Assembly: GCF_035084215.1 (NCBI RefSeq) | Contig: NC_090337.1 | Coordinates: forward strand, 42,036,001 to 42,100,000 | Direction of reading: 5' to 3' | Source of the DNA: Heptranchias perlo | Lineage: Eukaryota | DNA length: 64,000 nt | Part shown: one piece after another, positions 1-64,000 of the stretch | Layout of the letters: the number at the start of each line of letters is the position of its first letter | Numbering within the stretch: the stretch's first letter is position 1 | The notes under the pieces: model-generated | The model's database searches: none | Told to the model about the DNA's origin: nothing | The model's input: only the letters and a program-made list of their open reading frames with translations | Program-made: the position numbers and the translations under genes

Positions 1-32
1 TATCTTCAGCTGCTTCATCAATGACCTTCATC

Positions 33-276
33 ATACGACATAGAAGGAGGTCATGCAGCCCATTGTGTTTGTGCTAGCTCTTTGAAAGAGCTCTCCAATA
101 AGTCTAATTCCCCTGCTTTTTCCCCATAGCCCTGCAAATTTTTCCTTTAAATATATACAGTATCCAATTCCATTTTGAAAGTTATTATTCATTCTGTTTC
201 CATCACCATTTCAGCCAATGCATTCCAGATCATAACAACTCACTGCATAAAAAAATTCTCCTCATCTTCCCTCTGG
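33..276 (-). mobile_element. CR1 LINE 3' fragment
   Basis: Matches the 3' ends of the CR1 copies at 39280-39500 and 59990-60230 (ccatagccctg...tgcattccagatcataacaac). Confidence 0.75.
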
Positions 277-326
277 AAGCTCCATTCACAACGCTTCTGA
301 TAATGAAGCAGCTCATGCTAGCTTAG

Positions 327-720
327 AACAACAACAACTTCCATTTATATAGCGCCTATAACCTAGTAAACGTCCCAAGGTGCTTCATTGGAGCGTTTTC
401 AAACAAAATTTGACATTGAGTCACATGAGGAGATATTAGGACAGGTGACCAAAAGCTTGTTCAAAGAGGTGGGTTTTAAGGAGTGCCTTAAAGGAGGATA
501 GAGAGGAAGAGAGGTTTAGATAGGGAATTCCAAAGCTTAGGGCCTAGGCAGCTGAAGACACGGCCGCCAAAGGTGGAACGATTAAAATTGGGTTACACAA
601 GAGGCCAGAATTGGAGGAGTGCAGTGTTCTCGGAGGGTTATAGGGCTGGAGGAGGCTACAGAGAAAAGGAGGGGCGAGGCCATGGAGGGATTTGAAAACA
701 AGGATGAGAATTTTAAAATC
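327..720 (-). mobile_element. L2-type LINE 3' fragment
   Basis: (caa)n/ttg tail plus the C-terminal motif LDFKILILVFKSLHGLAPPFLCSLLQPYNPPRTLHSSNSGLL; same family as 20972-21640 and 36486-37465. Confidence 0.8.
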
Positions 721-3700
721 AAGCAAACAGGACCTAGACAAGATTGAGGCTTGGGCTGACAAGTGGCAGCTAACATTCGTGCTACATAAGTGCCAGTTAA
801 TGACCATCTTGAACAAGAGAAATCCCAGACACCTCCTCTTGACCTTCAATGGTACCACCATCACTGAGTCCCCAACTATCAACATCTGGAGGTCACCACT
901 GACCAGAACCTGAACTGATTCCACCATTGTCTGTGATGCCATAACAATTAGTAAACTATTGAGATAGCTCCACTTATATCATAATGATGATTAAATATGT
1001 TGACAGTCATGTATTCATTAGCTTTGAAAATTATATTCAAAAGTATCAATGGTCAACAATTGTCACCTTCATAGAGCACAGTGGGATGTGACTGAAAGGT
1101 AGCTCAGTTTATAGTCAAGGATAAAATACGCTTCAGCCACAATAACCTTTTTCCTATTTCTTTTAGAATTTAGATATGTTACAATGTCAATACAAGAATG
1201 AAAAAAGAATTAATCTCAGTTAATGAATTAATGAAAATAATGAATCTGGAAGTTGTGGATGTGTTTTTAGTTGCATAATTACATCATCAGTTTGATGAGT
1301 GGTGAGTTGGGCAGTGGTAACAGTGATATTGTATATTATTTTTATTTGATTTCATACAAATTAATCTCAGTCCTCCTCTTCCCATACAAGCCTTAATCCC
1401 AATGTCCAGAAAGCATTTATACACTGTTCTAGCTTCAGTGTCATAAATTAACAGATATTACCTGAGTTACACTCCCATTATTCTACTGGTTAATTATGCT
1501 ATAAACCGTATATTGCATGCTACTAATTATAAAGTTAAAATTATCATGGTGTATGTTGATTTAAATGGGCAATATCTGAAATATTTAATATATGTGGTTA
1601 AAATAAGAATTTTTAAGCCCTTGGAAGCTTAATAAATGGCTTCAGAATACATTCCCTAGAATATTATTATAGGTACTGGGCCTATGCATCGCTTCTGTTT
1701 TCTCTTACGAGAAACTAGCTTTTGTTATTATGCTCTACTTATGACATGACAAAGGAAAAAGCTTGTTATATTAACTGATCCTGATAAATACTTGCAGTGA
1801 CAAGTATACTCAATATTTTTTAATTCACAGCACATAATTGGCATCCAGGACAAAGGAAACACTGCAGCTGATCAGCAATAAACATATCTCTCAACCACAG
1901 ACCCTCATGAAATAATTCCTGACTGACTGAAGTATTTGAAATGAATAATCATGAACAGCAGCTAAAAAAAGCAGTTACCAACGATGCATTCTTTTGTTGT
2001 TGCTCCAGTGCAGCATTCAGTCGTTCAGATATGGGGAGTATGTGGTCGCAAAATGAGCCGTTGTTGTTAGCCCTGTGTTAAAGTGTTTGCAGGAAAATGG
2101 AATTTTTTTCTCCATTGTTGGTGGTTCTATCAGAGACCTGTCATTTTAAATATCGAGGAATTCGAATTTATGTTTAGCTGTTGAGGTAATAGCGCAGTAG
2201 GTTTCTGTGGCTCAGAATTTTGATATGGTCGGAAGTGATTCTAATCACGATTATGTTGCTGAAGAGGTCAGTTTTTCCAAGGCTTCAATAGACACAGAGT
2301 TTGGCATATAAGCAAAAAAATGGATCTGCAGCAAAGGTTCTCTTACTTAATTTGAAGCTTTGAGCCAAAGGGCAGATGTGCACAGCAGGGACTTGCTACA
2401 AGTACAGTAACTATTACAGCTACTGATAACAGAAACCAGCTAAATTTTCCCAAAGGGAGTAAGTTAGCAGGAAAGCCAGGCTGAAGTATATCTGTTCAGG
2501 GAGAGATATATGATGAATAAGTGATTGTTGGTGAAAATATCACTGTAGCTTAATTCACCGCTACATGGATCTAGCTACCAATGACGTGTAGAAACTATTG
2601 AGGATTTCACAATGTGTATGGATAGTAGATTTTCAAATGTTTGCTGTGTAAACACTGCTGTGCAGTGCACAATTACTGAGTGCAAAGCAACAAATGATTG
2701 CCACATTCAGACAGTGTCATGAATAGAATGTATTATTGGCTTTAGTTATCATTTTTAACTGTTCAGTACAGAGCTTCCGGTTTGTAGATTCTGCTGCTGC
2801 CTGCTTCTTTTGGTACTGTGTGACAGAGGTATGACTGAACGTTTATTACACTCTTTCAATATGAATAATATCACAACCTGAGGCTAGACTCTGAAAGGAA
2901 TCTGCAATCATTTTTCCATTGTAATTATTCATTCAAGTCATCAAAGTAAATCCTTGAGCTAATACCACGCTTTTAAAATTCTGACAGCTAATGGGTCCCT
3001 ATTAAAATCCAATGCTGAAAAGTTCACCTTGCATTTGATTGTCAAAGTTATGTTGCTTTCTTCCTTTCATTTAACTGCATCACTGAATAATTTCATCATT
3101 TGAACAGATAATATGAAAATCATGGTTGAGAATCAACCTATGACACATTCAGTTAAAAAAAACAATGAAAAGTGAACAGGGAAAAAAAGAATAAATTGTG
3201 GTATAATATTGAAGGTGTATGTGCATAGAATCATATAGGCTTTCAGAACTTCAAACCTTTAAATAGAGTGAATTTTCTATGATGTTGTGCAGGGAAAAAA
3301 GGATGCATGAAAATGAGAAACACTGAAGAGTAGGCTAAGTGAGCAGGAGAGAAGGATTAGACACTAGGCTGAATTTTCCATCAGGTCTGCCCGATTTATG
3401 GGCGTAAATCAGGTGAACCCAATTGGGATTATAGCGCTAAATTCTCTGATGCCGGATCTCCACCCATTTGTACATTGCTCATTTTATGTCACCATTTCTA
3501 ATAGTTACAGGAAGCATTTATCCATTTTTGGGAAATTGCATGTAAATGAGGTGAAAATGGCATCTTTCCGTCATACACCCATTCTCTATTATTTCCATTC
3601 ACGTGTTGGTTACTCTTCTCACCTGTATGAAATGGCTGTCCATGGTTGTTAGGCAGTAGAGAGAAGGCAGAAGAGAATTTGAAGTCCTGCACCAATGTTT

Positions 3701-3849
3701 GTTGTATCAGTTTAAAGCTGATTTCTGACTCACATTTGATGGTTTTCTTTGTATTTTGCTGTTGACAAATAATTTGACATTTTTCTTTGTGACATTTGCT
3801 GTGGGGTTGCCATTTATTTCCCCTCTATTTCACAAAGGCATAATGGGTT

Positions 3850-4830
3850 TCCCATGATCAATTCTCCTATATCTTTCCTTTTTGGAAGAAGAGGAGGAGC
3901 AATGGAGGGATGCCTGGCTACTCCGGCAGCACTGAAGGTGCACAGCACCATCAGCCAATGTCTCCATACCAGAATAATTGGGGCAAAGATGTGTTGTCAG
4001 GCAAGCAACGCCTGTGGAGGAATTACATTAAAAAGGAAGCCATCCTTGAGTTGAGTTGCTGCAACCGGGCTTATAACTCACCTCCACCACAAGCACTGCA
4101 CTGCCAATGGCTTTTAAGGTCACAACTGCCCTTTACTTTTGAGCTACGGATGATTCCAGGCAGAGAACTTCACTAACATTAGCCAGTTAACCATGCACAG
4201 ATGCACAAAGCAAATGGTGCCTCCCCCATGGCCAATGCACAGCAGCATGAGAGGGCACAGCAAATTTACAGAATGGCAGGATTCCCAAAGGTGCAAGGAG
4301 CCATAGCTTGCAGCCTTATGGCCTTATGTGCCTCCTTACTCAATGCAACAACCTACATCAACAGGACAGCATACCATTCTCTCAATGGGCAGCACATTTA
4401 CGGCCAGCTGCTTTACAGGCATAATGCAAGCGAATGTTCACTTTCCTAGGAGCTGCATTTTAAGTAATACACTGCTAGTGCTCATTGATCTAGAAAGGTA
4501 AGTGTCTGGGTAGCTTCTAAGAGATTAAAGCTATCCTCTGATTATAGCTGTATAATTGCCCAGGACACAAATTGAGCAGTAATAGGATGAAGTCCATTCA
4601 TGCACCAGAGTAATAATAAATATGCCATTAGCAAGTTGAAGGCACATTTCAATTGCCTAGACTAATTTGTGCATTTCTGTAATATAGTCGTGCTCTGGTC
4701 TCAAGAATCACTGTTGTGTGCTTTATGCTGCACAACTATACCTCACATCATGGAAACCCCAGAGGAAGAAGGCCCTCGTGGGCAAAAGGACAATCAGTGA
4801 GAGGAGCAGCAGAACCCTAAAGAGGATGTA
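3850..4830 (+). pseudogene. Harbinger (HARBI1-like) DDE transposase remnant
   Basis: MAGFPKVQGAIACSLMAL...YINRTAYHSLN resembles the family motif AGFP.V.GAIDCTH..I...NRKG.HSLN; upstream ALPMAFKVTTALYF; stops and frameshifts present. Confidence 0.75.
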
Positions 4831-5084
4831 GAAAACAAAGTGTTGCCAGCTTCAAAAGACATCCATGCCACTTTCACACTGGAGATCTCTTGTACCCTAG
4901 CTGGTCAATGCATTAACAGTCCCTTCCCTCCACGAATAACTCATCATCTACAGACTGCATACAACACACATTAGGCTCCCATTCATCCCAGAACATGAAA
5001 TCAATTTCCACACCTTTCTAACAACAATGTCTGCACCCCCCCCCCCAACAACTTTGAAACCATGAGATATGTAAGCCTAGTATT

Positions 5085-5825
5085 TAAGACCGTAAGAGAC
5101 CATAAGAGATAGGAGCAGGAGTAGGTCATTCGGCCCTTGAGCCTGCTTCGCCATTCAATGAGATCATGGCTGATCTGATTTTTACCTCAACTCCACTTTC
5201 CCGCTTTTCCCCATATCCTTTGACTCCCTTGCTGATCAAAAATTTGTCTAACTCCGCCTTGAATGTATTCAATGACTCAGCCTCCACAGCTCTTTGGGGT
5301 AAACAATTCCAAAGAATCGCGACCCTCTGGGAGAAGAAATTCCTCCTCATTTCCGCCTTAAACGGGCGACCCCTTATTCTGAGACTATGCCCCCTAGTTT
5401 TAGATTCCCCCATGAAGGGTAACATCCTCTCAGCATCTACCCTATCGAGTCCCCTCAGAATCTTGTATGTTTCAATAAGGTCTCCTCTCATTCTTCTAAA
5501 CTCCAATGAGTATAGACCCAATCTGTTCAATCTTTCCTCATAAGACAACCCTTCCAACCTAGAATCAACCTAGTGAACCTTCTCTGAACTCCCTCCAATG
5601 CAAGTATGTCCTTCCTTAAATAAGAGCACCAGAACTGTACGCAGTACTCCAGGTGTGGTCTCACCAGCACCCTGTACAGTTGTAGCATGACTTACCTGCT
5701 TTTATACTCCATCCCCCGAGACGTAAAGGCCAATATTCTGTTTGCCTTCCGGATTACCTGCTGCACCTGTATGTTGACTTTTTGTGTTTCATGTACGAGG
5801 ATACCCAGATCCCTCTGTACCGCAC
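5085..5825 (-). mobile_element. CR1 LINE, 5'-truncated
   Basis: ORF2 C-terminus [31 protein letters not shown]...RNFFSQRV..LWN.LP, followed by 3' UTR and short tandem tail. Confidence 0.9.
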
Positions 5826-7610
5826 ATCACATTATTTATTCCATGGTGCTTCTTTTTGGAACCAGTGTGTGATGTATGTACTCTTATTGCTATCCTTGTG
5901 CTTCCCCTAGATGCTACCTCAGTGGCAGGAGTGCATGAGGTGCTTGGCTGTTGTATTGCAGCAGAAACCTCCTAGGACTGAGGTGGCCCTTGTCTCATGG
6001 CAGTTAGATCCTGCTATGGACCTGCTGCAGGCTGCACCTCTTGTATAGTTGCATGGAGAGCTAGGCCCCGTTTCCTTTGTACCACATGTGCAGACATTGG
6101 AGGGAGTTGGCAGGAAGGTTCATTATTGCCGTGTCACTAGAATTGTATTACACAGTTATCAGCATGCATAATGGATGCGATGAGAAGTGTATGAAACAGG
6201 CCTTTACATTTCATGCGAGGCTTTTTGTGGAGTGCAAGTGGGTAAGGATGCTGGTAAAGGCAGACTTTGGCGGAAGTGTCATGGAAACCCCAGAAAAATA
6301 ACATAAATGGCGTTTACACCTTTTTTTCATGTTTTCCGTAGCCCTTCCACTGAAGTTGTGGTGTATGAACAGAAAAACTCCGATGGAAATTTACCCCCTT
6401 TATCTTTATCCTCATCAATATTATCATCTTTTGTTTCACCTTTGAATGCTCAGTTAACAGAGATACTAACAGTGGCTGGAGTGAAATGGAATCTTCAGTA
6501 GATGAATCTCAAGAAGCAAAATGGGATGATAGAGTCGACACTGAGCTCTTGACGGGATAGTGCAGTCAGGCCATTGAATAAGACTTTCATTGGTTTTCGA
6601 TGGGATAAAATTGATAAAGGCTCAAGTCCTGAGGGGAACCCTGATGGTTGTAATACTTTGTCCTCACATCCCTCTGTCAATGATACAGACAAGAGTGCTT
6701 AGCCTTGTAGCTCAGTTACATATCAAATATGTCTCCATTTAACCCATATGGTTATTCAAGGGAAAAGAGCTAATAGGTGGACCAATATATTCTATTCAAA
6801 AAGATTGAAGTTCCCAGGGTAAATTCCAAGTAATCACCAGGGAATTTGGTTATAATTGTAGTATTCTATCTGTTATATATTAAATTTGTTATGTGGGAGT
6901 GTGCATTTAATTGAAAACTTTTACGGCGCCTGTGCCCCTATGAGCAAATTCATTATACTACCTGTGGTACCAGTTACTCTTCTAGATGATGTTGTGATAG
7001 GAGTTTTCCATGTCAAAGACATCACACCTTGTATGTCACATACTCATCGAGTGCCACATAGTTCCAGTGAATGTACTGATAGGATTTTTAAAAATTCTTT
7101 CTCCACAACCTAAAGCTAAGATTAAATAGTGAAGTAGCTGTTTTTAATTGTTCAGCACTTGGAGGCACAGACCTCTGAAACAATCTCCAAGATTTAAATT
7201 CCTCTTCTCAATCAGCCTTCACTGTTTCATGTGATGCTGTCAGTGTAATTGTCCCACATGTTGGAACACACATCTACTCCCATTACATTTTCTTTGGATC
7301 CCCACTGCTTAAAAACAGATCCATGGTCCAGTTGTTTCAGAGAAGTCTTGATGAATGTTCATCCCCTACGAGCAGAACCTCAGGCCAAAATTGAGCACAT
7401 GCAGCACCACAATTTCTTCCCTCACGTCGCACTGACCAATGTAGTAATAGTAATAGGTTGAAGTAGCTCCCCATGCACTGATCCAAATTTCATCACTCCA
7501 TGGTGTACCCCAGTACCCCTCCCCCCATATTGAGCATGATTCCTGGCCCTGGATAGATGGTAAGTTAGTTTCCCCTCCCTGACTGAGCTAAATTTTCTGA
7601 TTCAATGACA

Positions 7611-8239
7611 GGCCAGAACTTCCACTGACCAGAATTGGGCCTCAAGCTTCTGGTGCACTGTCTATGCACGTCACGTACTTCAGGCCCACATTCTGGCCTA
7701 GACTACTTTCTGGCCCAGAGTGTTTGTGCCTTCAATTATTAAACAAACCGGGCCCAAACATCTGTGGGCTATCCATCCACTGGTGACTTCCAGCGCTGAT
7801 CCTACCAAAGTGTGCAGGGTCACGGGATGTTTCCCTATTTACATAATCCAGGCAGGTGGCATACCACTAGGAACGCATCTCAGGCTCTGCTGGTGGAGGA
7901 AGGCTGCATGTAGCAGAGGGTGCTGCCCACTTCAGGTAGAGTGCCAGGACACCCCCAAGCAGCTGTCCTAAGTAGCCCATTAGAGGGAGACAAAAAAAAT
8001 CCTGCAAAAATGTTTTAAAGCTTTAGAGATAATGAATCCCCAGATGAGCCCCACTTCCGCCAGATGGCAGACTGATAAGCTCCCTCTCACTTGACGTACT
8101 GGCCTGCTGCTGTTCTGCCAATCTGGGGACGAGGAAACTTCCGTCCACTGACACAAAGGACCATTTTTGGAGCGGCCAGAAGAAACTGACAGTGACAATC
8201 AAGACCCAGTGTATCTGGATCCTGGCTTAATTTCTGGCC
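7611..8239. mobile_element. Non-autonomous DNA transposon (MITE-like)
   Basis: Terminal inverted repeat ggccagaa...ttctggcc; no coding capacity. Confidence 0.45.
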
Positions 8240-8878
8240 CTTCTGCCATACTTATGGCAGGAGTGCATTGGAATGCTTCAGCTTTTAGCACCCAACACCA
8301 CCCCCCCCCCCCCCACCACTCTGTTCTATATATAAGATATGTAGACTTTGTTAGGAAGAAGTTGAAGACTTGATGTTGTACATGAGTCTTCACATCTGGC
8401 ACTGTTGGCAGGCATCAATTATTTAGTGTGGAGCCCATGCCCCTCTGGAAACAGGCAATATGTACCTGAGCATATTTCATGATTCACTTGCTTCTGGGAA
8501 GGAGCTCACCGCATGGGAAAATTGTAATGTAAAGGTGAAGGCAGCACTTCTTTGTTAGGATAATAGCAAGTTGTACTTTCACAAAGTCCGGTTTGCCTCA
8601 TTTTTCTCCCTCAAAATCGTCATAGGAGTTTTTTGGGAACAGGGCAAACCAAATTGGTTCCTTTTTTGACATGCAGTCCAACCTTCTTGCCATGTTACCA
8701 GTAGGGTTGCAATATTTTGCAAAGTTGTGCTTTTACTCATGGAAAAAATATTAATTCTATAATTGAATCTACTTGTCTCTTACCCTTGAATTCTTTCTGT
8801 GTCCCTTTTTCCACTTATTTGTTTAACTCATTGTCTTTCTCTATTTGGTTCTGACATATTTTTGCTACTTGACATCTT

Positions 8879-9750
8879 GGCCCCGATATTAGCGGGGAGG
8901 TGGGATGGCAGCGGGGGGACGATTGGGCGCGTGGCAAACCCGCATGAACCAAACTTACCGCTTCCAACACGATCGCACGTTGATTGATAGTGGTTAACGT
9001 CCTCTCCGAGTTTCATGGCCGGCAGCCAGCCTGATTGACAGGCTGGCTGCCATCAGGAGCTGCAACACAAGGGGAGGGGTGAGAAAGAGAGAGAGCAAGA
9101 CATCATCCGGCACTGGAACAGAAGACCGGGGGGAGGAGAATGGAAGATCCAGCGCTGGACTGGAAGACCGGGGGGACAGGGGGAAAGAGGGGAAGACCGG
9201 GAGGGTGGGGGGAGAAAGGACAATTATGGGGGGGAGAGGGGAAGATCGGGAGGGTGAAGAGTGGGACATTGGGGGGATATCGGGAGGGTGAAGAGGGGGA
9301 CATTGGGGGGACATCAGGAGGGTGAAGAGGGGGACAACAGAGTGGGAGACATTAGACACGGTGCAGGTTTCAAAAGTGTTTTCACTTCCTTGCATGGTTT
9401 TTTATTTAATGTATTTAGTTTCTTTTCCCCTGATCTGGCCCTTCATGCCTGGTTTCACCAGGCGTGAATCAGAAGTGGTGGGCAAGCCATCCAGGTAAGT
9501 TAAAAATCTTTCTAATCCCTTCATCTGTCACAGGTAAAGTGCCTTAAGTACCTCAATGAGGTACATTTGGCTCTTTAACTGTCATCCCGCCGGCTTTAAT
9601 TGCCAGCGGGACTTCCGTTTTCGGGTTGCCCACAGGCACACAGGTGGGTTCCTGGGAAACTCGGAAGTCAGTGGGTTGGAGCCGGCTTCCGAACCCAAAT
9701 GGGATTTCCGCAATTTTCGGAGCCCCCAATGCACCCGCATTTGCCTCCTA
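8879..9750. mobile_element. GC-rich non-autonomous element with G-rich internal tandem repeats
   Basis: CpG-rich block in AT-rich flanks; G-run repeats at about 9120-9350; shares gattgacaggctggctg with the element at about 54811-55565. Confidence 0.55.
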
Positions 9751-12151
9751 AACTCACCCAATCTGTTTATTTGTGCTTTTCTCATTCTTTCTCCCCTTTT
9801 TGTATATTTGTCTCCTTTCTCTTCGGTTTGCCTTCTCCTGGCTTTATGTTCCTCCCCCTTTCTTTCTATATGTCTGTGCATAGGTCTCTCTTTATGTCTC
9901 CTGCTCTTTGTCACACACAAATTCAGCCATAGTTAGATAATGGACAGGGCAAATGATGTGCTGCAGAAAATGATTTGTTAATGCTCGGATCTGCTCATAA
10001 CCCATCATTTTCACTGCCTCTGGGACTTGTTATGCCAAACTCTATACTCCGACAAAAATACTCATTACACACAGTCAGTAACAGTCACAGGCTGTTGTGC
10101 CATAACAAATCACTTGACCCAATAATAAATTGCTCCATCTTTACAGTCCACACTCAGAGAATGAACTATTCCATATTCACAGTTACATAATGGATTATTT
10201 CATCTTTACAATCCACTGTCAGCTAAGACTATTTTGTGTTCATGTATATTCCATATTAGATTTCAAACTTTCTTTATAGGAAGATAAAAACAAAAAATAT
10301 GGGCCTTCAGTTTGATTTTCTAAACTCCATTAACTTCAGGTAGGACTTCCTTACTGTTATTAAATTTTCCTTTCTCTGATTTTTTTCTCTCACATACTTT
10401 GTCGATTTCATATACTCAATGTGATCATTTTAATCCATTTGTCTTTTAGCGTACTGTAATATTGCATCTCTTTTGTTTCATTTCGCTCCATCCAGCTTTG
10501 TATCTCTTACACAAATCTTTAGAGTCTGGACCAGTTGATGTTAGACAGCCGTAGAGTAGTTGAGATGGAGGTTGGGTGGGCAGGGAAATGGCAGAAAAAC
10601 TCTGCAGGATGGAACAGCGAGAACAGGCCAAAAGCTGAGGAAATACATGGAGGAATGTTGTAAAGATCCAATTGTGGTCCATGAATAAATGAGGATGGCT
10701 GAGAGAAAAAATAAAAGAAGAAAAAAAGTTAAGATGCAAGAGCGATGTTGCGCCTGTATAAACAAACACTGTGGAAAAACTGCCACTGGCGGCATAGGGA
10801 GAGGTAGGGAACTCGTACAAATCGGAAGTGGAAGAGCCTGAAGGTGGGCACTGAGTTGGTGAGGGAAGTCTAAAGTATATTATTTCAGCTGTGGGAAACA
10901 TGAGGCCACTAAGAAAGGAACGTCTGTGTAGGAGAAATTTGCTGCACCTGTTTTTAAGATGGTATGGTTAAGTGTACAGATACACCGAGTGGTGTTTTTG
11001 CAAATTTCTTAATTTGTTGAGGTCTTTAGTATGTTATAAATGTTATTTTTATGGACAGTATGGGATGGGTGAGAAAGGTAGTTACTAAAAGTGGTAATAA
11101 AAATTGGATGATTTGATTTGTTTGTATAATAATTGTTACTGGATATATATTGGTAGCTTTATCCTAGTTTAGTAAATGCAATGCAATATGATTGGTTGGT
11201 TGGTTGTCTTTTAATCAACAGGATATTGGAGCCAATCAGCATTGTTTACAAATGATGGGTTTGTGATTTGTTAGAGTTCCATCACGACATTTTTTCAGTT
11301 AATCATGTTTTTTTGCCCCAGATACATGTGAAACTTGCCCAATACTTGCCATGTGTAATGAGCATTTTCCCATGCCCTAAAGAGACACATTAAACTCAAA
11401 ACTTTTAATTATTCAGATAAATGCCTGTATTTTCCTATATATGGGTGTTAATATCATCTGATATAAATTTGGAATTTAAGCAGTAAAACAGCTTTGAATT
11501 ATATTTCATAATGTGGCATAATGCCTGACAGTAATGATTACAGTACAATTAGTTATGAAACCAATAAACCAATTAAAGGGTGGGATGTCTTGAAAAGTAG
11601 CCTGTTACCACTTTATGTCAGTAGATTTAGCAACGCACATTGGAAGTATTAGGGCAATGTTTAGGTTTAGTACCACCACTCCATTGTAAAAAGATAAATC
11701 ATTAATGTAGCTCCAGCAGGAGATAATTCAGCTGATTATCTTTTCCTTTCTTTAACTTTCAGGAAACCACTTCAAATGTCCGAGCGGCAGTTGTAGGATT
11801 TTTAAGCAAAACATAACTTAATAAAATTATACTTTCGTACAAAAGCTATATACTTCAGTCTTCTAAAAAGAACAGTAATCAATATTTAATGGAAGCAAAT
11901 AGCAGCCTCTCATATATGTTTGAGAAACTATGTGCTGCAAAGCAGATTGCTGTTTAAATATGAATAATAAATACATGTAAAACCTGAAGATAAAGGTCGG
12001 GCAGATGTGACAGACCTAAGCCAGAAAGTGAGGGCTTGGCAGGTTAGTGGTGAGAGGAGACCTTCACTCGCTCATGTACCACCGCTAATATTCTTAAGAA
12101 GGGCCAAATTATGCATTCGGGATGGGTTTGTAACAGTAAAACTGCTGCCTA

Positions 12152-13043
12152 TTTTTTTTTATTATTCGCTCATGGGATGTGGGCGTCGCTGGTGAGGCCA
12201 GCATTTATTGCCCATCCCTAATTGCCCTTGAGAAGGTGGTGGTGAGCCGCCTTCTTGAACCGCTGCAGTCCATGTGGTGAAGGTTCTCCCACAGAGCTGT
12301 TAGGAAGGGAGTTCCAGAATTTTGACCCAGCGACGATGAAGGAACGGTGATATATTTCCAAGTCGAGATGGTGTGTGACTTGGAGGGGAACATGCAGGTG
12401 GTGTTGTTCCCATGGGCCTGCTGCTCTTGTCCTTCTAGGTGGTAGATGTCGCGGGTTTGGGAGGTGCTGTCAAATAAGCCTTGGTGAATTGCTGCAGTGC
12501 ATCCTGTGGATGGTACACACTGCAGCCACAGTGCACCGGTGGTGAAGGGAGTGAATGTTTAGGGTAGTGGATTGAGTGGCAATCAAGCGGGCTGCTTTGT
12601 CCTGGATGGTGTCGAGGTTCTTGAGTGTTGTTGGAGCTGCACTCATCCAGGCAAGTGGAGAGTATTCCATCACACTCCTGACTTGTGCCTTGTAGATGGT
12701 GGAAAGGCTTTGGGGAGTCAGGAGGTGAGTCACTCACCGCAGAATACCCAGCCTCTGACCTGCTCTTGTAGCCACAGTGTTTATATGGCTGGTCCAGTTC
12801 AGTTTCTGGTCAATGGTGACCCCCAGGATGTTGATGGTGGGGGATTCGGCAATGGTAATGCCGTTGAATGTCAAGGGGAGGTGGTTAGACTCTCTCTTGT
12901 TGGAGATGGTCATTGCCTGGCACTTGTCTGGCGTGAATGTTACTTGCCACTTATCGCCCAAGCCTGGAGGTTGTCCAGGTCTTGCTGCATGCGGGCACGG
13001 ACTGCTTTATTATCTGAGGGATTGTGAATGGAACTGAACACTG
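12152..13043 (-). mobile_element. LINE family B (CR1/L2 group), 5'-truncated
   Basis: RT C-terminus LSTIYKAQVRSVMEYSPLAWMSAAPTTLK.LDTIQDKAARLI; A-rich 3' tail at about 12152. Confidence 0.9.
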
Positions 13044-13232
13044 GTTTATTGGTTTATTGCTGCTTGGGCAAATGTGGTTCTCGAGAGGTTGTGTTGTGAA
13101 TCATCTGGTTCTGAGTATTTTTGGTGCTTAGCACTGGGTTATCCTTGGCTTCCCTTTCTTGCTGCTGCTGCATCGCCTTCATTGCTCTAATGTTTTTGGG
13201 AAGCTTCCTTCTCTGTGCCCTCTAAGAGGATG

Positions 13233-14914
13233 GGGGATAAATGGATAGGGCCGGTTTTTGGGCCGGAGTAGCACGATCCGCTATTAATCCGTGCCCAATG
13301 GTCCCTGCGCAGGCAGGCCGAGATTTTCGTCAGGCCTGAGGACTGACTTGTGATCTGTGTTGGAAATCAGCGTTGAACAAGGATTCCATACAATTCGCAC
13401 TTTCCAACAGCAGAGTGAGCTCCAATCTCTTAAAGGCAGGATGCCTGTTAGAAATCTCTTAAAGGTAGCTGGTACCTGTTATTTGCTGAATATAACAGCC
13501 TGCTCTCTGCATGGAGTCTGAATGGAGATCGGACATCACACACATAAAAAACAGATGCAGGTCCCATCACTATGTTTACAGACTGATGAGTTATGTTAAA
13601 ACATTGAATAATGGTTGCGCACCACTAAATCCGACATCCTCCAATCTGCATGCAAGACCTCACCAATCTGCCGATCTGAGAGTCCATGCACCAAGGTTCT
13701 CTGCTGATGCACCAGAGGCCTTGGTCCAAGAGGTGGACAGAAGGAGGGACATCCTATATCTGCGGGGGGTGGTGGGGGGGAGCAAGAGGCCCTCCAGACA
13801 TACACCCAAAAGGCAATGGGAGGCAGTAGGGGATGAAGTCAATGCCAGGCGCACAGCATCATGAACATGAATGCAGTACAGGAAGAAGTTCAATGCTTTG
13901 ACATGAGTGGCCAAGGTGAGTGAGGTCAACTGTCAAGTGGCGTCTCCTACCAACTGCACCACCAGCCACATCCGCTCGTCCACGCACTAAACCCCCTAAT
14001 ACCCACCTACCAACAATCTCTTTCCATCAAAACTCAACTCTTCCAATCAGATGCTTCCTCTCACCCTCACACATTACCACTGTTGCAAGCTGCCGAACCA
14101 CAACTCACAGGCAACACGCACTAGCAGCTATTCATACATGACAAGCACATTGCCCAGACACACGTCACGCTTTCTTGCAGGAGAAGGTAGCGCATTTCAG
14201 TAGGCAGCAAGTGGCAGTGGCATTCAGCCCCTCGAGCCTGTTCCGCCATTCAGTGAGATCATGGTGGACCTATGACCTAATTCCATATATCCGCCTTAGC
14301 CCCATGTACCTTAATACCCTTGGTTCACAGAAATCTATCAATCTCAGATTTAGAATTCACAAATGAGCGAGCATCAACTGCCGTTTGCAGAAGAGCGTTC
14401 CAAACTTCTCCCGACCTTTGCATGGAGAAACATTTCCTAACTTCACTCCTGCACGTCCAACCTCTAATGCTAGGCTATGTCCCCGAGTCCTATTATTCAA
14501 GTATAGGAGACCTCCAAAAACAGATACAAATGTCTCGGCAGCCAGAAGCAATAATCCAGCCACTAACCTGTAAATCCTACATGGTCCCTTTAAATAGCAT
14601 TGGTGGGGGGCCCTCCAGGCACTCTAAGACATGTTCAGATGGTTGGGGTTAAGACTGTGCGTTGAGTTGAGCGTTAAGTCCCAAAATGGTGTCTATCACT
14701 TTAAATCAGCGTTGCACACTGATTGAACCCATTTTCTCCCTACTTTCCATGATTGCAGTGTTCGTTATCTGCGCCTGCGCTAGCTCCTATACCAAGATGG
14801 CGTCTGGCGCATGCCACACTGGAAACGTGCGTGTGCATCCAAGATGCCATCTTGGATGTTGAAGAGGCGTGTAGTGCCGAAACAACGGGCGCTACACGGC
14901 CCAATTTAGCTCTC
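13233..14914 (+). mobile_element. Harbinger-derived element carrying a decayed Myb/SANT-like (NAIF1/MSANTD-type) gene
   Basis: APRFSADAPEALVQEVDRRRDILY...KRQWEAVGDEVNAR...QYRKKFN, then donor GTGAGT at 13916 and acceptor ttcttgcAG at 14180 (EKVAHFSRQQ). Paralogous to 49829-51217. Confidence 0.75.
14220..14490 (-). mobile_element. CR1 3' fragment nested in the Myb-bearing element
   Basis: cattcagcccctcgagcctgttccgccattcagtgagatcatgg is the typical CR1 3' end; absent from the paralogous copy at about 50.67 kb. Confidence 0.7.
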
Positions 14915-15479
14915 GATATCTCTTTGCAAATTGCACTTGTACAACATGCAGCACACCACCACTGTCCTTGAGACTCGAACCAGACTGATTTGCAACTCCC
15001 CTTCCCCTCCCACAGACTAATCCAGGCACCTGAAATGTGCCTTCAACATAACAATTCTGTGCTCATTGGTAGCCCTGGTGTCAGAATGGGCCTTGTTGTA
15101 TCAGTACTCTGCTTTTGTCCTGAGGGAGTGCAAAGGTGTCATCAGCCAAGGATGCAGAGGGTAGCTTTGATCTCCCAGGATTCAGCAGCCACTTGCCTTT
15201 TTGCTTAAAAAGCAATAGTAGCACAGACTGCCTTAATAGAAAGGAACTGTGACAGCTGTCAGAAAAACAAGCAATGACATGCATGATACAGTGTTAGCGG
15301 TCACAGATGAGCTGGAGATTGATGAAAGGAGCATATATGGCCACATGGGTGCCATCTATGGCCCCTTACACCTCGATTGTTACTCATAAAATTGCACAGC
15401 CTTGCCACTTTAATGCCAGACATCTGTAGAAAAGCTGACGAACTGGCTTGCTCGATACAAACAAAGCATCAGTAACCTG

Positions 15480-15900
15480 CCTCATACATCTGGTAACAGT
15501 TGATTGGAAAATGTTAGAGATATCCCCCAAAGCAGCCTGGAATGAGCCTGTGGCAAAAAAAAAAATTCACTACAGTGATTACCATTACATTTACTAGCAG
15601 TTGTGTGCTGGAGATGGTCAGCAGGTCTGGGTGTAGCATGTGGCACAATTCGTTCCTGGCTTCCCTTGTGAAGCACAGCTTTCTCATGCACCACTCCTGG
15701 GTGAGGGATGGGTATGAGCAATAGGGTTTTGGAATTCTGCTGGGCGAATACCACTGGGTGATTGCGACATGCGTCCTGTGCGGCCTGACCAGCCTGCGTT
15801 CCATCCATTCCTCCTCCTGCTCTTCCTCCAAGACAGAGAAGCGCAGGGATATTCCCAAAGGGAATTTCATAGCGCCCTATGTAAAATGGTATAAATTGGA
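15480..15900 (-). pseudogene. Harbinger transposase N-terminal remnant
   Basis: RIPKPYCSYPSLTQEWCMRKLCFTREARNELCHMLHPDL...LLVNVMVITVVNFF matches the HARBI-type N-terminal pattern also seen at about 63400-63550. Confidence 0.65.
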
Positions 15901-16982
15901 ATTCCAAAAATTGGAAACCGTTAGGCTGAACATGGTACATGTTGAAGAGGCAGTGAATTGCAAATAAAATGAAGTCAAATGAATTAAAGATAAGGACCTG
16001 TTACACTTACTATTGTAACACTTTGAAATCACTTCCTGCTTTACCATTATGTCTTAGTATGGAGGATGAATTTTTTATACAGATCTCAGTTACAGCAGGT
16101 GGGAATGAAGCCGTAATGACATGAAATATGAGGGATGACATCTAAATGTCATTATGCCTTCATTAAAATACAGTCGCTGGAAATTGGGCAGGTACTTCTC
16201 TTCCTGTACCCGAAGTAATTTCTGAAAATTGGACAGTTGCAAAAATCGGCAGGGTCCTGCCCCCGTCATCTGCTGAAGTAGCATTTTGAAGGCAGAAGAT
16301 TCCAGCAAAAATGTCCATACATTATGATTAGGAACACTGAATTTTCCAATTTTGCTTTCTGCTGTAGTCAGAAAGAAATAGCTAGCACTAGAGTCTGCTG
16401 TTTGTTGCATTTTGATAGGATACAGAAAAAAGTATGGGGGCCTGTGAACTGAGTGGAAAGGAATTCCCACATCAGTGTGCAATGTGTTGGAAAGGATTGT
16501 GTGTTTTCCCTTGATTTAGAACATTGCATGCATATAATAACTGCAGGGCAGTCATAACACAGGAAATGAGAGATGACATTGATGGAAATGACATTGGGTG
16601 CAGTGACACTAACGCAGAATAATTGGAAAGTGACAATGTCAGTATTTAAGATATGGCTTTTGGGCCATATACCCCAGGAAATGGGAAATTACTGTGATGA
16701 TTGTGTCAACAACTATGAAAATATATGAGAATATTGTAAATGTAAAAAAAAATGTGTCGCTTCTATACTGAAAACAGGAATGCTGTTACTTATCTCACAT
16801 AATAAAAATGTAAATGTGAAATTCAGCTGCAAAACTATGAGCTACTTTATGTGCATTCACAATAGCAACTTCACCTTTTCTTGTAGCAGTGTATGAGAAC
16901 ACAAATATGTTTCCATTTAATTAAAGATACGCCATTTTGGAACACAAAAGACACCTTGGGGGAAAAGTTCCTCCATGTAACA

Positions 16983-17720
16983 TCAACAACTTGCATTTAT
17001 TGGATGCCAAGCCAAAGAAGGAGACATTTGGAAGGAATGACCAAAGGCTTGATCAAAGAGGTGAGTTTTAAGGATGGTCTTAAAGGAGGAGAGAGATGTG
17101 CAGGGGCATAGGAGTTTAGGGAAAGATTTCAAGAACTTTGGAGCTAGGCAGTTAAAACACAACCACCAAGGTTCACTAGGTTGATTTTGGGTATGGAAGG
17201 GCTGTCTTATGAGGAAAGGTTGAACAGGTTGGGTTTATACTCATTGGAGTTTAGAAGAATGAGAGATCTTATTGAAACATACAAGATTCTGTGGGTACTG
17301 GATGGGGTAGATGCTGAGAGGATGTTACCCCTCATGGGGGAATCTAAAATTAGGGAGCATAGTCTCAGAATAAGGGGTCACCTGTTTAAGACAGAAATGA
17401 GGAGGAATTTCTTCTCCCAGAGGATTGTGAATCTTTGGAATTCTTTACCCCAAGAAGCTGTTGAGGCTGAGTCATTGAATACATTCAAGGCTGAGTTAGA
17501 CAAATTTTTGATCAGCAAAGGAGTGAAAGGATATGGGGAAAAGGCAGGAAAGTTGAGTTGAGGTAAAAATCAGATCAGCCATGATCTCATTGAATGGCGG
17601 AGCAGGCTCGAGGGGCCGAGTGGCCTACTCCTACTCCTATGATCTATGGTTTGGCAAATGGAAGGGGGTAAACCATAGTTAGAGGAACGGAGAGTTCAGA
17701 GGGGTTACAGTGGATGTAAA
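16983..17720 (-). mobile_element. Decayed L2 3' fragment interrupted by a CR1
   Basis: caacaacttgcatttat tail at about 16985; the sequence resumes after 17648. Confidence 0.6.
17166..17648 (+). mobile_element. CR1 LINE 3' fragment
   Basis: [24 protein letters not shown]...WNSLPQEAVEAESLNTFKAELDKFL; same subfamily as 5085-5825. Confidence 0.9.
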
Positions 17721-18610
17721 AGGGGTTCATTGATGTAATAAAATTGTAAACGTATTGTTAAAGAACGGGCTTATGATTGTGCTGTACCTGGTGCCCAGGG
17801 GATTTCTTCCCCCACCATACAGTTGAGAATATCTTTAATGCTGGTTGGCCAAAAGTAAAATTGTTAGAATATGAATTCATGATTAAAAAGAACTTGCAAA
17901 AGCCAATCTCAATTCTCCATTTTATTATTGGGGTTTTACTTAATGCTATTAGTAAAACCACCCAAAAAAAGTCAAATTCTCATTGATAGCCAGACTTCTT
18001 GTAACACAATAGGAGAAATCTATGTGTGTGGTTAAATAATTAAAAGCGGTCACAGCAACCTTAAATTACTTTCACTCACAATTCCAATTTTATTTAACCA
18101 GAAATATTAGATCTTTGGATGCAGAAATTACAGAGCTTAACAAAAGAAGTTATTTTGCTCCAAGTTTCGGTGGGTTTGTTTTTGCTCTTCTACATTTATC
18201 AAGTGCTATAAATTTCATTGTGCCCTCCATATCCACGACATAAACCTAATTTTGTCATGCATTACATACTGATTTATTTTTTTCAAGTTTTCCTTTCTTT
18301 AAAATAGTGGCTTCAGATGTTGGTGTCAGAGTTAGATCCTTGTGAGTTTATTTATAAACATAAAAAAAATGCGAACTTTAATTTATCCTGTCAACACTCA
18401 ACAGTGAGCTCCAGCTTCATGTCAGGAAATTACGTCCCCAAAGCATTTGAATTTGTCTCTTTTGAGTGATTTTACTAATAGCATCAAATAAACCACCAAA
18501 CATAACAACAACTTGCATTTATATGGCCTTCAAGGCAGCAAAACGTCCCAAGCTGCTTCACAGGGGCTTTATAAGACAAAATTTAATACCGAGCCATGTA
18601 AGGAGATATA

Positions 18611-20971
18611 TCATAGAATCATAGAAAGGTTACAGCACGGAAAGAGGCCATTCGGCCCATCGAGTCCATGCCGACTCTACGCAAGAGCAATCCAGCTGAT
18701 CCCACTTCCCCGCCCTATCCCTGTAGCCCAGCAATTTTTTTCCTTTCAAGTATTTTTCCAGTTCCCTTTCGAAGGCCATGATTGAATCTGCCTCCACCAC
18801 CCCTCTGGCAGTGCATTCCAGATCCTAACCACTCGCTGCGTACAAAAGATTTTCCTCATGTCACCCTTGGTTCTTTTGCCAACCACCTTAATTCTATGTC
18901 CTCTGGTTCTTGACCCTTCTGCCAATGGGAACAGTTTCTCTCTATCTATTCTGTATAGACCCTTCATGATTCTAAATACCTCTATCAAATCTCCTCTCAA
19001 ACTTCTCTGTTCCAAGAAGAACAACCCCAGCTTCTCCAGTCTATCCATGTAACTAAAGTCACTCATCCCTGGAATCATTCTAGTAATTTTTTTCTGCACC
19101 CTCTCTAAGGCCTTCACATCTTTCTTAAAGTGCGGTGCCCAGAACTGGACACAATACTCCAGTTGTGGTCGAACCAGTGTTTTATAAAGGTTCATCATGA
19201 CTTCCTTGCTTTTGTACTCTATGCCTCTACTTATAAAGCCCAGGATCCCGTATGCTTTTTTAACCACTTTCTCAACCTTCCCTGCCACTTTCAATGATTT
19301 GTGCACATTTATCCCCACATCTCTCTGTTTCTGTGCCCCTTTTAGAATTGTACCCTTTAGTTTATATTGCTTCTCCTCGTTCTTCCTACTGGAATGTATC
19401 ACTTCGCATTTTTCTGTGTTAAGTTTCATCTGCCACGTGTCCGCCCATTCCACCAGCCTCTCTATACCCTCTTGAAGTCTATCACTATTCTCCTCACTGT
19501 TCACTACACTTCCAAGTTTTGTGTCATCTGCAAATTTGCAAGTTGTGCTTTGTACACCCAAGCCCAAGTCATTAATATATATCAAGAAAAGCAGTGGTCC
19601 TAGTACTTTTTTTTATTCGTTCATTGGATGTGGGCATCAATGGCGAGGCCGGCATTTATTGCCCATCCCTAATTGCCCTTGAGAAGGTGGTGGTGAGCCG
19701 CCTTCTTGAACCGCTGCAGTCCGTGTGGTGAAGGTTCTCCCACAGTGCTGTTAGGAAGGGAGTTCCAGGATTTTGACCCAGCGACGATGAAGGAACAGCA
19801 ATATATTTCCAAGTCGGGATGGTGTGTGACTTGGAGGGGAACGTGCAGGTGGTGTTGTTCCCATGTTCCGGCTGCTCTTGTCCTTCTAGGTAGTAGAGGT
19901 CGCGGGTTTGGGAGGTGCTGTCGAAGAAGCCTTGGTGAGTTGCTGCAGTGCATCCTGTGGATGGTACACACTGCAGCCACAGTGCGCCAGTGGTGAAGGG
20001 AGTGAATGTTTAGGGTGGTGCATGGGGTGCCAATCAAGCGGGCTGCTTTGTCCTGGATGGTGTCAAGCTTCTTGAGTGTTGTTGGAGCTGCACTCATCTA
20101 GGCAAGTGGAGAGTATTCCATCACACTCCTGACTTGTGCCTTGTAGATGGTGGAAAGGCATTGGGGAGTCAGGAGGTGAGTCACTCGCTGCAGAACAGCC
20201 AGCCTCTGACCGGCTCTTGTAGCCACAGTATTTATATGGCTGGTCCAGTTAAGTTTCTGGTGAATGGTGACACCCAGGATGTTGATGGTGGGGAACAACA
20301 CTGTACACCTCCCTCCAGTCTGAAAACAACCATTCACCACTACTCTCTGCTTCCTGTTACTTAGCCAATTTTGCATCCATGCTGCTACTGGCACCTTTAT
20401 TCCATGGGCTTCAATGTTGATGACAAGCCTATTATGCGGCACTTTATCAAACGCCTTTTGAAAGTCTATATACACCACATCATCCACATTGCCCTCTATT
20501 TTACCTCATTAAAAAACTCTATCAAGTTAGTTAAACACGATTTGTCTTTTACAAGTCTGTGCTAGCTTTCCCTAGTCAATTCACACTTGTCCAAGTGACT
20601 ACTAATTCTGTCCCAGATTATCGTTTCTAAAAGTTTCCCCACCATCGAAGTTAAACTGACTGGCCTGTAGTTGCTGGGTTTATCCTTACACCCTTTTTTG
20701 AATAAGGGTGTAACATTTGCAATTCTCCAGTCCTCTGGCACTACCCCCGTATCTACGGATGTTTGGAAGATTATGGCCAGTACCTCCACAATTTTCACCC
20801 TTACTTCCCTCAGCAACCTAGGATACATCTCATCTGGACTGGATGTACAGCTAGCCTTTCTAGTACCTCCTCTTCAACAATTATTAGGCCATCCAATATC
20901 TCAATGATATCTTCCTTTACTGAGACTCTGGCAGCACCTTCTTCCTTGGTAAAGGCAGATGCAAAGTACTC
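18611..20971 (-). mobile_element. CR1 LINE ORF2 (RT) remnant, itself interrupted by a family B LINE
   Basis: NYRPVSLTS, YIDFQKAFDKVPH, IYINDL...[19 protein letters not shown]; (ttctatga) tail at about 18611-18630. Confidence 0.9.
19606..20293 (-). mobile_element. LINE family B, 5'-truncated, nested in CR1
   Basis: WNSLPNSTVGEPSPHGLQRFKKAAHHHLLKGN; poly-A/T tail at about 19606; the 5' junction shares tgggga with the CR1 host. Confidence 0.9.
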
Positions 20972-23709
20972 ATATGAGGGTAGGTGACTAAAAAGCTTGG
21001 TCAAAGAGGTAGGTTTTATGAGTTGTAAAGGAGGAGAGAGAGATAAAGAGGTGGAGAGGATTAGGGAGTGAATTCCAGAGCTTAGGGCCTAGGTAGCTGA
21101 AGGCACGTCTGCCAATGGAGGGGCAAAAGAAATTGTGGGTGCACAAGAGGCCAGAACTGGAGGAGTGCAGAGTTCTCAGAGGATTGTAGAGCTGGAGGAG
21201 GTTACAGAGATAGGGAAGGGCAAGGCCATGAGGAGATTTGAAAACAAGGATGAGAATTTTAAAATCAAGGTGTTGCTGGATCAGGGGCCAATGTAGGTCA
21301 GCGAGCACAGGGGTGATGGGTGAACGGAACTTGGTGCAAGTTAGGGTAAGGGCAGCAGAGTTTTGTATGAGCTCAAGTTTATGAAGGGTGGAAGATGGGA
21401 GGCCGACCAGGAGGACATTGGAATAGTCAAGTCTGGAGGTAACAAAAGTATGGATGAGGGCTTCAGCAGCAGATGGGCTGAGGCAGAAGCGGAGACGGGT
21501 GATATTACGGAGGTAGAGGTAGGTGGTTTGGTGATGAAGAGGATATGAGGTCAGAAGCTCATCTCAGAGTCAAATAGGATGCCGAGGTTGTGAACAGTCT
21601 GCTTCAGCCTCAAACGGTGACTAGGGAGGGGGATGGAATCGGATGGATGGATGGGTGGAGAGATGATCCAAACTGTTACAAGGTTTTGAAATTAATTCTC
21701 ATTTAGGTAGCACATGCCTCAAAAAGGTCTTCCATACATTTTGGTTCTAGCCCTACATGTTTCTGAGTGTGTGCTGATGATGGTGAACCACGCTTGCCTC
21801 CAGCATATATCTGAAAATCGTAGGCTCGCTGTTACAATCTTCCGACACGAACTGGTGACGGATGAGGTTCCCTGCTGCCAGCAGATACTCAGAAAGTTAC
21901 TAGCTAAAAACTAAACATTGTGCTTCACGTTGGATCATTAATGGATTGAGAGGTACGTGTCATACCCTAAATTACTACAAGTTATACAATGTTATTGAGA
22001 ATGCATATACAGGAACAGAACATACTGAAAATGTATTTTCTAATTCATTTTTTATGGTAACATCCACATAAAATTAAAGATGAAAGCCTGTATTTTCCTA
22101 CCAGCCCATTCCTTGTATTCCTGACCCTGGGGTCAAGGTCATTATCACATTAAGGGTGGACATTGGGGACTCTTTTTGACATCAGTGAGTTACCTGCCTC
22201 AGGTGGGGAGGGAATGAAATCGCTGTGGCACTGGCCAAAGATTTCCAAAAGACATTTAAAAATCTAAAGTTTTTGAATTTTGCATTTTCAAGTTGCAATT
22301 GATCATTCTAGGCTTATCTGGGTGGACGTATTATCTGGCCAATATTGCTTTTGTCATAAAATCCCAGAGTAGCGTCAGGTACACTTTTTCTTCCCTACTT
22401 GCCCAGGTTATGTCGCAGAGGAAGGTGAGCCAATTTATTTTATTTTTGTACTCAGCTCAGTTGGGCAGAGATTGATGGAAAAATTCAAGGGACAAGGACG
22501 CCCGTTGACTCACCAGCCCGGTCAGGATTTGTTTTCCCCTGCCCCTGCCAAGACCACCGGTGGTCGCTCCTTCCATAACCACCACGTGTAAATGAACGTG
22601 GGGGGCAGGTGGGCCCCAGCTCGTTCGAGAAGCTCCTTCCTATCTGCCCCACTTACTGTCACTTCCCAGGGCCAGCATGTAAAAGGTGGCAATAGGTCCC
22701 AAAACATGGTGATAAAGGCCTTGCAGTCTCACTGTGGAAGGAGAAGGCCTTGATGTGGCCTCCTGTCCCTCCAACTGGTCCCAAACACTTACCTGCTGAA
22801 GGCCCCAGTCTTGGCCAAAACCTTCAGTGAGAGTCTTGATCCAATCTTTAGGGCAGTTCTCTCCATATATTAGGTCACTTGCTGCCTCATCTATTGTTGC
22901 AGCGCCATCCCCACAGCAACACCTCCAGGACTTTCCACCGTTTCACTGGCAAGTTTCCTCTTGGCGGTGAGAATCCTGCCAGGAACCTTCTACGTGTATT
23001 GGTGGGTAGAAAATAAAGCCAGGTGTAACATTGGGAGATTAGTTATCCAACATTAATTCAACCCTGAAATTGCTAATTAAATGACAAGGAAATTCCAATA
23101 GCAAGATGGCAGAGGGCACTGTCAATTGTCAATTTCCGAGCAGTAGACGTCTTGACTTATCTTATCTAACGTTGGTTCATTGGTGCAGCTGAGATTGCCT
23201 ATTTTCTCTTTGTGCATGTCTGGGATATCATCCAATTACATATCAGGAAATGGAAACTCAAACATGTTACGCTTGTAACTGATAACATGAGGAGAGATGG
23301 AATGTTGACAACACTCCACTGGCCCTGACTGACAGGAAATATGTTTTTCATGCCTTTTCTGAGACAATAATAAAAGAAGTTCAATTATAGTCACTCAGTG
23401 AAAGCTGAAGCCCAAGAAATGCTCTTTTGTAACAACAATAAATATAGTATAGGCAGTGGGTAACATTATGTTTATTCCACAAGTAAGGAAGAACTAATAA
23501 ATTATAAACAGAAATAGTGGGAGGTAATAATGTGTAAAAAATGTTTTTTAATTAGTTTCATTGCAGCTTATAAACATAGGCCTTGAATTTATGCCTTAGG
23601 GTAATAGAACATCAATGCTTAACACATTCATCTGAAATGCCTACATGCGCTTTTTTAGCAAAGCATTTAACCCCTTTATTTTAAATGGGTTAACGTCTTC
23701 ACTAAAATA

Positions 23710-24275
23710 ACATTCATCCACCGACCTTCGGGTAAGCGTACTCCAAGGCGGCCTTCGAGACACACGACAACGCAAAATCGTCGAGCAGAAATTGATAGCC
23801 AAGTTCCGCACCCATGAGGACGGCCTCAACCGGGATCTTGGGTTCATGTCACGCTACACGTTACCCCACCAGCGAACAAATGTTATCTGTTTTTAATATA
23901 ATGGGTCATTTGCTGGCTCTCTCTGCCTTCCGGATGTTTCTGCCTCTCTCTGTGTTTTTTTTTCTCTGTTTTTTTTCCCTGTTTGTTTTTTTGTTGAATG
24001 TGTATTCGGGGGTTCTGCAGATGACACCTCTCTGTCTGAACACGGTGATTGCCTTGGCAACGGGCAGTTGCAGGGGCAGTCTGTAAACACCATGTATTAT
24101 TCAATATGTATAAATGCGTAGGCTTCAAGGAGATCCTGAACATTTACCTGAGGAAGGAGAAAATCTCCGAAAGCTTGTGAATTTAAAATAAAATTGCTGG
24201 ACTATAACTTGGTGTTGTAAAATTGTTTACAATTGTCAACCCCAGTCCATCACCGGCATCTCCACATCATGACTA
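23710..24275 (+). repeat. 5' pseudo-LTR of the Penelope-like element
   Basis: Contains the ORF 3' end, a T-rich UTR, TATAAA (24109-24114), the hammerhead, AATAAA (24187-24192) and the first 7 nt of the ORF. No mismatch seen against the 3' copy. Confidence 0.95.
24142..24182 (+). ncRNA. Minimal type I hammerhead ribozyme (copy 1)
   Basis: Stem I ATTTAC/GTGAAT (one G-U pair); core CTGAGGA; extra A; stem II GGAGA-aaa-TCTCC; GAA; palindromic AGCT helix III; predicted cleavage after T24176. Confidence 0.85.
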
Positions 24276-26977
24276 CCATCGACACCACAAACTGCCGGCT
24301 CACAGTGGAAAGGATATCCAAGAAGATCGCGCATTTAGACACAGACATCAAGTTTTTACAGAGCTGCAAGAAAGCAGACAAGATCCCGAAAGGACTCCAG
24401 ATCACGAACCCACTCAAGTCCACATACAACTCGGATTACGCTGAGAGACTCTGCCGCCGTACCTCTCGCACACTCCGCAACCATCTCATACACCAACTCT
24501 ACAGCAGACGCCACAACCTCGAAACCAAGATAGAGTCCATACTCTCAACCTGTACTCAGGACACAGCAGACCAGCTACGTTATACCGCCAAACAGACGAG
24601 GCAACGGAACTACGCTGCCTACATGAAAACCAAGAGCAGGAAGCTTGAGAAACTCGGCATCACCACCAGCAACGACCAAGCTTCCCCTGGTACCACGGTT
24701 GCAACCACAGGGAAGTCTATTGTCAATTTATCCGACCACACCCTTCAACCAGACGAAATCGAAGTTCTCAGCCGAGGGCTCAATTTCTGCCCCACTACCA
24801 AAATGGACCCCACTAGTCTCGCGGCGGACACAGAGGAATTCATCAGGAGAATGAGGCTCCGGGAATTCTACCACAAACCCCAAGATTTCAGCAGCGAACC
24901 CAATGAGACAATCGACGATCCGGAACAGCAGACAGAGGGATCCGCGGTACAGCAACCGAAGAGGAAAGAGTCAAACTGGACTCCTCCGGAGGGTCGCTGC
25001 CCTCAGCTGGACATGTATGCTCAAGCTGTCAGGAAATGCGTCAATGCCAGATTCATCAGCCGCACTCAGAAGACAGTCCAGAATGTCACCCGAGCACAAC
25101 GCAACGCCATCAACGCTCTCAAGACCAACCGCAACATCGTCATCAAACCAGCGGACAAAGGAGGAGCCATAGTCATACAGAACAGAACAGACTATTGCAA
25201 AGAAGCATACCGACAACTGGACAACCAGGAACACTACAGACGGTTACCCGCAGATCCGACCAAAGAACACACCCACCAGCTCAACAAACTGATCAAGACC
25301 TTCGATCCAGACCTTCAAAGCATCCTACGCATTCTCATCCCACGTAATCCCCGCGTGGGAGACTTCTACTGCCTCCCAAAGATACACAAAGCCAACACAC
25401 CCGGACGTCCCATCGTATCAGGCAACGGAACCCTGTGTGAGAACCTCTCTGGATACATCGAGGGCATCCTGAAACCCATCGTACAGGGAACCCCCAGCTT
25501 CTGTCGCGACACTACAGACTTCCTACAAAAACTCAGTACCCACGGACCAGTTGAACCAGGAACACTTCTCACCACGATGGACGTCTCGGCACTATACACC
25601 AGTATCCCCCACGATGACGGCATCGCTGCGACAGCATCAATACTCAACACCAACAACAGCCAATCTCCGGAAGCCATCCTACAACTCATCCGCTTCATCC
25701 TGGATCACAATGTCTTCACCTTCGATAACCAGTTCTTTACCCAAACACACGGAACAGCCATGGGGACCAAATTCGCACCCCAATACGCCAACATTTTCAT
25801 GCACAAGTTCGAGCAGGACTTCTTCACTGCACAAGACCTCCAACCAACACTATACACCAGATACATCGACGACATTTTCTTTCTATGGACCCACGGCAAG
25901 GAATCACTAAAGAGACTACACGATAACATCAACAAGTTCCATCCCACCATCAAGCTCACCATGGACTACTCCTCAGAATCAGTTTCTTTCTTGGACACAC
26001 GAATCTCCATCAAAGACGGGCACCTCAGCACCTCACTCTACCGCAAGCCCACGGACAACCTCACGATGCTCCACTTTTCCAGCTTCCACCCTAACCACGT
26101 CAAAGAGGCCATCCCCTATGGACAGGCCCTGCGAATACACAGGGTCTGCTCAGACGAGGAGGAACGCGATGGACACCTACAGACGCTGAAAGACGCCCTA
26201 GTAAGAACGGGATATGACGCTCGACTCATCGATCGACAGTTCCGACGGGCCACAGCAAAAAATCGCATAGACCTCCTCAGGAGACTAACACGGGACGCAA
26301 CCAACAGAGTACCCTTTGTTGTCCAGTACTTCCCCGGAGCGGAGAAACTACGCCATGTTCTCCGCAGCCTTCAACATGTCATCAATGAGGACAAACACCT
26401 CGCTATGGCCATCCCCACACCTCCACTACTCGCCTTTAAACAGCCACCCAACCTCAAACAGACCATCGTTCGCAGCAAACTACCCAGCTTTCAAGAGAAC
26501 AGCGTCCACGACGCCACACAACCCTGCCACGGTAACCTCTGCAAGACATGCCAGATCATCGACACAGATACCACCATCACACGAGATGACACCACCCACC
26601 AGGTGCATGGTTCATACTCCTGTGACTCGGCCAACGTTGTCTACCTCATACGTTGCAGGAAAGGATGCCCCAGAGCATGGTACATTGGCGAGACCATGCA
26701 GACGCTGCGACAACGGATGAACGGACACCGCGCAACAATCGCCAAACAGGAGGGTTCCCTCCCAGTCGGGGAACACTTCAGCAGTCATGGACATTCATCC
26801 ACCGACCTTCGGGTAAGCGTACTCCAAGGCGGCCTTCGAGACACACGACAACGCAAAATCGTCGAGCAGAAATTGATAGCCAAGTTCCGCACCCATGAGG
26901 ACGGCCTCAACCGGGATCTTGGGTTCATGTCACGCTACACGTTACCCCACCAGCGAACAAATGTTATCTGTTTTTAA
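24269..26977 (+). CDS. Penelope-like reverse transcriptase / GIY-YIG endonuclease polyprotein, 902 aa from the first ATG
   Basis: Uninterrupted ORF. VLSRGLNFCP, IKPADKGGAIV (PLE DKG motif), FYCLPKIHK, GRPIVS, MDVSALYTSI, GTAMGT, RYIDDIF, FLD, LYRKPT. Cys linker PCHGNLCKTC. GIY-YIG: VVYLIRC...WYIGET...LRQRMNGHR...EHF..H...E...GLN. The track ORF starts at a TTG (24233); the first ATG is 24269. Confidence 0.96.
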   Translation: MTTIDTTNCRLTVERISKKIAHLDTDIKFLQSCKKADKIPKGLQITNPLKSTYNSDYAERLCRRTSRTLRNHLIHQLYSRRHNLETKIESILSTCTQDTADQLRYTAKQTRQRNYAAYMKTKSRKLEKLGITTSNDQASPGTTVATTGKSIVNLSDHTLQPDEIEVLSRGLNFCPTTKMDPTSLAADTEEFIRRMRLREFYHKPQDFSSEPNETIDDPEQQTEGSAVQQPKRKESNWTPPEGRCPQLDMYAQAVRKCVNARFISRTQKTVQNVTRAQRNAINALKTNRNIVIKPADKGGAIVIQNRTDYCKEAYRQLDNQEHYRRLPADPTKEHTHQLNKLIKTFDPDLQSILRILIPRNPRVGDFYCLPKIHKANTPGRPIVSGNGTLCENLSGYIEGILKPIVQGTPSFCRDTTDFLQKLSTHGPVEPGTLLTTMDVSALYTSIPHDDGIAATASILNTNNSQSPEAILQLIRFILDHNVFTFDNQFFTQTHGTAMGTKFAPQYANIFMHKFEQDFFTAQDLQPTLYTRYIDDIFFLWTHGKESLKRLHDNINKFHPTIKLTMDYSSESVSFLDTRISIKDGHLSTSLYRKPTDNLTMLHFSSFHPNHVKEAIPYGQALRIHRVCSDEEERDGHLQTLKDALVRTGYDARLIDRQFRRATAKNRIDLLRRLTRDATNRVPFVVQYFPGAEKLRHVLRSLQHVINEDKHLAMAIPTPPLLAFKQPPNLKQTIVRSKLPSFQENSVHDATQPCHGNLCKTCQIIDTDTTITRDDTTHQVHGSYSCDSANVVYLIRCRKGCPRAWYIGETMQTLRQRMNGHRATIAKQEGSLPVGEHFSSHGHSSTDLRVSVLQGGLRDTRQRKIVEQKLIAKFRTHEDGLNRDLGFMSRYTLPHQRTNVICF

Positions 26978-27356
26978 TATAATGGGTCATTTGCTGGCTC
27001 TCTCTGCCTTCCGGATGTTTCTGCCTCTCTCTGTGTTTTTTTTTCTCTGTTTTTTTTCCCTGTTTGTTTTTTTGTTGAATGTGTATTCGGGGGTTCTGCA
27101 GATGACACCTCTCTGTCTGAACACGGTGATTGCCTTGGCAACGGGCAGTTGCAGGGGCAGTCTGTAAACACCATGTATTATTCAATATGTATAAATGCGT
27201 AGGCTTCAAGGAGATCCTGAACATTTACCTGAGGAAGGAGAAAATCTCCGAAAGCTTGTGAATTTAAAATAAAATTGCTGGACTATAACTTGGTGTTGTA
27301 AAATTGTTTACAATTGTCAACCCCAGTCCATCACCGGCATCTCCACATCATGACTA
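26791..27356 (+). repeat. 3' pseudo-LTR of the Penelope-like element
   Basis: Same sequence as 23710-24275; the small ORFs in the track are duplicated exactly at +3081. Confidence 0.95.
27223..27263 (+). ncRNA. Minimal type I hammerhead ribozyme (copy 2)
   Basis: Identical to copy 1 at +3081; predicted cleavage after T27257. Confidence 0.85.
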
Positions 27357-27505
27357 AAATAACAGAGAGGGATTTTAGGCAAATACAATAAGCAGTCATA
27401 TGTTACTTTTCCAGAGAACAATTTCAAGGTCTAAAAGCCACTTTATTACTCATTACATCACTTAAACTCTCTTTCGCCTCTCAGTTCCCAAACAAACTAC
27501 CCATC

Positions 27506-27659
27506 AGGAGTGAAATTGGTCTGAGGCAGCAGCGCAAAACAAGCGACAGAGAAACAGCCGCCCATTTTACACTCCACCCGATTTTCTTTTCCATGTAAAA
27601 CGGACTGCCGACTCGTTAGCTCTCATTTTGCGCTACCTTCCGAGACAACTTTCACCCCC
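27506..27659. mobile_element. Small MITE (Harbinger-like)
   Basis: TIR aggagtgaaattggtct / agacaactttcaccccc; possible 3-bp TSD atc; internal cccattttacac.cc.cc.gattttctttccat shared with 28533-28664. Confidence 0.65.
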
Positions 27660-28329
27660 ATCACCTTGGTAATTACATTAGTCGGTAACGTGTAAAATTC
27701 ACTGGGCGTTTTCAGCCACCAATACTTTTTTGGGAGTAAATGTGTACGTATAGTTAGCTTCTTGAGTTTATTAACAATAGATATTGTTGCCGACTGTACA
27801 GGAAAGAAACAGTCTTGTCACTTCATGTTTCTTGAAATCTTACAGTGAGGTATCTGAATGTGACAGTAGTCAGAGAGGAAACATTAGCTCTACTAGTTAT
27901 TATGGTTCTGGTTTCCATATCTGACTATTTCTGGATATTTGTTATATTCAGGTGCTTTAACAGTCGTAATGCTGGGAGCTGAGTGACAAGAGTGGCTTTT
28001 TCCATAAAGTAACAAACAACAAATATATCTGTCTGGCAATATCTGTAATGTAACACAATCCACAAAATATTTCAGCAAAGTGTCTGAAATTACATTATAG
28101 AGACAGTTTTACATCAGTTCTTGTTGGTTGTATTTGTGATAAAACAGGTACAGCTCTGCAGTACGGCCTAGCGAGAGTCTTAGGAATTAATGTAGCTTGC
28201 TGCGCAGTACATAAGATCCAAAAGGAGAAAGGCTGACTGCTTGAAATGAACTGAAATGAAATTAAATGAATAAATGAAAAGAGAAATACTAAGGTTTCCA
28301 CATTAGCAGCCTTCTGGTAAATGAAAAAT

Positions 28330-28460
28330 TAAAACACGGAAAATGCTGGAAATGGACAGAAGGTCAATCCACATTGGAAAGAGAAAATTGGTTAATGTTT
28401 GGGGTGATCAAATTGCTCACTGATCTGTTTAGAATTTCTAGCACATTATATTTTATTTCA
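28330..28460. repeat. Degenerate palindromic repeat resembling an elasmobranch Penelope pLTR-derived inverted repeat
   Basis: aaaatgctggaaat...atttctagcacatt inverted arms; a tail-like piece of the same kind (atttcagatttccagcatctgcagtattttg) lies at about 47382-47415. The family assignment is from memory. Confidence 0.4.
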
Positions 28461-28532
28461 AAATTTCAATTTTCTTTTTATCTCTTATGGTAAATTAAGT
28501 TCTACTATCTTAAAGTGACCATAGGAGACTTG

Positions 28533-28664
28533 GAGGGTGAAATTGGACTTCGGCAATAGCACAAAATGAGAGATAGCAGATCGGCAGCCCATTTTACACC
28601 CCGCCTGATTTTCTTTCCATTGCACTCTGCACATTGCACTCTGCCGAAGTCCAATCTCACCCCT
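28533..28664. mobile_element. Small MITE, same family as 27506-27659
   Basis: Near-perfect TIR gggtgaaattggacttcggca / tgccgaagtccaatctcaccc. Confidence 0.75.
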
Positions 28665-30327
28665 ATGGTGTGAACATAGCTTGTTTGGATGGGAAATAGT
28701 AAATAAAAAAATGCAATATTTTGCCACTAAAAATATGCAAATTTGTACTAACAATAACAGGTGCTTTTGCTGATCATCCATCAGGAAAATTGAATACTGA
28801 GAAATGGACAACTTCTTTGCAAGAAATGTCATGTTTGGATAAAGAATGCTATGAGATCAGGATTCCTTAAACTCCAGATAAAAGTAGCTAATTTGCAAAT
28901 CTTTGCACCACAGTCTTCATTCCACAGTTCAGTCCAAAAAAAAGATAGAAAACATTTACAAAAGTGATATCTTACACAGGTGGTTAGACTCACCTGGGTG
29001 AAAGTTGGCAGTGAATTAATTATATTTAGTATGCTGTGCAATAAAACTGGATAATTGGGTAGCATTTTATGCTTGAATCAGGATTTTATATTTAAATATT
29101 ATGCTTCATTAGTAGAGCAAGTTATTTGTTATAGTCAGTTCTGATCAGAGGCTAACGTTTCCGCTGCCTCTGCTCTGGGACTGTTTATGCAAATTTACAG
29201 TACTCAGGCAGTAAATTGTGTTGCACGTGCTATGCCATAAATTGTGTTACACGTGTAAATCATGGGATTTGTTGCAGGATATTATTCTGCACCAAGTAAT
29301 TTCCCCCATTCACTAGTGATTAAATACTGTATAACAAAAGAGAATATTGGTAGATTGGAATTGTGTGCTTGCATCATATACATGTTCATCTGAAATCAGC
29401 TTTCTAATTTTTTTTCTGGATCACTGGATTTGGTATAGTGCCTCTTTAAATGGTGCTACTTAAGTTTTTTACTACCCTGTTCTCCTAAACTAGATTTGCG
29501 GATATACACATTTAGCTCGTCTGTCCAGTGGAGCAATAGCTCAGGCATTTAGAGATCTGGACCGCTTAATTCTGCGATGAATGCTTGTGACTGCTTAGTA
29601 CAGAATTAGTTCTTGGGTCACCAGTTCTAAAACCCAAACAGCTCCCACTTAACCGAGCCATCAGAATTGTTCTGTCCACTGGTGAAACATTTAAAAGAAG
29701 TAAGTTAGAAGTAGGTTAGAAAAAGTAAGTTGTATACAATACCTCAGCGCTAAGGGGAAGCACCATTGGAAAAGACACGAACATCAATGATACAAAACAA
29801 AAAGTAGATAAATAAACCGGGTCCAATGCATTTGAACTTTGTCAGAGAGTTTCTTTCTTGATTGAATAAGGTACCTCCACAGATGTTAGTTGAAGACGTG
29901 CAGATGGTGCTTGGAGCCACATTATTGACCTCATTGGATTTAGAGTTACTTAACAGGCAGTTCAGGTACTTAGCTAAATATCTGCTGGATGAGCACCAAG
30001 TGCACCAGTATTCTTGCCTACACTGGTATTTCTGCAATGACATCATCTTGCTCTGGCCTTCCTTGCAGGTTAAATTTCTCTTCCCCCATGGTTATACCTC
30101 TTTGTATTATGAAGTTACGAAGCATGCAGAGGACAACGATGATCTTGGAGACCTTGGCAGCACTGTACTATAAGTGGCTGTGACCTGTAGTGACATTGTA
30201 AGGTGTTCCGTTCCCTTCCACTTTACACCAGTTCTTGGACCTCGGAATTACAAGAACAAAATTGTACGCGACAAACAGACTTTGGCTCAACCCAAACTTA
30301 TTAGTTTATTAGACCAACAAAACCCCA

Positions 30328-31803
30328 GTACAAACCCTTCTATGATTTGACTGAAACTTACAATCACCCATGCGGCTAGTCATTACTGATGCTGATCGTA
30401 GGCCTGGACATGGAAATGACCGGTTTCCGTCCTTCTTTCCTTGACTGCAGCCTCCGCAGTGCAAACCCCTTAGTGGTTTGCCTGGAACTTACAATCACCC
30501 ACGTGGCTGGTTGTTACCGATGTTGACTGTAGGCCTGGATCTGGAGCTGACTTTTTTTAAATTCATTCATGGGATGTGAGCGTCGCTGGCCAGGCCGGCA
30601 TTTATTGCCCATCCCTAATTGCCCTCGAGAAGGTGGTGGTGAGCCGCCTTCTTGAACCGCTACAGTCCGTGTGGTGAAGGTTCTCCCACAATGCTGTTAG
30701 GAAGGGAGTTCCAGGATTTTGACCCAGCAACGATGAAGGAACGGCGATATATTTCCAAGTCGGGATGGTGTGTGACTTGGAGGGGAACGTGCAGGTGATG
30801 TTGTTCCCATGTACCTGCTGCTTTTGTCCTTCTAGGTGGTAGAGATCGCAGGTTTGGGAGATGCTGTCGAAGAAGCCTTGGTGAGTTGCTGCAGTGCATC
30901 CTGTGGATGGTACACACTGCAGCCACAGTGCGCCAGTGGTGAAGGGAGTGAATGTTTAGGGTGGTGCATGGGTCCATCAAGCGGGCTGCTTTGTCCTGGA
31001 TGGTGTCCAGCTTCTTGAGTGTTGTTGGAACTGCACTCATCCAGGCAAGTGGAGAGGATTCCATCATACTCCTGACTTGTGCCTTGTAGATGGTGGAAAG
31101 GCTTTGAGGAGTCAGGAGGTGAGTCACTCGCCGCAGAATACCCAGCCTCTGACCTGCTCTAGTAGCCACAGTATTTATATGGCTGGTCCAGTTAAGTTTC
31201 TGGTGAATGGTGACCCCCAGGATGTTGATGGTGGGAGAATTCGGCAATGGTAATGCCGTTGAATGTCAAGGGGAGGTGGTTAGACACTCTCTTGTTGGAG
31301 ATGGTCATTGCCTGGCACTTGTCTGGCGCGAATGTTACTTGCCATTTATCAGCCCAAGCCTGGATGTTGTCCAGGTCTTGCTGCATGCGGGCTCGGACTG
31401 CTTCATTATTTGAGGGGTTGCGAATGGAACTGAACACTGTGCAATCATCAGCGAACATCCCCATTTCTGACCTTATGATGGAGGGAAGGTCATTGATGAA
31501 GCAGCTGAAGATGGTTGGGCCGAGGACACTGCCCTGAGGAACTCCTGTCCTGGGGCTGAGATGATTGGCCTCCAACAACCACTACCATCTTCCTTTGTGC
31601 TCGGTATGACTCCAGCCACAGGAGAGTTTTCCCCCTGATTCACATTGACTTCAATTTTACTAGGGCTCCTTGGTGCCACACTCGGTCAAATGCTGCCTTG
31701 ATATCAAGGGCAGTCACTCTCACCTCATCTCTGAAATTCAGCTCTTTTGTCCATGTTTGGACTTATTTCTGTCCGTCTTCACCTGACTGTAGCCTCCATG
31801 TGC
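30328..31803. repeat. Diverged 131-bp tandem duplication whose second unit is split by a LINE
   Basis: ctgaaacttacaatcaccca at 30351 and ctggaacttacaatcaccca at 30482; unit 2 resumes at about 31760 (gacttatttctgtcc...gactgtagcctcc). Confidence 0.7.
30552..31762 (-). mobile_element. LINE family B, 5'-truncated
   Basis: GVPQGSVLGPTIFSCFINDL...MFADD RT motifs through the 3' tail; short duplication gactt at 30549-30553 and 31760-31764. Confidence 0.92.
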
Positions 31804-32284
31804 TGCTGTTGTACCTTCTTATAGTGTTTCAGTCATGCAAACCCCCACCTGGGCCTTATCCTTGGTTTCAGCTATCAATCTGTTGGATTGCTTGACATTC
31901 ACACCTCTTCATCTGGGCATCTCAGTGATTCAAAGCTCCTTAGTTGTGCAGAGCTGTGAAGTCAAGAGACAACCCCTTATCTCCTGCCAGCTACCTGCAC
32001 AGCATCAAGACAATGCAGTATTCCTCACTGTGATGGACCTTGGCTCACAGCATTGTTTCCATTCTTGTCCGAGACTGAGCGGAGGCTCAGTCTGCTTATA
32101 CATTGTCTCGATGTAAATGAGTCTCTGAAACTGATCATGGGCTGGAGTCTCTTTGACTAGCACCTGGGGTTAACTGTTTCATATCTCGCAGCCTGTTTCA
32201 TGTCTTGCAGTTTTACAGTGTTTTTACAGTATTTTCCATATTTGTAGTCTTACAACATCTAAAGCATTACTTTGAGTTGCAAAA

Positions 32285-32870
32285 GGTAAATTCCATAATG
32301 ATCCTAGTAGCTGTATATGCCTCATTATATCTGTACTCTGCTTCTGTAAGTGGCTGCTACGAGAGAATCATTATCCAGGACTCATGAAGTTAGCCTTGGT
32401 CTCCTTCCAGTCTGAATTTGCCTTAAAATAAGTCTGGCACAGATGACTGATGCAAAATGAAACCATTTGGGCTGCTGCCTGGGAAGCGGGCATTGACCTG
32501 TATGATACAGTGTTGGTGGTCATTGACCTGCTGCATACTGATGGAATAGAATCCTTTTCTGTTCATGGAGGCCATGGTATTGCACTGTGCTATCGATCAT
32601 CCCCTATACTTTGGAAAATGCAGCAATATGATATAATAGGGTGGCTTTGTCAACCTGTTGTTGCTGTTCAGTTGAAATTGTTGAACATGCTGAATAATAC
32701 ATCAGTCTACCTGTTTGATACATCTGAAGACAGTAAATTAGTTGATTCTGCGGACATCCCTGTACTAGCCAGGAAGAAGCCAGAAGCACAAAAGTTGGGG
32801 CCTCTGCTGACCTTGACTGCCACTGGCAGATTGGTTGCAGGTCTTCTTGAAGCATTTTGTTACTGTTAAA
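32285..32870 (-). pseudogene. Harbinger transposase core remnant
   Basis: Minus-strand translation: MNRKGFYSISMQQVNDHQHCIIQVNARFPGSS...FILHQSSVPDLF...GDQG...PLTEAEYRYNEAYTATRII. Confidence 0.8.
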
Positions 32871-33343
32871 TGTTACCTTGGATTTTTATTTTTGCCTAGA
32901 GCTTATCTGAATCCATACAACCAATGCACCAAATGAGATTGGTAATAATTTCAGAGTTGAAGAAAAAGTACTTTACCCAGATTGCTCTGCAATGTGGGAG
33001 AGAGTAGGAACAGGTCCCTTGTAAACAGCTGCTTCTGCTACTCAGCAGCCAATGTGACTCACAATCTCATCCAGAAAGTACTTTTTATTTTGAAATAAAG
33101 TCTGTTTTATGTGATGCCCCTGCCACAATCACAAAGTTATGTTGCAGTTGTCATCATATTAATAATGAGCAATGTTTGTGCATGTCAAGTTGTAGTGATG
33201 CAAAGCAATGTATAAAGCTTACAATGCTATTGAGTTATTTTGTTGTTTGTTTAGTAGTTGGTCTGGTTGTATGACCACTTACTTTGGCATATGTTTTATT
33301 CTGCAAGGTGTCATAATGTCCAGTCAATGTCATAATGTCATCA

Positions 33344-34253
33344 ATCCCTCCATCATAAGGTCAGAAATGGGGCTGTTCGCTGATGATTGCACAGTGTTCA
33401 ATTCCATTTGCAGCCCCTCAGATAATGAAGCAGTCCGTGCCCGCATGCAGCAAGACCTGGACAACATCCAGGCTTGGGCTGATAAGTGGCAAGTAACATT
33501 CGCTCCACACAAGTGGCAGACAATGACCATCTCCAACAAGAGTCTAACCACCTCCCCTTGACATTCAATGGCATTACCATCGCCAAATCCCCCACTATCA
33601 ACATCCTGGGGGTTATCATTGACCAGAAGCTTAACTCGACCAGCTACATAAATACCGTGGCTACAAGAGCAGGTCAGAGGCTGGGCATTCTGCAGCGAGT
33701 GACTCACCTCCTGACTCCCCAAAGCCTTTCCACCATCTACAAGGCACAAGTCAGGAGTGTGATGGAATACTGTCCACTTGCCTGGATGAGTGCAGCTCCA
33801 ACAACCCTCAAGAAGCTCGACACCATCCAGGACAAAGCAGCCCGCTTAATTGGTACCCCATCCACCATCTTAAACATTCACTCCCCCCGCCACTGGCGCA
33901 CCATGGCTGCAGTGTGTACCATCTACAAGAAGCAGTGCAGTAACTCACCAAGGCTTCTTCGACAGCACCTCCAAAACTCGTGACCTCTACCACCTAGAAG
34001 GACAAGGGTAGCAGGTACATGTTCCCACTCCAAGTCACACACCATCTTGGAACTATATCGCCGTTCCTTCATCGTCGCTGGGTCAAAATTCTGGAACTCC
34101 CTACCTAACAGCACTGTGGGAAAGCCTTCACCACACGGACTGCAGCAGTTCAAGAAGGTGGTTCCCCACCACCTTCTCAAGAGCAATTAGGGATGGGCAA
34201 TAAATGCTGGCCTCGCCAGCGACGCCCACATCCCATGAATGAATTTTTAAAAA
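33344..34253 (+). mobile_element. LINE family B, 5'-truncated
   Basis: LFADDCTVF...QQDLDNIQAWADKWQVTF through the catcccatgaatgaa 3' end. Confidence 0.9.
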
Positions 34254-34255
34254 CT

Positions 34256-34417
34256 GGGGTAAAATTTGACTGCGACCGTTCCTGGCGCACAACGGGAACG
34301 CATATCCTAAAATTGCACGCTCACAGCCCGTAATTTTACATAAATTAACTTTAACGGACACAGTGCCCAATTTCCCAATATGTGCCCCAGGAGTGCGGAC
34401 AGTAGAATTTTTCCCCC
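34256..34417. mobile_element. Small MITE
   Basis: ggggtaaaatttgactg / agtagaatttttcccc terminal inverted repeat, with internal gcac/gtgc symmetry. Confidence 0.55.
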
Positions 34418-35292
34418 TTGTGCCAGCAACAGAATACCATTTACACAAAAAGCAAAATCTCCCTGCATCTGTTTAAGGTTAATTCCTGTACTTTCTTCCG
34501 AATTTAAGCATTTCCTTCTGCAAGCTTTTTACTCATTCATGATGAGATATCAGACACATCTTTCATATCTGTCTGCTGTAATGCCAACATCTATCAAACA
34601 TCAGACACATAATAGGTCACCCCATATGAATTTTTCAATTTGTGATTAAGAAGCTGTGTCCAAGTGTGACGAAGTGTACATTGAGCCCAGATAGTAATGC
34701 ATGGATGTGTTTCTTCAAGTTATATGCTTTCTGCCATCTTACATATTAATACTTTATGATGTTACTTGTGAATGGTACATGATATCTTGTTAGTGGACCT
34801 CGTCAACTACTGAACTATCTAACATCCAATTTTGTTGGTCAATAGTGTTTGACGAGGTGTAATCTATTTATGGCATGTGCATAGCATATAGGAAATATCA
34901 TATTAAGGATGCTTGCAGTTTCAAAAACTTATACTAGCTGTGATCTATACTGAATGATATAATAAAGCTATACATTTCTTAAAACCATAACTAAAAATTA
35001 GATATTTGTCCATTTTCTTCTATGCAACACATGAAATTGTGCATGATTACATGTCAGACATGATAAGTATATTTTGACTGTATCAGCTAAAGTAAATAGA
35101 CATTGGTGAATAAGGAATCAAGTATGCTAGTGCAGACTGAACGAGCGTAACTATTAATTTGTTTGATCTTAAGCATGTTTCTGAAGAATTTAAGTATGAT
35201 GCTACAACTGATATTTGAACATGGGAATAATATGCTTGGCATCTGTCTTCTAAACGCCACTACTGATCTCATCAACAACGACGTACATTTAT

Positions 35293-36485
35293 ATAGAATC
35301 ATAGAATCATAGAAAATAGGAGCAAGAGTAGGCCATTCGACCCTTCGGGCCTGCTCCGCCATTCAAAATGATCATGGCTGATCATCTAACTCAGTACCCT
35401 GTTCCCGCTTTTTCCCCATATCCGTTGATCCCTGTAGCATTAAGAAATATATCTATCTCCTTCTTGAATATATTTAATGACTTGGCCTCCACTGCCTTCT
35501 GTGGTAGAGAATTCCACAGGTTCATCACCCTCTGAGTGAAGAAATTTCTCCTCATCTCAGTTCTAAATGACATACCCCGTATCCTGAGACTGTGACCCCT
35601 GGTTCTGGACTCCCCAGCCATCGGGAACATCCTCCCTGCATCTAGTCTGTCTAGTCCTGTTAGAATTTTATATGTTTCGATGAGATCACTTCTCATTCTT
35701 CTAAACTCTAGTGAATATAGGCCTAGTCGACCCAATCTCTCCTCGTACGTCAGTCCTGCCATCCCAGGAATCAGTCTGGTAAACCTTTGTTGCACTCCCT
35801 CCATGGCAAGGACATCCATCCTCAGATAAGGAGACCAAAACTGCACACAATACTCCAGATGTGGTCTCACCAAGGCCCTGTACAACTGCAGTAAGACATC
35901 CCTGCTCCTGTACTCAAATCCTCTTGCAATGAACGCCAACATACCATTCGCCTTCCTAACTGCTTGCTGCACCTGAATGCTCGCTTTCAGCGACTGGTGT
36001 ACAAGGACACCCAGGTCTCGTTGCACTTCCCCTTTTCCCAATCTATCACCATTCAGATAATAATCTGCCTTTCTGTTTTTACAACCAAAGTGGATAACCT
36101 CACATTTATCCACGTTATACTGCATCTGCCATGTTCTTGCCCACTCATCCAACTTGTCTAAATCACATTGGAGCCTCTTTGCATCCTCTTCACAGCTCAC
36201 ATTCCACCTCAGCTTTGTGTCGTCTGCAAACTTGGAAATGTTACATTCAGTTCCCTCATCCAAATCATTGATATATATTGTGAATAGCTGGGGCCCAAGC
36301 ACTGATCCCTGTGGTACCCCACTAGTCACTGCCTGCCACCCAGAAAAAGACCCATTTATTCCTACTCTCTGCTTCCTGTCTGTCAACCAGTTCTCAATCC
36401 ATGCCAGTATATTCCCCCCAATCCCATGTGCTTTAATTTTGCACACTAACCTCTTGTGTGGGACCTTATCAAAAGCCTTCTGAAA
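35293..36485 (-). mobile_element. Relatively young CR1 LINE (RT C-terminal half open), nested in an L2 tail
   Basis: 375-aa ORF with FQKAFDKVPH, GVPQGSVLGP, IYINDL, FADDTKL; (catagaat)n tail; atata duplicated at both junctions. Confidence 0.92.
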
Positions 36486-37465
36486 ATATAACACCTTTAA
36501 CATAGTAAAATGTTCCAAGGTACTTCACAGGAACGTTATCAAACAAAATTTGACACTGAGCCACATAAGGAGATATTAGGACAGGTGACCAAAAGCTTGG
36601 TCAAAGAAGTAGGTTTTAAGGTGCGTCTTAAAGGAGGAGAGAGAGGTAGAGAGGCAGAGAGGTTTCGGGAGGGAACTCCAGAGCTTAGGACCTAGGCAGC
36701 TGAAGTCATGGCCGACAATGGTGGAGCGATTAAAATCGGGGATGCGCAAGAGGCCAGAATTGGAGGAGTGCAGAGATCTCGGAGGGTTGTATGGCTAGAG
36801 GAGTTCACAGAGATAGGGAGGGGAGAGGCCATGGAGGATTTGAAAACAAAGATGAGACCGGACTGGGAGCCAATGTAGGTCAGCGAGCACAGGGGCGATG
36901 GATAAACGGGACTTGATGTGAGTTAGGATAGGGGCAGCAGAGTTTTGGATGAGTTCAAGTTTATTGAGGGGGGAAGATGGGCATTGGAATAGTCAAGCCT
37001 AGAGGTAACAAAGGCATGGATGAGGGTTTCAGCAGCAGATGAGCTGAGGCAGGGGCTGAGACGGGAGATGTTATGGAGGTGGAAGTGGGCGGTCTTAATG
37101 ATGGAGCGGATATACGGTTGGAAGCTCATCTCACGGTCAAATAGGATGCCAAGGTTGCGAACGCTCTGGTTGATCCTCAGACGATGGTCAGTCAGAGGGA
37201 TGGAGTCAATGGCTAGAGAATGGAGTTTGTGGCGCGGACCGAAGAAAATGACTTCGGTCTTCCAAATATTTAATCAAAGGAAACTTCTGCTCATCAGACA
37301 AGCAGCCTGACAAATTAGAGGCATTGGAGGGGTCGAGAGTGGTGGTGGTGAGGTAGAGCTGGGTATCGTCAGTGTACTGGTGGAACCTGACGTCGTATTT
37401 TAGGATGATGCCACTGAGGGGCAGCAAGTAGATGAGAAATAAGAGGGAGCAAAGAATAGATCTCT
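36486..37465 (-). mobile_element. L2-type LINE remnant (tail at about 35273-35295)
   Basis: FHQYTDDTQLYL and AAETLIHAFVTSRLDYSN motifs. Confidence 0.85.
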
Positions 37466-38058
37466 ATAAGGTTCCAAAGTAAAGCAGGATTTCAGGTAAA
37501 CCATGGTACCTATTGAAAACCACAGAAGCATGTTCATTTTAGGCTTAACATTTTGAATGTAAAAATACATAACAGCACCTACAAATTGATGTAAATAACT
37601 AATGAATGTTATTTTGTGTTTTCACAGCATTCTATCCATCATGTCCTTATCCATTGGGAGCTCCATCAGGCAACCATGGTTCATTTGAGGATAAGTACCA
37701 TCTGGTCCGGGAGATTGCTACAAAAATACCTTCAAGAAAACAAGCAGGATCAGAAGGAACTACATTCCCTTTTGGAGCATCAACATTAATAACTGATAGG
37801 TTATTAAGGCAGCTGATAAATCAGACAGGCAGAGAACTTCCTTGCAGCTGCCAAAATGATTGACAGGTCTACTGCTCCTCAGGCACTTGGGCCAGCCTCA
37901 ACTCCCATGAGAAAGAATAGTTAAAAATCCAGCACAACGGCCATCATCACAAGGAGATTACAACCAGGGGGATAGAAAAAACCTCCAGAACCTCCATCAA
38001 CAACCGTCCAGGAACTGCATTGTTTCCAGATGAATGACACATGAAGGTCCACACTTGT

Positions 38059-39068
38059 AAGAAAGAACTAACTTGCATTTATATAGTGGGTTTCAGGATG
38101 TCCCAAAGTGCTTTACAGCCACTGAGATACTTTTGAAGTATAGTCACTGTAGGAAAGACAGCGATGAGATAATGACCAGATAGCGATGTTAGTTGAGGGA
38201 TAAATAATGGCCAGAACACCAGGGAAAACTCCCCAGCTCTTCTTCAAATAGTGCTATGGGATCTTTTACATCCACCTGAGAGGGCAGTGTGGAAATGCAT
38301 AAAGGGATACTTGACCATATTAACTCTCTCTCTAATACACCTAACTCACGAATGTAGAAATGCATGAAGGGATACTTGACCATATTAACTGACTAGCTAA
38401 TTCACTTAAACTCACATAATAAAGTTTCTCACGAAAACACATAGAAGCACAATTGTGTAATTACTTTGAGTTTCTCATGCTGATAGCTGTCCTCCCTTTA
38501 GATAGGTAGCTGACTAACAGGAATAAATGACCATATAGCCTTGAGACTAGCTACAGACTTACTGATAATAAAGACAGTTTCTTAGGGAAAAAGCACTTTC
38601 CCAGGCCTGCGTCCAGGATATCAAGATGGCTATGGGAACTCGAGGGTGGGTTCCCTATTTTGATTGACCAATAAAGAATGTACATGTACGCCCATATTCT
38701 GTGACAGGTGGGTGTTGTTACTGAGCTGTATAAACGTGAGCTGTTTCTTGAACTTGGCGAAGATGTATCCTCAACCATTGTCTTGAGGTGCTCTTCCGCT
38801 TGTACAAGTAAAATAATAAATTCTCGCTTGTTCTACTTTTGTTTGGGTGTTAATGCATTGTATAGAATAAGTAATATTAAGTTTCGACAGCAGACAGGGC
38901 CTTGGTTTAATATCTCATCTAAAAGACGTCACCTCTGAGCATGCAGCACTCCCTCAGTAATGTACTAGAAGTATCAGCCTAGATTTTGTGCTCAATTCCC
39001 TGGAGTGGGTCTTCAACCTACAACTTTCTGACTCAAAAAAAGCAAGAGCACTGAGCCACGGCTGCCAC
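38059..39068 (-). mobile_element. DeuSINE/SacSINE1-like SINE split by a solo LTR
   Basis: Tail acttgcatttatatag at about 38070; head half (gcagcactccctcagta...ctgagccacggctg) at 38890-39068; reverse complement of the SINEs at 42275 and 45410. Confidence 0.8.
38288..38889 (+). mobile_element. Solo LTR (602 bp)
   Basis: TG...CA termini with imperfect IR tgtggaaa/tttcgaca; 4-bp TSD GCAG (38284-38287 and 38890-38893); TATAAA near 38729 and downstream AATAAA; internal ~34-bp direct repeat. Confidence 0.85.
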
Positions 39069-39277
39069 ATTTGTAAAACTAAAGCCTTTGAAGAAGAGAA
39101 AGCGAATAGGAACAAATGCATGGAGGTGAATTTTAATACCTTTTTGTTAGGAAAAGGATATACTTTTTAATAAAGTATAAAGTGATAAAAATAAATAGCC
39201 AAAAAGCCATTGTATAATATCCAAGGTTAACTACTTTAAATTGATAATGTAGAAATAGTATCATTGTATCAAAATAT

Positions 39278-41810
39278 GTTACTGCACAGAAGGAGGCCAT
39301 TCGGCCCATCGTGCCTGTGCTGGCTCTTAAAAAGGACTATCCAATTAGTCCCACTCCCCTGTTCTTTCCCCATATCCCTGTAAATATTTTCCTTTCAAAT
39401 ATTTATCCTATTCCCTTTTGAAAGTTATTATTGAATCTGCTTCCACAACCCTTTCAGGCAGTGCATTCCAGATCATAACAATTCTGCGTAAAAAAACGTT
39501 TCCTCGTGTCGTCGCTGGTTCTTTTCCCAATCACCTTAAATCTGTGTCCTCTGGTTACCGACCCTTCTGCCACTGGAAACAGTTTCTCCTTATTTACTCT
39601 ATCAAAACTGTTCATGATTTTGAACACCTCTAACAAATCTCCTCTTAACCTTCTCTGCTCCAAGGGGAACAATCCCAGCTTCTCCACATAACTGAAGTCC
39701 CTCATCCCTGGTACCATTCTAGTAAGTCTCTCCTGCACCCTATCTAAGGCCTTAACATCCTTCCTAAAGTGTGGTACCCTGAATTGAACACAATACTCTG
39801 AGGCCTAACCAGAGTTTATAAAGGTTTAGCATAACTTCCTTGCTTTTGCACTCTGTGCCTCTATTAATAATGCTCAGGATTCCATATGCTTTTAAACAGC
39901 CTTCTCAACTTGTCCTACCACCTTCAAAGATTTGTGTACATACACACCCCAGATCTCTCTGTTCCTGTACCCTCTTCAAATTTGTACTATTTAGTTTATA
40001 TTGCCTCTCCTCATTCTTCCTACCAAAATGTATCACTTCACACTTCTTGCATTAAATTTCATCTGCCATGTGTCTACCGAAAGCTTGTGATTTTCAAATA
40101 AAATTGTTGGACTATAACTTGGTGTTGTAAGATTGTTTACATGTGTCTACCCGTTTCACCAGTCTGTCTATGTCCTCTTGAAGTCTGTTACAGTCCTCCA
40201 CATTGTTTACTACATTCCCGAGTTTTGTGTCATCTGCAAACTTTGAAATTATTCCCTGTATACCCAAGTCCAGGTCGTTATTACATATCAAAAAGAGAAG
40301 TGGTCCTAATCCTGGAGAACACCGCTGTATACTTCCCTCCAGTCTGAAAAACAAATGTTCACCACTACGCTCTGCTTTCTGTCCCTTAGCCAATTTTGCA
40401 TCCATGCTGCCACTGTCCCTTTATTCCCTTGGGCTTTAATTTTGCTTACAATCTATTATGTGGCACTTTATCAAATGCCTTTTGAAAGTCCATATACACA
40501 ACATCAACAACACTACCCTCATCAACCCTCTCCATTACTTCATCAAAGAATTCAATCAAATTAGTCAAACACAATTTTCTTTTAACAAATCTGTGCTGAC
40601 TTTCATTTATTAGCCCATACTTTTCCAAGTGCCAATTAATTTTGTCCCAGATTATTGTCTCTGAAAGTTTCCCCACCACTGACATTAGGCTACCTGGCCT
40701 GTAATTGTCGGATGTATCCCTCTCCCCTGTTTTGAACAGGGGTGTAACATTTGCAATCCTAAAGTCCTCTGGCACTATCCCCATAACTAAAGAGGATTGG
40801 AAGATTGCGGCCAAAGCCTTCACAATTTCTACCCTTACTTCCCTCAGTAACCTAGGATGCATCCCATTTGGACCAGGCGACTTTTCTATTTTAAGTATTG
40901 CCAACCTTTTAAGTACCTCCTCTTTATCTATTTTTGTCCTATCCAATATCACTCCTTTATTGCTACATTGGCAGCATCCTCTTCTCTAGTGAAGACCAAT
41001 GCGAAGTATTCATTTAGTACCTCAGCCATACCCTCTGGCTCCACAAGAAGATCTCCTATTTTGTCCCTAATCGGCCCCACCATTCCTTTGACTGCCCTTT
41101 TGCTATTTATATGTCCATAAAATACTTTTGGGTTGCCTTTTATATTAGCCGCTAATCTATTCTTATACTCTTTCTTTGCCCCTCTTATTCCCATTTTTAG
41201 ATCTCCTTTGTACTTTCTGTATTCAGCTTGGTTCTCTACTGTATTATGAACCTTGCACTTGTCATAAGCCTCCTTTTTCTATTTCATTTTAAATCTCTAT
41301 ATCTTTAGTCATCCAGGGAGCTCTAGCTTTTAATGTCCTTCCTTTTCCCCTCATGGGAACGTATCTATTCTGTACCCAAACCCTCTCCTCCTTGAAGGCC
41401 TCCCATTTTTCAATTACTGTTTTCCCTACCAATTTTTGCTTCCAATTAACTCATTGAAATTAGTCCTCCTCCAGTTAAGTATTTTTATGCTTGATTGTTC
41501 CTTGTTCTTTTGCATAACTATTCTAAGCCTAATGATAAATTGAAGTCCCCTGGTATCACTACTCTATAGATGTTGCATCTTTCTGTAATTTGCCTGCAGA
41601 TCTGCTCCTCTATCTCCTTCCCACTATTTGGTGGCCTATAGTATACACCCAGTAGCATAATAGATCCTCTATTGTTCCTTAGTTCTAACCAAATAGATTC
41701 CGGGTTTGACCCCTCAACGACATCATCCCTTTCCAGTACTATAATAGTTTCTTTGATCAATACCGCCACCCCCCCACCTTTCTTTCCTTCCCTATCTTTC
41801 CTTAATATTG
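39278..41810 (-). mobile_element. CR1 LINE, long decayed ORF2 (APE to RT)
   Basis: LRKDREGKKGGGVAVLIK, LLGVYYRPP (endonuclease); KSPGPNGMHPRLL, YMDFQKAFDKVPH, FADDTKL (RT); several frameshifts. Confidence 0.9.
40079..40139 (+). mobile_element. 61-bp Penelope pLTR micro-insertion within CR1
   Basis: gaaagcttgtgattttcaaataaaattgttggactataacttggtgttgtaagattgttta matches 24169-24229 with 4 mismatches; flanked by CATGTGTCTACC at 40067-40078 and 40140-40151. Confidence 0.9.
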
Positions 41811-42274
41811 GAATAAATGACTGAATTCTTACAGTTTTATATATATATGTGAGCAATAATGGTATTATGGCATGATTCATACTCCACATCATATTTGTCA
41901 GGAGTAGTTACTTGGATTGTGCTTATGTAATTATCCCAATACACTGAAGGGTATGGAAAATATCTATTTATGGCTAGTAAACTAGAAAATAAACCATCAA
42001 TAATTAAAAGTATCTGATGCAAGGAGCAACATCTGTTGCAGTAGGACAAGTTACATATGGTTTGGGAGAAACGAATACCCTTCAGGTGTTTTGTAGAGGT
42101 AATGATAAAACACTTTCCTATTTCTGAGGCTTCTTCATCAAAGGAATGGTCATGACTGCCACCTGGCTGTGGGTAAAATACATTAGATGAATGTACTGGT
42201 ACCAAACATCTTTTTCCTCTCGTTCATGTATGTTGTGGACTATCACATGTGTGATCATAACATGGAGCATTAAA

Positions 42275-42703
42275 GGTGTCAGCCTTGGTTCAGTTGTACC
42301 ACTTTCACTTCTGACTCAGAAACTTCAGTACATAATCTAGGTGGACATGCAGTGTAGTACTGAAGGAGTGCTGCACAGTTGGAGGTGTCGTTTTTCAGAT
42401 GAGATATTAAACCAAAGCCTCATCTGCCCTCTCAATTAAACATTAAAGAGCAAATGACACTATTCAAAGAAGAGCAGGGCTGTTGTCTTGGCCAATATCC
42501 ATCCCTCAAAAAACACAACTAAAACAGTTTATCTGTCATTTATCTCATTACTGTTTGTGGGATCTTGCTGTATGAAAATTGGCTAGTGTGTTGCCTACAT
42601 TACAACAGTGACTACACTTTAAAAGTACTTCATTGGCTGTTGAGTGCTTTGGGCTGCCCTTAGGATGTGAATGGTAATATATAAATGCAAGTTATTTCTT
42701 TCT
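42275..42703 (+). mobile_element. DeuSINE/SacSINE1-like tRNA-derived SINE
   Basis: Head gtgtcagccttggttcagttg, core gtactgaaggagtgctgcac, L2-like tail tatataaatgcaagtt. Confidence 0.8.
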
Positions 42704-45409
42704 AAAGAATGGTCCAGCTTTATCTTCTTCAGAAGAATGAACCAATATACTTTGAGCCAATTCCATTAACACATATGTTCTGTTCATTGGTAATCATCTT
42801 ACTTTGTGTTTAGTCATCCATGTGGATAGGTTTTTAGGAGCCACAGCAGTCATGGATAAGCCACATCACCAAAAGTAATTGGGGAGAACTGGGACAGTGC
42901 ATATATTTCACTCCAGAGATTTTAATACCAGTCAAATCTTAGTGCTTGAATAGCAGGATGGCTTCACTAAAAAAGAATTAATAATTACATGTGGTTTCCT
43001 TACACACACTCAAGGCAGTAAATGAACACTTGTAAAAAGCTAATAGCCATAAAACAGCAACATTGTATAATGACCCAAGATTATGGCAATTTATGTTTCT
43101 AAACTTTGAAAACAACAAAATACTTAGCATGCAAACTTTCTAAAAGCAGGATTTCCATATGGACAAACTGTATCGTATTTGGTCACCCACTATTGGTTCC
43201 AGTAAATAATTCTCTTTTGGTTGTTAATATAGTTCCTGAAACTAATTATGAGAGCAGTTATGAGAATAGTGGTACCATTGAGAATAGACAGCACTCGAAA
43301 ATTGTTGCTACACTGCTGAAACTGGACTGCTATTCCACATATCTTTGTTCATTAGGCGTTCTGACATAAGTGTTCAACAGCCAAGCGACCACACTATATG
43401 TGGAGAAATTTCTTTATCACGGTCTTGTAAATCCAACTCTATACATTTGCTGAAAAATGGGAGATGACTGTAGGAGATCAAAAATGCCTAGATTTTAGGC
43501 AAGAAACCAGGTCTACACTTTAGATATTTGTAAAATATGAATTATTAAAGATGCCTAATAAGCTTTACAAATATTGTAAATTGCTGAACTGGATGTTTCT
43601 CAACTTACAATTTTTGCCCAACAAGTCAATCACTGGAGTTTCCCTTACTAGGGTTAAGCATGTCATCTATTGTCGGGAGGCCATCTTACTAATCGCAAAA
43701 CAGATCTAAACAAATATAAAACAACAATAGGTAATAGCAGATAACACAGATGGGGGAAACAACTGTTCACCATTATGCTTGGCAATACTACATTGTCCTT
43801 AAGTTATTAACTTCTACTTAATATCCAAATGCTATTTTTCAAAATCAGCATCCATTTGTGGTATTGCAACTGTGTCATCTTTCAGATTCATATGGCTTGC
43901 AAATGGACATGGCAATTTATACTTGTAATAGCTTCAAATCATAGATAAGATACCAAGCTGCAATTCTGACAGCAAAAAAAATAATAAATGTAACTCATTT
44001 GCCCTAGTCTGTACTACTACACCACCTGTGTGTGAGCATGACACCAGAAAATGTCATGTTTGTCACATGCAACAAACCCTCAGGCAGTTTTAATAAAACG
44101 AGCAATGTTTGTTATCATGATGAACTTGGTGATGGAAGATGGAATATGGCTCTAGCGTGAAGTATGATGTATTGTTTCTCTAATGTGTAATATAGAAATG
44201 ACTTATTCCTCTGCATACGATTCACACATGACGAGATGTGTAAAGGAATGTAGGAGCAGAGATTAGTAACATTTGACAAATGAATGCTGCACTGTTCACT
44301 GATGGCGCATTTAAAAATGTTGGAACATTTGCGAGGAATTATTTCCTGAATAGAACAAAAGCAAAAGCCATTTGATTTTTGATTTTTGAAATGCACATTG
44401 AAAAAAAGATGAATGAATAATGAACTTCACCCAGCGTATAATTTGATTTGGACTGTAATATTGTGCTTGGATTCAGTGTTCGAGTCGTGTAGAGAGGGTT
44501 CCAACAGTAAATATGCAAATGAGTGCATGCAACATAGTCCACCTGTTTTAGTAGAGACCTTGGAGGGAGAAATGGTTATGAAAGGAGTACCACTGAAATG
44601 CATACTGTCATTTTTATCTTCAGTTCATCGAAAGACCAATGCAAACCTTACAAATGAATTGAAGTGTTTCGTGAAGCATGTGTTCATGTGCTAAATATTG
44701 TTTGTGAGACCTGGCAGCAGAGTGCAGTGTTTTGGAGACCAATATGATGCAGCATGAGGCAATAGCACACAAGCATGCAACAGCACTTCTCCACATAGCA
44801 AGTTTCCTAACCTCAGCTGAACCATTGTGGGGAGGTACCAGGTAGAAGTCAGATGTTTGCCTGCAGGCAGGAAGGAAAATAAATAAGAGGACCAGATACC
44901 CCATGCCTTGCTTCCACACTTGACAAGATAACTGGGAGCTGGGTCTTAAACATCCCTCTCCTTGCTGGGGAAGGTGTATGGTATGCTTCAGGAAATAACA
45001 AGGAGGAAATCATCTAAATTCTCATTTCTTCATTTGGTACTGACCAGGGAACCCCCAACACATACCATCTGCTTTGATATTTTCGGGCCCATATTAACAT
45101 TAGTCTTCAGCCTAACCCGGTGAATTAATTTGCCATTGATCATTCAAGCACACATCAACCCCCAGAATAGCGAGGCACACCATTTATAAGTACTGCTGTG
45201 AGCAAAGTTCACATACTGATCAAAAAGTTGTGCTAGTGGTTGCAGCCCTGCATCCTCCAAAATCTGCCACTACTGTGGATTTGCTGTGGCCAACTCCTCC
45301 TTCCAAAAAACTCACCCACTTTTTAAATAATGGAGTCCTATAGGATATCCAACTGCCAGATCACCTAATTGATTGATTTTGTCCCATCAGAGCCCTATTG
45401 TTCTGTTCA

Positions 45410-45876
45410 AGTATCAACTTGGTTCAATGGAGGCTCTCTCTCCTCTGAGTAAGAAGGCTATGGGCTCAAGTCCCACTCCCAGACTTGAGCAGATTATTTA
45501 GGTTGAAATTTCAATGCAGTACTGAGTGAGTGCTGCAGTGTCAGAGGTGCCATTTTTCAGATCAAACATAAACCAAGGCCCCATCTGCCTGTTCGGATAG
45601 ACATAAAAAATACTATAGCACTTTTTCAAAGAAGAGCAGGAAGTTATCCCAGTGTCCTGCCCAACATGCATCCCTCAATCAATACCACCAAAACAGATTA
45701 ACTGATCATTTATCTCTTTGCTTCTTGTGGGATCTTGCTGTGCACATATTGGTTATCACATTTATCTAACAAACAATAGTGACTACACTTCAGAAGTAAT
45801 TCATTGGCTGTGAATTGTTTTGGGATGTCATGAGGTGTGAGAGGTTCTATATAAATGCAAATTAATGCTTTTCTTT
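45410..45876 (+). mobile_element. DeuSINE/SacSINE1-like tRNA-derived SINE
   Basis: B-box-like gggctcaagtccc; same core and tail as 42275-42703. Confidence 0.8.
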
Positions 45877-47089
45877 CCAATCTCAACAGCAGGTTTAATG
45901 GCCTTTGCTGCTTCACACTTTTCAGGTACTTAACTGGGAAAAGTGTCATTATTGTTATTGCCTCCAAAGTGGTGTAAACAGTAATGGCAAAATGGGCAAA
46001 AAAATTCTTCCAGTGAAGAATAAGTGATTTTCCACAAAAAACATTCATGTAAAATATTCCAGAAAACAAGACGATTAATACCCCTGATTGCTGGAAGTGA
46101 AAAATTTGCCCTTGCATCATCGTGTTGTGGGAAAGATCTGGGAGAAAGATAATTAGCAACTCTACCTTTGCACTGACTACACCTGTTCTAATATTAATCT
46201 CTTCACACCATATTATGATCTGCTTTGAAGTTACAATTATTTAAATGTTATACATTCAATTAATTCTACTAAAACAATAAAATTAAGCTCTTTGTAAGTT
46301 AAACCATGCATAACAGAGTTTGTACAAGTTTAATTTTCTTGTTAGCGCTGTGTATAATTGCAGATAACACATATCGGGAGTCACTTGGGGAAATGCATTC
46401 TTTTATACAGAATGCCACTTAAAGAGTCTCTAGAAGCTGTGAAATAGCAACGTTACCAAGTTCTTATTTCCCTTTCTGGGAACTTTAACTCTTTTATATA
46501 AAAAAGAGTGTACCTTAATTGGACACATATAAGGGCATAATGTTTATGCTGAGTAGTTCTGCACGTTCTAAAGTGTACAGGCCCGAAATTCTGAGATCTC
46601 TTTTGGTGAGAAAATATTTGGTGTGGGAGACTGGAATTTGGGATGTAAAGCACATTAGCCAGAGTTATGCCCATTCTAAATATACCATAAATTCTGCTAC
46701 AGAAGATATAGCTGCCCCCAAACTAGTGCATGTATGTAAATGACAGGACAATGAGGGCAAATGCTGCTGTCCCAGAAATCCCTCCATTTACACCAGAACT
46801 GCACCTGACATAAACTAAGCTTGTAGAAAAAGAGTAAGTTATCTGCATGACTTGTAAAACCAGGAAGTGGTTAAGTTCACAGGCTTTGAAAGTCCACAAC
46901 TTGGTCTGAAACATCAGCATTGACTGAAGCGATTAGAAGAATATTTTCTCACCTGTGCAACTAAGAAAAGATTCTGCAAGTTGCCTTTCAGCAGTTCCAG
47001 ACAGGAAAATCTTTTGCTTCTCACCCTTCTGTCATGGAGCCCTGACCATGGGGTTCACTATGGACATTCCCATAAATGCCCTTAGAATT

Positions 47090-47300
47090 GAGGCAGAACT
47101 GGAGCAAGGGGAAGAGGAAATTATAGACACTTACAGTGTAAGGCTGCACAAAAGAGAAGACCATTCCACCAGAGTCTACAAATCATGTTGCTCCTCGATG
47201 ATGCCTCAGAAGATGACAACCACACTCAACGTTTATGGCACAGGCTAATTTCAGGCAACTGCAGTAAGGGAATGCATTCATCAGGTGTCTGACACACTTT
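47090..47300 (+). pseudogene. Internally deleted Harbinger transposase N-terminal remnant
   Basis: KMTTTLNVYGTG*FQAT...ECIHQVSDTL resembles the family motif KVTAALNFFASGSFQ...CIRQVTDAL. Confidence 0.5.
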
Positions 47301-49828
47301 ATGGAATTCATCATCTTTGGTATTGCAGCCAGACAGCAGTCTAGGGGAGCAGTAGGTAAGTCAGAAACTGTGTTTGGTAGTATTTCAGATTTCCAGCATC
47401 TGCAGTATTTTGTTTTTGGCTTGGTAGTATCCTGCTGCTTCAGTCTTCAGCCAGAATTATCTATTTATAGGCTGAACTCTCATTTCCATGCATCCCAGCA
47501 GATCATCCCATTTTACATGGGCTTTAAGCCAGCCGATGGACAAGCTCTCATGAAAAGATGTCTCTTATGAAAGCATTTTTAATGTTTCTCAGCCCAGGTA
47601 CAAGCACATTCTATGTCCTCTGCATTATCCTGATCTGCATTCTCTGTTTCCAGATCTTCCTCCCTCTCCCTTGATGGTTCCTCCTTCTCCTCCTCCATCG
47701 TTATCAAGGAATGTGAGACATAATGGCATGCTCATGGATAATGTAATCCTCTCAAATGTCCTGGGGAGGGGGGGAATTACCCTTTATGAGGCAGGTTAGA
47801 CCCCTTTAAATCCTTCCCAAGCAGAACTCACAGCATCAACCATCAGAAAATCAGCAGACCTGAAATGTACTAAGTTGAAATAACAGCAGAAATAGACAGT
47901 ATAATTAATGTGATAACTCCTCTCTATCCAATTTCACCAATCTTACCTCACTGAAGTTCAAATCTGGCGCCAGCATGTTTAATCCACTGCTGTTTATACT
48001 CAAAGCCTTGGGCCTGCCTTTTCTGCTTTGATGGGCCCTACGTCCAACATAATTAGGCATGGGATGATGTGAGATGTGGCAAATGATGTCATCCCATCAA
48101 CCCGGCCTTGAGGCCTACATCGCCCAACTGGTGGCCCTGTTTTACACTCTTGTTGAGGGATGGAAAAGTCAGTGGGGCAATGAGTAGGCAGAGACTCAGC
48201 TTCCGCCCATGCTGTGCACACTTGTATCAATTTTTGGGTAGGCAGGGGCTGAAATATCCAAGTTTTGACTCGAGCAATAAAAACCAATCCCATACATCTT
48301 CAGACAAGGTTTAGTTTTAAACAACTCGGCACAAGTAGAATTGATTCACACTGCAACACTCTGAAGAAATAATTCTGAATAAAATACTAAATACTCTGTC
48401 TACGTATTAAATCCCAGAACAACCATCTCATGTGTTGCCAGAATATCAGTGCAATATACAATCACGGTGGAATTCCATCAGGCGGAACTTTCAACGACGA
48501 CGGAGGCATAAAACGAGTGATATCGCACACTAATACCAGTATCCCAAAATATTCAAATTTATTTTGCATCAAGAAGTGTTATTTTATACTGAAATAAATA
48601 TGTCTATTTTACATTAATTTTGGATATAACTTTTAAGTCAGTGCAACGAATTTCATTTGCAACAGTGAGAAAAAAAAATGACCTCACATGATACAGTACA
48701 CATCATGATTATTGCAAATTTAAGAGTAATCTGGCACCGTGCCCTTTGTAAATAATAAGATAAAAAATGAACAATGATGTGGGTCTGCATCAATACCCCA
48801 CTCAGAAGTAGGGTAATGTGTAATGTGAAAGCTGAAACCAGTGCATTTCATAAAAATTACCAAATGATGGCCCCTAAACGCTGCATTAATAATAACTCTG
48901 AGTTCTCCTTAGCGTGAAATGGGAAAATGAAATTTTATGTACCACAGAATTCATGGAATCCTGCTCAGAGCATTCGATCATATGATTTACTTCTATTTCA
49001 ACAGAGACCTTTCAGGGTAGAGATTTTATTGCGTTAGGTTACCTCTATATCTTAAGGTTTTTTTTCACTCTTAGTCTCAATGAGTTATTATTATTGATGC
49101 ACAGGTTCGCAGGACATTAAAGATCATTTTCAGGTTTGAGGCAGAAGCTATTTCAACATGCAAGATTAGATTGGCTAGGTGGACAAAGGAAAAAGCATTG
49201 AAGAGATGTGGAAACAGGGTGAGTAAATATGATTAGAATTATTTACTCACATGGAGAGTAAACACCAACAAGGACTGGTTGGGCCAAATGGCCTGTTTTA
49301 GTGTTATAACTTTTAGAAATGTCTATGTACTTCTTCTGTCTATGTAATGTAGATATATATATATGTATGAGGAAAACAATTTAGTTTAAATTTAGACCAA
49401 TAATTCTACTTCCGTGCATTCTTAATTTCTTCAAGTTTCACATAATCTTTCAAACCAAATATTCAAAGATCAAATATTTAAAATTAAAATTAGAGACACA
49501 ATTCAAACTATAGTACATTTATTAATTTCCAGTGTTCTTTGAATATTAAAATGCATGTAAACTTGTTAAATTTTACTTTTAATCTAAAAATGTTGTATAA
49601 TTTTATTTAGCTGCATCTAGTTACATTGACCAGAAGAAATATGGAAAAGGAAATATCACACCAATTTCAGAGCCAACAGCAAATGGTCTTTTGAAGGTTG
49701 TGGTTCTTCCACATTGAAATAGGGCGAATTTCACTTGGAACATATTTGCACAGAACTGTGAGATACAAGCACCAGATAAGAAGTAGAACAACTTCTATCC
49801 TGTAGCATGGTCATTCTTTGCAATAATG

Positions 49829-51217
49829 AGGTTATATTGGATAACCACCGAAAACGGGCGCTGGGATCATGGTGCATGATTAACCTGCGTCCAGTCGTTG
49901 AAATGCAAGCAACACATAACATTCATGCTGCCTGATGATTTAAATGATTGCTGCATGCAACCAGCGCTACCTGCGCTGGCTGCACACATCAGTAGTGGCC
50001 CGGATATTGGGAGTGACTAGCACCACTTACAGGCAGCCTGCACCTTTTAAAAGGGAGGTGCACTGTGGCTGCAGCAAGTGCTGGAGGTACACTGGGAAGT
50101 AAATCTGTGCTGGAATATAGTGATGAATGGCTGCTGCTGTGAGAGGATCTCGTATGATGCACTAGAGGCCTTGGGTGGAAGAGTGGGACAGAAGGAGGGG
50201 CATCCTATATCTGCAGGGGGGCAAGAGGCCCTCCAGACATATACTCAAGAGGCAGTGGGAGGCAGTAGTGGAAGAGGTCAATGCCAGGGGCATAGCACCA
50301 CGCACATGGATGCAGTACAGGAAGAAGTTCACTGATTTGACAGGAGTGGTCAAGGTGAGTGAGTTCAACTGTCAAGTGGCATATCCTACCAACTGCACCA
50401 TTAGCCGCATCCACAACTCCACGCAATACGCCCCCCCCATCACCCATCTACCAACAAACTCAATCAGTACTCAAGTCTTCAAATCAGATGCTTAATTTCA
50501 CCCTCACACTATACACAGTTGCAAGCCACACACCCACAACTCACAGGTCACACGCATTGGCAGCTATTCAACCATGACAGCCACATCATCCAAACATCTT
50601 GCAGGACACTCACCGGCACACTTCCAGTTTTCTTAGGTGGTGCACAACAGGAAGCAGCAAGTAGCAGTGGCTCCATGGAACATGAACCTGTTGTCCTCTC
50701 TCAGGATGACAGCATTCCTGGTCCCACCGCTGCCACTCCGCCAGTGCCCTTGCTGTTGCCTATCAGTTAGCCAGCCCATTCCCTGTAGAGTATCGAACCA
50801 TTATTCAAGTATAGTAAATCTCCAGAAACAGGTACAAAAGCATCAACAGCCAAAACAAATAACCCAACAACTAACCTGTAACTCCTGCATGATCCCTTCA
50901 AATCGTGCTGGAGGGGGAGGGGCCTCCATGCCATTTAAGTCATGTTCAGCTGTGTAAGGTTAAGACAGTGCACTGAATGGAGCGTGGAGTACCAAAAGAG
51001 CAGCTGTCCCTTTAAATCTGCGTAGCACATTGATTTACGTCATAATCTCCCTACTCTACATGCTGCCGGCGTTCGTTAGGTGCACATGCACAAATGCCTT
51101 TACCAAGATGGCGTCCTGCCCACCTCACTTCAGAAGCATCTCGGAAGCCATTTTCGGGGCTTTGGTGTCCGTGTAGCGCCTACAAAACGGGTGCTACATG
51201 GCCCAGTTTCACCCCCG
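49829..51217 (+). mobile_element. Second Harbinger-derived Myb/SANT-bearing element
   Basis: EEWDRRRGILYLQGGKRPSRHILKRQWEAVVEEVNARGIAPRTWMQYRKKFTDLTGVVK, then GTGAGT donor at 50355; colinear with 13233-14914 up to the 3' terminus gctacatggcccagtttcacccc. Confidence 0.75.
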
Positions 51218-52074
51218 ATGTGTACATGTGGATTCATGAAATTAATGGGAACTATGTGGAAACATTAATACCCATAAATACACAAATCTCAGTATACAGC
51301 ATCTTTATCTAGACTATTATGTTGTATCAAATTTACAATAAAGAATGGAGACAATGAATACAGTTTGCAGACAGTGATAGAATTGTGATACCTAATCAAA
51401 GAAAGGAAGGCAAAAAAAAACCCTAACATAAAAATTCAGTTGCTAACTATGCTTAGTTTCAGTCATGAGAAAAAATGAAAAGTAGATCTCCCACTCAGTG
51501 CCAACTCATCAGTACCCCACCCCCACATCAAATATAAAATCTCAGTGTAGAAGCAAATTGTAATTAAGGCAGTGATGTGTTCCCTTTTCGAGGATTTAAA
51601 CTTTAAAGCTATGTTATTAAATTGTCAGTGAAATATGGCTATCATTTTTCCACACAATTCCACAGAAAGAATGCCTACTATGCTCTAAAATACTAAAGTA
51701 ATATTTAATTCTTAAAGTGGTAGTCACATTTTTTTGCTGACTATATTGGCCTAGAAGTAATGTTGGCATAAAGGTTTATGCTGGCAGCAATTCAACGTTA
51801 CTGACTAGCAAATTGGGAACTCCTCATTTTGCTTCAGTACAGCTGCCAGAAAATTGCTGTAGCACTTTTGAGCTGACAGTGCACTGTAGCTCCTACACTG
51901 TACAGTAGCCTTGTTATGCTCATTGATTCCCAAACTACTGCATAAACATTGAGGCCCATGGTCACATTGAAGAAGCCCATAAAATTCCAATCACCACGGT
52001 TGTGCCAAATAATCTCAAAATTATGATTTCAAACCAAATCGCCTTGTGGAAGGAGTAAATGTGGTTGCAGAGTT

Positions 52075-52395
52075 TCAATGGGAACTGAGTAGGAATTTGG
52101 GTGGCCTTGTAGCTTGTGTTAATCCCTGAGATGGCTCTGCAACTGAATCATCCACATTCATAACTATTTTGGCTGGATGGTCCTGCCTGCTTTCTGGCAA
52201 ATCTACTGTTACTTGTACACAGATGCTGGATGGGCCAGATGTGACATTGTCCTGGAAGACAACAGACTCATCAATGCCAAGCACAGCCATGCCACTGTTA
52301 CTTGGCACTCCCTCAGCATCTGAATTGATCGGCAAGGGAAGTGACCTCAGGGCAGCAATGAAGTTTATAAAGCCCTGCCTAAAGGTTCTCTCCAT
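52075..52395 (-). CDS. Candidate terminal coding exon of an unidentified host gene
   Basis: Non-repetitive 106-codon open frame (MERTFRQGFINFIAALRSLPLP...) preceded by a pyrimidine tract and cAG; phase-compatible with the candidate exon at 54389-54470. Confidence 0.35.
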   Translation of the reverse strand: MERTFRQGFINFIAALRSLPLPINSDAEGVPSNSGMAVLGIDESVVFQDNVTSGPSSICVQVTVDLPESRQDHPAKIVMNVDDSVAEPSQGLTQATRPPKFLLSSH

Positions 52396-54388
52396 CTGAT
52401 CTCCCGGTTAAAAAGATAGACAAGTCTTAAAAATGACCTGCCTTGAGGTATCAGCACTGTAAGGGTTAATATCAAATTATTTCCAGGTGGGATAAACAAC
52501 ATAACACGTGCAAACAGTGAAGGCCAACAACAATTTGTGGAGCAAAGTAGGAAAGGTGGGAAACAGTTGTAATTGTCTATTTGTGGTTGTACATTAGAGG
52601 CCTAAAATGGTGCTTCAATTCAGAAGAGATTGTACTAAATCCTAGCCTCACCCTAGCTCTTAGTGGGAATGAGTCTACATCATAAAACGTTCCACTCTTG
52701 TGGAAAGCTCACTCAGGGACGCCATACGAATGACTACTAGGAGAAATGGAAATTGAAATGGAAATGGAATTGTTGTACAGTAGGAGCTATTCTTCTGAGG
52801 TTTTATTTAATATGCATTATCAATAGATTTATTGAGTGAGCTTTACCTTGCATTTAATCATGCTGTATCTCACTTGGTACACAGAAACTATGCATTAAAA
52901 AATAGAAGCATTCCTTTCTCTAGATTAAAACATCTCACAATTTGAATAGTTTCACAGAGAAATTAAATAAAAGGATGATCCAGATATATGCATAGATTTG
53001 GTATCAATGTGAGGGAATGTTATTAGTATAGACTATTCATAAATTAATATGTCAATGTGCTTTTTATCTAGTAAGTGTAAGCCATGACAAAGCAAAATGA
53101 GAATAGGCTCCAGTAAAAGGAAATTAATGTTGTCTGCAATGGAATTGGAAAATTGAATTAAGTCTTAGCTGATATGTTTAAAGTGGGCAATATTTAAGGT
53201 GAATAAAAGATAATCTTTCCTTTGTATTTATAACTTTCATGTACAGAGAAACAAAAAGAATTTTGGTTTATGTGTCTAGTTGAAAATTAATTTTGCATTG
53301 TCTCATTAGAACTGACTTAATAAAAACTCACAGTCTACTTTCAGAATATTTGTGGAATTTCTAATTCAATTCCCTTTATATAAGCTAATCAAATGATCAG
53401 TTCTGAATGGACATATTTCTGCTAAATCTTAGTGCAGGAATATATTTAAAATCTGGTATCTTTATTTTCTCCAACAAGCTCTTACTATCAGATTTTAGTG
53501 AACACACAGACATAGGGAATTATAAATAAGTTATGTAACAGAGAACAAATCAATACAGTAGGCTGAACAAAATATTATAAGATCCATTTTAGCACATTTG
53601 GACACAAGACTAACATATAACATAATTATATAAAACTGAAAACAAAACATTCTCTGGATTTTAAAAGTAGAAAGCTAAAAGAAAATATTAAGCATCTTTT
53701 CCCTAATATTTTACATTTTTTTTAGAGTAACTATAAAATGTCTAATCAATTCATTTCAATATGATGTCATATTCACTGTTGCCCTTCTTTCATGTTCAAA
53801 AACGGACCAATTCAAATATGGTCTGAATACAATTAAAAATGATTAAAGTTAATTTGCTCACATTTTCTGTAACATGTAATGTGAAGCATAAAATTATACA
53901 ACAATCATAAAACTTGCGGCTGTTGGGATGTCATAAATTGCATGATAGTACATTAGTGCCACCTAGAGACTGAGTTTTTTTCTGTTATGCTGTACTCTTC
54001 TCAAAGCAAGTATTTTAGGATTTCTGAAATTCCATCGTCAATATCAGATTGGGTAAAACAGCAGTCAGATTCTTCAATAAAATGAGAGAAAATGTATCAG
54101 TAAAACATTGATTATTTGTTTCAGTTTTGTTCTTTAATATCTGCCGCAATTTTCTACCCATAGACATAACCATGTAGTAATGCATTTCTTACAATTTATC
54201 ATCTTAATATCATTTACTTTCAGTATGCTATGGGTAAGGAAATGTCCCCAACATTTTCATTGTTGTCTTAAAATACATCTAAAAGCTACGGGTTACAGAT
54301 TTTATTTGGAGCAAGATACACTGAGCATCAATCCTGGCAGTTAGCCAGCAGTATTATACAAATTGAATATTAAATATACTGGTTTCAC

Positions 54389-54470
54389 CTGCGGAGAAGG
54401 GTTACTGGTCATCAGTGTCATGCTACTGAGGGCACATAGTATATAATACCCAATGATTTTGTGCTTGGGA
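54389..54470 (-). CDS. Candidate internal coding exon (82 nt) of an unidentified host gene
   Basis: Acceptor ctgtgtttcAG and donor CAG|GTgaaa. Only one frame is open (PKHKIIGYYILCALSSMTLMTSNPSPQ), ending in phase 0. Confidence 0.35.
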
Positions 54471-54810
54471 CTGAAACACAGCTAGTTTAGCATTTGTCAT
54501 CATCATGTTAGGCCAACCTTATGGGATTTCTGGAGGTCGGTCTCATTATGTATGCATAGAGAGCTTCTGGCCTAGATTAGGCCTGCCAGTGGGAGCTTGT
54601 GATCAGTGGAACGTGGAAAATAGCACGCAGCTGCAGATTTTAAAGGGGCTGCTTCATTGTTGAAGGGATGAAAACTGGAAATCCCTAGCCAACAATGCAA
54701 AGCATCTCCATTCTCAAATGTTTATTTTCGAGGTGCTTCTGCAAGAACTGTAACAAAGGGGCATTGCCCTGTTTGGGACACTAGGGTACTCATCCAACAG
54801 GAGAATTACA

Positions 54811-55565
54811 GGCCTGGGTTTACACTCCGAGCCGTGGAGAGAGCCGGTGGGGGGGGGGGAGCATTTCTAAATGGGAAACCTGGAAGCATGGATTTCCCGG
54901 ACGTCCTTATAATTTTGACTTATGGACACCTTTTAAATTTTTTCTGCAGGTTTCCCGTGTGACTTCCATCTAGATTGACAGGCTGGCTGTCTGTCGGATG
55001 GGAAAGCAGCCAGGGAGCATATGTCAGCTGGTAAGTCTGACATCGGGAGCTTGGAGTCGGACATCTAGGAGGGGGGTGGGTCATCAGGGGGGTGGGGGGG
55101 GGTGGAGTCTGACATCGGGGAGAGGGGGTCAGTCATCGGGGGCTTGGGGCCAGGGACCAAGGAGGGAGGTCGGTCATTGGAGAGGGTGAGCGGAGACATT
55201 GTGGGGGAGTGTCGGCCAATCGTGTGTGTTAGAACGCGGCAGATAAGCTTGTTGGGCATGGAGGAAACACTTCTTCGGGTCCACAAGCAGTGCAACAAAG
55301 GCACTTATCTTCTGATCCAGCCCTCCTCACCTCCTCTTACGTGGCGTGAACCAGAAGGCCCGGAAATCCTGGCCCCCAGGAGTTAAAAATAAAAAAAACT
55401 ATTAAAATGGAGATCTGCAGCCTCCTTGGAAGATTTTACTGACCGACCCGTCTCCTGAGAGCGGGTTGGTCGCCCGCCCGCCCCACCTCCATTAAAACCG
55501 GAAGTGGGCCGGTTGGGGGTCGGATTTTACATTTTTACCTTCCTACCCGCTCCCAACCCACCCCT
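54811..55565. mobile_element. GC-rich non-autonomous element related to 8879-9750
   Basis: Shared gattgacaggctggctg motif, G-run repeats and CpG-rich ends. Confidence 0.5.
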
Positions 55566-55624
55566 ATACACTCTGCTTGGTGGCAAACACAACAAATGCT
55601 GTGTTAAATAGACAAAGTACGTGA

Positions 55625-55749
55625 TTTTTTTTATTCATTCATGGGATGTGGGCGTCGCTGGCAAAGCCAGCATTTATTGCCCATCCCTAATTGCCCTTGA
55701 GAAGGTGGTGGTGAGCCGCCTTCTTGAATTGCTGCAGTCCGTGTGGTGA
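55625..55749 (-). mobile_element. LINE family B, very short 3' fragment
   Basis: tttttttattcattcatgggatgtgggcgtcgctgg...gcagtccgtgtggtga. Confidence 0.85.
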
Positions 55750-56446
55750 GTACAGATGAGAAAAAATATTATTACTCTCAAGATGTCTGCCAAAGAATGG
55801 CTAATCAGTATTTCACTATACCAAGTAGGTGGGCAAATTATGCTCGCCACAATGAGTTTCCTCTCACTCTGTTTAACAATGACAGATGTGGCATGTAGAA
55901 AGTAAATCTTTCCAAGCCTCCCATGTATCCTCATACTACAGCAGGGCACATTTTATTACTGTCACTTCAAACTGTAACTACTGTCTCAATGAGCCCACAA
56001 CACAATCTATCTGCATGATACATCTTCCTTTATACAAACACAAGCTGGATATAGGATTGACACTTGGGTGTCATTCTGTGCACTCTTCACATTTCCCACA
56101 ACGACTTCTTTGCTTGCAGGACAAGGCAGTGCATAAAAGGAGGGAGCAAACCCAAATGGGAGGAGGCCCCGTAATCTTGGAGTGTTGGGTTAATTTGAAC
56201 AGGCCATCCTGGAGCTTGAGAATGGAGGGAGTGGGCCTGGGTGAAGTTGGATGCCATCCCAAAGCTCAGGGCTGGTACCATCTTTTTTCTCTTATTCTTC
56301 CTCACTTACACCAACATGCCACACACATGATGCATGTTCATTTACAGACATTTGAGGTTCATGTAGAGAAGCAGAAGAGGAACATTTGTTAGAATGCTGA
56401 CTGCAAGGCACCTGAAACTATTAACCTTTTCTCATTTGCTTCCATA

Positions 56447-56700
56447 TCCTCAGAGGGTGGTGAACCTGTGGAATTCCCTACCACAGAAGGCAGTGGAGGC
56501 CAAGTCATTAAATATATTCAAGAAGGAGAGAGATATATTTCTTAATGCTAAACGGATCAAGGGATATGGGGAAAAAGCGGGAACAGGGTACTCAGTTAGA
56601 CGATCAGCCATGATCATTTTGAATGGTGAAGCAAGCCCGAAGGGCCGAATGGCCTACTCTTGCTCCTATTTTCTATGTTTCTATTTTCTATGTTTCTATC
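56447..56700 (+). mobile_element. CR1 3' fragment, duplicated in inverted form at about 57869-58122
   Basis: QRVVNLWNSLPQKAVEAKSLNIFKKE; ttctatgt tail; tatcct duplicated at both ends. Confidence 0.85.
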
Positions 56701-56959
56701 CTTCGGCTGTTTGACATTGCATTTATTGTGTCTGCAAATGAACACGCATCATGTGTGTGGCATGATGGTGTACTCAAATATATGTTTATGTGAATGAGTA
56801 AGGGGAGAAAGATCAACAGGAAAAAGATGGTAGTGTGTGTGCTTACAATACAGCCCTCCAGAGTGGAAACAAGTAAGGGGCATTCTGGTAAGGTTGTTTT
56901 GTAAGACTCCCTTGATCTGAATTGCTGCTTCTAGATGCTTATAGTGTGTTTGACGATGT

Positions 56960-57390
56960 TTCTAATGTGCAACCTCAGAGCTGAGTTCAGTCCTCGGCTG
57001 AGCTTCAAACTCTACCTCCTCTCCATATCTAAGACTGCTTATTTCCACCTCCACAACACTGTTTGTCTCTGCCTTTATTTCAGCTGAGACAAATGCTGAA
57101 ACCCTTGCCCATGCTCTCGTCAGCTCCAGACTCGATTACTGCAATGTTCCCCTTGCTGGCCTTCCACCATCCACAATTCACAAATTCCAACTTATCCTGT
57201 TCCATACCCATCACTACATCCTTGTGAAACTATACTAGCTGACTGTCCCACAGAATATCCAATTTAAAATCCTCTTTCACATCTTCAAATCCCTCCATGG
57301 CCTGGATCCTCCTTACTTCTGCAATTGACTCATGTACACTTCAGACTCTGGTCTCACATGCATCCCCTCTTCTTTGGCCCCACCAATACC
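56960..57390 (+). mobile_element. Old L2 LINE remnant
   Basis: [23 protein letters not shown] and FKILFHIFKSLHGL-like motifs. Confidence 0.7.
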
Positions 57391-59567
57391 AGTACCAATT
57401 CATCAATGTGTTGGTCAGTACAAGTCAATGCCTACTTTCCAGGCAGTAATCATGCCTCCATTTTAAGACAATTCTGTGTGTTGAACGAGAAGGATGGCTT
57501 CTAGGAAACCAAGGCCACTTTCTTCAGCTCTGGCTCATGATACCATTCAGACAGCCACAAACAGCAGCAACTAGATACAGCTAGGTCCATCCAACAACAA
57601 CTTGCACTTATATAGTGTCATAACAATCAAAATGTCTCATGGTGGTTGACACAGAAATATCTAGAAGAATGAATGCTGAGCCATGGAGGGAGGTGACTGA
57701 AATCTACATCAAAAATATGGGTTTTGAGAAGGTTTTTAAGGGAGAATAGAGAAGTAGGGATTACCAGAGAGTACCATTTGTTAGAATGCTGACTGAACAC
57801 GCATCATGCCACACACATGATGCGTGTTCATTTGCAGACACAATAAATGCAATGTCAAACAGCCGAAGGATAGAAACATAGAAAATAGAAACATAGAAAA
57901 TAGGAGCAAGAGTAGGCCATTCGGCCCTTCGGGCTTGCTTCACCATTCAAAATGATCATGGCTGATCGTCTAACTGAGTACCCTGTTCCCGCTTTTTCCC
58001 CATATCCCTTGATCCGTTTAGCATTAAGAAATATATCTCTCTCCTTCTTGAATATATTTAATGACTTGGCCTCCACTGCCTTCTGTGGTAGGGAATTCCA
58101 CAGGTTCACCACCCTCTGAGGATATGGAAGCAAATGAGAAAAGGTTAATAGTTTCAGGTGCCTTGCAGTCAGCATTCTAACAAATGGTACTCTCTGGTAA
58201 TCCCTACTTCTCTATTCTCCCTTAAAAACCTTCTCAAAACCCATATTTTTGATGTAGATTTCAGTCACCTCCCTCCATGGCTCAGCATTCATTCTTCTAG
58301 ATATTTCTGTGTCAACCACCATGAGACATTTTGATTGTTATGACACTATATAAGTGCAAGTTGTTGTTGGATGGACCTAGCTGTATCTAGTTGCTGCTGT
58401 TTGTGGCTGTCTGAATGGTATCATGAGCCAGAGCTGAAGAAAGTGGCCTTGGTTTCCTAGAAGCCATCCTTCTCGTTCAACACACAGAATTGTCTTAAAA
58501 TGGAGGCATGATTACTGCCTGGAAAGTAGGCATTGACTTGTACTGACCAACACATTGATGAAGTGGCAGCCAGTGGATCACATACAATATATGATGGGTG
58601 AAGATGCAGCGAGATCAATCTCTGCCCAATTTCCCAGCCCCAGATTACCCATTCCACTCACATGACACCAGCATGGCAACAGGAAAAATCCTGTGTTAAC
58701 AGGAGTAGATATGACATTGCTAATTCATGTGGTGTGTAGGTAATTGTCTTAGTGGTGATTTAAAAGGTTATATTCTGCAATAATAATTTAATGAAGCATT
58801 CTACACATGAGAGAGTTTAATAGAAAGGTACTATTTGCAGCTACCACTTCAAAAGATCCTTAGGGTGGGAATGGACTAACAGGAGTAGCAGGTACATTAG
58901 GCAATAGCAAGAAAACATCACACACATTAAATTACTGATTAACCCTCAAAATAGAAATGTCCACAAAAGAACGTAACTAAAGAAAACCTCATGAGACTCA
59001 CCACAAGAGGAAGATGTGGGAAGTAATTGAACCAAAAATTGCTTTAGAGAGTAATTCAAACACTCTAAAGTCTTTGGCTCCCAAGGAACCTGAGGTTCAT
59101 TCAGCAATCCATTCCAGAAAGGCAAAAGTGCAACACCTTTCGTGATGAGGCTTGGATATGAGTGGTGACTTGGAATGAGGAAAGAAATTGACCTTTCTGT
59201 GCAAGAGACAACAATTCAGAGAATAAGCACAGGTGTCAGAAGAGTCATAGTACAAAAACGTCTGAATTTTAGCACGATGGATTGATACAGAAGTCAAATA
59301 ATAAAACTATTAGGGAATATCAGTAGCCAGACAATGGAAGTTAGTATCAAGCAATAGTTATGTGGCTGACATTCCTCTGATTGAAAATACGCAGGCAAAG
59401 GCATATTTTTCAACATTTAAACAGAACGTTAATGAAATAGTAAGTGTGTGTATGGCATTCCTAAATGAAAGTTGAGAGAAATTAGATTTTGTTTGGGGCA
59501 ACTGAATAGTATCAGCCAATCACATCACACCTACATGAAGACCCTTTGATGTTTCTCAAGCAACTAG

Positions 59568-59800
59568 GCCCCTAGGCCCTAAGCTCTGGAATTCCCTCCC
59601 TAAACCTCTCCACCTCTCTCTCCTCCTTTAAGATGCTCCTTAAAACCTATCTGTCACCTGTCCTAGCTCCTTATGTGGCTTGGTTTCAAATTTTGTTTGA
59701 TAACGCTCCTGTGAAGCACCTTGGGATGTTTTACTACGCTAAAGATGCTATATAAATGCAAGTTGTTGTTGTTGTTGTTGCTGCTGCTGCTGCTGCTGCA
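59568..59800 (+). mobile_element. L2 3' end with compound (GTT)n(GCT)n microsatellite tail
   Basis: ctaggccctaagctctggaattccctcc...tatataaatgcaagttgttgttgttg then (gct)n. Confidence 0.8.
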
Positions 59801-59984
59801 GCAGCTACCTTGTACTCCCTGCATGGCACATCATCTGCAATTTACCAGCAACATGCAAGAGGTTACACAATATCCTACACACTCCTGAAAGTGTTCTTTT
59901 ACTCACAGCTGATCACATAGCACATAGGGAAGCAGAGAAAGACTCACATGATAGCTATTTCATTGCCAATACATAGTATTATTG

Positions 59985-61403
59985 GAGTTGCAGCACACGA
60001 GGAGGCCTTTTGGTCCATCATGCTTATGCCGGCTCTTTGACAGAGCTATCCAATTAATCCCATTCCCCTGCTCTTTCCCCACAGCCTTGTAAACTTTTTC
60101 CCTTCAAATATTTATCCAATTCCCTTTTGAAAGTTAATATTGAATCTGCTTCCACCACCCTTTCAGGCAGTGCATTCCAGATCATTACAACCCGCTGCTT
60201 AAAAAAATGTTTCCTCATGTCGCCTCTTGCTCTTTTGCCAATCACCTTAAATCTGTGTCCTCTGATTACTGACCCTTCTGCCACTGCAAACAGTTTCTCC
60301 TTATTTACTCTGTCAAAACCATTCATGATTTTGAACACCTCTATGAAATATCCCCTTAACCTTCTCTGTTCTAAGGAGAACAACCCCAGCTTCTCCAGTC
60401 TCTCCACGTAACTGAAGTCCCTCATCCCTGGCACCATTCTAGTAAATCTCTTCTGCACCCTCTCTAAGACCTTGACATCCTTCCTAAAGTGTGGTGCCCA
60501 GAATTGAACACAATACTCCAGCTGAGACCCAACCAGTGTTTTATAAAAGTTTAGCATAACTTCCTTGCTTTTGTGCTCTAGGCCTCTTTTATTAGAGCCT
60601 AGGATCAGATATGCCTTTTTAACAGCCTTCTCAACTTGCCCTGCCGGCTTCAAAGATTTATGAATGAGCACCCCTGGTCTCTCTGTTACTGCACCCCCTT
60701 TAAAATGGAGCATTTAGTTTATATTGCCTCTCCTCATTCTTCCTACCAAAATGCATCACTTCACACTTCTCTGCATTACATTTCATCTGCCATGTGTCTG
60801 CCCATTTCACCAGTCTGTCTTTGTCCTCCTGAAGTCTGTTACTATCCTCCACATTGTTCACTAGATTTCTGAGTTTCGTGTCATCTGCAAACTTTGAAAT
60901 TATACCCTCTATACCCAAGTTCAGGTCATTAATACATATCAAAAAGAGCAGTGGTCCTAATACTGACCCATGGGGAACACCACTATATACTTCCCTCCAG
61001 TCTGAAAAACAACCGTTCACCACTATTCTCTGCTTTCTGTCCCCTAGCTGATCCCCACAACCAACGTTAGGCTCACTGGCCTGTAATTGCCGGGTTTATC
61101 CCTCTCCCTTTTTTTGAACAGGGGTGTAACATTTGCAAACCTCCAGTCTTCTGGCACCATCCCCATATCGAAGGATGATTGTAAGATTGTGGCCACAACC
61201 TCCGCAATTTCCACCCTTACTTCCCTCAATTACCTAGGATGCACCCCACCTGGACCGGGTGATTTTTCTACTTTGAGTACTGCCAATCTTTTAAGTACCT
61301 GCTCTTTATCTATTTTTATCCTATCCAATATCGCTACTCCTCCTCCTTTACTGCTACAATGGCAGCATCCTCTTCTCTAGTGAAGACGGATGCAAAGTAT
61401 TCT
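59985..61403 (-). mobile_element. CR1 LINE ORF2 remnant with internal deletion
   Basis: [39 protein letters not shown]; jumps directly from NYRPVSLT to QRIVVNG. Confidence 0.9.
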
Positions 61404-62789
61404 CACTCCCATTAAGGAATTCTTTCTGACACCTCAGTTGCATTTCATTTCATGCCACACATTGTGCCTCCAAACTCGACGTTCTTCTTAATGGGGAAAC
61501 ATACCACATCCAATGACAAGGAAGAGATACCTCAATCCTACAAGGCTCTTGCTGGAAAGTATCAGGCAGTCATTTCAGAACATCTTGCCACTGTAGAAGT
61601 AAGAAGCTAGGATTGAAAGAGTACAGAGTTGTAAGCACCAATGGGAAGCATAGTGGCAACGAATAGTTGGAAGATTGCCTTTTTTTTTTAAAAAGGCAAA
61701 TGCTTTTGTCCCACACCGGATATGTGCAGAATGATTTGGGGCAAAGATGGGGGGTGCCAGCGTGAAACAATAGCAGAATGCGTTTCTAATTGGAACCTTG
61801 GGAGTGTGGAGGAGAGCTACATGCCAGCCAGAGAATTTGTGGCCAAAAAGGTTCCAGGATGGTAGGAAAACATTTAACAGTGGGCTCGCATCCAATTCAC
61901 ATTAGCTGTGCTCGCAGCTATCCAGCGGCTGGCACAACTCAGTTATTGCTAATGAGGGAAGTGCAGCCTTCTCAGGCATTGATGAGTGGTCACGGCGAAC
62001 TAGCCATGGCTGGGTCTGCAGACAGGGAGGCATGGGTACCAGCAGGTAGGGACCAGAGACTGCCTAATCAACCTGCTGTCTCTGAAGTGGTCCTCCTAAT
62101 CACCTCTTCTCCTTTCTCATAGCAGGGAAACAAGGAAGCCCTAAGGGTGACACTCTTGATCCCCTTTGCTCTTATGTTTAAAATCCAAATTTGCACATAA
62201 TAAAAGGGCACAGTGTACAACGGGTGTTAAACTTTCTAGATCTGTAGATACTGATGCAACACAAGCAAACAATGCAGGACTTGTACATTCATTTGTATGG
62301 CGATTCAGACCTTAGTGTGCCTGCTTTCAAGCAGAAGCTTTTCAAGCAGCAGGACTATAATGACGAATTAGTTGGCTCCTTGCATCCAACATTAGAAAAT
62401 GGTTTTGGAAATTTGCAGGAGACCAACACCCAAGGGGCAGCATAAAGCCAAATTAAGCTGCCAACATTCAGACAACATAAAATAGATGACATTATTGCAC
62501 TGCACTTGCTTTGAACATTGTGTTCGGAATTTATTTGTCATTGGTCACAATAAAGTAGGAGCCCAGCATAAGATCGTAATGGATGGTATTTAGAAAAATT
62601 GAAGAAGGTGGTTTGGCCATAGTTATTTTGTAGATGTGGTTTAATTTTAAGAAATAACATAGCTCTGATCCTCACTTAATATCTGATGCACCAAACTCTT
62701 TTGCTGCATTCCTAGTTGCATAGCGAATTCCTTACCATTTTCACCCTTTTGCTCTGCCATTCCTTTACCATTCTGGCCTTCGACCTGCA

Positions 62790-63690
62790 TGGAGGTCTCT
62801 TTTTATGACAATGTTATAGGGGATGCAGCAGATGGCATTTATTCTAGAAATTCTGGAGCTATGATGTAAGCCACCTCCCCATCTGATCAGCTGAGACATC
62901 TGAAGTGCTGTTTTGAGATCCCAATGGTTATGTTTGATGATAATTCTGGTTGTAGTATCAGGTTTATTGTACCTCTTTATGGTTGATGCAAGGGTGCAAA
63001 GAGTGCTCTTGGTTTCAGAGAAGTCATCTTTCCACTATTTCTTCTCCTTGAAATAAAGGTGGTGTACAATGGTTGCCTTACAATTAAGGCATCATGAGAA
63101 CTCCCAGGGAAACAGGCTGCATGATTCTGTCCTGGTGGTCACATTCTAGCTGAACACTGAGAGAATAAAATCCCTTTTGGGCACAAAACTATGCACTGGG
63201 CCAAGCGACAATATGCGTGCAACCAATGACTGACTCTAGGAAAGCCAGAAAATCTGTAGAATTATGATGCCCCCTCATATTGTTACTTTTGACAAAAATG
63301 AAGAAGTTATTGGCCCTGTTAAATAATATATCTGTGGCTTCTTTGATATACCTGCGGACAGCAAATTGGCTTTACTGCCTAAAAATTGCTGGTCGTGATG
63401 GCCATTGCAATGCTGTATATTGTCCAAACATCTTTCTGAAGGAGATAGCAGAGCTATATCATGGCTTCCCTGTGAAGTCTCAGCCTACTTAGGTACATCT
63501 CTTCTGTCATTCCCAGATAACTGAGCCTGTTATGGTAGAGCCAGTGTATTGCATAGTGGCAAGGCCCACTGAGTGTGGCACTTGAACTCTTTCCTGACCT
63601 TGCTGATTCTCTTCTGCCAATAGCAGTACTAGTGGACTGTTGAATGCAATCCCCACATAGTAAATAAAAAGCTGAAATATACAGAAGCTC
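62790..63690 (-). pseudogene. Near full-length decayed Harbinger transposase
   Basis: Minus strand: RLSYLGMTEEMYLSRLRLHREA...SQFAVRRYIKEATDILF...VIGCTHIV...KGFYSLSVQLECDHQDRIMQ...FPGSSHDAL...TIGISKQHFRCL...ICCIPYNI. Confidence 0.8.
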
Positions 63691-64000
63691 ACCTTTTACT
63701 AAATGCTCCAGGTTATTGACTGCAACCTCTGCAGCATCACCAGTTCATTTTGTGGGTTAGTAATTCATCACACAACTTGTGCCTTAGTATTGGAATTTGG
63801 AGCAATGTATTTTTAACAAACTATTATGCTATCAATATTAAGGTTAATGACTGTACTATATATGTCCAGTGCTTTCGTGCACAGATCCAACTTACGGTCC
63901 GCAGCAATTTCACAGTATCCAGGAAATGGGCAGTAAGCTAAACAGCATTCACTAACTTATTGATCTAATACTGCAGGCATTACACTTAACATTCTCAGTA

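What the first reader, a model, noticed from the sequence alone, without database searches (positions are those of the whole stretch)
23701..27364. Intact, apparently very recent Neptune-type Penelope-like retroelement
Seen: a 902-aa uninterrupted RT plus GIY-YIG ORF with all expected motifs, two 566-bp pseudo-LTRs with no mismatch I could find (even across homopolymer runs), and a clean 12-bp TSD. Every other transposon in the window is truncated or decayed. Known: PLEs have a DKG motif, and a Cys-rich linker before the GIY-YIG domain is typical of the Neptune group. Inference: this is a possibly active family and may be polymorphic at this locus.
Basis: partly seen in the sequence, partly recalled or inferred. 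Interest (0 to 1): 0.75.

Follow-up and report, generated by a model that had tools for sequence, protein, structure and literature searches.

The report
Young, intact shark Penelope-like jumping gene
This is a complete, young copy of a known kind of jumping gene in a shark; its newest lineage seems to be transcribed, and this copy seems to be missing from another chromosome of the same species, so the family was probably still moving recently.

Summary
Confirmed: a 902-aa RT + GIY-YIG ORF (24269-26977), two identical 566-bp pseudo-LTRs and a 12-mer at both borders. Seven of the 566 bp overlap the 12-mer, so the TSD is 5-12 bp.

It is a Penelope-like element of Neptune type: 23 residues lie between the linker CxxC and the next Cys (Neptune 23-27, Nematis 7). 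No tree with labelled references was built. The family follows shark phylogeny, and this copy sits at the tip of a young subfamily (Heptranchias proteins up to 99.7% identical).

Identical pLTRs prove little in sharks (up to about 3.8 million generations). Better signs of youth:
- intact CpGs;
- an RNA-like run carrying this subfamily's letters;
- a host DNA contig that follows the left flank to the last TSD base and then leaves the element, as an empty allele would. Its tail was not shown.

Likely mechanism: target-primed reverse transcription starting at its own start codon, from a longer-than-unit template. The scan noted the same arrangement before in another shark genome. Verdict: new member of a known kind, probably recently active and dimorphic.

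The parts
23701..23712 (+). Left copy of the target-site duplication; its last 3 bases (ACA) also match the element
   Evidence: a host contig lies on the flank exactly to 23712 (table 8, record 2)
23710..24275 (+). 5' pseudo-LTR: a 5'-truncated upstream unit holding the last 61 codons of the ORF, the 3' UTR and the leader up to the ATG (unambiguous part 23713-24271)
24109..24114 (+). TATA-like hexamer about 30 nt upstream of the hammerhead; possible promoter (consensus match only)
   Evidence: function inferred
24142..24182 (+). Minimal type I hammerhead: helix I 24142-47 with 24177-82, core CUGAGGA 24148-54, extra A, helix II GGAGA/UCUCC, GAAA, palindromic AGCU; predicted cut after 24176
   Evidence: features as in PMC4209133
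24187..24192 (+). AATAAA, possible poly(A) signal (its copy at 27268 would be the one used)
   Evidence: consensus match only
24269..26977 (+). Single 902-aa ORF: N-terminal helical domain, telomerase-like RT, thumb, Cys linker, GIY-YIG endonuclease
25154..25873 (+). RT core from DKG (aa 296) to YIDD (aa 532-535); catalytic aspartates present
   Evidence: (RVT_1 E 3.3e-10)
26525..26623 (+). Cys linker C753-x4-C758-x2-C761-x23-C785 (Neptune spacing)
   Evidence: against Fig. S2/S7 rows of PMC8557442
26639..26911 (+). GIY-YIG endonuclease (VYLI..YIG, C796, C800, R816, H820, H836, H842, E866, N881) with the CCHH finger
   Evidence: the Pfam GIY-YIG model was not hit
26791..27356 (+). 3' pseudo-LTR, ending at the ATG of the next unit (27350-27352) plus 4 bases shared with the target
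27223..27263 (+). Second minimal hammerhead, 3081 nt from the first
27353..27364 (+). Right copy of the target-site duplication; its first 4 bases (ACTA) also match ORF bases +4 to +7

Best explanation
An intact, autonomous, endonuclease-bearing Penelope-like retroelement of Neptune type, from the youngest subfamily of a family inherited vertically in sharks, inserted recently enough that an empty allele still exists in the species. SHOWN: the anatomy, the catalytic residues, the hammerheads, near-identical siblings, 5'-truncated siblings whose 3' ends cluster at the ATG, and contigs of this subfamily in an RNA-like run. INFERRED (by analogy with PAc and Penelope): RNA made from the 5' pLTR is translated from ATG 24269; the GIY-YIG domain nicks AT-rich DNA; the freed 3' end primes reverse transcription inside the RNA at the start codon, here possibly helped by 4-nt pairing; RT copies one whole 3081-nt unit plus 559 nt of the unit before it and then stops, which creates the two pLTRs; a staggered second nick gives the 5-12 bp duplication. 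The longer-than-unit template is either a read-through RNA from a tandem parent (about 55%) or a hammerhead-cut monomer that is circularised or re-entered by template jumps (about 45%). The sequence cannot separate these.
For: Anatomy. Fold: pLDDT 87.5, and the top 10 PDB matches are all telomerase RTs. Siblings: 22 H. perlo RefSeq proteins are 92.9-99.7% identical (P0122 99.4% over 521 aa, P0123 99.7% over 303 aa). Tree: the window copy groups with P0122 and P0134 (99/93) inside the H. perlo set (96/97); the two carcharhiniform and the two orectolobiform species each group together. Host DNA run X1: 30,878 of 80,376 laid contigs are at least 99% alike; summed depth rises from 0.54 M in the 5' ORF to 3.6 M in the 3' ORF and 5.6 M in the pLTR, against 45-69 in most flank bins. 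Run X5 (RNA by the tool's guess): depth 0 in all 10 flank-only bins; five 5'-ORF contigs with 0 differences, one crossing the pLTR/ORF junction; at 24580, 24914 and 25009 X1 shows the other letter in 54-61% of depth and X5 in none; loose ends behind 24271 (19 contigs) and 24273 (3). CpG o/e is 0.82 in the ORF against a window median of 0.29. Of 33 listed coding variants 18 are synonymous, against an expected share of 0.23-0.28 (P 7e-5 to 1e-3).
Against: The 223 run-on letters were not displayed, so the empty allele rests on where one contig stops, not on a read sequence. No listed contig shows the filled junction (86,509 pieces were not shown). Only one host sample was available. X5 is RNA by guess, and contigs show no strand or level. 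49,498 of 80,376 laid contigs are under 99% alike, so most of the family is older. Rfam found no hammerhead and folding z-scores were weak (-0.15 to -1.45). Pfam GIY-YIG was not hit. The target is not a (TA)n microsatellite. PAc starts reverse transcription without homology to the target, and its hammerhead is dispensable in vitro.
Confidence: 0.8

Rival explanations
1. The element is intact but old and fixed. It looks young only because sharks mutate slowly, and the contig that skips it comes from a duplicated paralogous region or is an assembly shortcut.
For: Zero differences in 559-566 bp allow 0.53% divergence, about 3.8 million generations at 7e-10 per site per generation (rate from another shark). 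The contig's tail was not seen. Most family contigs are under 99% alike.
Against: The contig stops at exactly the base that an empty site predicts and differs from the flank at only 1 of 1412 bases. A 223-base run into the right flank would end at 27587, inside a repeat at 27510-27657 where a contig would break. CpGs are undecayed. RNA-like contigs carry the young letters.
Confidence: 0.12
2. The insertion is private to the assembled tissue or to the assembly (somatic event or mis-join) and is not a germline allele.
For: The only flank-reaching contig listed lacks the element, and its depth (44.7) equals that of the neighbouring flank contig (44.9). No filled junction was listed.
Against: A mis-join would not make a 12-bp duplication with microhomology at both ends. 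An assembler rarely picks a rare somatic allele. Short junction contigs leading into a very high-copy repeat are commonly pruned (own knowledge), and the listing was cut.
Confidence: 0.04
3. It is an EN+ PLE of a clade other than Neptune (Nematis, or an unnamed lineage within the paraphyletic Neptune grade).
For: The Cys linker is shared with Nematis, and Neptune was paraphyletic and weakly supported in the RT tree of PMC8557442. No labelled tree was built here.
Against: Spacing is 23 here, 23-27 in five Neptune rows and 7 in three Nematis rows. GTAMGTKFAPQYAN, KPTDN and PPLLAFK resemble the Neptune rows by eye, not the Nematis rows.
Confidence: 0.08
4. The young subfamily has recently moved horizontally between the host and two other organisms (B and C).
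For: DNA runs X9 and X10 hold most of the ORF at about 99.2-100% identity (for example 1 difference in 764, 8 in 1115, 0 in 338, 5 in 1072) and no flank.
Against: Only 36 and 6 contigs were laid, at depth 6-60 in the ORF, with the same 5'-to-3' rise as the host run and no clear host junction among the listed loose ends. That is what trace carry-over of a very high-copy repeat gives. All named proteins above 63% identity are from sharks, and the tree follows shark orders.
Confidence: 0.08

Closest known systems
Neptune clade of EN+ Penelope-like elements (Neptune1_Ap, Neptune1_Nv, Neptune-1_Ac, DrerioNep1; PMC8557442)
   Same: Single ORF with RT and C-terminal GIY-YIG; DKG; CX2-5CxxC linker with 23 residues to the next Cys; CCHH finger; pLTRs; hammerhead.
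   Different: A shark lineage (turtle relatives only about 40-44% identical). The target is AT-rich unique DNA, not (TA)n. The young subfamily has an 11-aa longer C terminus, because an older stop at codon 892 is read through.
PAc, Poseidon element of Anolis carolinensis (PMC11167929), the PLE reconstituted in vitro
   Same: pLTR-ORF-pLTR partial tandem; hammerhead near the start codon; AT-rich target; 3' ends of copies at a fixed site inside a longer RNA.
   Different: PAc is of the Penelope/Poseidon clade, which lacks the Cys linker. Its hammerhead overlaps the ATG (cut at +26) and RT starts near +111-118 without target homology. Here the predicted cut is 92 nt upstream of the ATG, copies end at the ATG, and this copy has a 4-nt match to the target.
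Minimal hammerheads in metazoan PLE pLTRs (PMC4209133)
   Same: Conserved core, extra base between positions 9 and 10.1, G10.1-C11.1 pair, palindromic 15.1-16.1 (AGCU), tandem pair about 3 kb apart.
   Different: Nothing material; cleavage was not tested.
Active Neptune subfamilies of Fundulus killifish (PMC12602865)
   Same: A Neptune element reported as active and accumulating in a vertebrate.
   Different: Teleost host, two ORFs reported, evidence from copy number in hybrids rather than from an empty allele.

Membership tests
EN+ Penelope-like elements | Single ORF with RT and C-terminal GIY-YIG endonuclease | tested here: met
   Pfam hit the RT only. The endonuclease was read from motifs against the published alignment and from homologs carrying PF01541.
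EN+ Penelope-like elements | RT most similar to telomerase RT; DKG motif | tested here: met
   Top 10 Foldseek matches are TERTs; D296 K297 G298 invariant in 28 of 28 rows.
EN+ Penelope-like elements | CCHH finger with two Cys inside the GIY-YIG core; catalytic R, H, E, N | tested here: met
   C796, C800, R816, H820, H836, H842, E866, N881 each conserved in at least 90% of 28 rows.
EN+ Penelope-like elements | Pseudo-LTRs formed by a partial tandem | tested here: met
   The 5' repeat is the 3' end of the unit, including the last 61 codons.
EN+ Penelope-like elements | Hammerhead motif in the pLTR | tested here: met
   My descriptor hits only 24148 and 27229 in 64 kb, both strands, and 0 of 5000 pLTR shuffles (written after seeing the motif). 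Rfam had no hit.
EN+ Penelope-like elements | Nicking, target-primed reverse transcription and self-cleavage activity | not testable with these tools
   Needs biochemistry.
Neptune | CX2-5CxxC linker between RT and endonuclease | tested here: met
   C753-x4-C758-x2-C761; shared with Nematis and Naiad.
Neptune | Long linker (not the reduced Nematis form) | tested here: met
   23 residues from CxxC to the next Cys; 23-27 in 5 Neptune rows and 7 in 3 Nematis rows, counted by eye.
Neptune | RT groups with labelled Neptune families | not tested
   No labelled reference proteins were held; the tree has none. Neptune is itself paraphyletic.
Neptune | Bias for microsatellite targets (hypothesised in the literature, not defining) | tested here: not met
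   No (TA)4+ within about 200 bp of the site; the flanks are 67-68% AT. One site only.
Nematis | Reduced linker (7 residues after CxxC) | tested here: not met
   23 residues.
Penelope/Poseidon | No Cys linker | tested here: not met
   Linker present.
Naiad/Chlamys | N-terminal endonuclease, CxC motif, DKA, no canonical hammerhead | tested here: not met
   C-terminal endonuclease, DKG, hammerhead present.
Hydra | DKT, no CCHH, CxCX5C linker | tested here: not met
   DKG, CCHH and CX4CxxC present.

The most novel reading that the evidence does not exclude
This Neptune subfamily is transposing today in the shark germline through a hammerhead-cut circular RNA. Reverse transcription starts at the element's own start codon, primed by short target-RNA pairing (unlike the homology-free start of PAc), and runs more than once round the circle to rebuild the promoter. 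A 1.2-unit copy like this one holds the ORF's 5' region only once, so a circle is the simplest way for it to make full-length daughters. That would make the 2014 circular-template proposal directly testable with a natural, intact, dimorphic vertebrate copy.
Probability: 0.2. Interest if true: 0.65.

Novelty: new member of a known kind. Interest (0 to 1): 0.38.

Why it matters
Only a Poseidon-type PLE has been reconstituted as a full protein (PMC11167929), and no PLE structure turned up in the PDB searches. An intact, apparently expressed Neptune ORF with a natural target site is a ready substrate for asking what the Cys linker does, where reverse transcription starts and how pseudo-LTRs arise. 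If insertions still segregate, retrotransposition adds variation in a lineage with one of the lowest measured point-mutation rates (PMC10587355), and the insertions are usable population markers. The family also contaminates gene models: 22 H. perlo RefSeq proteins examined are pieces of it, two fused to host gene names. My searches found no paper on an active shark PLE (listings only, open-access library). The kind itself is well known.

Tried and rejected
- No genome is held for the window, so the genome-wide copy count and divergence landscape were not possible.
- Rfam at E up to 10: no hammerhead family; one chance snoRNA match, E 1.9.
- Folding z-scores of the hammerhead region: not significant.
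- PDB by sequence: one weak RT match, E 0.86.
- The exact ORF is not in the protein collection.
- No listed run is on record as RNA; X5-X8 are RNA by guess only.
- Summed contig depth is not a copy number; I use it only for the 5'-3' gradient.
- pLTR identity as a clock: rejected as too weak.
- L892* among the read variants: rejected as an ORF break. It is the older C terminus; 8 of 22 H. perlo proteins end there and 5 of 22 have the longer end.
- Host exon near the site: none among 122 long frames; short exons would be missed.
- Sequence look-up in earlier findings: nothing.
- Supplements of the bioRxiv retrozyme paper were not seen and may list a chondrichthyan Neptune family.
Full report
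OBSERVATION. The window holds an uninterrupted 902-aa ORF at 24269-26977 between two copies of a 566-bp sequence, 23710-24275 and 26791-27356, identical base for base and 3081 bp apart. A 12-mer occurs only at 23701-23712 and 27353-27364 (chance about 2e-7 at a given place). The repeat overlaps the 12-mer by 3 bases on the left and 4 on the right, so the duplication is 5-12 bp with microhomology at both junctions. The 5' repeat is the 3' end of the unit: it carries the last 61 codons, the 3' UTR and the leader, and it ends at the ATG. The insert is thus 1.18 units of a head-to-tail array. Other coding elements in the window are fragments: 7 of 122 long frames hit RVT_1, the longest 377 aa.

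PROTEIN. Pfam hits only RVT_1 (E 3.3e-10). In an alignment with 27 homologs DKG and the RT aspartates are invariant, and the linker cysteines, the CCHH residues and the catalytic R, H, E and N of the endonuclease are at least 90% conserved. The model has mean pLDDT 87.5, and its ten best PDB matches are telomerase RTs, the expected sister group of PLEs (PMC8557442, Introduction read).

CLADE. The Cys linker is common to Neptune, Nematis and Naiad (passages), so it does not decide alone. In that paper's supplementary alignments (rows of Figs S1, S2 and S7) I count 23-27 residues from CxxC to the next Cys in five Neptune rows and 7 in three Nematis rows; here it is 23. RT and thumb motifs also resemble the Neptune rows by eye. 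Poseidon, Hydra and Naiad/Chlamys fail on stated features. No tree with labelled references was built, and Neptune was paraphyletic in that paper, so the label is by motif (about 90%).

HAMMERHEAD. Each pLTR holds a minimal type I hammerhead (24142-24182 and 27223-27263) with the features listed in PMC4209133 (parts 1-2 of 4 read): the extra base before helix II, the G10.1-C11.1 pair and a palindromic AGCU in place of helix III. My descriptor finds only these two in 64 kb and none in 5000 shuffles (written after seeing the motif). One listed variant, 24146 A>G, turns an A-U pair of helix I into G-U. Against: Rfam gave no hit and folding z-scores were weak.

FAMILY HISTORY. Named relatives are sharks: Heptranchias perlo 91-99.7%, Scyliorhinus 78-86%, Mustelus 75-84%, Chiloscyllium and Hemiscyllium 56-84%; turtles follow at about 40-44%. 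The host is inferred to be H. perlo or a very close relative. A tree of 48 rows (1 of 48 candidate proteins dropped for short overlap) keeps the H. perlo, Scyliorhinus and Mustelus sets each together, joins the two carcharhiniforms and the two orectolobiforms, and places the window copy at the tip of a nested H. perlo series with P0122 and P0134. This fits vertical descent with successive subfamilies. Of 40 listed read variants (62 more not shown), 33 are coding: 18 synonymous, 14 non-synonymous and 1 stop. The expected synonymous share is 0.23-0.28 (P 7e-5 to 1e-3), so the master lineage was under purifying selection. The stop, at codon 892, is the older C terminus: 8 of 22 H. perlo proteins end there and 5 of 22 have the longer end. 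No indel reaching 10% was listed in the ORF.

AGE. Identical pLTRs bound divergence to 0.53%, about 3.8 million generations at 7e-10 (rate from PMC10587355, passages; another species). Stronger signs are these. (a) CpG o/e is 0.82 in the ORF against a window median of 0.29. (b) Siblings reach 99.4-99.7% amino-acid identity, and 30,878 of 80,376 host contigs are at least 99% alike. An empty allele predicts exactly that stop, and 223 bases of right flank would end at 27587, within a local repeat. The letters were not displayed, the filled junction was not among the listed pieces, and X1 may be the assembled individual, so this is one strong hint and not a proof.

EXPRESSION. Run X5, of the same sample as X1 and RNA by the tool's guess, has no depth in 10 of 10 flank-only bins, a far steeper 3' rise than the DNA run, and five 5'-ORF contigs identical to the window, one across the pLTR/ORF junction. 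At three sites where 54-61% of DNA depth shows the other letter, X5 shows only the window's letter. DNA carry-over would mirror the DNA mix, so the young subfamily is probably transcribed. Strand, level and tissue are unknown, and the source locus cannot be assigned.

MECHANISM. Shown: depth rises about sevenfold along the ORF and tenfold into the pLTR, and in X5 other copies leave the element behind 24271 (19 contigs) and 24273 (3). Copies therefore share a 3' end at the ATG and are 5'-truncated, the signature of target-primed reverse transcription. Inferred: the start lies inside a longer RNA, as shown for PAc (PMC11167929, parts 1-2 of 4 read). Here the nicked strand would end in four bases that pair with ORF bases +4 to +7; one site cannot tell priming from chance. 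A TATA-like box at 24109, the hammerhead, AATAAA at 24187 and the first downstream ATG at 24269 lie in a plausible order (consensus only). The 5' repeat reaches 464 nt upstream of the predicted cut, so the template was longer than one unit: a read-through RNA of a tandem parent, or a cut monomer used as a circle or by template jumps, as proposed in PMC4209133. PAc used unprocessed RNA in vitro, which tips me slightly to the first.

OTHER ORGANISMS. DNA runs X9 and X10 (organisms B and C) hold most of the ORF at about 99.2-100% identity but no flank, in 36 and 6 contigs at low depth, with the host's 5'-3' gradient. Trace carry-over of a high-copy repeat is more likely than horizontal transfer; it is unresolved.

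LITERATURE AND VERDICT. Neptune and Poseidon PLEs occur in five vertebrate classes, and hammerhead repeats were found in the one chondrichthyan sampled (bioRxiv 10.64898/2026.07.22.740005, part 1 of 5 and passages; supplements not seen). Active Neptune subfamilies are reported in killifish (PMC12602865, passages). PMC9004415 (passages) added nothing. Five searches gave no paper on an active shark PLE (listings only). The finding is real and well read: a new, probably recently active and dimorphic member of a known kind. Interest 0.38.

Noticed in passing
window 56376-58566: Two adjacent near-perfect inverted duplications (57395-57795 with 58166-58566, 99.8%; 56376-56771 with 57797-58193, 99.2%) of ordinary sequence including a LINE 3' end. 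A very recent template-switch rearrangement or an assembly artefact.
   Followed up: partly
window 40077-40152: 76-bp remnant of the same pLTR (91% identical) that starts inside the hammerhead; an older insertion of the family.
   Followed up: partly
runs X9 and X10 on window 23718-26787: Organisms B and C hold the element at about 99% identity, at low depth and without flanks: carry-over or horizontal transfer.
   Followed up: partly
window 50166-50492 (+), paired with 13777-14811: Myb/SANT-like frame (Myb_DNA-bind_5, E 1.2e-5) in a repeat present twice; probably decayed Harbinger-type DNA transposons (family label recalled).
   Followed up: no
proteins P0016 and P0128: H. perlo RefSeq models named epn2 and divergent protein kinase domain 2Ab contain long stretches of this ORF (96% identical): exonised or mis-annotated copies.
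   Followed up: no
window 26943 (and 23862): The young subfamily reads through the older stop at codon 892 and gains 11 residues; 66% of host DNA depth has the stop.
   Followed up: yes
proteins P0002, P0005, P0166, P0174: Unnamed ENA/JGI proteins, 53-64% identical, branch just outside the shark set; two are full-length on contigs of about one unit. Hosts unknown.
   Followed up: no
window 27510-27657 and 28535-28620: Short inverted repeat family in the right flank, about 76% alike, MITE- or SINE-like.
   Followed up: no

What the first reader, a model, noticed from the sequence alone, without database searches (positions are those of the whole stretch)
24142..27263. Paired minimal hammerhead ribozymes that would excise an exact 3081-nt ORF-containing monomer RNA
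Seen: each pLTR has ATTTAC-CTGAGGA-A-GGAGAaaaTCTCC-GAA-AGCT-T-GTGAAT. Helix III is reduced to the self-complementary AGCT, and an extra A lies between A9 and stem II. Known: minimal hammerheads occur in PLE pLTRs and are thought to cleave as dimers via a palindromic helix III; an extra A at this position occurs in the CChMVd viroid hammerhead. Inference: the two copies could pair in cis and cleave after 24176 and 27257. That would release a unit-length RNA (24177-27257) with a 92-nt leader and the whole ORF, bearing 5'-OH and 2',3'-cyclic phosphate ends that could be circularised. Reverse transcription around such a circle, or of a tandem transcript, would explain the 'one unit plus 566 nt' structure. 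TATAAA lies about 30 nt before the ribozyme and AATAAA 10 nt after the cut, suggesting a compact promoter/ribozyme/polyA module.
Basis: partly seen in the sequence, partly recalled or inferred. Interest (0 to 1): 0.8.

Follow-up and report, generated by a model that had tools for sequence, protein, structure and literature searches.

The report
Shark Penelope retroelement's paired hammerhead ribozymes
This is a young, very abundant jumping gene of a known kind (a Penelope-like element) with a tiny predicted self-cutting RNA motif at each end; the shapes of its genomic copies suggest that long copies are likely made by copying round an RNA circle, an idea already published but not yet shown by experiment.

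Summary
Observation confirmed. Two identical minimal type I hammerhead motifs (24142-24182, 27223-27263) flank a 902-aa RT + GIY-YIG ORF of a Neptune-type Penelope-like element; its closest named relatives are shark proteins. The motif fits the published PLE min-HHR consensus, and the excise-circularise-copy model is that of Cervera and De la Pena 2014, so neither is new. Copies in this genome add evidence. The core occurs 18,459 times (control 0) and stems I/II covary. Tandem insertions of up to 4.4 units sit inside one target-site duplication of about 12 bp, and their units nearly always share private SNPs. 5' ends do not pile at the predicted cut, but 978 copies stop at one base 30 nt after TATAAA, likely the transcription start on uncut RNA. 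Copies long enough to pass that point again rarely stop there (4% against 38%). Best reading: short copies from uncut linear RNA, long copies from a seamless unit-length circle (about 0.55). Against: PLEs without hammerheads also form partial tandems, and cleavage was dispensable in vitro for an anole PLE. No RNA or cleavage data here.

The parts
23701..23712 (+). Left target-site duplication (12 bp)
23710..24275 (+). 5' pseudo-LTR: second-pass copy of the unit's 3' end, 100% identical to 26791-27356
24109..24118 (+). TATAAA + TGCG block, likely promoter; the ATGCG part marks the intact upstream region of older subfamilies too
24138..24140 (+). Inferred transcription start: 978 copies begin at the equivalent base
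24142..24182 (+). 5' minimal type I hammerhead motif; predicted cut after 24176
24187..24192 (+). AATAAA, followed by a GU-rich block at 24209-24218; likely polyA signal, untested
   Evidence: function inferred
24231..24275 (+). Two clusters of copy 3' ends (24231-24236 and 24265-24275), the PLE 'tail' sites, inferred RT start points
   Evidence: 61 of 68 arms; compare PMC11167929
24269..26977 (+). 902-aa ORF: RT (DKG, YIDD), CX4CxxC linker, GIY-YIG endonuclease with CCHH
26791..27356 (+). 3' pseudo-LTR, overlapping the ORF end
27223..27263 (+). 3' minimal hammerhead motif; predicted cut after 27257
27353..27364 (+). Right target-site duplication (12 bp)

Best explanation
This is an intact, young Neptune-type Penelope-like retroelement with a minimal hammerhead motif in each terminal repeat, and its RNA likely serves as template in two forms: uncut linear RNA for short copies and a likely ribozyme-cut, ligated 3081-nt circle for long and tandem copies. 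Transcription likely starts at about 24139, just before stem I. The element's RT likely primes inside the leader (about 24233 or 24269). On uncut linear RNA, including RNA from solo repeats that has no partner ribozyme, it would run off the 5' end and leave 93-134-bp SINE-like copies. On a full transcript the two end motifs would pair through AGCU, probably with protein help, cut after 24176 and 27257, and be joined by a host ligase; RT would then run past the junction and round again. Shown: motif, covariation, copy structures, end positions. Inferred: start site, cleavage, ligation, circle.
For: (1) Single events: 33 of 45 insertions have a target-site duplication of at least 10 bp, most often 12, and 10 of 13 more; one encloses 4.38 units with a private SNP in 6 of 6 repeats. 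(2) In 48 head-to-tail arms (68,148 duplicated sites) 211 SNV calls are shared by all units, 20 of them private to the insertion; only 3 non-private ones are discordant. (3) 978 copies stop at one base, TATA+30; 13 of 33 non-inverted junctions sampled end there (p about 3e-12). (4) Truncation marker in the 35 nt upstream: 3,542 of 9,224 young arms (38%) but 13 of 318 arms that continue into the ORF (4%), so long templates have no 5' end there. (5) No pile at the cut, as a seamless circle predicts. (6) Arrays of 404 nt x 9.5 and 535 nt x about 4.5, each unit with a whole ribozyme, lie in single duplications. (7) C3, G8, the bulged A, G12 and U17 were left free in my selection and are invariant in 17 of 17 variants while N7 and loop II vary. 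(8) Related animal retrozymes give circles in vivo and are ligated by RtcB in vitro (PMC7229834, passages).
Against: Naiad and most Chlamys PLEs lack canonical hammerheads yet form partial tandems (PMC8557442, passages). For the anole PLE, ribozyme mutants insert normally in vitro and no RNA-seq reads end at the cut (PMC11167929). Min-HHR dimers cleave poorly in vitro. The double-hammerhead fold scores -16.9 kcal/mol against -19.4 for two monomers, and upstream sequence competes for the 3' copy. Three private SNVs are shared by only some adjacent units (C4b, C1d) and one arm (L141) is chimeric, so DNA-level exchange or template mixing occurs. A 163-nt x 13 array has a disrupted stem I and no duplication that I could find. 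The first-pass pile may come from solo-repeat transcripts, so point (4) does not separate a circle from efficient strand transfer.
Confidence: 0.55

Rival explanations
1. No circle: RT copies an uncut, terminally redundant linear RNA and jumps efficiently from its 5' end to the 3' repeat of the same or a sister RNA, once per round. The hammerheads hold the ends together, trim ends, or are passengers.
For: PLE clades without hammerheads make the same partial tandems. Uncut RNA is the main substrate for the anole PLE in vitro. Uncut 5' ends are abundant here. The chimeric arm L141 fits a jump between RNAs.
Against: Needs about 95% transfer per pass to give the 4% figure, by an RT in which Pfam found no RNase H. 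Does not explain invariant catalytic bases. Chimeras are rare: 1 of 48 arms.
Confidence: 0.27
2. Long copies come from linear read-through transcripts (host promoters or tandem master loci); arrays grow and are homogenised afterwards by unequal crossover and gene conversion. The ribozymes only process read-through RNA.
For: Nested SNVs in two of three arrays of three or more units. The 163-nt array with a disrupted stem I. This is the scenario drawn in PMC11167929.
Against: Transcripts from a repeat's own promoter should leave full-length copies ending at the start site; they are rare. Inherited differences between units should recur in sister insertions: 3 against 211 concordant. Private SNVs are also shared across inverted arms.
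Confidence: 0.15
3. The 5'-end pile is an RT stall or microhomology artefact at an upstream hairpin, not a transcription start.
For: A weak hairpin ends at about 24140 (-2.5 kcal/mol); many inverted copies join through AAA/TTT at this spot.
Against: The same sequence is passed freely on later rounds; the peak holds for non-inverted copies; stem II is more stable and shows no such pile that I saw.
Confidence: 0.12

Closest known systems
[quoted passage not shown]
   Same: Fits the consensus CUGANGAH-G...C-GAAAN-palindrome-NUH; the turtle and Philodina rows of their Fig. S3 have the same G-C-U-U helix III end; two copies about 3 kb apart; same proposed dimer, circle and more-than-unit copying.
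   Different: No cartilaginous fish in their Table S1 or Fig. S3. They give no copy-level evidence for template form; here start-site stops, shared private SNVs and single duplications are measured.
Neptune clade of EN+ Penelope-like elements (PMC8557442)
   Same: C-terminal GIY-YIG with CCHH, CX2-5CxxC linker, partial tandems, inverted 5' arms, 30-40-bp tail.
   Different: Clear 12-bp duplications at mostly non-microsatellite sites. Neptune versus Nematis not tested by tree.
Anolis Poseidon PAc (Frangieh 2024, PMC11167929)
   Same: Two internal RT start sites matching the genomic tail; hammerhead at the repeat/ORF junction.
   Different: Other clade; there the ribozyme overlaps the ORF start and RT starts inside the ORF, here the cut lies 92 nt upstream of ATG and RT starts in the leader.
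Non-LTR retrozymes (PMC7229834; bioRxiv 10.64898/2026.07.22.740005)
   Same: Short tandem units, each with a type I hammerhead, proposed to derive from PLE repeats; the 404- and 535-nt arrays look like this.
   Different: The arrays here are one-off insertions about 99% identical to the autonomous element, with minimal rather than canonical motifs; the 535-nt junction occurs only at one duplicated locus.

Membership tests
PLE minimal type I hammerhead | Core CUGANGA, GAAA, NUH with a bulged base before G10.1 and G10.1-C11.1 | tested here: met
   consensus
PLE minimal type I hammerhead | Helix III reduced to a palindrome | tested here: met
   AGCT at 24172-24175
PLE minimal type I hammerhead | Covariation in stems I and II | tested here: met
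   94.1% paired, 3 of 11 pairs with double changes, 17 related sequences
PLE minimal type I hammerhead | Self-cleavage as a dimer | not testable with these tools
   Only energies computed; the active dimer is not the predicted ground state
Rfam hammerhead families | Score against Rfam models | tested here: not met
   No hammerhead hit to E = 10 in 22000-30000
EN+ Penelope-like element | One ORF with RT and C-terminal GIY-YIG with CCHH | tested here: met
   RVT_1 E 3e-10; GIY-YIG E 4e-4, 21 bits, just under the 22.6 cut-off; motifs
EN+ Penelope-like element | Partial tandems, inverted 5' arms, 30-40-bp tail | tested here: met
Neptune clade | CX2-5CxxC linker between RT and EN | tested here: met
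   residues 753-761, conserved in 8 of 8 aligned proteins; shared with Nematis
Neptune clade | RT phylogeny with reference elements | not tested
   No reference set at hand; Neptune preferred because the 2026 preprint found only Neptune and Poseidon in vertebrates
Non-LTR retrozyme (mini arrays) | Tandem units that each hold a whole hammerhead | tested here: met
   404- and 535-nt arrays; the 163-nt array has a disrupted stem I
Non-LTR retrozyme (mini arrays) | Expressed as circular RNA and spread as a family | tested here: inconclusive
   535-nt junction: 7 matches, one duplicated locus; RNA form not testable

The most novel reading that the evidence does not exclude
The genome holds a fossil record of the whole PLE cycle: promoter, hammerhead and polyA signal are packed so that each mRNA carries one ribozyme at each extreme end; paired cleavage removes cap and tail and yields a 3081-nt circle that the element's RT copies round for up to several turns; uncut RNA gives thousands of start-site-bounded SINE-like copies; internally deleted copies give retrozyme arrays in one step.
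Probability: 0.45. Interest if true: 0.72.

Novelty: new member of a known kind. Interest (0 to 1): 0.5.

Why it matters
What PLE hammerheads do, and how PLE tandems arise, is still called unclear in the papers read (PMC8557442; PMC11167929). This family is young, intact and present in thousands of near-identical copies, so it gives sharp, testable coordinates: start at about 24139, cut at 24176/24177, RT starts at about 24233 and 24269, and a 3081-nt circle. The same copy-level tests (second-pass stops, shared private SNVs) can be run on hammerhead-free Naiads to decide between circle and strand transfer.

Tried and rejected
Rfam scan: no hammerhead hit. Sequencing runs: no RNA holder listed on record; contigs of runs guessed to be RNA cover the unit but cannot show ends, strand or circles, so they are not used as evidence. 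A pile of 5' ends at the cut site was looked for and not seen (by eye). An upstream fold that hides the 3' ribozyme is predicted for the window type (stem I probability 0.96 to 0.02) but only in 12 of 24 upstream variants and without a shuffled control: not adopted. Back-splicing as a route to the circle: no AG|GT in 24131-24275. A possible intron 26814-27101 (GTAAG donor, CAG acceptor): no such joint among the contigs. Whether the 5'-end pile shifts with TATA distance in older subfamilies: ends of 11-18 nt are common where the block lies further away, but the sample is small and mixed: inconclusive. Lunse et al. 2016 on PLE hammerhead dimers is not held; only its title was seen in a reference list. 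No earlier scan findings.

Full report
Observation. All coordinates of the finding check out: a 566-nt exact repeat at offset 3081, the motif at 24142-24182 and 27223-27263, TATAAA at 24109, AATAAA at 24187, ATG at 24269. The ORF is 902 aa with an RT domain, a GIY-YIG domain just under Pfam's cut-off and CX4CxxC and CCHH motifs. The closest named proteins, 80-96% identical, are from sharks. A 12-bp target-site duplication encloses the element, so the 1.18 units arrived in one event and the true redundancy is 559-566 nt.

The motif is real and of a known kind. A degenerate core pattern matches 18,459 times in the 3.25-Gb genome, its reversed control 0 times. Seventeen variants with intact upstream DNA align without gaps: 94.1% of stem cells pair, 3 of 11 pairs change on both sides, 0 of 500 shuffles reach the 11 such cells, and slid registers give 24-48%. 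The sequences are related and U4, G5, A6, A9, A13, A14 and U16.1 were fixed by my selection; C3, G8, the bulged A, G12 and U17 were free and did not vary. PMC4209133 (main text parts 1-2 of 4, supplement parts 1-2 of 3) describes this motif class, the bulged base, the palindromic helix III, weak dimer cleavage, and proposes cleavage, ligation and more-than-unit copying.

Copy structure. I fetched 45 complete insertions around hits; 33 have a duplication of at least 10 bp, as do 10 of 13 further multi-unit loci. 3' ends fall in two clusters about 36 nt apart (61 of 68 arms), the tail that PMC11167929 (parts 1-2 of 4) ties to internal RT starts. Among 57 insertions, 48 head-to-tail arms of 1.05-3.16 units give 68,148 duplicated sites, with the poly-T tract and two indel spots masked. 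SNV calls: 184 common, 7 rare and 20 private shared by all units; 31 private in one unit; 3 private in some units; 3 non-private discordant. Two of the 20 are counted twice, once per arm. This is what repeated reading of one unit predicts. The three partial cases and arm L141 show that DNA-level exchange or template mixing also happens. These arms were chosen for extending upstream, so their own 5' ends are no test of the start site.

5' ends. No pile at the predicted cut: of 1,288 young arms that break off at 24172-24185, 7 of the first 100 rows begin at 24177 and about a third at 24180, mostly inversions (by eye). Upstream of the ribozyme the picture differs: 3,542 of 9,224 young arms lack the reference A 35 nt upstream, and 19 of the first 100 A-bearing rows are truncated too (by eye), about half in all. 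In the next window upstream only about 12 of the first 100 of 2,459 matches are truncations; the rest are intact variants (by eye), about a twelfth of the first window. From 70 loci covering the first 91 of 100 rows, collapsed to 50 distinct junctions, 17 end exactly 10 nt before C3 and 23 within 9-11 nt; among non-inverted ones 13 of 33. Genome-wide 978 copies stop at that base, 30 nt after the start of TATAAA. Five of 12 such direct copies show a duplication of at least 9 bp. I read this as run-off at the transcription start of uncut RNA; this is inference.

Second pass. Of 329 ribozyme sites that continue into the ORF, 24 carry the truncation marker, 12 of them in one 163-nt array: 13 of 318 with the array counted once, 4% against 38% (arms are not independent, so the p value is only indicative). 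Long copies thus come from a template with no 5' end at that point. A circle fits. So does very efficient strand transfer on full-length RNA, if the first-pass stops come from solo-repeat transcripts.

Mini arrays. A 404-nt unit x 9.5 (13-bp duplication) and a 535-nt unit x about 4.5 (12-bp duplication, present twice with identical flanks) each repeat one deletion junction and end at a tail site. They resemble the retrozymes of PMC7229834 (passages) and bear on the PLE origin argued in bioRxiv 10.64898/2026.07.22.740005 (parts 1-3 of 5). The 163-nt x 13 array has a disrupted stem I and no duplication found, and may have grown otherwise.

Against the circle. PMC8557442 (passages) reports partial tandems in Naiads and Chlamys that lack canonical hammerheads and calls the function unclear. 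In PMC11167929 ribozyme mutants insert normally in vitro, cleavage needs protein, and no reads end at the cut. The double hammerhead computes at -16.9 kcal/mol against -19.4 for two monomers and -23.7 for the best dimer; the model ignores core contacts. Drosophila Penelope has a TATA-less internal promoter (PMC2377424, passages), unlike the reading here. PMC6765202 (passages) explains tandems by insertion next to older copies, which the shared private SNVs and single duplications do not fit for this family.

Novelty. A new member of a known kind with a published model. Six literature searches found no paper on shark PLE hammerheads and none that measures start-site stops or within-insertion concordance for PLEs; the library lacks most subscription journals, Lunse et al. 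2016 could not be read, and preprint supplements were not seen. Verdict: observation confirmed, interpretation partly supported, circle model about 0.55, interest 0.5.

Noticed in passing
L210:3357-7183 (G000 C2, about 21.273-21.277 Mb): 404-nt unit repeated 9.5 times inside a 13-bp duplication; each unit holds TATA, hammerhead, AATAAA and tail sites. One SNV is shared by the two 3'-most units.
   Followed up: partly
L142:4251-6893 and L143:4331-6973 (G000 C1510): 535-nt array with an inverted arm, present twice 514 kb apart with near-identical flanks; units differ at 3-6 sites, mostly private to one unit.
   Followed up: partly
L209:3818-5929 (G000 C5): 163-nt unit x 13 whose junction lies at the equivalent of 24146, close to the 5'-end pile; stem I disrupted; no duplication found.
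   Followed up: partly
L119 + L120 (G000 C14, about 61.250-61.264 Mb): 13.5-kb head-to-head insertion, 2.2 units per arm, both arms breaking at 26749, one 12-bp duplication.
   Followed up: yes
L141: Chimeric arm: the 3'-most repeat has the window-type alleles at 27217/27219, the other two have the common type.
   Followed up: partly
window:40077-40152: 76-bp, 91% identical fragment of the leader (equivalent to 27248-27323), an older short copy.
   Followed up: no
window:56376-58566: Near-perfect nested inverted repeats (392 and 401 nt, 99-100%) unrelated to this family by blastn; possibly another young inverted insertion.
   Followed up: no
window:26814-27101: Consensus-like splice donor and, after a long pyrimidine tract, an acceptor; no spliced joint seen in contigs.
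   Followed up: partly
loose ends at 24144-24146 in runs of other organisms: Related species carry the same core with different stem I and longer stem II sequences, so other hammerhead families exist in relatives.
   Followed up: no
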